DNA from: Vitrella brassicaformis CCMP3155
Lineage: Eukaryota > Protista > Chromerida
Assembly: GCA_001179505.1 (NCBI GenBank)
Contig: CDMY01000429.1
Location: 13,889 to 77,888 of the forward strand
Reading direction: 5' to 3'
DNA length: 64,000 nucleotides
Below the pieces are notes generated by a model. It worked only from the letters and a program-made list of their open reading frames with translations, was not told the origin of the DNA and did not search any database. Position numbers and translations under genes: made by a program. This document shows positions 1 to 64,000 of this stretch, one piece after another (within the stretch, counting starts at the first letter, position 1; the number at the start of each line of letters is the position of its first letter).

Positions 1-161
1 TGGTTGTGCACAGCTGCCGTGATCGGAGCCCTGGTGGCTGCACATCGTATCAGGATCGGTCGCTGTGTGTCTCAGTGTCTCTGTGTGTGCGTCGGGTGTG
101 TACTGTCGTGTGTGTCGAATGCACATGGCGGGCGGGGCAATGGGCCGGCGGGCGGCACCAT
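1..161 (-). CDS. Fragment of a further copy of the acylated-protein gene (internal exons only, cut by window edge and gap)
   Basis: Matches 2586-2746, including the tggttgtgcacagc variant of the 2174-2961 copy. Confidence 0.6.
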
Positions 162-461
162 NNNNNNNNNNNNNNNNNNNNNNNNNNNNNNNNNNNNNNN
201 NNNNNNNNNNNNNNNNNNNNNNNNNNNNNNNNNNNNNNNNNNNNNNNNNNNNNNNNNNNNNNNNNNNNNNNNNNNNNNNNNNNNNNNNNNNNNNNNNNNN
301 NNNNNNNNNNNNNNNNNNNNNNNNNNNNNNNNNNNNNNNNNNNNNNNNNNNNNNNNNNNNNNNNNNNNNNNNNNNNNNNNNNNNNNNNNNNNNNNNNNNN
401 NNNNNNNNNNNNNNNNNNNNNNNNNNNNNNNNNNNNNNNNNNNNNNNNNNNNNNNNNNNNN
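162..461. other. Assembly gap (300 N placeholder)
   Basis: Exactly 300 N, like the other three gaps. Confidence 1.
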
Positions 462-1018
462 TGTCATATTTCGAATTCCTTCCTTGCTGCCGTTTGTTTT
501 GTCCATGCGGTACGTATGACTGTCGTTGGTAATTAAGTGATTCGGCAGTTGTGTGCACACACTGACACGTGCAGACAGTCAGTCAGAATACACATGTACT
601 GTATACGTATGTGTGTATGTCATGTCGATCGTTGGTATACAGAGGCGCGGCTGACGCCTGTATTTAACAGTGTGTGTGGCTGGTGACATGGACACTTAAC
701 AATCGGTGGCCGCGACGTCAGTCAGTCCACTTGTTCACACACGTCGACGTCGGCACGTACCATCGACACAAAAGTGCTAATTAGCACACATACACATAGG
801 TCTTCGATATCACGGCGTACTCACTGAAGCCCACAAAGGTCAACGACACATCCATCAGGTAAGCGAGGCCCAGGCAGCTTCAACACACGAATGCACACCT
901 GCACGCGACGTACCGACATGACAGCCACATGGGATTACTGCCATCATGCAGAGCACACAGCGCACGTGGCTGTTGGGCCAGTGCCCACCGAAGATGGTCA
1001 TGTATGTGAATGAGTGCA

Positions 1019-1824
1019 TCAGGTGCGGCCCTCGGGCCGCGTCGACTCGATAATGACATCACCTCCGTAGGCCTGACCACACAGACACAGACAGCCACGC
1101 CTTTCACCCGTTACACACTGCCACTTGTGTGTCTCTCTCTGTGTGTGTCAGCCTACCTCTGTGGGCAGCGGTCTGTTCAGGACGTGCTCGTTGACTTCTC
1201 GTGTCAGCTCAGCCATCTCTGTAAGTGAAGCCACACACACAGAGAGACATAATGCCAACACTAGTGGATGGATGGATGTCATGTGTGTGTGGCCTCTCTC
1301 TCTCCCCCTCACTGACTGTCTTCCTTCGTCAGGGCAAACAGCAGACTTTCCTCGAGGGAATCCCCGCCGACCGACAACACACGCATCCGGGGGCGCAAGT
1401 CGACTGCACCCGCATAATGAGGCCATGACACACAGTGACGGTCTGTCTCCCTCACTTTGTGTCGTCTGTGGGGCCGTCGGCTGTCCGATCGTTTGCTGGT
1501 GGTACACAGCTGCCGTGATCGGAGCCCTGGTGGCTGCACATCGTATCAGGATCGGTCGCTGTGTGTCTCAGTGTCTCTGTGTGTGCGTCGGGTGTGTACT
1601 GTCGTGTGTGTCGAATGCACATGGCGGGCGGGGCAATGGGCCGGCGGGCGGCACCATCATCACACCAGGACCTAAGGGAGACACACACACACGAGCCCAG
1701 TGGACACAGCAGCACGACTCCCTCCCGACTCATTCACGCATACCATTCTGCATGACGGGAGGTCCATACGGCATCATCGTGGGGGCAGACGCCTCGTGGT
1801 GCGGCCAATACCCCACTGGGGCGC
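1019..1824 (-). CDS. 3' part (6 exons) of a small Pro-rich protein, copy B: ...GAPVGYWPHHEASAPTMMPYGPPVMQNGPGVMMVPP...DLRPRMRVLSVGGDSLEESLLFALTKEDKMAELTREVNEHVLNRPLPTEAYGGDVIIESTRPEGRT*
   Basis: Minus-strand exons with GT-AG sites join in consistent phases (1,1,1,1,0) and end at TGA 1021-1019. Differences from copy C fall mostly in the predicted introns. Confidence 0.6.
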
Positions 1825-2961
1825 CTGCAGCACACGGACAGAAGACAGAGGGGACATCATGCAGTTAGTTGCANNNNNNNNNNNNNNNNNNNNNNNNNNN
1901 NNNNNNNNNNNNNNNNNNNNNNNNNNNNNNNNNNNNNNNNNNNNNNNNNNNNNNNNNNNNNNNNNNNNNNNNNNNNNNNNNNNNNNNNNNNNNNNNNNNN
2001 NNNNNNNNNNNNNNNNNNNNNNNNNNNNNNNNNNNNNNNNNNNNNNNNNNNNNNNNNNNNNNNNNNNNNNNNNNNNNNNNNNNNNNNNNNNNNNNNNNNN
2101 NNNNNNNNNNNNNNNNNNNNNNNNNNNNNNNNNNNNNNNNNNNNNNNNNNNNNNNNNNNNNNNNNNNNNNNNNCAGCCACGCCTTTCACCCGTTACACAC
2201 TGCCACTTGTGTGTCTCTCTCTGTGTGTGTCAGCCTACCTCTGTGGGCAGCGGTCTGTTCAGGACGTGCTCGTTGACTTCTCGTGTCAGCTCAGCCATCT
2301 CTGTAAGTGAAGCCACACACACAGAGAGACATAATGCCAACACTAGTGGATGGATGGATGTCATGTGTGTGTGGCCTCTCTCTCTCCCCCTCACTGACTG
2401 TCTTCCTTCGTCAGGGCAAACAGCAGACTTTCCTCGAGGGAATCCCCGCCGACCGACAACACACGCATCCGGGGGCGCAAGTCGACTGCACACACACAAA
2501 TAAATGGACGCCATGACACACAGTGACGGTCTGTCTTCCTCACTTTGTGTCGTCTGTGGGGCCGTCGGCTGTCCGATTATGTGTTGGTTGTGCACAGCTG
2601 CCGTGATCGGAGCCCTGGTGGCTGCACATCGTATCAGGATCGGTCGCTGTGTGTCTCAGTGTCTCTGTGTGTGCGTCGGGTGTGTACTGTCGTGTGTGTC
2701 GAATGCACATGGCGGGCGGGGCAATGGGCCGGCGGGCGGCACCATCATCACACCAGGACCTAAGGGAGACACACACACACGAGCCCAGTGGACACAGCAG
2801 CACGACTCCCTCCCGACTCATTCACGCATACCATTCTGCATGCCGGGAGGTCCATACGGCATCATCGTGGGGGCAGACGCCTCGTGGTGCGGCCAATACC
2901 CCACTGGGGCGCCTGCAGCACACAGACAGACGACAGAGGGGGCATCATGCACTTAGTTGCA
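1092..2961. repeat. Near-identical duplicated segment 1092-1873 versus 2174-2961, separated by a 300-N gap (1874-2173)
   Basis: Direct alignment by eye. The copies differ by several SNPs and small indels (e.g. ccgcataatgagg vs acacacacaaataaatggacg), so they are paralogues or alleles rather than a perfect contig overlap. Confidence 0.9.
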
Positions 2962-3157
2962 TTGTGTGCCGCTCACCGTGTGGAGTGAATTTCATTTCGG
3001 TGTCGGTGTCGGACTCGTGACGCGACAGAAAGCACCCGCAGCACGTCTGAACAAATGCGACCCACACAGTGAAGTCACGCACAGTGCATCCCCCATGGCT
3101 GGCTACTCAGCTGACCTTTTCAGAGGGCCTGACGGGGTTGCTTTGTTTGGCGCCCAT
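2239..3157 (-). CDS. 5' part of the small N-myristoylated/S-palmitoylated protein, copy C (MGAKQSNPVRPSEK|TCCGCFLSRHESDTDTEMKFTPHG...)
   Basis: Exon 1 is 3157-3116 (14 codons, phase 0) and exon 2 is 3046-2977 (phase 1), joining the exons shared with copy B. MGxxxS motif followed by a CCGC cluster. Confidence 0.65.
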
Positions 3158-3592
3158 TGCAGTACGGGAGACGCTCACTCAGTGCACAGTGAAGACCGAC
3201 AGGCGACTCAAGGGGGTCACCGGATGGAGCAAAGGATGGAAGGCTCTCAAGTTGAGTCGAACGGGGGAAGAAAGGCAAAATGGGAAGGAGAGGGGGGTGT
3301 CCACAGTCGTTGCACTGCGGAGCGGGAGGGTCGCACAGACCCCACACGACGACAGCGCTCTGCGGCGCTGCAAAGGCGGGAGAACGATGCGAAGAAAGAG
3401 AGAGGGAAACGATGCGATGGAATGCGATGCGAGTCGGGCGGACCCGGGATGACGGTGCTGCTGCACTCGACGGTCAGTCTTTTTTTGCAAACACGCTGGA
3501 CGATGCCTCGATAATCACAAATCGCTGGGAACTGCGCGAGCTTGTTGCGGGGGCGCCCCCAGGTGTGTGAACCTCTGTGTCTTCCCGTGAGA

Positions 3593-5172
3593 ATGGCGGC
3601 GCACAAGACGTTTCTTCTGGTCGCACTGTGCATCCTCGTAGAACTCCTCGTCACCGCCAATGGCGCCCATGAGCAGAGTAAGACCTCCTGGCCCACTGGC
3701 CTGCAGGCATGCCTGCAATGCTGCATTTGGTCTGCATGCGTTCATTCATTCTCGATCTGCCGGTGCGTCAATGTGCGCCCATCGACGAGAAATACGTGCG
3801 CCATGCGTTCATATGTGCGTGTGTGTGGGGGGGCTGCACTGTTGCAATGCAGGGACGTCTGCCGAACTGTCCCTCGTGCAGCTGCAGGAGCAGCTTGACC
3901 GCTACCAGGAGGCCATCGATGCCTTCAACCGCACCACAGCGGCCGCCAACAACCTCGCCCTCCTTGCGCACAACGTCCTCCACCACGCTCAGCAAATACT
4001 CCCGCAACCTCTGACGCACCTCAGTGAATACGTAAGGGCGACACCAGCTGAACTCCACACGTCAATGGACCGCTGCTCTTGTGCTGATTGTGTGTCAGAG
4101 TGACATCTTCGATGCCGTCCTTCACGGCGATGATGCGGCGGTCAATCAGCTGCTGGAGGGGGACCCCACACTGATCGACAAACGAGACTTCTATGGGGTG
4201 TGCAATCGGGAAGGACGATAGAAATGCGCTCAGTGGTCTGTCTGTGTGTTCTCATCAATGCGCGCAGAGGACACCGTTCCTCGATGCTGCTGAGAAGGGT
4301 CACGTGGGCGTCATGAAAGCCATCCATGAGAGCAAATCTGACGTGCTGCAGCAAACAACAGACGTACGCGGTACCGACACAGACAAAGAATGATCTGTGC
4401 TGCTGGTGAGTGATGAGGAGCGATGTGTGTGTTGGCTGTGATGCAATGCAGGATAAAAAGAATGCCCTGCACCTCGCTGCCTACGATGGTCATGTTGCGG
4501 CGGTCGATCAGCTGCTGGAGTGGAATCCCAAACTGATCGATGCAGCTGACAAGGTGACAGAGCACACACACGTCTCTGACACCTCAGTGTGCCAACTGTG
4601 TGTGTGTGCGTTGATTGCAGTATGACAACACGCCACTCATGGGGGCTGCCTTCGGTGGTCATGTCGAGGTGATGGAGGTTTTGTATGCCAAAGGAGGGGA
4701 AGAGCTTCTCAAACAGACGAACAATGTGAGACCTCATTCGCGAAACAGAAACACAGAATGCCTCTCATCTGTCTGATTGCCTTTGCCTGTCTGCATGACA
4801 CACACAGGACAACTGGACGGCACTCCATTGGGCTGTATGGGGGGCTGCGCGCCATGGCAACTCTGCAGCTGTGTCTCAGCTGTGAGCGACACAGATGACT
4901 GACTGACGCGAATGTCTCATCCAATCTCTCTCGGTCTCTCTGTGTGTCTGTCTCAAAGGCTCAAGTGGTATCCCGAACTGCTCGACATCGAAGACAACGA
5001 CGTCAGTACACACAGACATTCACACCATCGATGGTTTGAGTCTTGTGCTTATCGCATCTCATGACGGCAGGGGAAGACGCCGTGGGACTTGGCGGAGAGG
5101 TACAACGAGGCGGAGATCGGAGGGATCATGGCGAACATCAACAAGTGTCAAGAAATTCAATTCGTAGGCTAG
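3593..5172 (+). CDS. Signal-peptide-bearing ankyrin-repeat protein (about 6 repeats, 9 exons)
   Basis: MAAHKTFLLVALCILVELLVTANG leader. Exons read SDIFDAVLHGD.., RTPFLDAAEKGHV.., DKKNALHLAAYDGHV.., YDNTPLMGAAFGGHV.., DNWTALHWA.., GKTPWDLAE..*. All splice phases are consistent. Confidence 0.85.
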
Positions 5173-5669
5173 CTCCACAGATACACACATACACATACAT
5201 ACACACACACAGACTGTAACAGAGAGGGAGACAGAGTGAGAGACACACAGAGAGAGAGGTTTTCCTGGCTGGCTGTGTCTCACTCAGTGAATTGTCCTCC
5301 AACGGATGGATGGATGCGTCACGACCTCGGTCTCTTTTCTTTTCTTTTGTGTTGTTTGTTTCTTTTTTTTTCATTTTTGCCGGAGAGGAGAGAGGGGCAA
5401 AGGGAAGAGAGAGGGGGAAGGGGAACATGCGAACGGAACACTGACCGTCTCGATCGATCCGAAGGACTCTTAAGATGCATGATCGATACGGATGTGCTGA
5501 AGCAATCAAACGAGACGACAGGCAATCAATCGGTTAAATCGATGCACATGAGGTCTTGACACCTCCACACACCCACCCCTGCACCCAACAGGCCCGTAAG
5601 TGGTGTACAGTTCAGTCCCCACACGAGACAGTCTCCATGTGCACAGTGCAGTACCGACACAATGATCGA

Positions 5670-7058
5670 TCACATCACCGGACACAGCTCATGGTCCGCT
5701 GCACCGCGCCCGCCGGGCCAGAACAGCCTCGCTCGACATATTGCTGCACACGTTCAGGGATGCACGGCACGCATTCACCGGGCTGTCAGCGCACACAGTG
5801 TGTGTCTGTCAGGAACGTTTGTACCTCAGCAGCAGTAGGGGCGTTGTGGGTGTTTGTCTCCGTGTTGGTTGTGGGCGTGGTGGCTTCCGTCTGGCGCATG
5901 AGCCTGTCGTCGAGATTGCCGCCATACAGTTCGGCCTCGTCAACCCAGCTGATCGACGACCTGCAGTCAGCACAAATGGATGGATGGATGCCACGATTAC
6001 CTTCGTCTGTGGTGGGTGTCACGGACCTCTCTACGATCCAGTCGATGACCCGCTGTGCCACGAGCATTGCCTCGAGCTTCGACTGCACTCGGGAGTCCTG
6101 CAGATTGAAATACACACACACACATGCGTGTGTGTGTGTGTGGGGGGGGGGGTATTCTTTCTTAGGCGTGTGCGGACCGACCACAAGCTTGAGCTTCTTG
6201 ATGTCTTGCTGCACTGCACCGTGTCGATGGTGATCTGCAGCCCGTCAGGCTACACAGAGACACAAACAGACAGATAGACAGACAGGCACGTGTACTTAAG
6301 CGCAGACTCACCGCCACAGTCAGCCCCTCTCTCTCGGCGATCTCATCCACGATAGGATAAACGATGGATGCCTGCAGCTCCCTGCCCACAAATACACACA
6401 CAGGTATGTGTGCAGTCCAGCAGAGCCGCCCTGTTGAATGCAATGCCTACTCACTACACTGTGTGATGGCGGCTTGTTTCCTGCGAAGGAAGGTACGCAT
6501 CAAGTGAATGCGCTCACAGATGAATGGATGGACGGCCGTTTGTATCGGTATCTGTGCATTCGAAAGTCGAGGTCGGGCTTCACGGCCGTCGCCTGCTCTC
6601 AGCCAGACACACACACATACATACACACATGGGCACTGTGAGTGATGTGTGCGCGTGCCGACAGGCGTCCTGCTGCAGGTACCTACCTCTAGCTGCCTGT
6701 ACATTGTCTCCCCCAGTGTGGCGAATGCGATCGACGGCCATACGTCCATCCGTCTCGATCTGAAACTGGAAGGGTTCGCCGGGCCTTTTGGCGTTTGAGC
6801 ATGCGAGTCCTGATCCACACGTGGGCCAGATCGCATGACAGGCAAACGTCCATGAAGACGCGAGAGACATCCAGCAATCGTCACTTGACGGAATGTATAT
6901 GTATGCCCGCAGCATGGTCTCATCCACTGGCGTATGAGCAATAAGCACGACCACTCACTCACTCACTCCCTCGCTCACCAACAAATACCTCCGGCCTGCC
7001 TGTCTGTCTATCTATCTGCCCCTCAAACACCACACCATAACCCCTTAAGTGTAATCAT
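5670..7058 (-). CDS. Multi-exon hypothetical protein (MITLKGLWPEVFVVDETMLRAYIYIPS...RELQASIVYPIVDEIAERE...VIDWIVERSSISWVDEAELYGG...)
   Basis: Chain of GT-AG exons with coding-like codons. No family recognised; both ends and some junctions are uncertain. Confidence 0.45.
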
Positions 7059-7065
7059 CCGCTAG

Positions 7066-9848
7066 CTATCTGAGATGGTTTTGCAGGCATATGCCCAGCG
7101 CACAGAAAGGGCATTCATCCGACTTCACCCACCCGTCCCCCTCATCGCGCCTCTCACTGGTCCTCGAAGACGACCCCCTCGCTCTCACACACACACGCCC
7201 TCTCTCTCTCTCTTCCCGACCCCCAGACTGCTCAGACGGATATGTGAGGGACCGCTCGCGAGACAACTGCAGCGGGGAAGGGGCCCTGGCCTGACGCGCC
7301 GACGCTCTGCGGGCTGAGCGCTGTTGCGCTGTCGCGGTGGAGGTGCTGGTTCGGTATCCCTCGTGCAGCGACCCCTCCGACGAGGCGCTCGCCGATGTCT
7401 CGGATGACGCGTCACTGAGGTTTGTCGCTCGTGGCTGTTGGCGTGGCTGCTCCCTGGTCTTGCTTGTGCGAGAGGGCGAGGTGGGCCGGTGGGTTGGCGA
7501 GGGCGGGCCACCTGCGGTGCTGGGTGATGCTTGTGCGGTCAAGAGTGTGGTGCGATTGAGGTTGTCGCTGCCAACGAACTCGAAGGGCACGTCCATAACG
7601 TCAAACCATCCCTGCATGAGGGGCGTCACGAAAGTCGTCTGCAGCCGCCGGAACGCCCCCATGCCCCGCTGCCATATCGACGACTGCTCCTCCCGCCCGG
7701 CAGACAATGACGAGGCGTCGCTGGCAGCCGACTGGCTTGCCGGCACGTGCAACTGCTGCTGGTGGTGGTGCTGGTCTTGGCGGTCTTTTGTTGATGGCCT
7801 GGCCTCCTGGATGCGTGTGGTGGGTGAAGAATGGTGGAGGGACGGCCGCTGCGGCTCCTGAGATTGGACGGGCCGGGGCTGCCTTGCCGGTGTCCCCTTC
7901 TTTCGTCTGGCCCTGGGTGGGCTGGCAGGTGTGTGGGAGGGTGGCGTGTCGAGGGCTGACACAGGCAGGTGGATGTGGTGGACGAGAGACCGCCGCTGCA
8001 TGTCCTGATGTCATGATGCCCACATCACAGACACACAAGACAGTAAGGCATCTGCTGGTCAAGTGCTGATTGACTCACCCTGACAGTGCGTATTCGGTAT
8101 GAGGTGAGCCAGAACATGCCGATGACCGTAAAGCTGCCGCCCACGAACAGCAGGGCGTTCAGACCCGCCAGGAACCGCAGAAACGAGTGACGCCGGATCA
8201 GCAAGTGCAGCTCGTGCAACACCTCAAACCAGTCGATGACGGTCGTCTGGTTGGGCTGGTGCAGAGAGCCGTCAACCACCGTCGCCAGCCCTCCCCTCTC
8301 ACGCCTGCCGCTGGTCGTCAGCCCAAGTAACGGCCGATGCTGGTGAATGGCAGCCGAGCCTCGCAGCACACGAGTGGGCCCACTGCTGCCCGATTCCTCC
8401 CAGCAGCTGCCCATCTCGGTTGGGCTGGTGGGTGGTGTCGACGGGGGCATGGCGGCCGATAGACGGACACCGACACCGACATCGGCGTTGGCGGCCTTCA
8501 TGGATGGAATGTGCACGAAGGAGAGGAGAAAGAACGCAGTGCTGCAGAGGAAGAGGATGTACAGGGCGATGTAGAGGTTCCATGTCCACGCGCTCCACCA
8601 CCGCACGGCCAGACGAAAACGCGGCGAGAAAAACACCCACCACTGAACACACACGCACACACGCACACACGGGCGCAGGACTCAAATCTGTATGAGTGCA
8701 ATCAATGCGATGAACGACTCTCCTGATTTGTGGATAGCTGACCAGGACGCTAATGACGGCACAGAAGCCGAGTATGGGCACCTCCGGCATCTTCCACCTG
8801 CCCTCGTGCCGTCCATCCGCCCCCAGGTTCTCCACCATGGCCACGAGCATAGTGAAAAGGGCAAAGAGGGGCAGCCAGATGAGCATCAGCCGCAGCAGCA
8901 GCCAGTGCCGGTCCCGCCACGTCTCCTTGCACAGCTCATAGGGGCAGGTGGGAAACCGGTCCGTCACCTGGAACGGCGTCTGGCACGCCTCACACGCGGG
9001 CGCGTGACGTTGGCACCGAGCCCGCACCTCAGAGGTGTGGCACGCCCGCTCGGCGCAGTGTCTGTGGACCATCATGGCGTCGCCGCACCGTGAGCAGGGT
9101 GCTATCCATGAGGGCAGCGACTGGTTGGGGTGCATCGAGCCCGAGAAGGTCAGATGGAGGGACAAAGGCGAGCCGTAGAGGGTGACGTCATGGCAGATGT
9201 CGAGCAGCGGGGGGCTGCACAGCCGGCAGGTCCGCAGCAGCTGCAAAGGCGGCACACAGGTCTGTCCCACTGTGTTGATGTAGCTGACAGACAGACAGGC
9301 AGACAGACAGACAGGCAGACAGGCAAGCAGCAAGAGAAGAGATGCATGCAGCGCGACACGCATGCGTCCCTTGGCCATTCCCTCCCTCCCTCCCTCCCTC
9401 CCTCACCTGGCCATCTTCCACGGCCTATCGGCCTTAGGCACGCACAGTGCGGCCGAGGATCCCTTCCTCCCGCCCTTGCGAGACCTCAAGAACCGCGCCA
9501 CTGACAGGGCCGTGGGCTTGACCCTTTCGGCCACTTCGGTGCCGTCCATCAGGCCACACCGCGCTGCCCACTTGTGGGCAAAGAAGGCCTTCCAGAACGC
9601 GTCGGTGTCATGCTGCTTGAGCCCTGATGGATGGAATTACACAACACAAACACCCACACACGAGAATCCATCATCAAATGCACATCAGCTGTCAGTGAGC
9701 AGTCGTGTTGCGTCCGTCAGTCATGTGTCGTGTCACCTTTGGACAGTCGCAGCAGGATGAGCATGTCCCTGAAGCGCAGGAAGGAGCCCAGCAAGGTGAG
9801 GAGGTCGATGCTCTCGAAGAACTTGAGGTGGTGGTTCTCTTGCATCAT
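7066..9848 (-). CDS. F-box-like + RING-CH(RINGv)-like + about 4 TM membrane protein with a long Ser/Arg-rich tail (putative E3 ligase)
   Basis: FESIDLLTLLGSFLRFRDMLILLRLSK...DAFWKAFFAHKW (F-box-like); CRLC-x40-CSRC-x6-HRHC-x20-CEAC (C4HC3 variant); hydrophobic helices WLLLRLMLIWLPLFALFTMLVAMV, LYIALYILFLCSTAFFLLSFV and FLAGLNALLFVGGSFTVIGMFW. Exon phases are consistent. The last exon is ambiguous (stop at 7066 or near 7155). Confidence 0.75.
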
Positions 9849-10099
9849 CTTCTACCGCAGACAGACTGATGAGGGAGGCAACCCACTACTGCATCCGTCA
9901 AGGCAGCTAGGGCCATCAGACATCGCGAGGCCTCCCTGATCTCCACAGCAGCAGCGGTTTCAGGTAGCACCCTAGGCGGCGATGGCGACATGCAAGCTCA
10001 CAAATAAGGAAGGGAGGGGCACCGCCCAAAGCACCTCCATATCTTTTGCTTCACTCGTCTTATCTGTATCGCCTCAATTTTTCGCTTCTCGCTGTGATC

Positions 10100-11986
10100 A
10101 TGGACCGTCTGAGCGTGATAAGCGGCCACCTGTCTTCCTCGGCGCAGCCAGCTCCCGCCACGAGCACCACGCCCTCATCTCCCACACGCAGTGGTCGCAA
10201 GAGCGCCCTGGTGGACCCCCTGCAGTTCATGCAGCTCGACGCCATGCTTAGCGCCGGGGAGCGGTCTTTGCGGCAGAGGGCCAGGCGTGTGCTGGAGGAG
10301 GGGCGGGACGACAAGCTGCTCAACGAGCTCTATGAGAGGGCGGAGTTCTCGCCCGCCCTCGTGGACCTCGCCAAACAACTGGGACCCGCCGGACTGCAGA
10401 TCAAGGGCAACGGTGAGGGGGGCAAGGAGGGAATAAGGCGTGTCAGTCTGTACGCCCATTCTGTCTTTCTGTCTGCCTGCCTCCCTGTCTGTCTGTGTTG
10501 ATTGAGTCAGGTTGCCCTGGTCTGACTCAGAGTGAGACGCTGGTGCTGGCCATAGAACTGGGCCGCCTCGACGCGTCGTTCGCCACCTTCTACCTGGTGC
10601 ACAGCGGACTCGCAATGGCCTCCATCAATGTCGCAGGCACGCCCGAGCAGAAGGCCAGGTGGCTGCCACGCATGGCCAGGTACGAGCTCATCGGCGCCTT
10701 CGGCCTCACCGAGCCTGACTACGGCAGCAACGCCACTGGCCTGCAGACAACTGGTGAGCACACACGCCCGTCACTGTGGACTATTCCACGTTCCTGAGTC
10801 ACTGTGGGCTTGTTGTCACTCAACTCACTGTCGTGCAGCTCGGAAAGTGCCCGGCGGCTGGGTGCTGAACGGGCACAAGCGTTGGATCGGCAATGCGACC
10901 TTCTGCGACATCATCGTGGTGTGGGCGCGCGACACGGCGAGCAACGCCATCAAGGGCTTCGTGGTGGAGAAGGGCATGAAGGGCTTCAAGCCACACAAGA
11001 TCGACAACAAGATGTCGCTGCGGATCGTCCAGAACGCCGACTTCGTTCTGGACGAGTGCTTCGTCCCAGAGGACAACCACCTCTCGGCCGCCAAAAAGTT
11101 CTCAGGTGCGTCAGTCAGTCAGTCACCTCAGCCTGCGCGGGCCTCACGAGTGTGATCGATCTGCAAAGGAGACGTGTGCTGCTTGCCTTGCGTGTGCGGC
11201 AGATGGTACTCAGATGGTGTTGGAGTCGTCGCGGGCTGTAGTGGCGGCGAGCGCGGCGGGCTGCCTCCTCGGTGAGTGAGCCCTTCGGTCGGTCGATCGG
11301 CCGATGGCGACCACGACAAGAGAGAGATAGAGCACTTTGGTGCCGGCGCATGTGTATGTCGGCTGTGCGCTCTGCGTGTGTGCAGGTGCGTATGAGCGAG
11401 CGCTGCAGTACTGCATGGACCGCACCCAGTTCAACAAGCCCCTGGCGTCCTTCCAACTCGTCCAGGAGAGACTCATGCGCGCACTCGGACACCTACAGGC
11501 AAGCAATCAATCAATGGGTGGACAGACGAACGGACACAGGACAGAAACCTCTCATTCGCTCTCGCTCTCTCTGTGTGTGGTGCGTGCAGGCCTCCATTCT
11601 GACGGTGATTCGCCTCGGTCGCATGATGGACGAGGTCAGCCAGCACAGCACAGCACCCACACAACCACACCAACACAACAAAGTCATCCACAGACAGACA
11701 GACAGACAGATCGACCGACCGACCAAATGAATGCCATTTGTGTGTGTGTGTGCAGGGCCAGGCTACGATGGCCCAGATAGCGTTGGCCAAGGCCTGGGTG
11801 ACCCGCACCGCCCGCGAGGCCGTGGCGCTGTGCCGGGAGGTCGTGGGGGGCAACGGCATCATATCCGACTTCGGCACCATCAAGCCCCTCATGGACCTGG
11901 AGGCCATCTACACCTACGAGGGCACGTACGACGTCAACATGCTCATCGCCGGCAGACTCGTCACGGGGCTATCAGCCTTCGTCTAG
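10100..11986 (+). CDS. ACX4: Acyl-CoA dehydrogenase-fold enzyme, plant ACX4-like short-chain acyl-CoA oxidase, with N-terminal PTS2
   Basis: [101 protein letters not shown]. The N-terminus [11 protein letters not shown] contains RL-x5-HL. Confidence 0.9.
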
Positions 11987-12743
11987 CTCTTGTGCAGGTC
12001 TGCCCATCCATCCATCCATCCAGGAATTTTATCCTTGGTGTAGTCGACGCAGGCCGCCGGCAGCTCTGTGAGCGAGTCGGCGGCCATGCGTGCGTGTGGC
12101 CTTTTTCTCGGTTATCTGTTGTTAGTGTAATAATGTTGTGTCTGTCTGTTCGAATGTGTCTGTGTCTGTGTCGGTCGCCGGCCGCTTTGTGGCCAAGCTA
12201 CTTTTCCCGGAAGGCGTCACGAGGCTGCGTGGGTTTGTGTGTGTCTTTCTCTCTCACAATGACTGCGTTGTATGTATGTCAACTGACATGCGTGGGTGTG
12301 GTGTGTGGTGTGCGCGAGCAGGGGGCGTGGAGAGACATGCCATCCCCCGGTCGCATACGCCTCAGTCTCGTCAGTAGAGAGAAGTATTGAGACCACCGGC
12401 ATTCGTGCAGCGGGCTGGTGGCAATATCTGATTCTGATGTCGTTCATGGCGCACGCGACTTCGTAATCAACCGAAATTCCATCAGATCCCCCTCCCCAAG
12501 TTTCCGTGTGCGTGCGTGAGTGGGAGGGGCGCTGACCTCCACCGCGAAAGCGGTGGGGATGGGCATCAGCAGCGAGAGGAAGCGCCATTCCGCTCCACAT
12601 GCGGGCGTTTTTTGCTTTGTTTTTGGCACTCCGGAAAGCCCCATCTACCGAATTTATTTTGCTTCGTAGGCGTCTCGCAATCCCCCCTAGCCCATTTTTA
12701 CAATTTACCATCCGCAGGGAAGGTTTTGTTCCCTACGACTAAC

Positions 12744-15582
12744 ATGGGTTCACCAGGAGGTGAGGATGCGTTGATAGACTGGCCGTCCGTCCTACAACAA
12801 TACGCGGTAAGCGCACAACAATACATATGTGCCACCGATATGGCTCCCGGATTTGATGCATTCCACCCTTGCGCCAGGACGAGAATGGCTGGATAACTCT
12901 GGAGGGCCTCCAGCGTGCAGGCGTTGCCCACTCCCTGCCGCTGGACAAACTCAAACAGGCTCTCGGTGAGCAATACATACGCAGGACAGAAGGAAGAAGG
13001 CGAATCCACCCATCCATCCGCCCTTTGGTCGTTGCTGCCCACACAGGTCTGCCCCCCTGGTCCGTCAACTCCATGGCACAGGTGAGCCGACGCCGACACA
13101 CACAGGGAAGACGGAAGGACCGTCACGCATCTCTGTTGACGGATGGATGGATATGGATGCAGTGATGGTCACGATGTATCTCTTTTTCAGGCGGGTGCGG
13201 TTCATCTGCCGTCGCCCCGCGAGCGCCCCCCTTCGTCCCCCGACAGCTCCAACTCACCCCCTACCGCACGCACCACACTCAGAGCCGTATCGTCACCCTC
13301 ACGCAGATCGCCACCTCGCAGGGGCACACCCAATCGAGGACTCACCACTGGTATGTATGTCTGGTACAACAGCACATGCGCACCGACAGGCATGGCATGT
13401 GATGTTGTCATGCTCCCGCTTCTGGATGGCCATTGTTAATTGTCAGATTTCGATGATTTGGTTCGAGCGTTGAGCAGTGCGGCAGCGGCGCCTGCAGTTG
13501 TCGTGCCGTTTGGTGGTGCCCGTACCAGTGGTGGTGACGGTGGAGCATACGAGTCGGACGGCGTGCTGGGTGTGTCAACTTCGTCTCGCGAGTCGATGGG
13601 AATCGCAGAGGGGGACAGCAGCAGCGGTAGCGACCTCACACACACGAGTGCCAGCGCCAATGCAGCAGAATATGGTCGGTACCACAGTCGCCCGCCTGTT
13701 GGTGTGGGTGGATATGCTGTCACCTCACTGCAGCACGGTACTGTGCGTTGTGTTGTCTGTCTGTAGCAGGTATGGTGGCATCGAGTTCCGCGGAGACCAA
13801 CCTGCAGATCATGTTGGAGCATCTCGACACAATATGCCAACGGGAGGAGAACCGCGCCGTCAACTTCGGCAAGCAGCACGATAGATACAATGGACGAAAA
13901 GCCCCGCATGGCATGGATCCTCTCTCTGTGTATCTTGGTGTGCAGTGCAAACGGCGATTGGCGAGGTGCAGGACTACGTTTACAAGGGGGATGGTGAGCC
14001 GATGGTGCCCAACCGGGCCGGGCACGAGATCGAAGGTGGGTGGGCACGTGCTGACATACAACGGATGGATGACATGGGTGTGTGTGCATATATGTGACGT
14101 TGAAGGGATGGTGCGTTGCATGGTGTCGTCGATCAAGTCCGCCTGCAGTGTCATCCGGAACAAGGTCACCATGCAGCAACGCCTCCACGTAGGCGACGAC
14201 AGCAGCCTCTCCACAAACACGCTCCGCCTCCCACCCAACGTCCCTATGTGTCTTGTGTGTTCAGGATGAGTTGGCTGCCATGCGCCGTCGGGAAGAGACG
14301 AAAGACCGGGAAATCGCCTCACTCAAGGACGTAAGGCGACCGCAATCCCATCGCACCCGCGCCCGCACCCATGTACATATATTTGTGTGTGGGGGGTCCA
14401 GCGTGTGTCTCGGACGTCCAGAGAGTTGGAGGATTTGTATTCGGAGGAGTTCACAGGTCGCGAGGCGTGTGAGCGGCAGGCGGCCAGAATCAAGCATTCT
14501 GAACAGGAAATCGCACATGTAATTGCGTACCACATCTTTGCGAATGTTGTTCGCTTCGCATCTATTCGTGTGTGTTGATGTCTGTGTGCAGTTGAAGGGG
14601 GAGGTGCAGCGCAGTCTCGAGGCCGCCGCGGAGAGCGATGAGGCCATTGCACAGCTCCGACGGTCAGCAAACACACCCAGCCCGCCCAACACGCAGTCGC
14701 CTTTCTCATGATGTGGTACATGTGCCTTTGTGTGTCTGTGTCAGGACTCTGCGTGAGAAGGATGAGTCGATCGTGCAGCTCAAGGCGCAGCTACGTGTGT
14801 GCCAGCGGTCTCAAGACGACAATTGCAACGACTCCCAGCATGTATGCCCGTCCGCCCCACTCAGCGCCCGCATCCACCCACTTGGCCATGCGTCATCCCG
14901 TCCTCATCCCACCGTCCCGCCCCTTGCACTGCCCGTCACACCTGATCCAGCAGCCAACGACAGAGAGATCAGGGCCCCATCGTCCCCCTCCCCGCCCAGC
15001 AGCACCAACTCCATCCCGTGGCATGTGGGGGTGAGACCGTTGGCCGAGTTCATCCGCAAGATGAGACAGGTCCTCATGCATGAGGCATTCTACATCGTAC
15101 TCACTTACACGCTGGCCACCCGCACCACCCGCACCACCACCACCACCACCAGTCAGCAGCAACTGCAGCAGCCGGCCCATCGCAGCGTCACGCGGCGGCC
15201 TTCGGTTGGCCGTCCGCCACTGCCGCCCAGCCACAGGAATGGGGGGATCAAACAGGGTGGTGGCGGGGAGGGGCGTGTGCAGGGACATGGAGAGGGTCAG
15301 GCGGCGCTGCTGGCGGCCTGGCTGGACTTCACCCTCCTGCAGATGAGGGGCATGGTGAATGAGAGACAGGCGGAGTGGGAGAGGACAGAGAGGGAGAGGG
15401 CGGAGAGGGAGAGACACCTGCAACAGCAACAGCAGCAGCAACAGCAGCAGCAGCAGCAGCCCGTGAGCATCAGGATGGCGCCAATGGTCACTGCCGAGCA
15501 GCAGCCTGACGCCGACGAGACACCAAACTGCTCCTCTGAGACATTTAAACGCACACGTGAGTGGGCCAGTGAGCACAAGTGA
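12744..15582 (+). CDS. Multi-exon hypothetical coiled-coil protein with poly-Q/poly-T tracts and a degenerate EF-hand-like N-terminus
   Basis: Exons YADENGWITLEGL, DELAAMRRREETKDREIASLKD, LKGEVQRSLEAAAESDEAIAQLRR, TLREKDESIVQLKAQL; the long last exon ends EWASEHK*. Confidence 0.65.
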
Positions 15583-16207
15583 CTGACCGGTTTGTGTGCG
15601 TCGGTGGGTATGACTTGTGTGTGTGTGCAGGGGGCATTTTGCTGACCATCATCCAGTGGCTGCTGGCGGCAGTGATATTGTCTGCCGTCGCTGCGCTGGT
15701 GCTGTGAGCCACCCGACGACCCGCATTCCTTCAGACAACAGACAGACAGACAGACAGACGTGTGTTTGTGTGTGTGTGTGTGCGCGCGAATGACTGAGCG
15801 GACGCCATGATGGACCGACCGACTGCTTTCAACCGCCTCACATAATTCGTGTGTATGGCGGTGAAAATGGATTTCAGTGCGATGTGTGCAGCCGGCCGGC
15901 CATTGAACGGTGAGGAAGATCGAGGGCCCATACACTCACTCGTACACCCACACAGGTTTTCGCTTACCCACGCCTACATGAGTTCCTTAGACATCAATCG
16001 AAGGGCTCCGTTTGCGCACCGCAATCAGACAGACACACAGACAGACAGACAGAGGGCACACCGAATGAACCAAATTCTTCTCCAGAGGCACAGCTCACAT
16101 CACATGCACTCATCCATCCCTTCCTTCCTCCCTCGCATGTGCGAGACCGATAAGCCAATCACATCCATCCATCCATCCATCCATCCACAGGTGCATCCCA
16201 TTCCCCC

Positions 16208-18419
16208 TCACGAAGTTGCTTCCCTGAGGAGCCGCTTCTTCTCAACTCGGTACCTCACGGCCAGCCTCTCACGTTGACTCGCCCTCGGCTCACTGCGGGT
16301 CGATATCGCCCGGATGTTTTGACTCCCTGACGCACCGGCATCGAGCTCCGTCAGGTCTTGCTCGAGTGTGGTGGGCAGCTTGGACAGCTCCGTGGCCGCT
16401 GCAGCCCGCAGCACCACCGATGCTCTCCGCTCGTTGGACTCAGACACCTCCTCACCGAACCTCTGGATGAAAGAAAGCCATTGAAACAGACGCACACACA
16501 CAGGGAGAGAGAGAGGGTGGCTGCCTCCTTGTTTGTTTGCGTGCCTGAAGCGGCAGGTTTGTTTCTTGGTCTCCGTGTGCGACGAGGAAGCGAATGAGCT
16601 GCTGCGACCCGCTGTCGAAACACGCCCTCCCACCCACACGCCTCTCTATCACCAACTGCACACACAACAATCCATCCCACGATGGATATGGATGAATGGA
16701 TATTTGTCCCTCTCCTGCTGACCGTCCTGAGCATGTCGACGTATCCCTGCTGCTGCAGCTGCTGCAGCCGCTTCAGCAGCCTCTCCGCCAGCCGCTCGGA
16801 CCCGTCGTCCTTAGTGGCGAAGAACTCATCATCGCCATTGTTTGCGGCCATGGCTCTCAGTTGGCTGATGCACTGGGGGTCTCGGAGGGTTTTGATGATG
16901 TCGATGACGTAGGTGTCGTGCGGATTGCCCTCCTCAATGAAGCCGTATTGCTGCAGCAGCTGGTCGTTGCTCCGCGCACCGTAGCTACATGCACCCACAC
17001 ACACAAAAAGACCCGTAGAGTAGAGTGAGTGATTTTTGTGGCTGATTGATTCACTTCACTGTCACTGACTTGAGGCAGATCTGTTCGTTGGGAGACTTGC
17101 CTTCGGCGGCGGGCACTTCGAATTGACCCATCAGACCATTGAATTCGACAGTTGTCTGCGGGCAGCCGGACACGCGATATCACCCACTGCTGAGGACGGC
17201 CCTTTGCCTGTCTGTCTGTCTGTCTGTCTGCCAGCAGCGTGTCAGTCAGTATAGGCAGACGTCGGCTTGCCTCTGTGTGTGAGGAGTGGTTCAAGAGATC
17301 GATGCCTGGGATGAGGAAGCGACTCCCGCCCTGACGCTGGAACACTCGCCAAGCATTCCAAGCCTGCAAACACACACACAGACGGAGCGTGATTACGCCA
17401 AGGCACACACAGTATGGTGGGCCCCCCTGGCCTACAAAGATTGAGAAGAAGATTGCGGCGAGTGTGTTGAGGCCAACCGAGAGCCACTCAGGTGTATCCA
17501 ACACAGAAGACAGCAGCTTCTCGGCCACCGAGAAGCCGACCACCGATGGCAGAAAGCGAAAGTCGTAGAGGGCCTCTGAAGTGGCGATACTACGCGACCG
17601 CACCACGTCCAGAGCCCAGAAGAAGTCATCCTCTGAGATGTCGACAGTCTCTCTGCCCGCCGCTCTCGCCTCCAGCATGGCAGCCCTCAGCTTCCGATAC
17701 CCATCTCTCCACTTCTGCTGCTGTGCGCGGAGCCGCTGCTGAATGTAGGGGCACTGCAAAGCGGCGATCTCGCTCTCCTGCCAGAAGAAGGGCACGGTGG
17801 TCTGGCCGCTCTTGGGCAGCAGGCTGATCCAGCTGCTGAAGTCCGACGCCTCTCCCTGCCTCTTCTCATAGAGGAGCGTCAGAGCCATCCGCACGTCCCA
17901 CGGTGCCTCGCCACAGTAGCCGTCAGACAGGAAGGGGAACGGATTGGCGTCCGCCCTGGCGCCCTTGCTCGTCGACGAGAGAGCCTCCAGCGTCTGGTAC
18001 TTGGGCACGCCCAGCATGATCTCGCCGGCCTTGACCGTATCCGTCGCAATAAGGCCGCGCACCGCACCCTCGGCCATGGCAAACTCGCCCAGCGCCACTG
18101 CTGGGTGCCGAAACAAGCCCAGATCCGCGGAAAGCTGGTCGAGATCTGGGCTGCTGATTCGCCTTGCAGCAGGTGTGGCTTCGGAATGGGCTGGATGATG
18201 AGTCGCCAACGTCGCGGCCGGCTCCATCTTGGTGTCTGAGGCGGCCATCGGCATCTTGGTGCGTGCTTCATTGCGAGAAGACGATGTGAGTTGCGGCCTT
18301 GGCAGAGCGAGATCAGCATTCAGGAAGGGATGGTGGTCGTGGCCAATCGATAACGTGCCGCGGACGAGGGCGAGGGACGCCAGAAGGGCAAAGGATATGA
18401 GAGTCCTCGTCGTGATCAT
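16208..18419 (-). CDS. SET-domain protein-lysine methyltransferase, Rubisco-LSMT family, with signal peptide (likely plastid-targeted)
   Basis: RGLIATDTVKAGEIMLGVP, FSSWISLLP, FFWALDVVRSRS, LIPGIDLLNHS, SYGARSNDQLLQQYGF, LPTTLEQD, RLAVRYRVEKKRLL. Leader MITTRTLISFALLASLALVRG. Confidence 0.9.
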
Positions 18420-18612
18420 GAGTAGTTTTCGGCCAGGACGGGTTGGGCTGATGAAGATCCAGTCAGGAACAAGCACTGCGTCGCTTCCCTTGCTTTCTCT
18501 CCCCCGATCCCGTGTGCGAGCCCAGCTTGCAGGCTGACCTGCTGGAGGAAAGATCTTTCTCGGCTGCTGCCAGAGCAACATGGCGATGCGCATGCCGCAT
18601 CATCGACGTCGA

Positions 18613-19430
18613 ATGCACAGTTGGCAGTTTTCATGCTGCTGCGCAGCTCTGACCCATCTAGCGGCGCTCATCTCCGCAGCAGCAGCTGCTGCTCCGTCGC
18701 CACTGCGCCGTGCTATCACCGTCCCCTCTTTCATCCTGCCATCTCGGCCTTTGTCCGCCTCGTTCAGAAGACGACCATCGTCATTGCCACTGGCTGCGGG
18801 CAAGGGCCGTGCATCCGTCGGTGGCTACCACTGGGTTGAGGACAACGTCAAGATCGATGTGCACTTTCCCCTCGACGGCCACCCCGCCGTCCAGCCGGCC
18901 GATGTGTCGCTCAAGACGACCACCACGAGTATCAACCTCTCACTCAAGGGACGACCTTTGCTGAGGGGTCCGCTGCGTGGCCGCACCGACCCCGATGAGA
19001 CCTTGTGGGTGTTTGATGAGGGTGAGGGGGGAGAGAGGGAGCTGGTGGTGTCTTTGCCCAAGAATGAGGTGCGGGACGCCGAGAACCGCAATGACTGGTT
19101 CGGTGTGGTGCGGGGCGACAGTGCCGTGTCGATAGATTACATGTACTATGACGACGGTGGGCAATACGAGTACCGGCGTGTCAAGGGCGAGGACTTCGCA
19201 GCACAACTCGTGCAGCAGGTCAGTCAGTCAGTCAGTCAGTCAGGGAGAGAGGAGGGGCCACACACAGGTACAGGACAGTTGTGGATGGACTTTCTGAGTG
19301 TGTTGCGTATGTCTGTCTGTCTGTCCCTTTGTCTGTGTGTCAGGTGATGGAGCTGGATGACCGAGAACAGCCGAGTGTGCTCGATGACTTTGACTGCGAG
19401 CCGAGAAAGGCCCTGGGCCTCCCAGACTGA
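18613..19430 (+). CDS. CS-domain (p23/NudC-like) protein with a bipartite leader (signal peptide + basic Ser/Arg transit-like region)
   Basis: YHWVEDNVKIDVHFPL..VSLKTTTTSINLSLKGRPLLRGPLRGRTDPDETLWVFD..ELVVSLPK..W. Two exons, stop at 19430. Confidence 0.8.
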
Positions 19431-19572
19431 CTGGCGACGAGATGTGTGTGCACATGTTTTGCTGGCCTCTATAAGCCCTCAAATCCCCTTGGAAAAATTC
19501 GCAAATACGTTCATAACATGACCGCTGGACAGCTGCTCTCAGCTTGTTGCATGCAACATGGGGGGGGGGGGG

Positions 19573-19872
19573 NNNNNNNNNNNNNNNNNNNNNNNNNNNN
19601 NNNNNNNNNNNNNNNNNNNNNNNNNNNNNNNNNNNNNNNNNNNNNNNNNNNNNNNNNNNNNNNNNNNNNNNNNNNNNNNNNNNNNNNNNNNNNNNNNNNN
19701 NNNNNNNNNNNNNNNNNNNNNNNNNNNNNNNNNNNNNNNNNNNNNNNNNNNNNNNNNNNNNNNNNNNNNNNNNNNNNNNNNNNNNNNNNNNNNNNNNNNN
19801 NNNNNNNNNNNNNNNNNNNNNNNNNNNNNNNNNNNNNNNNNNNNNNNNNNNNNNNNNNNNNNNNNNNNNNNN
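19573..19872. other. Assembly gap (300 N) flanked on both sides by G homopolymers
   Basis: About 13 G before and about 14 G after the N run. Confidence 1.
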
Positions 19873-20107
19873 GGGGGGGGGGGGGGCTTCCTCCCCTTCA
19901 AGTTCCTTCAAGTTCGAATTCTTCCCCTTCCACTCTTGTTTGCGCTGAAACATCTTTCCAACGGGGCCGGACGGCCGCCATCCATCGACACAATCCCTGT
20001 GTACAATGCTGTGTTCTTGTCGATGCAGCAGAAGCTGCCCCGATTTTGACCGTAGGCGCAGCAGAATTCGGCAACTAGCTACAAGGTCTTTGTGATGCCA
20101 CTGCTGG

Positions 20108-20497
20108 ATGTCTGTCCCTGCTGATCGATCAGTTGTCTCGCTGCTCATCGCGCTGACCCTCCTCGCGGGGCTCTGCACATGTAGCGCCTCGCACATCAAT
20201 CACGGCAGGGCCAAAGCCATCATCCAGTTGGCAACGACCGTCGGTAGCGCGGGGCGCGCGCGCACACAGAAATTCACACCGAGACAGACAGAGAGACAGA
20301 CGATTATTGGTGCATCCGATCAATGTGATGCAGCTCGCGACGAAAAAATGACCGAGTGCACCAAAGACGATGACTGCAAAGAGATCCGGATTGATGGCAA
20401 ACAGACGAAGTGCTACGAGCAGCGCTGGAACTTTAAAACAAAGACAGCGGTGAAACCCCCAAAGGGTTTTTGCAAGGTGGGACAACGCAATGAGTGA
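20108..20497 (+). CDS. Intronless 129-aa putative secreted Cys-rich peptide precursor
   Basis: Hydrophobic leader VVSLLIALTLLAGLCTCSA; C-terminal region QCDAARDEKMTECTKDDDCKEIRIDGKQTKCY...GFCK. Confidence 0.6.
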   Translation: MSVPADRSVVSLLIALTLLAGLCTCSASHINHGRAKAIIQLATTVGSAGRARTQKFTPRQTERQTIIGASDQCDAARDEKMTECTKDDDCKEIRIDGKQTKCYEQRWNFKTKTAVKPPKGFCKVGQRNE

Positions 20498-21438
20498 GTG
20501 AGCGAGTGAGTCATGGACAAGCCATTCACTTGTTATATATGTATATGTATATGCATATGAATATGTGTGTGTCCATACAGACAGCAGGAGAACGCGGAGA
20601 CCGGTGGGCGGGCAAAGACACATAGCCTGAGTCGGACATCATGTGGATTGATTGTCTGTGCGCGCGTGTGTGTGTGTGCTAACTGCGATGCATGTCTGCA
20701 GCTGGTAAGCCACACGTAAGCATATGTACATCTTCATACATTCTGCACGTGTGCATCTGTACAGCTCGCCGTCCCATACATGTGGAACATACAGTGGACA
20801 CAAAAAGGTACCGAGGCGAGACATGGTAGGAACGTACTTGGCAAGGGAGTCTGCAACGAGGAATTACTCATGTCTGAACCAGCTGGGTGCCGGAGGATTT
20901 GTATGCCACAGGCAGAGTGACGTTCTGTGGGGATAGGCGTTGTGGACTGGTGTCCATAGGAACCTGACATGAGAACGAAGTGCCGTTGAATGAGTACGAA
21001 CGATCACTTTCAGTCAACACGCACGGTGCTGTTGCATATACAGCGAAACCTACCTCGAACTCTGAACCGCAAACGGAGGCCTTGGACTAATGTCTATGGG
21101 ACTCATGTGTGCGTTGCTGGACCGGACCGATGTGCGTGTCGATTGGCGGGGCTCAATTGCCTGGTAGGCGTGATGCGCTCGTGTGTGTATCGTCCAACGA
21201 AAACATACATGTATGGTCTCTCTGTGGGTGCCGTGCGTGTGTGTTTTCCTACGGCACGGCAGCCAGTCCAGGAGGGTGGTTCATACGGCTGCGGGAGTCA
21301 GTGAGGAACGAGGCACATCTCCAGTCGTGTCGGCCGACTAAACAGACGACTTATACGATTCATCTACACGGCACCGGTGCCTCCTCCCTCTCTCCCTCCA
21401 CACATAGACGTGTGTATGTACACATGTGGTCAGCCAGG

Positions 21439-21641
21439 TCAGCCCTCCAGCAGCGCCTCTAAGTCACGCGCGAACGCATCATCACCGGCCGCCTCGGGCA
21501 CCGCTACTTCTGATGCTGATGCCGCAGCTTTCTTGCGCCGCTTTGGGGAGCGGCCACTCCCCGCGTCGTATGGTGCGTCGGCCGGTGGCTGCTGGTCGGT
21601 GAGTTGCAGGGGAGCCGCGGATGAGGGAAGAGCTGACTCGG

Positions 21642-21674
<33 letters not shown>

Positions 21675-21969
21675 ACGCTGACGCACCTGAGGTAAAAACA
21701 GATGGGTGTATGTCGGTGATCTCCCTGTTTCTGTGTGTCATGTCAGCCAGAGTCCTTTGTGCCTTCTCACCTCCGTCTGCATCTCCACCTCCATTTCCAT
21801 GGCCATACTCGTCCACCTCACGTTGGCTCTGTCGCTTGAGGAGATCCCCCTCCTCGGCCATCAGTTGCTTGAGGGAGGCATCCACTTGCCTCTCCAGCTC
21901 CACCAGCAGGATCCTCTCACGCTTGAGCACACGCAGCTCCTGCTGACCACTCAAGTGGCTGCACAACAT
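21439..21969 (-). CDS. About 150-aa two-exon protein: N-terminal coiled coil (SNAPC5/SNAP19-like pattern), poly-Ala, NLS PKRRKK, acidic C-terminal helix
   Basis: MLCSHLSGQQELRVLKRERILLVELERQVDASLKQLMAEEGDLLKR, followed by a phase-1 GT-AG intron and an exon ending DAFARDLEALLEG*. Confidence 0.6.
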
Positions 21970-22077
21970 GACGCGCACCTCTGTATGCGAGCTAAGCTCG
22001 CAGACGCTCGGGGTCTCGAAGCGCTCAGAAGGGCTTTTCAAGCAGGAGAGTGGCGCCAGCATTGCATAGGGGCAGGC

Positions 22078-25842
<3,765 letters not shown>

Positions 25843-27322
25843 TCCATCAAGAGGGAGGGATGGAGGGAGGGAGGGGGGCGTGTGGTTGTGTTGTGTTGTG
25901 CAATGTAGGCCAGTCAAGTCTGTTGTGGTTTGTTTTTTGTTTCTGGGTGGCTTGTGGGTGGGTGTGACGTGTCGGCTGAGGTGGCGTGACTTTATTCAGC
26001 GAGGCAGGCAGGCAGGCAGGCAGGCAAGCCCCCGAGACGGGGAGAGGTATGATGGTACGTGCCTTGCTCGGTTTGGTGGGGTGCACTGGCAGTAGGGAAT
26101 TGGGTGGCTGGGTGTGTTTTATATTCTAAAGCACGCAGACACACACCCACACACGTGTGCCTTCATATGTGTCCTTCGTGTCTGTGGACGACGTGGCGTT
26201 GGCTGCATTGCAATGTGTCCGTTGGTTCTTGTTGCTTCTGAGGGCTTACGAGGGCTGGCTTGGCTGACGGGCTTGGTTCCACTCATCTCAGAGAGTGGGT
26301 GAGTGAGATATTTGGGCGTGGCGTCCGTCGTGAGTGTGTCCACAACAAGGGGGCTCGGGAAGTCGATGGATCGGTGCAGTTGCCTGTGTTGCGTGTGTGA
26401 TTGTGCCTCTGTGTGTGTGCCTCTGCGCGTGTCCTTTAAGAGAGAGTAGAAAGACCATTGACGGAGAGAGAGAGGAAGTATGTGTGCGTGTGTGTGTGCG
26501 TGCGTGTTGGTCTTTTTCGTACGAGTAAGAAAAGTAGGTAGGTAGGTAGGTAGGTGTTTTTGCCTCACACTGAGTCAGCCCAGCGTCACATGCTACCGGC
26601 GGCGTTTCGTCTGCTCTCCTCCCAGAGACCAGACCATACACACACTAACTGCAGAGGTGGATGCATCTGACGTGACACGCAGCAGTGAGTGAGTGAGTGA
26701 GTGAGGGGCGGGGGGACGTACACACATATACACATTGACGAGGGAGAGCCGCGTTACGTACGCACAGACCTGCAGACGATGACAGAGTGTCTGTCTGTCA
26801 GACTGACTGACTGACGTCAGTCACTGAGACTGACGCTCATCTACACACACACGTGTTTTCTCCACATATGACCCTCACATATATAATTATTCTGTGATGA
26901 ATGAACACACACACACACGCACTCGGCGTCCATGAGAGTGAGACCTTTCGTGTGGGGTTTTGATCGCGCGAGCGGTGGACGAGGGGGGGAAGAATATATT
27001 TGTCAATATTGAAGCGTTTCATCCCCACAAACCAGACCGCACAGCAGGCAGCACACCATATTGCCGACTACTTTTGACACATATAATCATAGCTTCGGGG
27101 GTCTGTTTGTGCGTGTGATTATGTGTGGGTATGCTGTCGGAACGCAATGAGAGCGCCTCACACACAAGAACGTCACACACAGACTATGTGCCACTCGCGC
27201 GACAAGAGTGGCAGCTGCTGGCCAGCCATCAGGCACCCCCGACATACAGACACACACGTAGACAGACACAAGGCCTTACACACACAAACACACATCAGAC
27301 CACGACCATTGTTACACAGTGT

Positions 27323-28354
27323 CTACCGCTTGTACTTCGCCATGATCTCTATGATCTCCGGCTCTTCCTCCGCCATATCCCACGGCGTCTTCCCCTGTCG
27401 TTGAGCACATCACTCGACCCATCGATGGTGTGAATGTCTGTGTGCACTCACCTCGTTGTCTTTGATGTCGACCAGAGCACCGCCGCCCCACTCGAGCCTT
27501 TGAGGATGACACAGAGGCAGAGAGAGAGTGGGTGAGACACTCGCGTCAGTCAGTCATCTGTGTCGCTCACAGCTGAGACACAGCTGCAGAGTTGCCATGG
27601 CGCGCAGCCCCCCATACAGCCCAATGGAGTGCCGTCCTGTTGTCCTGTGTGTGTCATGCAAACAGGCAAAGGCAATCAGACAGATGAGAGGCATTCTGTT
27701 TCTGTTTCGCGTGTGAGGTCTGACCTCGTCCTTCTGAGTGAGAAGCTCTTCCCCTCCTTTGGCATACAAAACCTCCATCACCTCGACATGACCAATGCCG
27801 GCAGCAAAGAAGAATGGCGTCTTGCCAAACTGCAATCAAGACACACGCACACACACAATCGACACAAAGGAGGTGTCAGAGACGTGTGTGTGCTCTGTTG
27901 CCTTGTCGGCTGCATCGATCAGTTCGGGATTCCACTCCAGCAGCTGATTGACAGCCGCAACATGACCATCGTAGGCAGCGAGGTGCAGGGCATTCTTTTT
28001 ATCCTGCATTGCATCACAGCCAACACACACATCGCTCCTCATCACCAGCAGCACAGATCATTCTGTGTCTGTGTCGGTACCGCGTACGTCTGCTGTTTGC
28101 TGCAGTACGTCAGGTTTGCTCTCATGGATGACTTTCATGACGCTCACGTGACCCTCCTGTGCAGCCACGAGGAAGGGCGTCATCTGCGCGCGGGAATGAG
28201 AACACACAGCCAGACCACTGAGCGCATTTCTGTCGTCTTTACGATTGCATACCTTGAAGGTGTTTCGTTTGTCGAGTATGTCCTTGCCGTCTCGGGCGAT
28301 GAGCGAACGAACGTCTTGCGTATCGCCGGCCTTGGCGGCATCGAAAATGTCATT
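27323..28354 (-). CDS. Ankyrin cassette of kinase-ankyrin gene K1 (7 exons; may be out of frame with its kinase)
   Basis: NDIFDAAKAGD.., MTPFLVAAQEGHV.., DKKNALHLAAYDGHV.., FGKTPFFFAAGIGHV.., DNRTALHWA.., GKTPWDMAEEE..YKR*. Exons and introns are near-identical to 4099-5172. Confidence 0.85.
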
Positions 28355-28419
28355 CTGACACAAGCAGCACAAGAACAGCGGCCAATTGACGTGTGGGGTT
28401 CAGCTGCCGTCGCCCTTAC

Positions 28420-30027
28420 GTGTTTGATCTGTGGCTTGGACCGGCGCGGGTGCTGGGGAGGGGCCTCGGTCGCTGAGCTTGTCCAGCAGCTTATTGCAAT
28501 ATGCAGCACACCAGATGCACAGACAGACATAGTGCAGACGACATTGGCTATGCAACATAGCGTACACATTGGCCCTTTCATTGACATCGCCCTAATCCGA
28601 CCTCTTGTGCGCTCGGCCGGCTTTTGGCATTGAAGGCGAAACAGCTCTGATTGGCCACGCGAACAACGAGAGAGTCACATCCACCATTTATGCAGCACTG
28701 TGCGCCCAATGTCTTGCCTGGATGGCCTGTTTGACATTGACGGGGGCACTCTGGGGGATAGGGGGCGTCTGCACGACACAGAGACACGCGTGCTGACAGA
28801 TGTTGGTCCACACAGTTGTGCAGCCGCACACCTCTTTGTTATCGTATATCTTCTGCTTGATTTGTCCCTTGCTGAGGCCGGCGAAGGGCGGAGACGCTGC
28901 AGACACAAATGGCATACCGACGCACCTGTCTGACGTCCTGTCTGCCGTGGTCTCTGTGTCTCACTCACTCACCGCCGAATATCTCAGCAAAGATCAGCCC
29001 GACTGACCAGATGTCCGACTTGAGCTCCAACTTGGGCCCTGAGAGACGTCAAGAGTCTCATGAGGTGTCTGTGTGTGTCATGCTGTGGTCACTTTCTGTG
29101 AGGGCCTCTGGAGAGGCATACACTGGAGTTCCCGCTGGAACCACGGATCCAATGGGTCGCTCTGAAAGATACATGATTTGCGTCTTCTCACCGAACTCAA
29201 TGAAGCTCAGGTGCGACCTCTGGTCCGGCATAACCCAAGCTAGACCAAAGTCTGAGAGCTTCACATTTCCATCGTTGTCCAACTGCACATCAAGCAGCGG
29301 AGACACACGGATGCGTACACAGAGAATGTGACTGCTGTATGTCCCAGTCACCAGAACGTTGTCAGGCTTGAGGTCGCGATGGCCGATGCCGTGGCTATGA
29401 GCATGGATCAGGCCCTCACATATCTGGCAAACACAAAACACCGATATTCGCGTCGAAGTGGGAAGCGTATCGCCCGCCTCACCTGCTTGGCATATTTATA
29501 CTGCAGGTGCTCAGGGACTTCCCCCGCCCTCTGACGCAGTTTCTTGAGGCACTTGTCCAGTGAGTCCTCGTAATATTCTGCAGAAGGGACGGCATGCAAT
29601 GTTCTGTCTGTTGTTGTATCCTCACCCATGACGAGAAAGGGGATTTTCCTGCCGTAGCACACGCCCAGCAACTTCACCACGTGCGGGTGCTGCAGACGGG
29701 CCAATGCGTCCGCTTCCTGTAGAACTCTGTCTTTCAGACCCTGCACAGTTGCACGTCCGGCCCAGCCGATGTCATTGCCGCCGATTACACATTGCTACCT
29801 CTTTGCCCAGTACGTCTTCCAGTTCCCTTTTGGCCCTCTTGATGGCGACTCTCCGATCCCCCCACATGGCCCTGTACACCAATGCGAAACCGCCGCCTCC
29901 TGACAGGGCAGTCCACCCAAACGAGTGTCCGGTGTGTGAATGAGTCGGCTCCGTGTTTCTCACCAACGTAGTCTTCTTCTTCATCCCAGTGAAGATCATG
30001 GATGTTAATTACGCAAGGGCGCGCTTT
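28420..30027 (-). CDS. Ser/Thr (TKL-like) protein kinase domain, gene K1; 5' end unresolved (possible extra exons to about 30430)
   Basis: VGGGGFALVY, VAIK, LQHPHVVKLLG, GHRDLKPDNVL, KLSDFGLA, GTPVYASPE, SDIWSVG, RPSAQELL. Splice phases are consistent within the domain. Confidence 0.85.
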
Positions 30028-31647
30028 CTAATGAAATTTGGGGGGCGACGGGAGTGATAGGTAACTATAGGTGCATCAGGACCGCATGATGCCCGCTGTC
30101 ACATGAGACGCGTGCGGCCCCCAGTCTCCTTCAGGCTGTCGAGAAAATCGTGATTCGATCCAAAGGCGAGACCCGCCTCGCCAGATAAGCATCGGGCAAG
30201 GACCGCGTCTACACCACACTGTCAGCGCCATCGCCCTCGTCAATTTAAGCCCACTTTCAGCCCCGTCCGTGACCAGGAGCCAGATCTACGGGCACTTCTA
30301 TCCTGGGCTGGGTGGGAGCCAGCTCTCCCCACGGTGCTGCCCGCATGTGAACCGCATTGATGAGAGCTACCATTCGTCCATACAACCCACCGCCCCACTC
30401 GGCCTGTGACGCCCTCCATCGGACACTCTCCATCGGACACAGATGGTGAGTTCCCTCCACTCACGTCACAGGATGAGTGCCCCGGCGGGGCACCCGACGA
30501 GATGGGTGGTGGGTGTTTCTCTACAGGGTGGCCGGCTATATTGACCATGCATGGCTGATGTGAGACATCCATGGCCGGCCACCTCGTGGCCAGTCAGGCC
30601 AGGATCACGGCCGTCNNNNNNNNNNNNNNNNNNNNNNNNNNNNNNNNNNNNNNNNNNNNNNNNNNNNNNNNNNNNNNNNNNNNNNNNNNNNNNNNNNNNN
30701 NNNNNNNNNNNNNNNNNNNNNNNNNNNNNNNNNNNNNNNNNNNNNNNNNNNNNNNNNNNNNNNNNNNNNNNNNNNNNNNNNNNNNNNNNNNNNNNNNNNN
30801 NNNNNNNNNNNNNNNNNNNNNNNNNNNNNNNNNNNNNNNNNNNNNNNNNNNNNNNNNNNNNNNNNNNNNNNNNNNNNNNNNNNNNNNNNNNNNNNNNNNN
30901 NNNNNNNNNNNNNNNGCGAAACCGCCGCCTCCTGACAGGGCAGTCCACCCAAACGAGTGTCCGGTGTGTGAATGAGTCGGCTCCGTGTTTCTCACCAACG
31001 TAGTCTTCTTCTTCATCCCAGTGAAGATCATGGATGTTAATTACGCAAGGGCGCGCTTTCTAATGAAATTTGGGGGGCGACGGGAGTGATAGGTAACTAT
31101 AGGTGCATCAGGACCGCATGATGCCCGCTGTCACATGAGACGCGTGCGGCCCCCAGTCTCCTTCAGGCTGTCGAGAAAATCGTGATTCGATCCAAAGGCG
31201 AGACCCGCCTCGCCAGATAAGCATCGGGCAAGGACCGCGTCTACACCACACTGTCAGCGCCATCGCCCTCGTCAATTTAAGCCCACTTTCAGCCCCGTCC
31301 GTGACCAGGAGCCAGATCTACGGGCACTTCTATCCTGGGCTGGGTGGGAGCCAGCTCTCCCCACGGTGCTGCCCGCATGTGAACCGCATTGATGAGAGCT
31401 ACCATTCGTCCATACAACCCACCGCCCCACTCGGCCTGTGACGCCCTCCATCGGACACTCTCCATCGGACACAGATGGTGAGTTCCCTCCACTCACGTCA
31501 CAGGATGAGTGCCCCGGCGGGGCACCCGACGAGATGGGTGGTGGGTGTTTCTCTACAGGGTGGCCGGCTATATTGACCATGCATGGCTGATGTGAGACAT
31601 CCATGGCCGGCCACCTCGTGGCCAGTCAGGCCAGGATCACGGCCGTC
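29884..31647. repeat. 732-bp duplication (29884-30615 = 30916-31647) straddling a 300-N gap; probable unmerged contig overlap
   Basis: No differences seen on spot checks. The offset of 1032 equals 732 + 300 N, and both copies abut the gap. Confidence 0.85.
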
Positions 31648-32161
31648 TCCCAAGCGAAGCAACCGAGAGGGGTTGTCTGCAGTGATGCAGTGATTCACTG
31701 AATGAATGAATGAACGAATGAATGAATGAATTAATAAATGAATTGAATGACAATATTAATGATTCATCATTGATTGTTGACTGACAAGCAAGCACACAAT
31801 CGTGTGGCTCGAGAGAATGACAGAGCGATTCGTTCGTCCACGCCTTATCCAGCGGCCCGTCCCATTGCAGAATCACTATCATTACACTGATGTGTGAGAC
31901 CTCCAAAGAGGAGCAGAGCGATCACAGGAGTGCACGCTGAAGTCTGTTTTATCATGAGAAAAAGTCCGTTTCAGGTGATAACGAATTAGACACAGACACC
32001 AGCTAGACAGAAAGACACACCGCACACATCTCCCCCGCTGCCCTTTGGGCTCTCTGCACTGCAACACAAAAGTGGCAGCTGCTGTTTATCAGGCAAACGC
32101 AGCTGGACAGACACAAGGCCTTACACACTTCACACACACATCAGAGTCAGACCAGAAGAAC

Positions 32162-35100
32162 CTATCGCTTGTACGGCCGCATGATCTCTCTGATCTTCGG
32201 CTTGTCATATTTCACCGTATAGTCCCACGGCGTCTGCCCCTGTTGTGATGAGATGAGATGAGCACACCACTCGACCCATCGATGGTGTGAATGTCTGTGT
32301 GTACTCACGTCATTGTTTTTGATGTCCAGCAGAGCACCGCCGCCCCACTCGAGCCTTTGAGAATGACACACACAGGGAGAGAGAGAGAGAGTGTGTGGAT
32401 GAGATGTTCGCGTCAGTCAGTCATCTGTGTCCCTTACAGCTGAGACACAGCCGCAGATTTGCCACAGCCTGCAGCCCTATGGAGTGCCGTGTCTCCAAGC
32501 TGTGTGTGTCATGCACACAAAGGAAAGGCAATCAATCAGATGAGAGAAGACTGTGTGGTCTCACCTTGTTGGTCTGTGTGAGCAGTTTTTCCCCTCCTTC
32601 GGCATACATTGGCTCCAACACATCGACATGACCATTTCCAGCAGCCATTATGAATGGCGTGTTGCCACGCTGCAATCAACACACACGCACAGACACACAC
32701 TGAGGCGTCGGATACATGTGTGTGCTCTCTTACCTTGCCGCGTGCGTCGATCAGTTTGGGATCCCACGACAGCAGCTGATTGACCGCGGCAAGACGGCCA
32801 TACTCAGCAGCCCAATGCAGGGCATTCTCACCATACTGCATACCATCACAGCAACACACATCTCCTCCTCATCATGACCAGTAGCAGCACACAAGATGGT
32901 TTGTCTGTGTCGGTACCTCGTCTGTTTGCTTCAGTACGTCCGGTTTTCTCTCATGGATGACTTTCATGACGCCCACGTGACCCTCCTCTGCAGCCAACAG
33001 GAAGGGTGTCCTCTGCAGGAATGAGAGCACACAGACAGACCACTGAGGGCATTCCTTTCATTTTGACCACTGCGTACCGCCGCGTATCCGTATCGTTTGT
33101 CGAGTATGTCCTTGCCCTCCTTTGCGATGAGCAAACGAACCGACTCCTCATCGTTGTCCCTGACCGCTTTGAAGATGTCATTCTGACACACACCCAGCAC
33201 AAGAACAGCGGCCCATTGACAAATGGGGTTCAGCTGGTGTCTTCCTGACGTGTTTGATCTGCGGCTGTGGGGCGCTCGGCGGTGTCTTCACTACCCGAAG
33301 CTGGCTTAAGAGTCCTGCACGACACACACAGAGCCACAGCAATATATTTATTATTATTTCACGACACACAGAGCATGGATTGCTGTCGCTCTCTCTCTGT
33401 CTGTGTGTGTGTGTGTGTGTGTGTCCCCGCAGACCTCTGTGCTGTGAGGGCGGCTGAGAGGTCTTGGCCAGACTGCTTGTCGGCCCCGTTGTGGTGCTGA
33501 CAGTGCTCATGTGGACACCCGACGAATGGCCGACGGGAGACACACTTGTTCTTGGCGAGGCAGCCGCTGCAGACCACAACGAGAGACACAATGACGAACA
33601 CTTCTTATGTCCGACTCGAGAAGGTGTGAAGATGGACTTTGTCGCTTTGAGCTTCCAAACAGCCACCTCAGCGGGCCCTTGTGCGATGGCTCAGCAGCCA
33701 TGTTCTCCTTTGCCGTGTCCGTGTCCCTGTCTGGTTGGGGAGGGGAGGGAGTCGGAAGAGGCGAGATCTTCAACTTGTCGAGGACCTGCCATCAAGACGC
33801 ATCAAGTGTATGAGCCTTCCTTCCCTTTGTGTGGATGTGACTTGTCGGGCTGTGGGACGACTGGCCGCCTTAAAGGCAAAACAACTCTGATAGACGCAAA
33901 GAGGGGAAAGGAGGTAGTGAAGGAGAGAGAGAAAAGTAACACATATCGTCGGTTGGTCTGCCTTGATGGCGTCCTTGATGTGCGGCGGCAGAGATGCCGG
34001 GATGGCGGGGATCTGACATGAAAGGCGACACGTGGTAACAGCAGAGCCATAGCAGTCTGATGACATTGTACCTCTTTCATGTTGACGACTTTGTGGCTGA
34101 TCTGCGGGGGCCCTTTGCCCTCAAACGGCCGCCGACCTGCACCCAAAGTCGGTCGTGGCGCTTTGTTGTTGGGGTATGTTACAGAGGATCTGCTGCTGAC
34201 CTCCGTGAATCTCCCCCAGTACTGAAGACGCCAACACACACACAGATGGACAAGAGAGAGACGATGAAGAAATAGTTGTGGGATGGCTTACTGCCGCCCA
34301 AAGCCCATATGTCCGCCTTGACGGTCAGCTTGTCCACTGAAAGACACAACCACAAGGGCCCCCAGTAACATCGACTCGCTTTGCTTACAGTCTGTGTCGA
34401 AGCCCTCGGGCGGCATATAGTTTGCGGTCCCGCCGATAAAGGTAAGTGTTGTATTCCTCTGAGCGCCGCGAATCATCCCAAAGTCGGATATTTTCAGAGT
34501 AAGGCGTTCACCCAACTGACAGACAAACAAGTGGGAGAACGACAAGAGCTCTGCAACTCTATGAAAGAGAGGCTCTCTGTCGTGGCCGACCAGAATGTTC
34601 TCCGGTTTCAGATCTCTGTGGACGATGCCCTGATCATGCAAGTACTGCAGACCCTCACAGATCTGTGACCAACACACACACAGATGATGAAAGACACAAG
34701 AGACCTCTGTGATGCCATGTTCCTTTCGACCTGTTTGGCGAACCTGTCTCGCACGTCGGGCGGCAGCGGCCCGTGTTTGGCCAAATAGTCCGCCAGGGAG
34801 CCGCCCTCACACAACTCTGACGAGAATGAGAAGAGGAGACATCAGAGGGGACAAGGCCGATGGACGAGAGGAAGAATAGACTGACTACCTAGGACAATCA
34901 TGAGTCCGTGTTTGTCGTCTCGGCAGACGCCCAGCAGCTGCACTATGTTGGGGTGTCGGAGCTGAGCCATCGGGAATGCCTCCTTGAGCACTTCCATGAA
35001 CTGCGACTGCACACAAACAAACCGATCCAGCAACAAAGAGGGGGAGGCGTGTTCTTGAGGCTCTCGCTTGCTGGGCACCGCTTGGTCGAGCTCTTCATTT

Positions 35101-35300
35101 GCTTTGTAGATTTTGACGGCCACGGGCCGCCCTCGCAGCTCCCCTCGACGGACAACCCCGAACCCACCACTCCCTGAGGAACGGGATGACAGACAAACAC
35201 ACCCATCGGTGCAGCCAATTCGCCGGGTGGGAGAGTGGTGCTGACCGAGCTCCTTGTCGCTCACAGTGAGGTCCTTGGGGTCGATCACCAGATCGACCAT
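32162..35300 (-). CDS. Kinase-linker-ankyrin protein K2 (N-terminal TKL-like kinase, S/T/P linker, about 6 ankyrin repeats; RIPK4/ANKK1-type architecture)
   Basis: MVDLVIDPKDL..LGSGGFGVV, VAVK, LRHPNIVQLLG, VHRDLKPENIL, KISDFGM, GTANYMPPE, KADIWALG, RPTARQVL; then NDIFKAV.., RTPFLLAAEEGHV, ENALHWAAEYG, NTPFIMAAGNGHV, GQTPWDY..YKR*. One continuous frame can be assembled. Confidence 0.85.
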
Positions 35301-36466
35301 TTGAACAAGAGGAGAGGGGGGGAGGGAGATTGCGGGTTCTAAGCTCGCGCCCCCTCCCCCTTTCCGGCCGGAAGGGACCTTCGGAAGAGAAATTGGAGAT
35401 CTCCGCTGTCGATGATATGTTGCGACTTGATGAGTCTAGGGGGTAGATGAGTCTGTGGCCGAGCGGATCTTGCACCTGCAGCAGGACGAACAGTTTAACA
35501 CCAACAGCACCAGGCCAGCCAGGTTGGATGGATGGCTGTGTGGCGTAGACATTGGCGTAGACAAGGCAGCTTGAGTTCATCAATCGTTCCTTGACAGTGA
35601 GTGAGGCTTCAACCAACTTCAACCAACCAAGGCGGGCATCGTCAGTGGGAAGACCTCTGTCGACACCACACTTGCAAGGCCATTCATCATGAAAAAGAGC
35701 GGCTGAGGCACACAGGGCACTCCACCGCCATTACACTCATCGCTCCTTCCTCACTACACCTACACGCAAAAAATGGAATATACATACATAAGCAGATACA
35801 CGACGCAATGCATCCCTACTGACTTGACGCACGCTGAGGCATGGCGTATGCAGGTGTGTAGGTATGGACCTCCGCGCCACACACGGGCCAAGACACACAC
35901 ACGCACGCACACACACACACACACGTGCGAGGACGACACGGATGGGGCCGTTGAAAACTTCGCTCTCCGCTGGACGAAAGAGCGTTAGAACAAACACACA
36001 CACACACAGTGCACACACAGACACAATGGAGACACAGCCACACGTGCATTGCAACACGCGCAGGCATGAGTACGTACGCTTTTATGTATATATATTACCG
36101 TTGTAAAGGCACCCATCCATCGGCCGACCGAGATCGATACTTACATACCTACACCCATGTACTATGTATGGCCCGTTCGTCAGACCACACAAGCACAAGA
36201 AAACGCCACGCGACGACACTAGCAGGCAGGCAGGTAGGTCTGCACTCCCTCCGTCGCATCCGCCCTCCCTCCCTCCCGCCCTCCCACCCAGGCAGTAACA
36301 CTCAAGCGGCCTGACTGACGTACACCAACGGCCCGCTCGACTAATAGAAAAGGACGCCCGGCCCATCCTACATTCACCCATTGCCCATCGACTCAGCATC
36401 TTCCTTACTCTCCCTGTCTGTGTCTCCCCCTCCCTCCCTCCCTCCCTGGCCCGCTTGACGGACCGG

Positions 36467-36541
36467 TCAGAGCCGTGACTGTGGGCTGCCTCCCTTCCTC
36501 TCTGGGTGGAGGATGTACTGAATGTGGCGGTAGTAACCCTG

Positions 36542-36572
<31 letters not shown>

Positions 36573-39500
36573 CAGACAGACAAACACTCGAATGTGCGCG
36601 TGTGGGTGTGAGGGTGTCATCCATCCATCCATCCATTTTTCTCACCTCCGACACGTCGGTTTGGTTGAGGGGTTCGTATTTGGTCGACTCGTAGAGCGCC
36701 TCGTACACGCGGCCGTCGTAGCGCCCCAGGGCCGAGTTGAGCAGGTTGTCCGGGATGTTCCACGAGTCCGCTATGGCCACGGCGTTCGGGCGCACCTCCT
36801 GCAGACACACATCAATCAATTGGTTGATTGATTTTGATTGGACAAACTGAGAAGGGATCAGTGTGAGGGCGCGTCTGTCTGTCTGTCTGTCTGTGAGAAT
36901 GTGGTTGCTTGCCTTGAGGAGCTGCTTGATGGTCTGCAGGAGGGGCATGGCGTGGTCAGCCTTGAGCACACGGGCCAGCACAAACTCACCTACACACACA
37001 AACCGGTGCGTCCATCCATCCATCCACACGCGTGTGTGTACCGAAAGTCTGGTCGATCCAGTAGAGGGTGTATAGGTCGGAGAGCGTCTTGAGGACGTCG
37101 ATGACGTTGGTGTCGATGGGCGGTGTGTGGCTCTGCAGCTCCTGGATCTTGTCCTGGAAGCACCGGTGCAGCACCACGTGCGCGTGGGCCTTGGTCAGCC
37201 GACACATCTCGATCTTCACGTCGTCCAACGCCCTCATCTACACACACACACACACAGATCCATCCATCCATCCATCTCTGTCTGCCTTTGTGTGTGTGTG
37301 TGTGTCCGCTGCTAACGCTGTTGTGTCCCTTCTGCGTTGCGGCCATGAAGTCCTGAGCCGTGCCGTAGATCAGCACAGACGCACTGCATCACCCCACCCA
37401 CCCACACACAAACACACAAACACACAATGGATGGACGGACGCACCCACATGCTCACAATCCTGCCTACCGTTTCTCCAGGGCCTGTTTCTGCCACTGGGG
37501 ATCCCTCCAGTCGACGGCCCCGGCCTCGCTGCCCCCCTCTCCCTCTCCCTGTTGGCCCATGAATGCCACGGGGTCGAAGTCGAAGATGTACCTCATGGTG
37601 GACTCGGGCGGCGGGGGGCTCTTGCCCTTCATCTTGTGCTCCACCGCCTTGAGCAGCGAACGGCCCGTCTGGATCGACAGCACCACAAAGTCACCCTGGA
37701 TGGATGACACACAGACAGACAGACACCCGACACACAGACAGACAGACAGACAGACACCCGACACACAGACAGACAGACACACAGACAGACAGATGGACGG
37801 ATGCAGGCAGGCAGGCAGGCAGTGACTGGTGGGGGTTTCCTTGCTTGCCTCGTAGGTGGCTTGTGGGAGGAACGAGGCGAAGTGGAGGGGCACGCCGGCG
37901 GCGTTGAGGAACCCGTGGCCGCCCAGGGCCTTGCGGCACGCCTCCATTCCATCCGCTGATATCAACGTCGTCGCCGCCTTGAGCGCTGTCGAGGCACACA
38001 CACACGTAGAGGCAGAGACAGGGAGAGAGAGAGGGAGGGAGGGAGGGAGAGCAGAGTGTGGGTGGATGTGTGTGTTGTTGAGTGGTACCTGATGTGACGG
38101 CATGGCATTCGGGGAGGAGGGAGAAGTCGTTCTCCATGCGAGCCTTGGCCTGCACAGACAGACAGACAGATGGATGTGCCAAGGCCCCTCCCTCGTTGCT
38201 GGCCGTGACCTACCATCATTTTGTTGTAGAGTGCGTGTGTCCAGAGGCCCGTGAAGTGCATGGCGAACGCCGTCGCCATCAGAGGAAATATCGTCAGCTG
38301 CTGAGTCGAGTAATCCAACACCTGCACACACACACACACGCATCACATCACACTCGTGCGTGCCGCAAGGTGAGAGGTGTCTGCCGCCCCGCACCTGGCT
38401 CTCGGAGCCGCCCATGCGCGCGGCAGCGGCCTCTGCGGGGTCGGCCTGTGTGGCGCTGTCCATGTCCATCTCCATGGACGGGAACTGACGGCGAACCGCA
38501 GAATAACGAGTCTGCCCTCACACACACACACATCGAGGCAGACAGCCACAGACGGGGACACAACAGATGGTGTGCGTGGTGTGGGTGAGCAGAGGGCTTA
38601 CGGCGATGATGCAGGCCTTTGCGAGGTGCAGTCCTGCCCCCATGACGAGCTGCTTGCGGGTGTAGGTCATGGTGCCGTACATCATCTTGTCGTTGCCGAT
38701 CTTCTTGTGGTTGCCTTGCTTGTCCACCGACGAATACCTTACCACACCACACACACACACACACATTACACAATATGTATGGCTCTGTGTGTGAGTGTGT
38801 GAGCGTGTGTGTGAATGTGAGCAGGTCGTTCGTTGACCTGGCGAGCAGGTGTCGTCTGGGGATGCGGACGTTCTCGAGCTGCATGGCGCCGTTGTCCATG
38901 CCGTTGTACCCCAGCTTCTGACCAATGTCGAACAGAGTCACGCCTACACACACAGACACAGACACAGACAGAGAGAGAGACAGAGACAGGGGGAGGGGGG
39001 CAGTCGCACCGTACGACCGACTGCCCATGTGAATGTGTGTGTGTGTACCCTTGATGGCCTCGTGTGTGTTGAGGTCCCGCACTTGAAGGAAAAATGGATG
39101 CGGGCCGTAGTCCTTGCCCCTGCACACACCAGCAACCGCAGCAGCAACAGCCATGGCAGTGACACAGAGAGAGAGGCAGACATGCCTCTGTGCTGTCCTG
39201 TTCTGAGCTTTTATGTGTGGTGTGGGTGTGCACCTGATTTTGAGTCTGGCCATGCAGATGCAGTGGGTGCACGACTTGGCCAAGCCGCCTGGCCACCATT
39301 TGGTCGCCTGCACACACACACACACACACACATACACAGCGTGTGTCGTGTTGAGCACAGCACGGCCCATGGCTGGCGTGCTTGTGTCCCGACCGACCGC
39401 ACCGAGAGCGACGGCGTGTTGAGCACCCACTCCTCCGTGCCTTCGTCGTAATCCGCCGTCGTCTCAAGACCTGCACACATAAACACACACAAATGTACCC

Positions 39501-40391
39501 CCATAGAGAGAGAGAGAGAGAGCGTCCGCACGGCTGTCTGTGTGTCTGACCGACCGGCGACGTTGGATCCGTGTGCGAGTTCGGTTTGCGCGTATGTTCC
39601 GATGATGCGGAAGTCGCGGGCCAGCGGCACCCACCAATCGCACTGCTCGTCGTCGGCCAAGCTCTGATACACACACAGACATACATACACATACACATGG
39701 GGTCGTCTCGGTCTGTCTGTATGCCTCTGTGTGTGTGTGTGTGTGTGAGAAGCTATCTATAGCTAGACAGACAGACAGGTAGGTCTTTACCTGTAGGCAT
39801 GGCAGGAACATGGTGAGGTGGAGGAGGAGGAAGAAGTCCTCCCCCACGGCCAGCTGCATAATCGTCAGCTCCTCGTCGCTCATCTTGTACTGACGACACA
39901 ACCTACACACCAAGCAGTCACACACACACACACAGACACATAGACCTTCCCAGTGAGTGGCGATCCGACCACACGCACATACACACACCTGACGAACTCC
40001 TCGGCCCTCTCGCATGCCCTCAGGTATCGCTCGCTCCTGGGCATCCACCACAGGTCACTCAAACGAAACTTCGGATTGTGGCTGAACAGCTTGCGAATCC
40101 TGCAGTCACACATCAGACACACCACACGCATCAATCAGCAGGAGGAGGACACACCCACGCACACACACACACACACATGCATATAACTGAGGGCCTCCGT
40201 CTTTTGACCGTTCGTCCGCCTGGGTAGGACAGGGCCTACCTATTGATTTTTTCGAGGTCGTAGGTGCCGTAGATGGCGACGGTGAGGTCTGAGGTCCTGA
40301 AGGAGGCCCGCTGACGCTCGCGCTGCAGGTCGGGCACCACCGAATGACGGTCAACCAACGTGGTCGGCTCCATCACAGTACTGAGGCTCAT
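36467..40391 (-). CDS. ACOX1: Peroxisomal acyl-CoA oxidase (ACOX1 family) with C-terminal PTS1 SRL
   Basis: DLQRERQRASF, IGTYAQTELAHGSNVAGLETTA, ATKWWPGGL, DIGQKLGYNGMDNG, CRKALGGHGF, TYEGDFVVL, SALGRYDGRVYEALYE. The last exon GYYRHIQYILHPERKGGSPQSRL* ends in SRL. Confidence 0.95.
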
Positions 40392-40629
40392 GCAGGACGC
40401 CTGTGCTGAACTACACTACGCAAGGGGGGGAGCGATTCGGAAGGGGGGAGTGCGAGCTTTGAGGTGGAGAGATCTGCGCGCGTGATGGATCCTCATCGCG
40501 TCGCGTCTATCGCTTGAAGGCCGTCTGCTGTTGGGCAGAGATTGATCTCTCCCTTACCGCAGACAGACGAGTGCATCGACCAGCTCAGCAGTATCGGTAT
40601 CTGTGACCATCTCTCTGCTCTGTCCCTCG

Positions 40630-41317
40630 ATGTCTGTGGCGGCAGGGAGTGCGGCCGCTTCGTTCACGTCAGCGGCGCTGAGCAACAGCGTGTACATCCG
40701 GAACCTGTCTCCACTCGCCTCTGAGGAACACATCCGCACCACATTCGGCGACTGCGATGACATCGTCACCGTCACTTTCAAACTGTACGGATATGTGCGA
40801 CTGACTGCACACACAGATGGACACCAATGTGGTATGGATGTGGGTGTGTGGGTGTGTTCATTCAGGTTCCCCGGCAGCACGACTCAGCGGTACTGCCAGG
40901 TTGATTTCAAGACTGCGGGGGGCGTGACCAAGGCGAGCGCACTCAACAATGAGCCGCTGCTGGGGGTGCCCATGTCCATCACGGTCATCGAGCCCGTCAC
41001 GCTGCCTGTCGCTGTACCAGGCACGCACACACAAGACACACACACACACACACACGCCTTCTATGTGTTGTGTTGTGGTATGGTATGATGTGGCGTGTGT
41101 GTGTGCTGTTTGTTTGTTCAGGCATTGGTGCGCTGCCGAGTCTGCCGGCGAATGCCAACCCGCAGCAGGTGGCCGCCTACCACGCACAGGCACTCCTGGC
41201 ACAGAGGGTCGGCGGGCAGCCGCCACCACCACCAGGTCCACCCCCTCCAACGACAGCAGCAGGCAAGCAACCAACCAGCCCAGGCCACACAGAATGGCTC
41301 GTTTGTTTGGTGACCTC

Positions 41318-41351
<34 letters not shown>

Positions 41352-42750
41352 TGGTCAGGTGGTGTTGGTGTAAACATCACAGGTTCGCTTGGCGGAGTGC
41401 CGGTGGCGAGGCCGTTTATGGAGCCGGAATCGGCACAGATTGCCAGGACCATACACGTCGACAACCTGCCAATGGAGGTAGGTGAGATGGATGGATGCAT
41501 GAAGACGTCTCTCGAGAGAGAGAGAGGCAGGGATCCTGGCATGTGTGTATGTGTGTGTGAATGTGCGTATGGTGCGGTGCAGACGACAGAGGACGACCTG
41601 AAAGGCGTTTTTGGTCTGATGGGCACCGTCACTGCGCTGCGGGTCATTCAGCCCCCAGACAAGGACGGGTGAGCAGTCAGTCCGTCGAGGGGCGGAGGAG
41701 TCCATCCATCCATCCACTCTAGAGTCCATCTTTCTGTGTCCTATATGTGTGTGTCAGTGACAAGAAGTTCGCTCTCATCGAGTACAAGGACCGAAGCCAA
41801 GCCGAGCAGGTCAGTCAGTGTTACTGAGTGGCTGGGACACAGCACTGGCAACCTCCCCCTCCATAGATATCGCCTGTGTGCAGGCCTTCAAGCTCAATGG
41901 CTACCAGATGCGCGGCAGGAAGATCAAGTGGGCTGTGGCCGATCCCTCATGTGTCTGTGATCCATCCATCCATCCGTGTGCCTGTGTATGTGAATGTATG
42001 TATGTATGTATGTGTGTCTGTCTGTCAGGCTGTCTCCCTCCAAGACGACGGTGCATCCCCGCGAGCCGCTGAACGTCTCGTTTGACGTGCCCATCAACAA
42101 CCCGGTCCCCGTGGCCTACCAGCAGCTGCAGAAAATACGACTCGAGGAGAAGATGCAAAAGGTGAAAGGGCGTCACGCCACGCCACGACACGCCACGCCA
42201 CGCCACACGGCGCAGAAAGTGTGAACATATGGATGGATGGATGGATGTGTGTGTGTGTGTCAGGTCCGTGCGGCGCAGGAGAACCTCGTCAAGAAGCTGG
42301 CAGAGAAAGGTGAATGATAGCACATCCATCCATCCATCTCTATCCATCTCTATCCATCTCTGTCCCTAATTCGGCACACATACAATGTGTGTGTGTCGCT
42401 GTCTGTCATTCATATCAGATGCTGCCCGGCGTGAGGAGGAGAACGTGCGCCGCGAAGACAGGAACAGACGCGGCAACAAGTATGAAGGCACGGCACCGCA
42501 CGCACACCAGCCATCGCCGCCACCAACGCACACACACCTGCACTGCATGTGTGTGTGTCGGTGCGTCAGTCGTTCCCGGTCTGGGTCGTCGAGGTCTCGT
42601 TCGTCGTCCCGTTCCTCGTCGGTGGGGCGGCGGCGCCGACCCAGCCGCGACAGGGACAGACAGAGATACAGGGACAGGTAGATCCGTAGGTCAATGCGGG
42701 GGGCTGGGTTGAACAGACGGGTGAATATAGATAGCACTCCTGGTAGGCAC

Positions 42751-42781
<31 letters not shown>

Positions 42782-44646
42782 CAGGGACAGAGAGAGGGAC
42801 AGGAGGTATCGCGACTCGGACAGGTGTGTTGTGTCTGGAGGCACGTATGGATGGGCGTATGGATGGATGGATGGATGTGTGTGTGTGGCGCTTTGGTTGC
42901 GTGTCTCCATCACATGCAATGCATCCGCGTCCATCCATCAGACGTCGGTATGACGAGGCGCCCTCTTGGTACCTGAAGGGCAGGGGATACCACGACAGAG
43001 GCAGGAGGAGGTCAGCAGCCAACCGACCTTGAAGCACCCTCTCTGTCTTTCTCTCTCACCAACACACAACCACTTGTCCGCGTGTGCAGGCGTGATCGCG
43101 ACCGAGATGTGGACGACGACTGGCGCGACAAGGACAGAGACAGAGACAGAGACAGGGACCGTTCACGGGTGCGCACACAGACACAACACAACATGTAACT
43201 AACGCACTACTGGTGTGCAGGACCGCTATCGGGGGAGGAGGTCGCCCTCCCATGACGACGAAGACCGTGACCGTGACCGTGAGAGGGGCAGGGACAAGGA
43301 GAGGCGGCGACGCGACGTCAATGAAGACGACGACCATGGCGATGTGGGCGAGAGGGAGGGGAACGTCAAGACGAGGACCAAACATGACAAGCGGGACGAT
43401 GAGAGAGGTAGGTACATCACACACACACGTGTCCATCCATCCATCCATGTATGTCTGTATGTATGTGTCGATATATCTGTGTGTTGCGTGCAGGCGGTGG
43501 TGGTGGTGAAAGTGAGAAGGCCCCGCAGCGCGCAAAAGATGAGATGGACTACAGGTGGGTGGGTAGTACACTTTGACAGGGACAGGCAGGTGCACACACA
43601 CACAGGCAGGCAGGCAGGCAGCCTTGCAGCCTTAGCGCAGCGCAGCGCCCTCCACCCATTGATTCCTAGCATCCATCCATCCATCCATGGTGCATTCATC
43701 ACTCCTTCCACATGTATGTATGTATGGCATATATGTCGCGGGCGGGTGGGGTGGTCAGCCCCGAGAGAGTCAGTGCATACATGGATCTGTACCCACCTAC
43801 TGGGTAAGCTGCCTGCCTACCTGCCTACCTGTGACCCCGATCCACTCACTCTCACCCTATCTATTCTCTGTCTGTCTGTCTGTCTGTTTGTGTGTGTGTG
43901 TGTGTCGCTGCCGGCCTGGTGTGCCTGTCTGGGTGCGCTTCGTTCAGTCCCGAGAGTCGCCCTGCAGCCAAGAAAGACAAGAAGAGGCCGCCCAAGGACC
44001 AGGACAATGAAGACCGCGACCGCGATATCGACGACAATGACGACGACAGGCCACACAAAACCAGCAGAGACAGAAGGTGCGTGCGTGCCTGCCTGTCTGC
44101 CTGCCGCACCACACAATCCGCCCTCGATCTGCTTGTATGACGGGCCTCCACGTGTGTGTGTGTGTGATGCACTCCCTCCCTCCCTCCCTCCCTTGTCTCA
44201 GCAGGGACGATCGACGTCACGGTGAGGCAAAGGTCAACGGCAGGGAGCGGGACCGTGACCGAGGCGATGAGGACGATGATGACGATCGCAGGCGACACAA
44301 GCGCGACAAGAGGTCGGTCGGGCACGCACACACACAGAGAGGCACATCGATGCGGTGCATTCAGGTCGGCCCGTCCACGGATGATGTGCATTGATTGACT
44401 TTGTGTGTGTAACGTCAGTCACAGGGGGGACAAGAGGAGGCGGGACGACTCAGATCAGGACGACAACCGGGTACTCGACTCACTCAGCCCACCACACTCA
44501 GCCAACGCACCCTGTGTGTGGTGTGTATGGTCTGTCTGTCTGTCCGTCAGGACCGCCGTCGTGCCGACACGAGGCGGCACTATGAGGATGACGACGACGA
44601 CGACGACGACGACCGAGACAGACAGAGGAAGCGACACGCCAGATGA
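40630..44646 (+). CDS. Two-RRM SR-related splicing factor with a long RD/RS-rich tail (SRSF11/SREK1-like)
   Basis: RRM1 SVYIRNL..YCQVDF; RRM2 RTIHVDNLP..FALIEY..LNGYQMRGRKIK; tail SRSRSGSSRSRS plus many DRDRDR exons; stop at 44644-44646. Confidence 0.85.
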
Positions 44647-45240
44647 ACCAAACCAAACGAGCGGATGGCCACGCCGCTGGTTCTGCGAAGGGTACCTACC
44701 CGAGTGCAGTGCATGTTTAGGGGCGATAAATAAGATGCGTGTATGTGTGTGGGCTGTGCGGGTGGGTGCGTATGGCCCTTGCCTCCTCCTCTCTGCGCAG
44801 CGCATTCATGCCGGCGTGCTCCCGTGCCGTCAAAGGAAGGAGGCGCTTTAGAGCATCATCAATCTTGTCAGTCACGTGTGGGTGTCACGGACGGTCAGCC
44901 CTGCCTGTGCTGCTGTGCCATGTGTGTGTATTGTGGAGTCTGGATGCCTGCCTGAATGAATGAATGAATGCAGTGTGTGTATGCGTGGAGCAGTAGAAAC
45001 ACACCTTCCTTCTCCAACAGGTGAATGACTCACGCCAGGGTTTGGGGCTGGGCCTCGGGCTACACAGGGTTAGGGTCATAGGGTTAGCGTTTTGTCGAAG
45101 GGAGTTCAAGCCAAGATTCGTGTAGCGACGTGCTTCAGACCCGCTCACACGTCTTTAAGTCATAATCACTGTCCGATAAGAAGATCGGTTGGGCAGAGAT
45201 AGATCTCTTCTGACCACTCCTTCCTGCAGTTGTCAGCAAG

Positions 45241-45944
45241 ATGTGGACGTCCGTCGCGTTCGTGGCCGTTGTGCTGATGCTGACTCAAGGAAAGGTGAGG
45301 AGCGGGAGAGGGGAGAAATAGACACAGCTGGATGGTCGCATTGCTGTGTGTGGTCTGGAGCTCGGCAGGAGTGCATGGCTTATGCGCCAGGCATGTCGGC
45401 CTCGGCGCTGCAGTCAGTGATCCAGAAGCCGGTCTCAGCCAAGCCGGTGCTGCGAGGACGGACTGCCACTCTCGTGTCGTCATCGTCTGTCGCCAAGCCA
45501 CCCGCTGCAGCCGCCAGCAAGGCTGAGGTCAGTGTGTCAGAGAGTGATCACGTGTTGTGTGTGGTGATCCATTGTGCTGTGCATGGCTTTTGCCTCGTTC
45601 CCTGTTTCTGTCTGTGTGTATGTCAGACTGTCAAGAAGGCCGAGTACGTGGCGATAGTGGCCAACAAGGCGGGCGTGTCCAAGAAGGAGACCGAGACCGT
45701 GCTCAAGGCGCTGACCGAGACCATAGTGGAGACGGTGGTGAGTGGCAAGAAGATCAACATCCCCAACATCGGCACCTTCGAGCCCAAGCACCGCCAGAAG
45801 AGGACGGGCCGCAACCCCCGCACGGGAGAGGTGCTCGACATCCCCCCTTCCACAGTCCCCAGCCTCTCCATCTCCACCGTATTCAAGAAGGCCGTCAACG
45901 GAGAGGGACCGCTCCCCGGCAAGGCCGACAAAGCCGCCGGATAG
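45241..45944 (+). CDS. HU: Nucleus-encoded plastid nucleoid protein HU (bacterial histone-like), bipartite targeting leader
   Basis: KKAEYVAIVANKAGVSKKE..KKINIPNIGTFEPKHRQKRTGRNPRTGEVLDIP..P. Three exons; signal MWTSVAFVAVVLMLTQGKECMA followed by YAP and a S/K/A-rich transit-like stretch. Confidence 0.95.
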
Positions 45945-46443
45945 ACAGACGGACGGACGACATTTCATTCGATGGATGGATGCTTCCGGCATGCATACCT
46001 GTGTGTGTGCGGGCGGGCGGGAGGGCGTGTGCGTGTGTGGGCGGGGGTTGGCAGTGTTGCAAGGAGGGAGGGAGGGGCGTTTTAGAGCCATGCGTGCGGT
46101 GGACGGACGGGTGAAATGATGGACGGACCAAGACAGAGAGACGGATGTGTGTGTGTGTATGTATGTATGGGTGAAGGTACTTTTTGCCCGGTGGACTGTT
46201 TGGTGCTCTGTGAGTGAGCTTTGTACCATGGTACCTGCCTGCCTCACCTCGTCTGGCTGTCTGTCTGTCTGTATGGCTTGCTGGATGGATGAATGCCCGC
46301 CTGCCGCATTCGTGTCGTGATCGAGCGAGAAAGCGGCAGATGGTTGGGCTTGCTGCCTTGGCTTTGTGGCTGGCGAGAGGGAGACAGGGAGGGAGGGAGG
46401 GAGGTGGGGAGGGAGGCCTCCTCCTGTAGACTGACGGCGAGTG

Positions 46444-46499
46444 ACTTTTGGATGTGAGGCTTCTGATTTGTACGTCGTTCCCGCCTCACATCCAAAAGT
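46444..46499. repeat. Perfect 17-bp inverted repeat with a 22-nt loop
   Basis: acttttggatgtgaggc (46444-46460) and gcctcacatccaaaagt (46483-46499). Confidence 0.95.
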
Positions 46500-47272
46500 A
46501 TGTGGTATGGAGTGGTATGGATTGTGTGGTATGGATGTGGGGTATGGAGTGGTGTTGCGCTGGTGCAGATGTTGTGTGTGTGTTGTGTTGTGTTGTGTCG
46601 GTGGCCGGGTAGCACACATCACTCTGACGGACATTGAGATCATATCACGCATTGTGGTGCGATTTGTCCATTCTCAACATTCTGCACGCCCTCTGTAATG
46701 CGGCCACACACAATTGAGCCTAGTATCATCTGCGGCGCGCGTGTGTGGCTTGTGTGCCGTCACTGTTCGTCACAAAGGGCGTGGATGTCTGTGAACTCGT
46801 AATCGTCCTCCTGCGAAATGCAGTGACGCACACATACACACATACACGACACTCAGGCGGGGCAGTTGGCGGGGCGCACCTGATGCCTGCCTGCCTGCCT
46901 GCCCTCCCTGGTCATGGTATAAGTGGTGATGGTGTGGCCTCTCGTATGCTCTGCTCTGTTGGTGCTTTTCTCCTCTGTCTGTCTGTCTGTCTGGCTGAGC
47001 GACTGGGTTGTGGGTAGAAGGACTACATAGAGGACGAATGGCTGCATATGCCGACACTGTGTGTCTGAGTGACGTACACGTGCGTCCACACCTGCAGCTG
47101 AATCCATTCATTGATAGGGAGAACAGAGTCTAGATCATCGCTTCTTTGCTTTTTCTTCATTCCATAAGCCCAAAAGCCCGCCGCTAGTGATACCGAAAGC
47201 ACCCTACGCAAGAACTGACGGCACATTTCTGCACTGACGTACACATCTGGCTGGCATAACCGTTAGTTAAAG

Positions 47273-50200
47273 TCACAAATAGACGTCGCCGAGGAGATTG
47301 AAGAAGCCTAGCTTCTGCGTGAGGGTCCTGCAAAGGAGAACGTACACACATTCACACGAGGTTACGTCATTCGCAACAACAATACCGGTATCGTTCGGTG
47401 TCCTTCCCAAACACGTTGATTGTCCAGGGGAACCTGTGCACACACATACGCACTCCCGTCTGTCTGTCCGCACACACGACAAGTCTCCCTCTCCCGTTTG
47501 CGCACAGCTGCCCGATGGTGTTGATCCGCTCATTCACGTCAGCAGGCGAGAGGTTTGGACCTGGCCTCAGCTTCCATGTCTTGACTCCTGTGGCGAGACA
47601 CGAAAGGCAAAAGTGAGTGTCTGCGCGCAGGGGATGGTGTCTTCACTGACCGAGACAGAGGTTGATGATGGTCTGGTCGATGCTGCCTGGGTGAATGTCC
47701 CACGCACCCTTAGGGGTGAAGTAGCCGTGGAAGATAGACCGTTTGGACCTGGGCGAAGAGACGCATGCAAAAAGATGCGTGTCAGCGAGACTGAGTGAGT
47801 GTGTCGGCTGCTCCAGCACCCGAGTATATCTAATGGCGTCGAGCCACGGTCTGTCAGCTCTTTGAGAGCATTCGCGTTGTGTATCGCCAATCTGGTCATT
47901 CCAGTCGATGGATACATCGTTTGTCCGGTCACTGTTTGGCGTACTTGAACATCAGTGGGGCGAGCTGATGAGGCTTGTTGTGGAGTTGTTCCAGCCACTT
48001 ACTCGCGAACTCGTTGTCCGACCGCCTGTGCACCTTGGGCCTGAACAGCAAAGGATTGTCCGTGACTCCGTGTGTCCACATGCTGAGCGAGAGTCGATTA
48101 CCTGAACAGCTTGTTTCGAAAAAGGCCAATTTCAGCCTTGTCTGCGTCTGTAAATCACACAAAACAAGCACGTCGGATCTCCACACGGCCTTCTTGCATC
48201 GATGCCTGTCTGCCGCTTACCGTGGACATGGACGCCCGTCTCGAGGTCGAGGTAGCCCAGCAGTCTGAACGCCAATGAACGAGTAACATGTCAGCAGAAG
48301 AGGTCTCTGTCTCATTACGATCGATCGTTCAGGTTCGCAGAGGAAATGATTGCATCCGTGTCGTCGGCAATCAGCGCCTTGGAATGAACGTACGTGTGCG
48401 CCCACTCTATTTCTCCCTGGCCTGCAGGCAGTCAGTGCGCAAAAGGCGCCGCGGTGGCTTTGAGCCTTACCAAGCCTTTGGTAAGTGACTCCGCCCTACG
48501 AACAGGCAGACCATTGTTTTTCATCTGCAGATGTGTGTCGTCCTTCAAGACTGTGGACCTGGAAGAGAACCGCCAAGTAGTCCGTCAGTTTGGTCCTGCT
48601 CCCCACGAGGCCTTCGTGCTGAGCGCTGCTGAGGACCCTCTCAAGAGCAGGCACCAGGCCACACTGGTGGTGGAATAGCGTCACGTAACGCGGATAGAAC
48701 AGCTGCGGCGTGCCACATCGGATCAGCACATCTGAGCACCATCGAAATCGTCTCTCCTTTCTCACCCCGGCTTCCTCAGCAACGAGCGACTCGACCAGAA
48801 CGACGGAAAACTTCTCTTTTTTTTTCGGATGGCTCGCTTGATGCGCCTGTGTCGACGCACAACACGGGGGGCCTGTGGACGATGTCCATTCGTCAGATCG
48901 GCTCACCTATAGAGTGCTATGGCGATGTGATTCTAAGACACACGCACACCCACAGATGGACAGAGAGCGTGCTGCAGAATCCCAGACCTTAGCGAAGAAG
49001 TTTTTCTTTGACGACTCCCATGTCTGAAGAAAAGCACAGAAGCAGAGAAGCAGAGAATTATGGTTGGAGAAACATCGTCTCTCTCCGACGGACGCAGTCC
49101 CCAGGAAAATTGCGGCTGCTGTCTGCTGGCGCCGACGACAGTTGCGTGTGGAAGTCAATGATCTTTTTGGGGATGCCTTCCCACGGGCGCAAAGCAGCGC
49201 TGTATATCGAGAACCAGATTGAGAAGCTGGCCGGTCCAATCACTCGCCCAATTGAAATGCTGTACCTGACGATATACTGGTTCTCGATATAGACGTACGA
49301 TTGGGCGTTCTAGGTAGATCACAGCACGCGACAATATTGAGGCCTCACCGACACAACACGTGTACCTTAATCAGGCTCAGGTACGCGTCGTAAACGCTTG
49401 TGACTGGAACGGAAACGAAAAGACAAGAGACAGCACTCTAAACTAACATGTATGCCTTTGCCTACCAGGATGTGAGTATCCTCCGGTCCTCAACCAATAG
49501 TAATCACCTGAAACACGAGCAGGAAATCAGACATTCCATAGGTACCATGATTGACTACCCACCTGTGACGAGGGCTCGACACTGAGTTGCGCTGGGCTTG
49601 GCGTCGTTGCCGGACAGCAACTGCCGGACAATGTCTCTTCGTCTTGTGGCGGCAGCTTCGTCTCGCTTCCACTCTTCCATTGAAGGAGGGAGATTTTCTT
49701 GTTTACACTGAAAGCGGGCAACGCGCAATCATGGAGACGTCGCCAAACACAGTTACAATAATGCTGCTTGACATACCTCTGTCTTGGTGGTGAAGAAGCT
49801 TGTGCCATTGCTGTGGCAGCCATACCTAACACGTTCTCACGTGAATTGGACTTATTCTCAAGTATCGGTCTTGTCCGATTCACGTGAGAACGTGTTACCT
49901 CCAACAATTCACGTGAATGGAAGCAATGTCTGCTGCTGCTTGACCTGTCCAGACAAACGAACATCAGTGAAACCGGAGACGTATCTGGCGATCGACACTG
50001 CACCTGTGATGCGGGCCTGTGTGCCGTGATGGTCTTTGTTTGACGATTTTCGCTTTGGATTGCTCCGATGGTGCGATGGGGTAGCTGCCCTGCTCAAATG
50101 GGTTTGTGTATGTTTTGTGTGTGTCCATTCGGGCCCGTGTCATGCACCTGTCTTTGCTGATATCGATTCCACCGACATAGGCAATCTCGCGATTGATGAT

Positions 50201-51769
50201 GACTTTCTTGGCATGCGCTGTAGAGATTGATGATGAGCATCGACGACGATTTTGATGATTTGTGGTGTCTATATGGCAGCCCACCGCTCCGGAGGAAAGA
50301 CAGACTGTCTTGTGGCGTCTTGTAGGTGCACTTGCGCCGTTTGATGTCTGACAACTTGTATCCGTAGTCTAATTGAGAGAGAGAGAGAGAAAAAAAACAC
50401 ACATCATACGCAGCGAGACGTCGATGCGTGTGTCTCCCTGCACCTACCAAGGAATATGGGACTGAAAGGAATACACAGAAAAGGCCCGCGTAGGCGCAGA
50501 CGTGTGTGTACAGTGCGTTGTTTCTTACATTCCCATATCGATCAGACGGTCCATTTCCTTTGGTCCGTGAAAGCCGCCCACGCTCTGCAGGGTCATCGAC
50601 CACCAAGTGAAGTAGATTTTGACCCCCTGAGTAATGAAACGCAATTGAAGCGACGCATGACGGCCATGCAAGATTGTAAACTGCACGGTGCTGTGCATGT
50701 TGCCTTGTACTCTCTGAAGAAGCTTATGGAGAACATTCCAAAATGAGCTCTCGGGGTGCTCATCGCCCAGCAGAGGGACATCAAGGTGGAAGTCCCACGC
50801 AGAGAAAATGACTTCACTGTCACTCCCCGACAGGGCAGGATCCTATCGCCATACACAGAGACATCTCACATCCAACTGCGCTATATGAAAGCACGTAGCT
50901 GCACCAAGAGCCTGACAAGCCAAACACACGGCACAAGTGGGACAATTTTGGTGAGACATCCGTCGGCTGCTGCTCACATGAAATACAGCTCTTCGTAGTA
51001 TCCAAGCGGCTCCGGAGGGACGCCTTCTGCCCATTGTGGATACATCTTCTTCCTTTGCTCAGAGTCCACAATTTGCACGTCGAACAGACTGGTCAAGCGA
51101 GATGATATGTGAGTCTTCATGTCGGATTGGCAACTTTCAAGGTCACCTATCCGACAGCGAGGCCACAAAGCCACGAAAGGTGCCTGGCAAACCACAGCTC
51201 GGCATCCCCAGCCTGCGCTCGTCGTTTCGCGTGTATTGAATCGAGCTTACAGGGCTGGAACGCAAAATTGCCTGCCCTTTCTTCCACTGGGGCGTTTGTG
51301 TATCTTCCGCATTCGTCGCGGTCAAACTCTCCTGCAGTCGCCGAGAGAATTAATCCTAGCGCCTGCAGCCGAATCCGTCACGGTGCTGTTGCCTACCCCG
51401 AAGCTCATCGCCGTTCACCAGGCGCCTGAGGCTGCGTCTGCTTCTCGGTGTCTCCCCACCCGTCTCATTGGCCGCCAATGATTTCTGAATGTGGGAGGAC
51501 GCTCTGTTCCTGAATGTCGCAGCAGAGGGAGTTACAGCCCCTGCGCAAACAGTGCAGAACAGAGCGAGAATGATCGAATGTGGGACAGAGCTCGAGTATC
51601 GTTGAGAAACAGACCCCAAGAGAAAACGAGCGAGATAACAAGCACCTAGGCACTTGTGGGAACCATATCGACTCCTCGTGGTGTTCCGGAAAAAAGACGG
51701 GGGGGCGGCCCCCAGGACAGGAACATGATTTACGCACAGGCCAGGATTTCCTTGTGCATGGCGTGACAC
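47273..51769 (-). CDS. PLD: Eukaryotic (PC-PLD-type) phospholipase D, about 25 exons, one apparent frameshift in an A9 run; start codon uncertain
   Basis: YEELYF..IFSAWDF, LLQRGVKIY, HAKKVIINREIAYVGGID (motif 1), GQAAADIA, SVYDAYLSLIKNAQSYVYIENQY, RIKRAI..EKFSVV, DYL, YVHSKALIADD..SANLNDRSLLG (motif 2), RGRLVVFP. Splice phases are consistent apart from 48817-48825. Confidence 0.85.
49826..49898 (-). mobile_element. Introner-like intron: 19-bp terminal inverted repeats flanked by a duplicated AGGT
   Basis: Minus strand: ..GG AGGT aacacgttctcacgtgaat-31nt-attcacgtgagaacgtgtt AGGT ATG.. Removing 73 nt restores NCWR|YGC in frame. Confidence 0.55.
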
Positions 51770-52123
51770 GGGACGGACATATCAATCCGTTGAATGGTAA
51801 ATCCTTGGGGGCGACACGATGATTTCGCGCTGAGGGATGCATTGGCGATGCGGTCCGTTGTGTGTTGAATTAAATTCGGACATGCACGTGTGAGCGTCCA
51901 TTTATTCCATCAACTATCTGCCGCAGATCGATCGACCAATGGTGTGTCTTTTTGTCCGTATTCATGCCAGCCACCTATTCCGCCTTCCCCCCTCCCTCCC
52001 TGATTTATTGACACATGTCGGTCCCCCTTTCACGCGGCTAGCAGTTTGGTCGACGGCTGGGTGTGTATGGTGGCTACAGCCGGTGAGAACGGGCGAACAG
52101 ATAAAGGGACGGACGGACGGACG

Positions 52124-52161
<38 letters not shown>

Positions 52162-52637
52162 GAGGGCTTCTCCCCCACATCAACACACACACACACGCAC
52201 GCACACACACGCATGAAGTGCCTGCGTATGTCTGCACGGCATCCCGCAGCTCATCTCTCCCTCCAAATATATATTCAAAGACGCAGCAAGAAAGGAAACT
52301 TTGGTTTGTGTTATGTATGTGTAGTGGCTACGCGTGTCGTTGAGTCGACGGTCAGGCAGCATCTGTTAAATTCCGAATTGCATTCGCAAAAGCCACCGTA
52401 CTCCCGGAACTTGTTGCACTGACACCACGAGGAGATCTGCAATTGGAGATCTGAACGTCGCCCATACAGCCCCACCATTTGCCGTGAAGGCAGATCTCCG
52501 GCGTCTTGTAGTCATCGCAGCGGCCTGCCAAATACACACACAAGATGAAGCATCCCGGATGAAAGCACCCAGCAGCAACAATAGAAGAGAGAATTGTTGC
52601 CGTTCCGCACATATAGGGACGGCTGCATCATGCGTTG

Positions 52638-53480
52638 TCAGTAGTTCGTTGTGGTGTGCATGAGCTGCCCTTCTATGTTGTTAATGGCCTGGAGGGCGGC
52701 CTTATTGGTGGTCAGTGCGGCCTCGGTGGTGGTAATGGCGTGGCGGATGCTGTCCTTGGCGAGGCCGAGCTGAGCCGACAACACACCCATTACGGTACCT
52801 GCACACACCCAGAGCAGTAGATGGATGCACGACCGTAGACAGTACACGACACGTGCAAAAATGTGTGTGTTATGTATATGTGAGGAGCCATGCATTTCGG
52901 TCTCCACACATGCACGCGTCCCCCACCTAACTGTGGCTATCGTGCCGCGACCCTCTGTCCTCGATGAACGAAGTCGGAGGAATGATACTGGCCGAACTCT
53001 CAACTGCAGCGCACCACGCATGCACAACACACCGGTGTGCTCCTTCTTTCCAGATCCCATCCGATGGACGCACCGTATTTGTCTCTGGCGGCCTGGATCT
53101 CCTGACCACGGCGCACAAACGACGCACCTGCACACAGCCGACGACGATTCGAACGAACGGCATACATGTGAATGAATGAGCCACACACGCATAGATCTCC
53201 ACCGTACATGTCGGTATTGCAGTCCTTCCCCTCGCAATCGTCGGCGCCATAGCTCCGCCTCACACACCGACACCTCTGCAGCCATAGATCAGCCATAGAT
53301 CAGCCATCCATATGGACAAAAGGGCACCGAAAACGCAAAGAATGGACAGATCTGCCGGTTTGGTGCGGGTGTGTCCCCCTGTGGCTTACGTCGGCCATAA
53401 ATGCGCTGAGCCGCCAGCAGCGGCTCAGCAATGGCCGCCAGGCCGACCACCACGACGATACCGAAGCCGAAACGCATCAT
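52638..53480 (-). CDS. Putative secreted multi-exon protein with a Cys-rich segment and a C-terminal amphipathic helix (structure uncertain)
   Basis: Leader MMRFGFGIVVVVGLAAIAEPLLAA; exons RCRCVRRSYGADDCEGKDC, GASFVRRGQEIQAARDKY and TVMGVLSAQLGLAKDSIRHAI..NY*. Junctions are only tentatively resolved. Confidence 0.4.
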
Positions 53481-53609
53481 AGCGGCTCGACTAAAGCTCC
53501 GCAGAATGAACGAACGATGCGCTCGTCGGAAAACTCGAGATCTCTCCCGCGGCCCCCCTCTCACCACATGTAAATTCTCTGGCGGCGCACCCCCTTGGTG
53601 TCCGCCCAG

Positions 53610-56600
53610 TTGATGGTGATGAAGGCGACGAGTCGGACGATTGCCAAATCACCCTCGTCAAAAATGCGCCGCCCACCAAACGACCCAAGAACATCCTCAA
53701 ACAGCAGCAGCAGCAGCAGCAGCAGAGTGCACCGGCCCAGCCTGTCAAGGAGGAAGAAGCAGCTCCCGCAGCAGCAGCAGCAGCGGCAGCAGCGACTGAC
53801 GTGGACATGGACAAGCTGTTCGACTCGGATGACGACATGGCGCTGTTTTTCGATGCGGAGGTGGAGAGGAAGGGCGGGGTGAAGAAAGAAGAGAGGCGGG
53901 ATGGCAATGGTGAGGGTGACGAGGAGGACAACGATGATGACTGGCTCGGATTCTTCGACGATGAGTAAGTACGGTGGACAGCATATGACATGCATGGTGG
54001 TTTGTTTGATGGTCTCCACCCACACGTATGTATTGTGCTGTCCAATTGCGTCTAGTGACGTGTTTGAGGACGGCAAGCGGCCTGCTGCCGCTGCCGCTGC
54101 CGCTGCTGCGGGTAGGCGTAGCCGTGCTGATGGTGGCGGGGGGCGGGGCGGGATGGGTGGCGGCTCCATCGAAGAGGATGACGATGACGACCTGACGGAC
54201 AAGTAAGCCACACGGACACCTGCACAGGTGGGGGAGAGGAGGGACGGGGCACAGGTCGGCGTGGTGCGTTTGCATATCTTCTGCGCAGCGGCGACGACGA
54301 CGATGCCATCGGACAGCACCGCCAGAACGCAAATGCAAACAAAGGTATGCAGACCGACCATGGTGGCCACACAAAGACGACGCATCCACTGCGTCTCCTT
54401 GCCGTGTGGTGTGTGCCTCTCTCCTGTGTGCAGGAGGAGGTGACCCGCTAGGCATCTGCCCAAGGACTGGCGAGAGGCGAAGAACCGACCACTGTGCCCA
54501 TACGACCTCGAGCAGCAACAACACCAAGATGACAACATGCAATACGACCATGGATCGGTAAGCCATAAACACATTCCCTCCAATTCGTGGGCGGCTGTTG
54601 TAATGAAAGGGATGTGTGGTGCGTGTGTGTCAGGATGGTGCTGGGGGTGGAGGTGCTGGTGGGGGCGAGGAGGTCATGAAGGCCGTGCGTCGATCGTCGC
54701 TGTTCAACTTCGGTCACGAGCATCCTGCCGTCCTGGCGGAGGTGAGGCCTGTAACGCCCATGCATTCACTGCATATATCTGGACTCTGTGTGTGTGTGGA
54801 TGGGTGTGTGTACCCATGTCAGTCGGCCACTTTGCATGCGGTCAAGTTGCCTCCGCTCCGCCAGACTGACATCGTATGCATGCCCAAGTAATTAATCGCT
54901 CGTGACGTGCACAGGTGTCTACACATCATTCCTCCCGTCCTTTCTGCCTGCCTTGCTGCCTGTCTGTCCTGCAGATGGGTAGTGGATCATGGCCTGTTGT
55001 CGAGCGTTCAGATGGAGTCGATAATACAAGCGTGCCGACGCTCAAGCAAGGTACACACACACACACACTCCCCACCCCCAACACGCCCACACACGAATGC
55101 ACGCCATATTATCTGTGCTTGTTGTTGTGGTTTTGTCAGTTGTTGGACTCAGGGCACCGGGGTGGTTTCTGCCTCGGCGACGGAACCGGCAGCGGCAAGG
55201 TCAGAACCACACCACACACCAGCACGCGCATCTGCCGGTGGCCGTCCGTATTCAAGTCATTCATTGATGAGTGGTGCACTGGTGCGTTGGTTGCTTGGTT
55301 GGGTGCAGGGGCGGACCATGGCGGCGTTCATTGGGCACGTGCACAACCACAAGGGGTTGACCAGGAACCAGCGGCACATCTGGTTCAGTGTCTCGCCCGA
55401 CCTCGAAATGGACTCAAAGAGAGACATAGGCACATACGGACACAGACCACACGATTCATGCTGCACGGACATGGACACCCACTAGTATACGCCTTTGTGT
55501 GGTGTGTTGTGTTGTGTTGTGTGGTGTTGTGTTGTTCAGATGATCTGCGTCTGGGTATACCTCTGGCCAACATCAGGGGCATGCCAGTGTTCGACTCCTT
55601 CATGAGCAACCGCAAGAACAAAGAGAAACTCGTGGACAAACTGGGACCCTCATGTATCCACTATGCCACACACACACACACACAGACACATCCATCCATC
55701 CACAGAGACATACACATATATGGGTGTTGTGTTGGATGCCTGTGCGCCCCCTCGATGCCCTCAGGCAACGGCATTCTCTTCTGCAGCTACATGTATTTCA
55801 TTCGGCATAACACCGGCAGCAAGGCGGAGAACCTGTCAGCCCGGCTCAAGAAGGGCGACCACGACATACTCAATGATCCCAAGTACCCACCCCCCCACAC
55901 CCCCACCCCCATCCACGATTCTCTCTGTTTGGTGTGTGGTGTGTGTAGATTGTGCCGGTTCGCGGCCACTGTCGAGTGGCTGGGCGGCAAGGACGCTCAG
56001 GGCACCATCGTATTCGACGAATCGCACAAGGTCAGTCGGCGAATACACACCAATTCAGACCAATGTCCGCCACGTGTGTATGCAGGCCAAGAATCTGGGG
56101 CCAGAGTTGACGGGCAAGGGTACCGAGTTCGACAGCCAGAACATGACGCCCAAGGGCGCATCCCTCACCGGCGTGCTCGTGGCCAAACTCCAGGCACGTC
56201 ACACACCAATGAGCTTATGGATCGATCCATCCATCCGTTCATCCATCGTGGCGTGTTTGTTGTCACGTGTGAGCAGGAGTTCTGTCCCAAGGCGCACGTC
56301 ATCTACGCATCCGCGACTGCCGCATCAGAGCTGCGCAACCTCGGCTACATGTCTCGTCTGGGCCTTTGGGGTGAGTCAGTGAGTGAGTCAGTAGGTTGGC
56401 GGAGTGCGGCGCCCAGGTGCAATTCAATGGGTGGCTGCCATGCCACGTGTGTGGTTGTTGATGTGTGTGTATGTGTGTGTAGGTCCGGGGACTCCGTTTG
56501 CGCACTTCCCACAGCTGCACAAGCGGATCAACTACAGCGCCGTGTCGGGGATGGAGTGCCTGACCATCAACATCAAGTCGCAGGGACTCGTAAGCACACG

Positions 56601-59600
56601 CACCCACACATATAGGACACACATGACATTTCGACGCATCTATTCCCCCCTTGTGTCTATGTCTCGCTGTGTCTGTGTGTCTGTCTGTGTGTGTGTGTAC
56701 AGTTCTCATCCAGGACCCTCAGCTACCACGGCTGCAAATTCGTCGTTGACAAGGTGCTGCTTGGGTGGATGGATGGATGGATGTGCACCAGGGTGTGTGG
56801 TGGCTTGGTGTGCCTTTCTACAGATCGGCCTCAAGAACGACGCCACCAACCTCTACTCGACGGCAGTGGTGGTGTGGCAGGACGTCTTCGCCCTCTTCAA
56901 CGAGACCAAGGAAGACCCACACGTTCACTGGCACGACGGAAACACACCCGGATGGTAGGTAGAGATTGGCAAGGTGCCGGCGTGGCAGTCACCCCCTCTC
57001 CGTCTTTGTGCCCGTCTACAGTGCCTTTTGCTCCAGCCCGGACTGCAAGTACACAATCCACAACGATGAGCGGATGTAAGTGGGGCAACCCAGACGTCCG
57101 GCCGGCCAGCCAGACACAAATACAGACACAGACAGACGCACGACAGGGCTCTCTCTCTCCGCATGGCTTCATCGAATCCGTCAAACAGGGTGGCGACGAT
57201 GCAGTTCTGGGCCACTGCTCAGCGTTTCTTCCGCATCCTGCTCGTCGCGACGAAAATACCCACAGCAGTGCGCAAGGCTAGGAAGGTAAGGGCAGGGCAG
57301 GGCAGGGGGGGGGAACTTGCCGAGCCGAGGTACATAGGCCACACAGGGTGTCCCTTGTGACACTCCTTCAGGACCTCGCCAATGGCAAGGCCGTCATCTT
57401 CTCAATGTACACGATAGACGGACACCACACACGACACAGCCCGCAACACACACACGACACAGCCCCACAACCCTCTGTGTGTGTGCAGGTGGTCATCAGG
57501 CGAGGCCCGGCAGCGTGAGAAGGCCGACCAGCAAGAGGCCCGTCGTGCGGCGCGTGGCGAGACGCTGGCTGATGATGCGGACAACGATGAGGACCAGGAG
57601 GCCATGAACACCGCTGGCCTCGACCTCATACTCGAGCACCTTCTCGACAAGGTGAGGGCCCTCTGATCTCTGCTGCTTTGTGTGCGTGGCTAGATGAATG
57701 GATGGATGGATGGATGGGTGCAGTGGGTGAAGACCAAGGACGTGCGCGGCTACGAGGTGGGCGTGGTGGGCCAGACCTACGACGATCGCAAACAGGCCAT
57801 CAGTAGGGGGAGGGAGGGAGGACAGGGCGGGAGGCAAGCAACATACACACACGTGCATACGCATGTGTCTCTGCCTGTCTGTGCCATCCATCGTCCTGCA
57901 GAGGAGCGCCTTGCCAACATCGACATGCCGTAAGCCACCGACCGACACACGCACACCCACACACCCTACTCCACTGCTCAATTGTTCGTTGGTGCAGCCC
58001 CAACCCTCTGGACGCCATTCTTCAGGAGTTTGGCGGGCCAGACAGGGTGGCTGAGCTGACAGGTCAGTGAGTGAGAGGACGGATACACTCATCCTCCAGC
58101 CAGTCACGTGTGGGATGTCCTCTGTTCATCTGCAGGTCGTTCGAAGCGTCACGAGGTCAACCCGAGCACCGGTCGTCGTGAGTATGTCGACAGGGGCAAG
58201 TACAGCCGCGGCCGGCCGAGCAGGCAGGGCGAGTCCATCAACAACAGGTCGGTTGACCGGGCAACACAGAGATGGATGGATGGATGGATGTGGTTGTGTC
58301 AGGGAGCGGCAGTTGTTCCAGGACGGCGAGAAGCGCATCGCGGTCATCACAGAGGCGGCGAGTGCGGGGATCTCACTGCACGCCGACAGACGAGCCGGCA
58401 ACAGACGGCCTCGAGTCATGGTACGCAGCCACGCAATGAAATGGCCTCCATATAGACAGTGCACACATCTCTGTTTGTCTGTTTGTTGGTCAGTACACCT
58501 TGGAGCTTCCCTGGTCCGCCGACAAGGTCAGAAGGAGCACTTTAACCCAACCCACCCCCCTCCCTCTCTCTCTTTCTCTGTGTGTGTCTCCGGGGGTGCT
58601 CTGTCTGTCTGTCTGTCTGTATGTCTGTCTTTCTGTTGTCATCCATATATATCAGGCGGTGCAGCAGTTCGGCCGATGCCACCGATCCAACCAGCTGCAC
58701 AACCCCCAGTTCCACCTGGTGGTGACGGAGATGGGCGGCGAGATCAGGTTCACATCTACCATCGCACGCCGCATGAAGATGCTCGGTCAGCGACCAAGCC
58801 AGCCATCGCGGCTTACATCAATGCATCCGTTGTCGATGTGCCTGTCTCTCTCTCTCTCTCTGTGTGTGTGTGTGCGTAGGTGCGCTGACTCGTGGCGACC
58901 GTCGCTGCACCATGAGCGAGGCTGAAGACGCGACCCTTGCTGAATTTGACATGCAGGTAGGCATGGATCCTTGACGCACCATACCATACACACACGCCAG
59001 CTTATCCCCTATGTGTGTGTGTGCAGACGAGGAATGGTCGTGAGGCTCTGAAGGCGCTGCTCAACGACATATCCAAGGCAGCCAAAGACGTATGCAATGC
59101 AACGCAACGCGCACGCACAAACACACTGTAACGCACATATGTCTCCATGGATGTGTGTGGTTCCATTGCCCTCTCCGCTATGTATGTGTATGTATTGCAG
59201 CCGACCTACGCCGAGGGCATGGACGAGTACCTGGTCAGCCAACACACCATCGACAAACGAGGAGCCATCCATCCATCCATCCATCCATTTGTCCGTCCGT
59301 CCATCCGCGTGTCTCTGCCCTCCTCCCCTGCGTGTATGCGATCATCAGATGCGCGACAACCAGGACGAGTCTGACGCATCCAGCTCCGAGGACGACAAAC
59401 CTCACCCACACCCACAGAAGCAGACACAGAGGCGGGGCGGCCCATCCTCATCCTCAGCAGCAGCAGCAGCAGCAGGTGGTGCCGCATCTGGTGGGATTGT
59501 GGACGTGGACGGCGATGAGCAGATGCCCGAAGGGGGGATGGTGATGGTGACAATGGTGGGGGTGGTGGGGGCCAGGGCGCGCCTACCCTGCCCTCGTGTG

Positions 59601-62600
59601 AAGGATTGGAGGAGGAGGACGACAGCGATGACGATGACACGCCAGAATACGCCTTCCAGAAGTGAGTGAATCTGTGGGTGCGGTGCGTTGGCGTGTGCCG
59701 GGTGGGGTGGGTTGACGACGTGTTGTGTGTTGGGTGTTGCCTGTGATGTGGTGGGTGCGCGCAGGTACTATGATAGTTTTGGTGACTTTGCCGAGCAGGC
59801 CATGGAGGAGATGGGCAAAGTCGATGTCAGTGGACTAGTGGAGCCTGAGGTGGGTGGATAATTGGGTAATGGGTGGGTGGGTGTGATGCACACTCTCCTC
59901 TCCCTCCCTCCCTGCCTCCCTCCCTTGGTTGCTTCCTCGATGTCACTCAGGAGGATCCCAACAGCCGTCGTGTGCTGAAGAAGAAGAAGACGATATCGCT
60001 GCGCAGCTTCATGAATCGCATGCTCATGATGCACCGGCCGTCCAAAATCCCGTCTTTGAGTGGCTGATGTGTACGCAACACAAGACTCAACACACAACAC
60101 ACAACACACGCAGGCAGAGCCGCTCAATGTGCTGCTCGGTTTGATGCACTGCAGACATCTTCGCCGAGAAGGAGCAGTCTGGGTGGGTGACAAGCGCCCG
60201 TACTCGTGTGTCTTCACCCCTTTCCCCCCCCGCCGCACTGCCTCCCTGTGCGTGTGTGGTGGGTGTGTCAGTGACGGTGCCAAGGACAAGGACGCCATCG
60301 CCGACCTCAACTCGTGCTACCGGCAAGCAACCAAATCACACGTCGATCGACTAGACACACACCACAACATACACACACAGATGTACCTCTATGTGTGTGT
60401 CTCTCTCTTCTCCGTATGTATGTGTGTGTGTACGTGTGCAGTGGACTCATCGGCGAGCCGCAGGCCGTAGTCTTCGAGAAACATGAGATCATCGCCAACG
60501 ATCCACACACACACGCAGATACCGTAAGCAGCGAAACAGGGCGGGCGATTTCCATGGAATCTCTCTCCCTCCGTGTCTGTGTCAGTACTACACCCACGTA
60601 CGGGTGGACAGAGGGATATCCTTCGAAGCCGCCAAGGATCTCTACCTCAGTGTGCGCAAGAAGAAGGACGCTGCCGGCCACAAGAGATCGCCGCACAAGC
60701 TCCATCGGCCGGAGGGGTTCTACTGGTGGATTTCTGTGTGCACAGACAGACACATGTCAGGCAGACGATCTCTGGCATTTGTGCGTGAGTGTGTGTGTGT
60801 GTGTCAGGTGGCATTACAAAAAAGACCAGAGGTGCAGGCGCTTTCCCATACTCTTCATTCAGAAGAAGGAGACATACGCAGCGGTGGGTGGGTGGGTGAG
60901 TGGGTGCACTGGATCCGACCCAACCGCATCCATCAAGTACACACGCGCGGCATATCCACCTCTGCCTATAACAGGACAAGAAGTACAAGGTGTACCGCCC
61001 CAACATCGGCGCCAGCGACGTCTTCCTGAACCACATGTCGCTCATCTTCAGATCGCTGCACGCCCTCAACAGTGACGGATCCATCTCGGTGCGCTTGGGG
61101 GAGGGGGGACACACAGTACACGGAATACAGACAAACCACCACCAATACACGACCTTTTGGTGGCTGCAGAAGATCGCCATTCAGAAGAAGCCAGACGAGA
61201 GCGGCAAGCTGGTCGACAACCTGAGCAGCATCGAGACGCAGTAAGTGACCCCTCCTTGCGAGCGCATGTCGTTGGCTGCCTGCGTGTCATGTGGTGTGAT
61301 GTGCTGTGCTGTGCCCTTTCTGTTTGTCAGCTGGACCAGGTGTTTCGAGCGTGCTGATGAAGTGTGCAGCTGCCTGTAGGCAAACATGACGCTAGACACG
61401 CACAGGGATGGATGGATGGATGTGTGTGTGTGTATGTGTGTGGGGTGTGTGTGCAGTCAGTACACCAGCGAGCCTTGGAAGTTGGAGCAGAACGAGGACG
61501 GCATGCACGTCGTCAACGGCAGCGTCTGCACAAAGGGCATGCGCAAGGTGGGTGGGGAGGCGGGTAGGGAGCTGTCTGGCCATATGGACATATCTGTGGG
61601 CACACCATCCATCCATTTGGTCATCTTGGTGCAGATGTCGGTGCATCTGCTGTCCGGCAATATCCTCAACTCGTTCGGCTTCTTGGACAAGGACTTCAAG
61701 GCCCCTCGCACCGTAGGAAGGAACCCTTCTCTCCCACACCCACTCAGCGACTCAGCCTCATTGTGTGCCTGTCGATATCAGGGTGTCGCTGCTGATGCCG
61801 CCGGCGGTGGTGGTGGCGGTGGTGGCGCCAAGGGCAAGGCCAAAGCCAAGGCCAAGCAGGCCAATCGTCAGGATGGTGGTGGAGGTGAGGAGGGTGGGGA
61901 GTCGGGGGGCCGCGATGGAACCAAGACACCCACATTCTTCAAGACCAAATTCGGAGGTAGGTGCATGGGTGGACACACAGACAGCCGTTCGTGTCCATCT
62001 CATTCATCTCGGCATGTGTATTATAATGGGCAGGCGAGCAGCTGGTGATTGCGCGGGCGACGGAGACCGAAACAGGTGATAGCCCACCCAACGCAGCCGT
62101 CCATCCATCCATCCATCCATGTGTGTGCATGTGTGTCTGTGTGTCTGTCAGGGATCCGTGTGGTTGGCATCGAGTTGGAGCCCGAGTTGGTGGAGGACAC
62201 CAAGCTGATGGTCAGGATCATCCAGTCAAACAGCATATTCGACCACACAGCAAACACCCAAGACGGAGACATAAACAGTACGCTGCTGCACTGCATGCAC
62301 ATAACATATCACACGAGCCCATCTCCCGGCAACTCATCTTTCCAACCTTGCGCTTTGCCGCTTTAGGTGAGGACAAGAAGGTGGCTCTCGCGACGCAGCT
62401 GGTGCAGATGCAGGGGCAGCTGCACACAATCACCTCATCTGTCGAAGTGAGTACGCTGCACACCGTGCACCTCACAATGAATGTCCTTCCATTCCATCCA
62501 CCGCCTGCCTGTCTGTCTGTCTGTCTGTCTGTCTGTGCAGCTCCTCAGCTCCCTGATCGACCGGGGCGTCCTGCAGCCCACCAAGGTGTCTCTCCTCGCG

Positions 62601-63348
62601 CCCAGAGCGTCATCGCGACCCTCGAGGAGGCACAGATCATCAGCATCTCGGCCAAGGATGGCCTCACGATCCACCAAGGGTACCATCTCGACGGCATCTT
62701 CCACGGCGGCACTGCACCCGATGAGCAACACGTAGACGGTGGGTCGGTCGGCCGGGGGATGCCATCGATGGGGCCCTCCTGTGCGGGCGGATGGATGGAT
62801 GGATTTTTGTCTGTCCGACTGCAGATCATTTCGCGAAGAGGGGCTTCAAGGACATGCGTGCAGCGCCGCCCCCCGCCCGGCAGCCGCCCCCGAATCTCAG
62901 GGACGCAGGTGACAGAGTGAGATGAATGAATGAAAAGTCGGTGGCTTGACTGACATGTCCCCCGCCTGCCTTCTTTTTGTTTGTAGTTGTGCGTCTGGGC
63001 ATTGCGCTGTTGAACCACCTCAAGCGGCAGCCACGATTCAAAGACCCCCAAATGACGTCAAAAGAAGAAGTACACACACAGACACACACACACACACCCA
63101 GACAGAGAGAGGGAGAGAGAGAGAGGAGGCAGCATATGCTGCTCTTCCTGTGCGCATTTCTGCAGGTGGCTAAGCGGTTGGCGGCTCCGCCCGACATGAG
63201 CGACGACGTGCGCCAGCGTGCAGTGTCCTTCGTGCTGCAGGGGATGCGGGATGACGGCCTCATCCGCGGGCCGAGCGCCAAGGAGGGCATCCAGCTGCTC
63301 GACCCCAGTGAGGACGAACAGAAGGTCCGCACTCTCTGGGGAGGCTGA
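53610..63348 (+). CDS. SBNO: Strawberry notch / FORGETTER1-family SF2 helicase-like protein; true start uncertain (possibly 53506)
   Basis: [165 protein letters not shown]. Confidence 0.95.
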
Positions 63349-64000
63349 CGTGTGAAGGCTGAACGTCACGTGTGTGTGACGCTGTGGTGGGTGATTGAGT
63401 GGATGATGGCTGTCATTGGTGAAGGAATGGATGTGGTCTTGGACAGGTCACGGCCTGAATGGCCGACTGCTTGAGCGACGAAAGGCCAGAAACGCTCACC
63501 TGTCACACAAATCCATGCGCAGACACATACGCACGTACACATGCACACATCCATCTACGCCGTGCAACCACTCTCCCTGTGCTCCTTCCTGACCGCATTG
63601 CGTTTCGACGCCTTGGGCTTTTGCTTGGCGAGTGCCTCGAGGCCTCCACCGGCAGGCACCTTTCATACTGTACTGCTGTCTGTCAGTTGGGGATCATGCA
63701 TCTATCTGATGCTTGTCGTCCAGGCCAAAGCCTGCACGCAAGTGCTGCGGCTGCTTTGTCATTAACTGCAGCTGCGGCCGGGCCTCCAAAGCTCGCAAAG
63801 GCGGCCCCAGGACACCTTTCTTTTTCGCTCTCTTCAAGTTCTCTTTTCGTTTGGCACACACGCCTGAACCGACGTTTTTTTTTTTTTGAGGAGAGATAAT
63901 TGACAGATGGCATCCATGCACTCGCTTGTCCAAATCGCCTCCATGAATCTATCCACATATGCCTATGCACAAAGGGCACGCTCACTCATCCGATGAGAAC

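What the first reader, a model, noticed from the sequence alone, without database searches (positions are those of the whole stretch)
4621..4725. DARPin-like hypervariation: ankyrin copies differ almost only at binding-surface residues
Repeat 4 of the SP gene (4621-4725, YDNTPLMGAAFGGHVEVMEVLYAKGGEELLKQTNN) and of K1 (27829-27725, FGKTPFFFAAGIGHVEVMEVLYAKGGEELLTQKDE) differ at 12 of 35 residues. Codons 13-30 are nucleotide-identical and the adjacent introns and next exon are nearly identical. The changes sit in the beta-turn and first helix, the concave ankyrin binding face that is randomised in designed ankyrin proteins (established). K2 (32669-32565, RGNTPFIMAAGNGHV..) and repeat 3 (DKKNALHLAAYDG vs YGENALHWAAEYG) vary at the same positions. 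This pattern fits strong diversifying selection or targeted diversification of a recognition repertoire coupled to kinase signalling, i.e. a candidate immune-like sensor family in a protist (inference).
Basis: partly seen in the sequence, partly recalled or inferred. Interest (0 to 1): 0.8.

Follow-up and report, generated by a model that had tools for sequence, protein, structure and literature searches.

The report
Fast-evolving ankyrin binding face, patched by gene conversion
Two neighbouring genes of the coral-associated alga Vitrella brassicaformis share an ankyrin-repeat module that recent gene conversion has made almost identical, except for a short island at the likely binding surface; across the whole gene family those surface positions change 2-4 times faster than silent sites, as in immune-type receptor families, though what they bind is unknown.

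Summary
SP repeat 4 (4621-4725) and K1 repeat 4 (27829-27725) differ at 12 of 35 residues, and codons 13-30 are nucleotide-identical. The organism is Vitrella brassicaformis CCMP3155. SP is protein P0126 (signal-peptide-like N-terminus plus six ankyrin repeats, spliced RNA found). K1 is P0023 (kinase plus the same module).

The sharp contrast between identical flanks and a variable patch comes from recombination. SP and K1 share recent conversion tracts (97-100% identical, introns included). The patch lies in an island between them, where the neutral intron flank is also 20% diverged against 3.7% elsewhere, and each gene is closer to other paralogues than to its partner.

Diversifying selection is supported at family level. 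In 12 modules, nonsynonymous divergence at the a-priori DARPin positions is 0.53, against 0.28 synonymous and 0.15 intronic (66 of 66 pairs). This holds against synonymous sites interleaved in the same patches.

Variable cassettes also move between paralogues by conversion. Targeted or somatic diversification has no support, and an immune-like role is untested. The closest known kind is fungal NLR ankyrin repeats.

The scan had already noted this family on other DNA of this genome (s1-239435, s1-233268).

The parts
3593..5172 (+). SP gene (= annotated protein P0126, 294 aa). Exons: 3593-3677, 3853-4031, 4099-4197 (A1), 4268-4363 (A2), 4452-4553 (A3), 4621-4725 (A4), 4808-4881 (A5a), 4959-5001 (A5b), 5071-5172 (A6 + stop).
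   Evidence: Exon model from GT-AG sites and frames. Its translation equals P0126 exactly. Spliced contigs of runs X11 and X12 join 4196/4267, 4363/4452, 4551/4619 and 4725/4808 with no mismatch on the exons. Pfam Ank_2/Ank.
4621..4725 (+). SP repeat 4 exon (the finding): 35 codons, phase 0 at both ends.
4584..4655 (+). Island of SP/K1 divergence: the last ~37 nt of the A3-A4 intron plus the first 12 codons of A4 (variable residues 1-3, 6-8, 11-12). About 69% identity, against 97-100% on both sides.
4712..4738 (+). Second small island: the last 5 codons of A4 (hairpin loop leading into repeat 5) plus the first 13 nt of the downstream intron; 9 differences in 27 nt.
4359..4583 (+). SP-K1 shared tract 1 (end of A2, intron, A3, 5' half of the next intron): 7 substitutions plus a 4-nt indel in 225 nt. 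Contains the run of 70 concordant polymorphic sites.
4656..4911 (+). SP-K1 shared tract 2 (A4 helix 2, intron, A5a, start of the next intron): 4656-4711 is 100% identical and 4739-4911 is about 98% identical, interrupted by the small island at 4712-4738.
4130..4178 (+). A3-type sequence inside SP repeat 1 (88% identical to SP A3 at 4492-4540): an inter-repeat conversion patch. K1 and K2 have a different, shared A1 sequence here.
4964..4985 (+). A3-type sequence inside SP repeat 5b (18 of 20 identical to K1 A3), replacing the family-wide EWGGGAL segment.
27323..28354 (-). K1 ankyrin module. Exons: 28354-28253 (A1), 28183-28088 (A2), 28003-27902 (A3, followed by a GC donor), 27829-27725 (A4), 27644-27571 (A5a), 27497-27452 (A5b), 27394-27323 (A6 + stop).
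   Evidence: All exon peptides are found in the annotated protein P0023.
28500..29867 (-). K1 kinase-domain exons (P0023 residues 1-272): VAIK, HRDLKPDN, DFG and SPE are present. The annotated model starts at Pfam Pkinase profile position 25.
32162..33182 (-). K2 ankyrin module. Exons: 33182-33078, 33012-32917, 32835-32734, 32669-32565 (A4), 32499-32438, 32354-32309, 32239-32162.
   Evidence: Transcript contig L006 matches these exons at ~100% with introns removed, through A5a.
34389..34515 (-). K2 kinase activation-segment exon (DFG...PPE), used as the search entry point.

Best explanation
SP (P0126) and K1 (P0023) belong to a Vitrella brassicaformis gene family built around a six-repeat ankyrin module with one repeat per phase-0 exon. 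The module is attached to different N-terminal parts: kinases of several lineages, a signal-peptide-like leader, a calpain, MORN repeats, or nothing.

The module evolves by two opposing forces. (1) Frequent short-tract non-reciprocal recombination (gene conversion) between paralogues, and even between repeats, homogenises scaffold codons and introns. (2) Diversifying selection keeps, and keeps renewing, differences at the beta-turn and helix-1 positions that form the concave binding face.

The SP/K1 pair shows this directly. Two recent conversion tracts made about 500 bp nearly identical. The variable block at the start of repeat 4 is an unconverted (or separately converted) island with older ancestry, so it carries family-typical divergence.

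Shown: the mosaic, the conversion tracts, dN>dS at a-priori surface positions, the ankyrin fold, and expression and splicing of SP and K2. Inferred: that the variable face binds diverse ligands and that the family is a recognition repertoire. Its targets and biological role (defence, symbiosis or substrate targeting) are unknown.
For: Mosaic structure: the topology switches along the gene. The sliding scan gives SP-K1 identity of 0.93-1.00 in two blocks and 0.69-0.86 in the island, where each gene is closer to other paralogues.

Conversion: SP-K1 share a run of 70 concordant polymorphic sites (p<=0.0005). Other pairs share tracts that include variable patches: L3/L4b in A4, L1b/L4c in A3, L2a/L2b in A2. 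A3-type patches sit inside SP A1 and A5b.

The island is older DNA: its intron flank shows 8/40 differences against 7/191 elsewhere in the tract (p=0.0011), while the family mean on the same columns is 0.134, so low constraint does not explain it.

Selection: mean pN at DARPin positions is 0.528, pS 0.277, intron 0.152 and framework pN 0.122, with pN_D>pS in 66/66 pairs. Independent pairs give p=4e-13. The local control against interleaved synonymous sites gives 0.40 v 0.16, p=8e-9.

Fold and register: Pfam, DARPin alignment, AF2 pLDDT 96.7, and best Foldseek matches to DARPins at TM 0.85, 1.9 A.

Expression: spliced SP contigs in two runs and a K2 transcript contig.

Module exchange: kinase domains are 30-35% identical where ankyrin modules are 61-71% identical, and the reverse holds in another subgroup.
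Against: No donor with >=95% identity to either island was found; only 12 of the perhaps 25-30+ modules of the genome were sampled.

Within the island's exon part there is almost no synonymous difference (0.5 of 9.7 sites). That is what in-situ selection would give, although with family pS of 0.26 over ~5 usable sites this is not significant.

Part of the intron-flank divergence lies in a (TG)n run, where alignment is ambiguous.

The pairwise NG86 counts are not independent and are not a codon-model test. Recombination-aware site tests (PARRIS, GARD+MEME) could not be run.

Introns may be constrained by end-to-end pairing, so 'intron < synonymous' is not purely a conversion signature.

There are no population data, no ligand and no functional data.
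Confidence: 0.7

Rival explanations
1. In-situ positive selection after a recent duplication. SP and K1 modules were fully identical recently, and the 15 nucleotide changes in the first 12 codons of repeat 4 arose by point mutation fixed by very strong selection, with no recombination involved in the patch.
For: Almost no synonymous change inside the patch (Sd 0.5 of 9.7 sites against Nd 12.5 of 32.3). Several codons differ at 2-3 positions. No high-identity donor was found among 12 modules.
Against: The intron sequence abutting the patch is 20% diverged against 3.7% in the rest of the tract (p=0.0011). The differing intron sites are ones that are polymorphic among other paralogues. SP and K1 are each nearer to other paralogues than to each other across the island. 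Conversion tracts, some of which carry variable patches, are demonstrable in the family. Zero synonymous change over ~5 usable sites is expected about one time in five at family pS of 0.26.
Confidence: 0.15
2. Relaxed constraint without adaptive meaning. Surface residues of a solenoid scaffold are simply free to drift, and SP in particular is a decaying kinase-less copy, so the pattern reflects neutral change plus scaffold conservation.
For: Whole-module omega for SP-K1 is about 1.16. SP's framework pN against other modules (0.18-0.23) is higher than K1's (0.12-0.17). SP has D at the conserved G4 and L at the conserved F8 of repeat 4. Some downstream modules are truly broken (L4c stop, L2b deletion).
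Against: Neutral drift gives dN about equal to dS, not 2-4 times dS. At a-priori positions pN exceeds pS in 66/66 pairs, and it exceeds interleaved synonymous sites in the same patches. SP has an intact 9-exon frame identical to the annotated protein, and correctly spliced RNA carrying its own repeat-4 patch is found in two runs.
Confidence: 0.08
3. Programmed diversification. The variable patches are rewritten on a short time scale (somatically or at high germline frequency). For example, silent kinase-less modules downstream of expressed genes could act as donors for cassette conversion, with the conserved introns acting as homology arms.
For: Kinase-less modules, some of them broken, lie immediately downstream of four kinase-ankyrin genes and share variable patches with expressed genes. 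Introns are more conserved than synonymous sites in 66/66 pairs. Exon borders fall inside the hypervariable beta-turn.
Against: DNA contigs of runs X1 and X4 and RNA contigs of X11 and X12 match the window exactly over the SP patch; the only 'other letters' are K1 cross-mapping. No such downstream module exists next to SP, K1 or K2 in this window. Contigs do drop rare variants, so this is absence of evidence only.
Confidence: 0.05

Closest known systems
Fungal NLR (STAND) proteins with hypervariable ANK, TPR or WD repeats (Podospora NWD/HNWD family; Dyrka et al. 2014, PMC4986451; Chevanne et al. 2010, PMC2873952)
   Same: A conserved repeat scaffold; positively selected sites on the concave ANK face (inner helices and beta-hairpin); concerted evolution with repeat exchange within and between family members; combinatorial N-terminal effector domains (read; here).
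   Different: No NACHT or NB-ARC domain here; the partner domains are kinases, a signal peptide, calpain or MORN. Conservation is between paralogous modules at the same repeat index, not between the repeats of one protein (repeat types A1-A6 are distinct). Each repeat is a separate exon with conserved introns. The host is an alveolate alga, not a fungus.
Designed ankyrin repeat proteins (DARPin libraries)
   Same: The same fold (TM 0.85, 1.9 A) and the same register. The family consensus reads xxxGxTPFxxAAxxGHV..., with variation at library positions 2, 3, 5, 13 and 14.
   Different: Position 33 is conserved here, while positions 9 and 10 (fixed H and L in DARPins) and position 1 vary. Repeats are 32-40 residues long, with a short extra helix in the loop. 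This is a natural family, with variation between paralogues.
RIPK4 / ANKK1-type kinases (N-terminal kinase, C-terminal ankyrin repeats)
   Same: K1 and K2 have the same domain order: kinase, then ankyrin repeats.
   Different: The nearest solved kinases to K1 are NEK7, CDKs, PDK1 and PKR/GCN2, not RIP kinases. Outside the family the next sequence relatives are generic Ser/Thr kinases at about 30% identity. The architecture is most likely convergent.
MHC and plant NLR-LRR clusters: exon diversity maintained against intron homogenisation (established population-genetic pattern, from my own knowledge)
   Same: Introns are less diverged than the synonymous sites of the adjacent selected exons; sequence-exchange tracts are present; dN>dS at ligand-contact codons.
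   Different: Here the comparison is among paralogues of one genome, not alleles. The scaffold is ankyrin. No ligand or immune role is known.

Membership tests
Ankyrin repeat proteins (Pfam PF00023 / PF12796) | Sequence match to the Ank profiles above the curated cut-off | tested here: met
   P0126 (SP): Ank_2 82 bits and Ank 65 bits. P0023 (K1): Ank_2 81 bits and Ank 62 bits. Single exons reach 17-21 bits.
Ankyrin repeat proteins (Pfam PF00023 / PF12796) | Helix-turn-helix plus hairpin solenoid fold | tested here: met
   AF2 model of K1 residues 273-470: pLDDT 96.7, pTM 0.92, paired helices in each repeat. Best PDB matches are DARPins and natural ankyrin domains, TM up to 0.85.
DARPin-like randomisation pattern | Variation concentrated at positions 2, 3, 5, 13, 14 and 33 of each repeat on a fixed framework | tested here: inconclusive
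   Positions 2, 3, 5, 13 and 14 are the most variable columns (5-9 residue types among 12 modules), and framework columns mostly show 1-3. Position 33 is conserved, and positions 9, 10 and 1 also vary. As a class, pN is 0.53 against framework 0.12.
Eukaryotic protein kinases (Pfam PF00069), for K1 | Kinase domain with catalytic Lys (VAIK), HRD, DFG and APE motifs | tested here: met
   Pkinase 139 bits; VAIK, HRDLKPDN, DFG and SPE are present in P0023.
Eukaryotic protein kinases (Pfam PF00069), for K1 | Glycine-rich ATP loop | tested here: inconclusive
   The annotated model starts at profile position 25. A GxGxxG motif search upstream found no convincing exon. The model may be N-terminally incomplete.
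NLR / STAND receptors | Central NACHT or NB-ARC nucleotide-binding domain | tested here: not met
   No such Pfam family in P0126 or P0023, nor among the precomputed Pfam lists of the family members.
NLR / STAND receptors | High internal conservation (>85%) between the repeats of one protein | tested here: not met
   Repeats A1-A6 of one gene are distinct types. Within the window only short A3-like patches are shared between repeats.
RIPK4 / ANKK1 (TKL-group ankyrin kinases) | Kinase domain of the RIP/TKL type | tested here: not met
   No RIP kinase appears among the best 60 solved relatives of the K1 kinase; the best are NEK7, CDK, PDK1 and PKR/GCN2.
Gene family under diversifying selection | dN > dS at a predefined class of sites | tested here: met
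   (pairwise Nei-Gojobori counts). Codon-model tests were not available.
Gene family under concerted evolution / gene conversion | Shared fragments longer than expected from overall divergence; topology changes along the alignment | tested here: met
   Permutation test on runs of concordant polymorphic sites; sliding nearest-neighbour scan; three-way alignment.
Secreted proteins (for SP) | Cleavable N-terminal signal peptide | not testable with these tools
   The N-terminus has a short basic n-region and a ~15-residue hydrophobic core followed by small residues. No signal-peptide predictor was available.

The most novel reading that the evidence does not exclude
The family is a cassette-exchange recognition system. 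The kinase-less, partly broken six-repeat modules that lie immediately downstream of expressed kinase-ankyrin genes would serve as silent donors. The unusually conserved introns, each bracketing a hypervariable beta-turn, would act as homology arms. Single-repeat 'binding cassettes' could then be copied exon by exon into expressed receptors. This would be a eukaryotic-alga analogue of pseudogene-templated diversification (chicken Ig pseudo-V, VSG, vlsE) built on an ankyrin scaffold.
Probability: 0.1. Interest if true: 0.85.

Novelty: new variant of a known kind. Interest (0 to 1): 0.55.

Why it matters
Repertoires of repeat-protein receptors that diversify at their binding face are known from animals (LRR-based VLRs, NLRs), plants (NLR-LRR) and fungi (NLRs with ANK, WD or TPR repeats). 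Nothing comparable has been described for alveolates, the group that includes apicomplexan parasites, dinoflagellate symbionts and their free-living relatives. My literature searches found no paper on it.

This family offers a compact natural 'DARPin library' of about 200 residues with a defined variable surface. It is fused to catalytically plausible kinases and also occurs as a probably secreted form. That makes it directly testable: which ligands do the paralogues bind, and do they respond to bacteria, viruses or the coral host?

It is also a clean example of how conversion and selection together produce 'identical introns, different binding residues'. It serves as a caution too: such a contrast in one gene pair shows recombination first, and shows selection only once the whole family is analysed.

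Tried and rejected
1. Reaching full-length proteins with the word-indexed search from exons was not possible: all exons are <=42 aa and the length window excludes longer proteins. I used the representative search with a non-repeat kinase exon instead. I avoided an ankyrin exon as query because multi-repeat giants would dominate the summed scores.

Searches used exon references, and full-length work used the database proteins P0126 and P0023, which a script showed to equal my exon models. Joining was done only inside scripts, for translation and codon counts.

3. Donor search for the repeat-4 islands among 12 modules found nothing above ~0.9 identity in 45-nt windows, so it is inconclusive.

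4. 'Zero synonymous change in the patch' as a discriminator was rejected as underpowered.

5. 'The intron flank is diverged because it is unconstrained loop' was rejected: family-wide divergence on those columns (0.134) is not higher than on other intron columns (0.165).

7. The 3' end of transcript contig L006 first looked like an alternative K2 C-terminus. It is the 3' end of another gene (P0136), so the contig is an assembly chimera.

8. Inter-strain polymorphism: run X4 carries a different organism label, but its contigs are identical over SP, so nothing can be concluded.

9. Residue-level mapping of exposure on the AF2 model was not possible because no coordinates are returned. I used secondary structure and the DARPin register instead.

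Full report
OBSERVATION. SP repeat 4 (4621-4725, + strand) and K1 repeat 4 (27829-27725, - strand) differ at 12 of 35 residues. Codons 13-30 are identical at the nucleotide level. The following exon differs at one base, and the downstream intron differs at four substitutions and one 2-nt indel. Alignment of the exon to designed ankyrin proteins fixes the register. Exon residues 1, 3, 11 and 12 are DARPin library positions 3, 5, 13 and 14, and residues 31 and 33 correspond to positions 33 and 2. Residues 2, 6, 7 and 8 are positions that DARPins keep fixed (G4, L8, H9, L10). All six library positions differ, against six of the other 29 (hypergeometric p about 6e-4, my arithmetic). Two sub-claims are inexact. 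The upstream intron is not 'nearly identical' next to the patch (see below). And four of the twelve differences lie at DARPin framework positions.

GENES AND ORGANISM. The region is eukaryotic, with many 60-90-nt GT-AG introns, and each ankyrin repeat is one phase-0 exon, with repeat 5 split by a phase-2 intron. A representative search with a K2 kinase exon led to a full-length relative. The word search from that relative named the organism, Vitrella brassicaformis CCMP3155, and listed about 20 related proteins. A second search with the ankyrin part added about 20 kinase-less ones. K1 is the annotated protein P0023 (470 aa, kinase plus six repeats). My nine-exon SP model translates exactly to the annotated protein P0126 (294 aa). 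SP has a signal-peptide-like N-terminus, a ~60-residue helical-looking linker and the six repeats, and it has no kinase. K1 has VAIK, HRDLKPDN, DFG and SPE, but its annotated model lacks the glycine loop.

Expression is shown for two of the three genes. Spliced contigs from two runs (X11, X12) join SP exons at precisely the modelled boundaries and carry the SP-specific repeat-4 exon without a mismatch. A JGI transcript contig (L006) matches K2 exons at ~100% with introns removed; its 3' end belongs to another paralogue (P0136), so that contig is an assembly chimera. K1 expression was not checked. Its intron after repeat 3 has a GC donor.

WHY SP AND K1 LOOK THE WAY THEY DO. A three-way alignment including introns shows that the relationship changes along the gene. 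In repeat 1, and from repeat 5b to the stop, K1 groups with K2 (and at 95-98% with paralogues on other contigs), while SP is different. From the end of repeat 2 to repeat 5a, SP and K1 are nearly identical. In window coordinates, 4359-4583 has 7 substitutions and one 4-nt indel, 4656-4711 is 100% identical, and 4739-4911 is about 98% identical. A GENECONV-type permutation gives SP-K1 a run of 70 concordant polymorphic sites (p<=0.0005, the floor of the test). Between the blocks lies an island, 4584-4655, at about 69% identity. It comprises the last ~37 nt of the intron and the first 12 codons of repeat 4. A second small island, 4712-4738, covers the last five codons and 13 nt of the next intron.

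In the 45 alignment columns of intron that abut the patch, SP and K1 differ at 8 of 40 sites, against 7 of 191 in the other intron sequence of the tract (Fisher p=0.0011). The family-wide divergence on those same columns (0.134) is not higher than on other intron columns (0.165), so weaker constraint does not explain the difference. The differing intron sites are ones that also vary among other paralogues. Across the island, SP and K1 are each closer to third paralogues than to each other.

The simplest reading is that recent non-reciprocal exchange homogenised most of the module, and the patch sits in a stretch that was not converted or was converted from elsewhere. The striking 'identical flanks, different binding residues' therefore reports recombination first. 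The near absence of synonymous change inside the patch (0.5 of 9.7 sites) does not argue against this. Only about 5 synonymous sites lie in codons with the same amino acid, and the family-wide synonymous divergence there is 0.26.

Short-tract exchange is also visible within SP itself. Positions 4130-4178 of repeat 1 are 88% identical to repeat 3, where K1 and K2 have a quite different shared sequence. Positions 4964-4985 of repeat 5b match repeat 3 at 18 of 20, where the rest of the family has the conserved EWGGGAL segment.

THE FAMILY. I fetched five genomic loci of the nearest paralogues and found nine further six-repeat modules with the same exon-intron structure. Together with SP, K1 and K2 these make twelve modules. 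The protein alignment shows a strongly conserved scaffold, loops and second helices, with variation concentrated in the turn before helix 1 and in helix 1. Residue diversity per column is 5-9 types at positions 3, 5, 10, 13 and 14, and mostly 1-3 elsewhere.

With site classes fixed beforehand from the DARPin design (27 codons over repeats 2-6), Nei-Gojobori counts over all 66 pairs give the following means:
- nonsynonymous divergence at DARPin positions: 0.528
- nonsynonymous divergence at helix positions 9 and 10: 0.391
- nonsynonymous divergence at the 141 framework codons: 0.122
- synonymous divergence: 0.277
- intron divergence: 0.152

The surface class exceeds synonymous divergence in 66 of 66 pairs. 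For SP and K1 against the others, corrected dN/dS is 1.6-4.6 at surface positions and 0.3-0.9 at framework positions. Six phylogenetically independent pairs give 0.415 against 0.197 (Fisher p=4e-13). Because conversion could homogenise regions unevenly, I repeated the comparison inside the turn/helix-1 patches only, setting variable codons against the conserved codons interleaved with them. That gives 0.53 against 0.25 in all pairs, and 0.40 against 0.16 in independent pairs (p=8e-9). Neutral drift at unconstrained surface sites would give parity, not a two- to four-fold excess. Recombination-aware codon models could not be run.

CONCERTED EVOLUTION AND MODULE EXCHANGE. Introns are less diverged than synonymous sites in all 66 pairs. 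The repeat 3-4 intron is recognisably the same sequence in modules whose proteins are only ~60% identical. This matches the pattern known from MHC genes, where recombination homogenises introns while selection preserves exon diversity and the silent sites linked to it (my knowledge). An additional contribution from intron structure is possible: four of six SP introns fold end to end, with (CA)n near the donor pairing with (UG)n near the acceptor.

Conversion tracts sometimes carry the variable patches themselves. L3 and L4b share an identical repeat-4 patch, L1b and L4c share repeat 3, and L2a and L2b share repeat 2. Four kinase-ankyrin genes are followed immediately by a second, kinase-less module, and two of these are broken by a stop or deletions.

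Kinase and ankyrin histories disagree. Among K1, P0019, P0022, P0015 and P0012 the kinases are mostly 30-35% identical but the ankyrin modules are 61-71% identical. In the P0011/P0013/P0002/P0014 group the relation is reversed. K1's kinase is 36% identical to the K2-type kinase. The module is thus exchanged or homogenised across otherwise divergent genes.

STRUCTURE. An AlphaFold2 model of the K1 module built on a 14-sequence family alignment is very confident (pLDDT 96.7, pTM 0.92). In repeat 4, helix 1 spans exon residues 5-12, helix 2 spans residues 15-25, and a short extra helix spans residues 28-31. Variable residues 1-3 therefore lie in the turn, 6-8 and 11-12 lie in helix 1, and 31-35 lie in the hairpin loop. 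The best solved matches are DARPins (TM 0.85, rmsd 1.9 A) and natural ankyrin domains.

WHAT IT MOST LIKELY IS. It is a lineage-specific repertoire of ankyrin binding modules. Their concave face is kept diverse by selection, while conversion keeps scaffold and introns uniform and occasionally moves binding cassettes between genes. The modules are coupled to various output or targeting domains.

The closest described kind is the fungal NLR family with hypervariable ANK, TPR or WD repeats. In those proteins, positive selection maps to the concave face (inner helices and beta-hairpin) and repeats undergo concerted evolution within and between genes (PMC4986451, read). This family is not an NLR, since there is no NACHT or NB-ARC domain. 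Nor is it a RIPK4/ANKK1 relative.

Whether it serves defence, symbiosis or substrate targeting is unknown. The 'immune-like sensor' label is an inference from the evolutionary signature alone. Programmed or somatic diversification has no support: DNA and RNA contigs from four runs show no variation in the SP patch, although contigs cannot exclude rare variants. My literature searches found no description of this family. Earlier notes of this scan had flagged the same family on other pieces of this genome, and my tests agree with them.

LIMITS. Only 12 modules were analysed out of a family that is clearly larger. The pairwise counts are not independent, apart from the six-pair subset. Alignment in (TG)n runs is uncertain. 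All runs were Logan contigs, not raw reads. The signal peptide is judged by eye. K1 RNA was not examined. The joined spliced proteins were never typed into a search; database entries identical to them were used instead.

Noticed in passing
window 27900-27901 (- strand; first two bases of the K1 intron after repeat 3): K1 has a GC donor (AAG|gcaaca) where SP has GT (AAG|gtgaca). The annotated K1 protein uses this junction. It is either a GC-AG intron or a splice-site lesion.
   Followed up: partly
L002 4280-5213; L004 13154-14151; L005 7980-9043; L001 13628-13816: Second, kinase-less six-repeat modules lie directly downstream of kinase-ankyrin genes. L004's copy has an in-frame stop in repeat 2, L002's copy has a truncated repeat 1 and a 23-nt deletion in repeat 3, and L001 retains only repeats 5b and 6. 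They share variable patches with intact genes.
   Followed up: partly
P0002, P0019 and P0128 C-termini (loci L002 and others): Several family members end in ...GPCCVIM, a CaaX-like prenylation box preceded by cysteines. This suggests membrane anchoring of a subset. SP, K1 and K2 lack it.
   Followed up: no
window 3629-3630 and 3683-3818 (SP exon 1 / intron 1): DNA contigs of runs X1 and X4 read AC instead of TG at 3629-3630. One contig form replaces 136 nt of SP intron 1 with 32 other letters. This may be a second allele or a second copy of the SP 5' end.
   Followed up: no
L006 (JGI 3300017148 contig, 1932 nt): This transcript contig is a chimera. Its 5' 1550 nt are K2 (100% identity, spliced, with some retained kinase-region introns), and its 3' end is from the gene of P0136. 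The switch lies inside the family-conserved repeat-5 segment, which warns against short-read transcript assemblies for this family.
   Followed up: yes
window 4198-4267, 4364-4451, 4554-4620, 4882-4958 (SP introns): Four of six SP introns fold end to end, with donor-proximal (CA)n pairing to acceptor-proximal (UG)n (for example an 11-bp stem in the repeat 3-4 intron). Z-scores against dinucleotide shuffles are modest (-1.1 to -2.6). This may contribute to the intron conservation.
   Followed up: partly
window ~30394 and ~31426 (- strand, upstream of K1): An identical ~55-codon stretch occurs twice about 1030 nt apart, which suggests a tandem duplication upstream of the annotated K1 start.
   Followed up: no
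window 1-3000: Two runs of N (assembly gaps) and repeated segments: the same ORF translations recur at about 4-519, 1125-1868 and 2504-2956. The assembly is locally uncertain just upstream of SP.
   Followed up: no
L001 2540-9914 (- strand): A 1483-aa gene combines the same six-repeat module with a calpain (Peptidase_C2) domain and a kinase domain, another architecture carrying the module.
   Followed up: no
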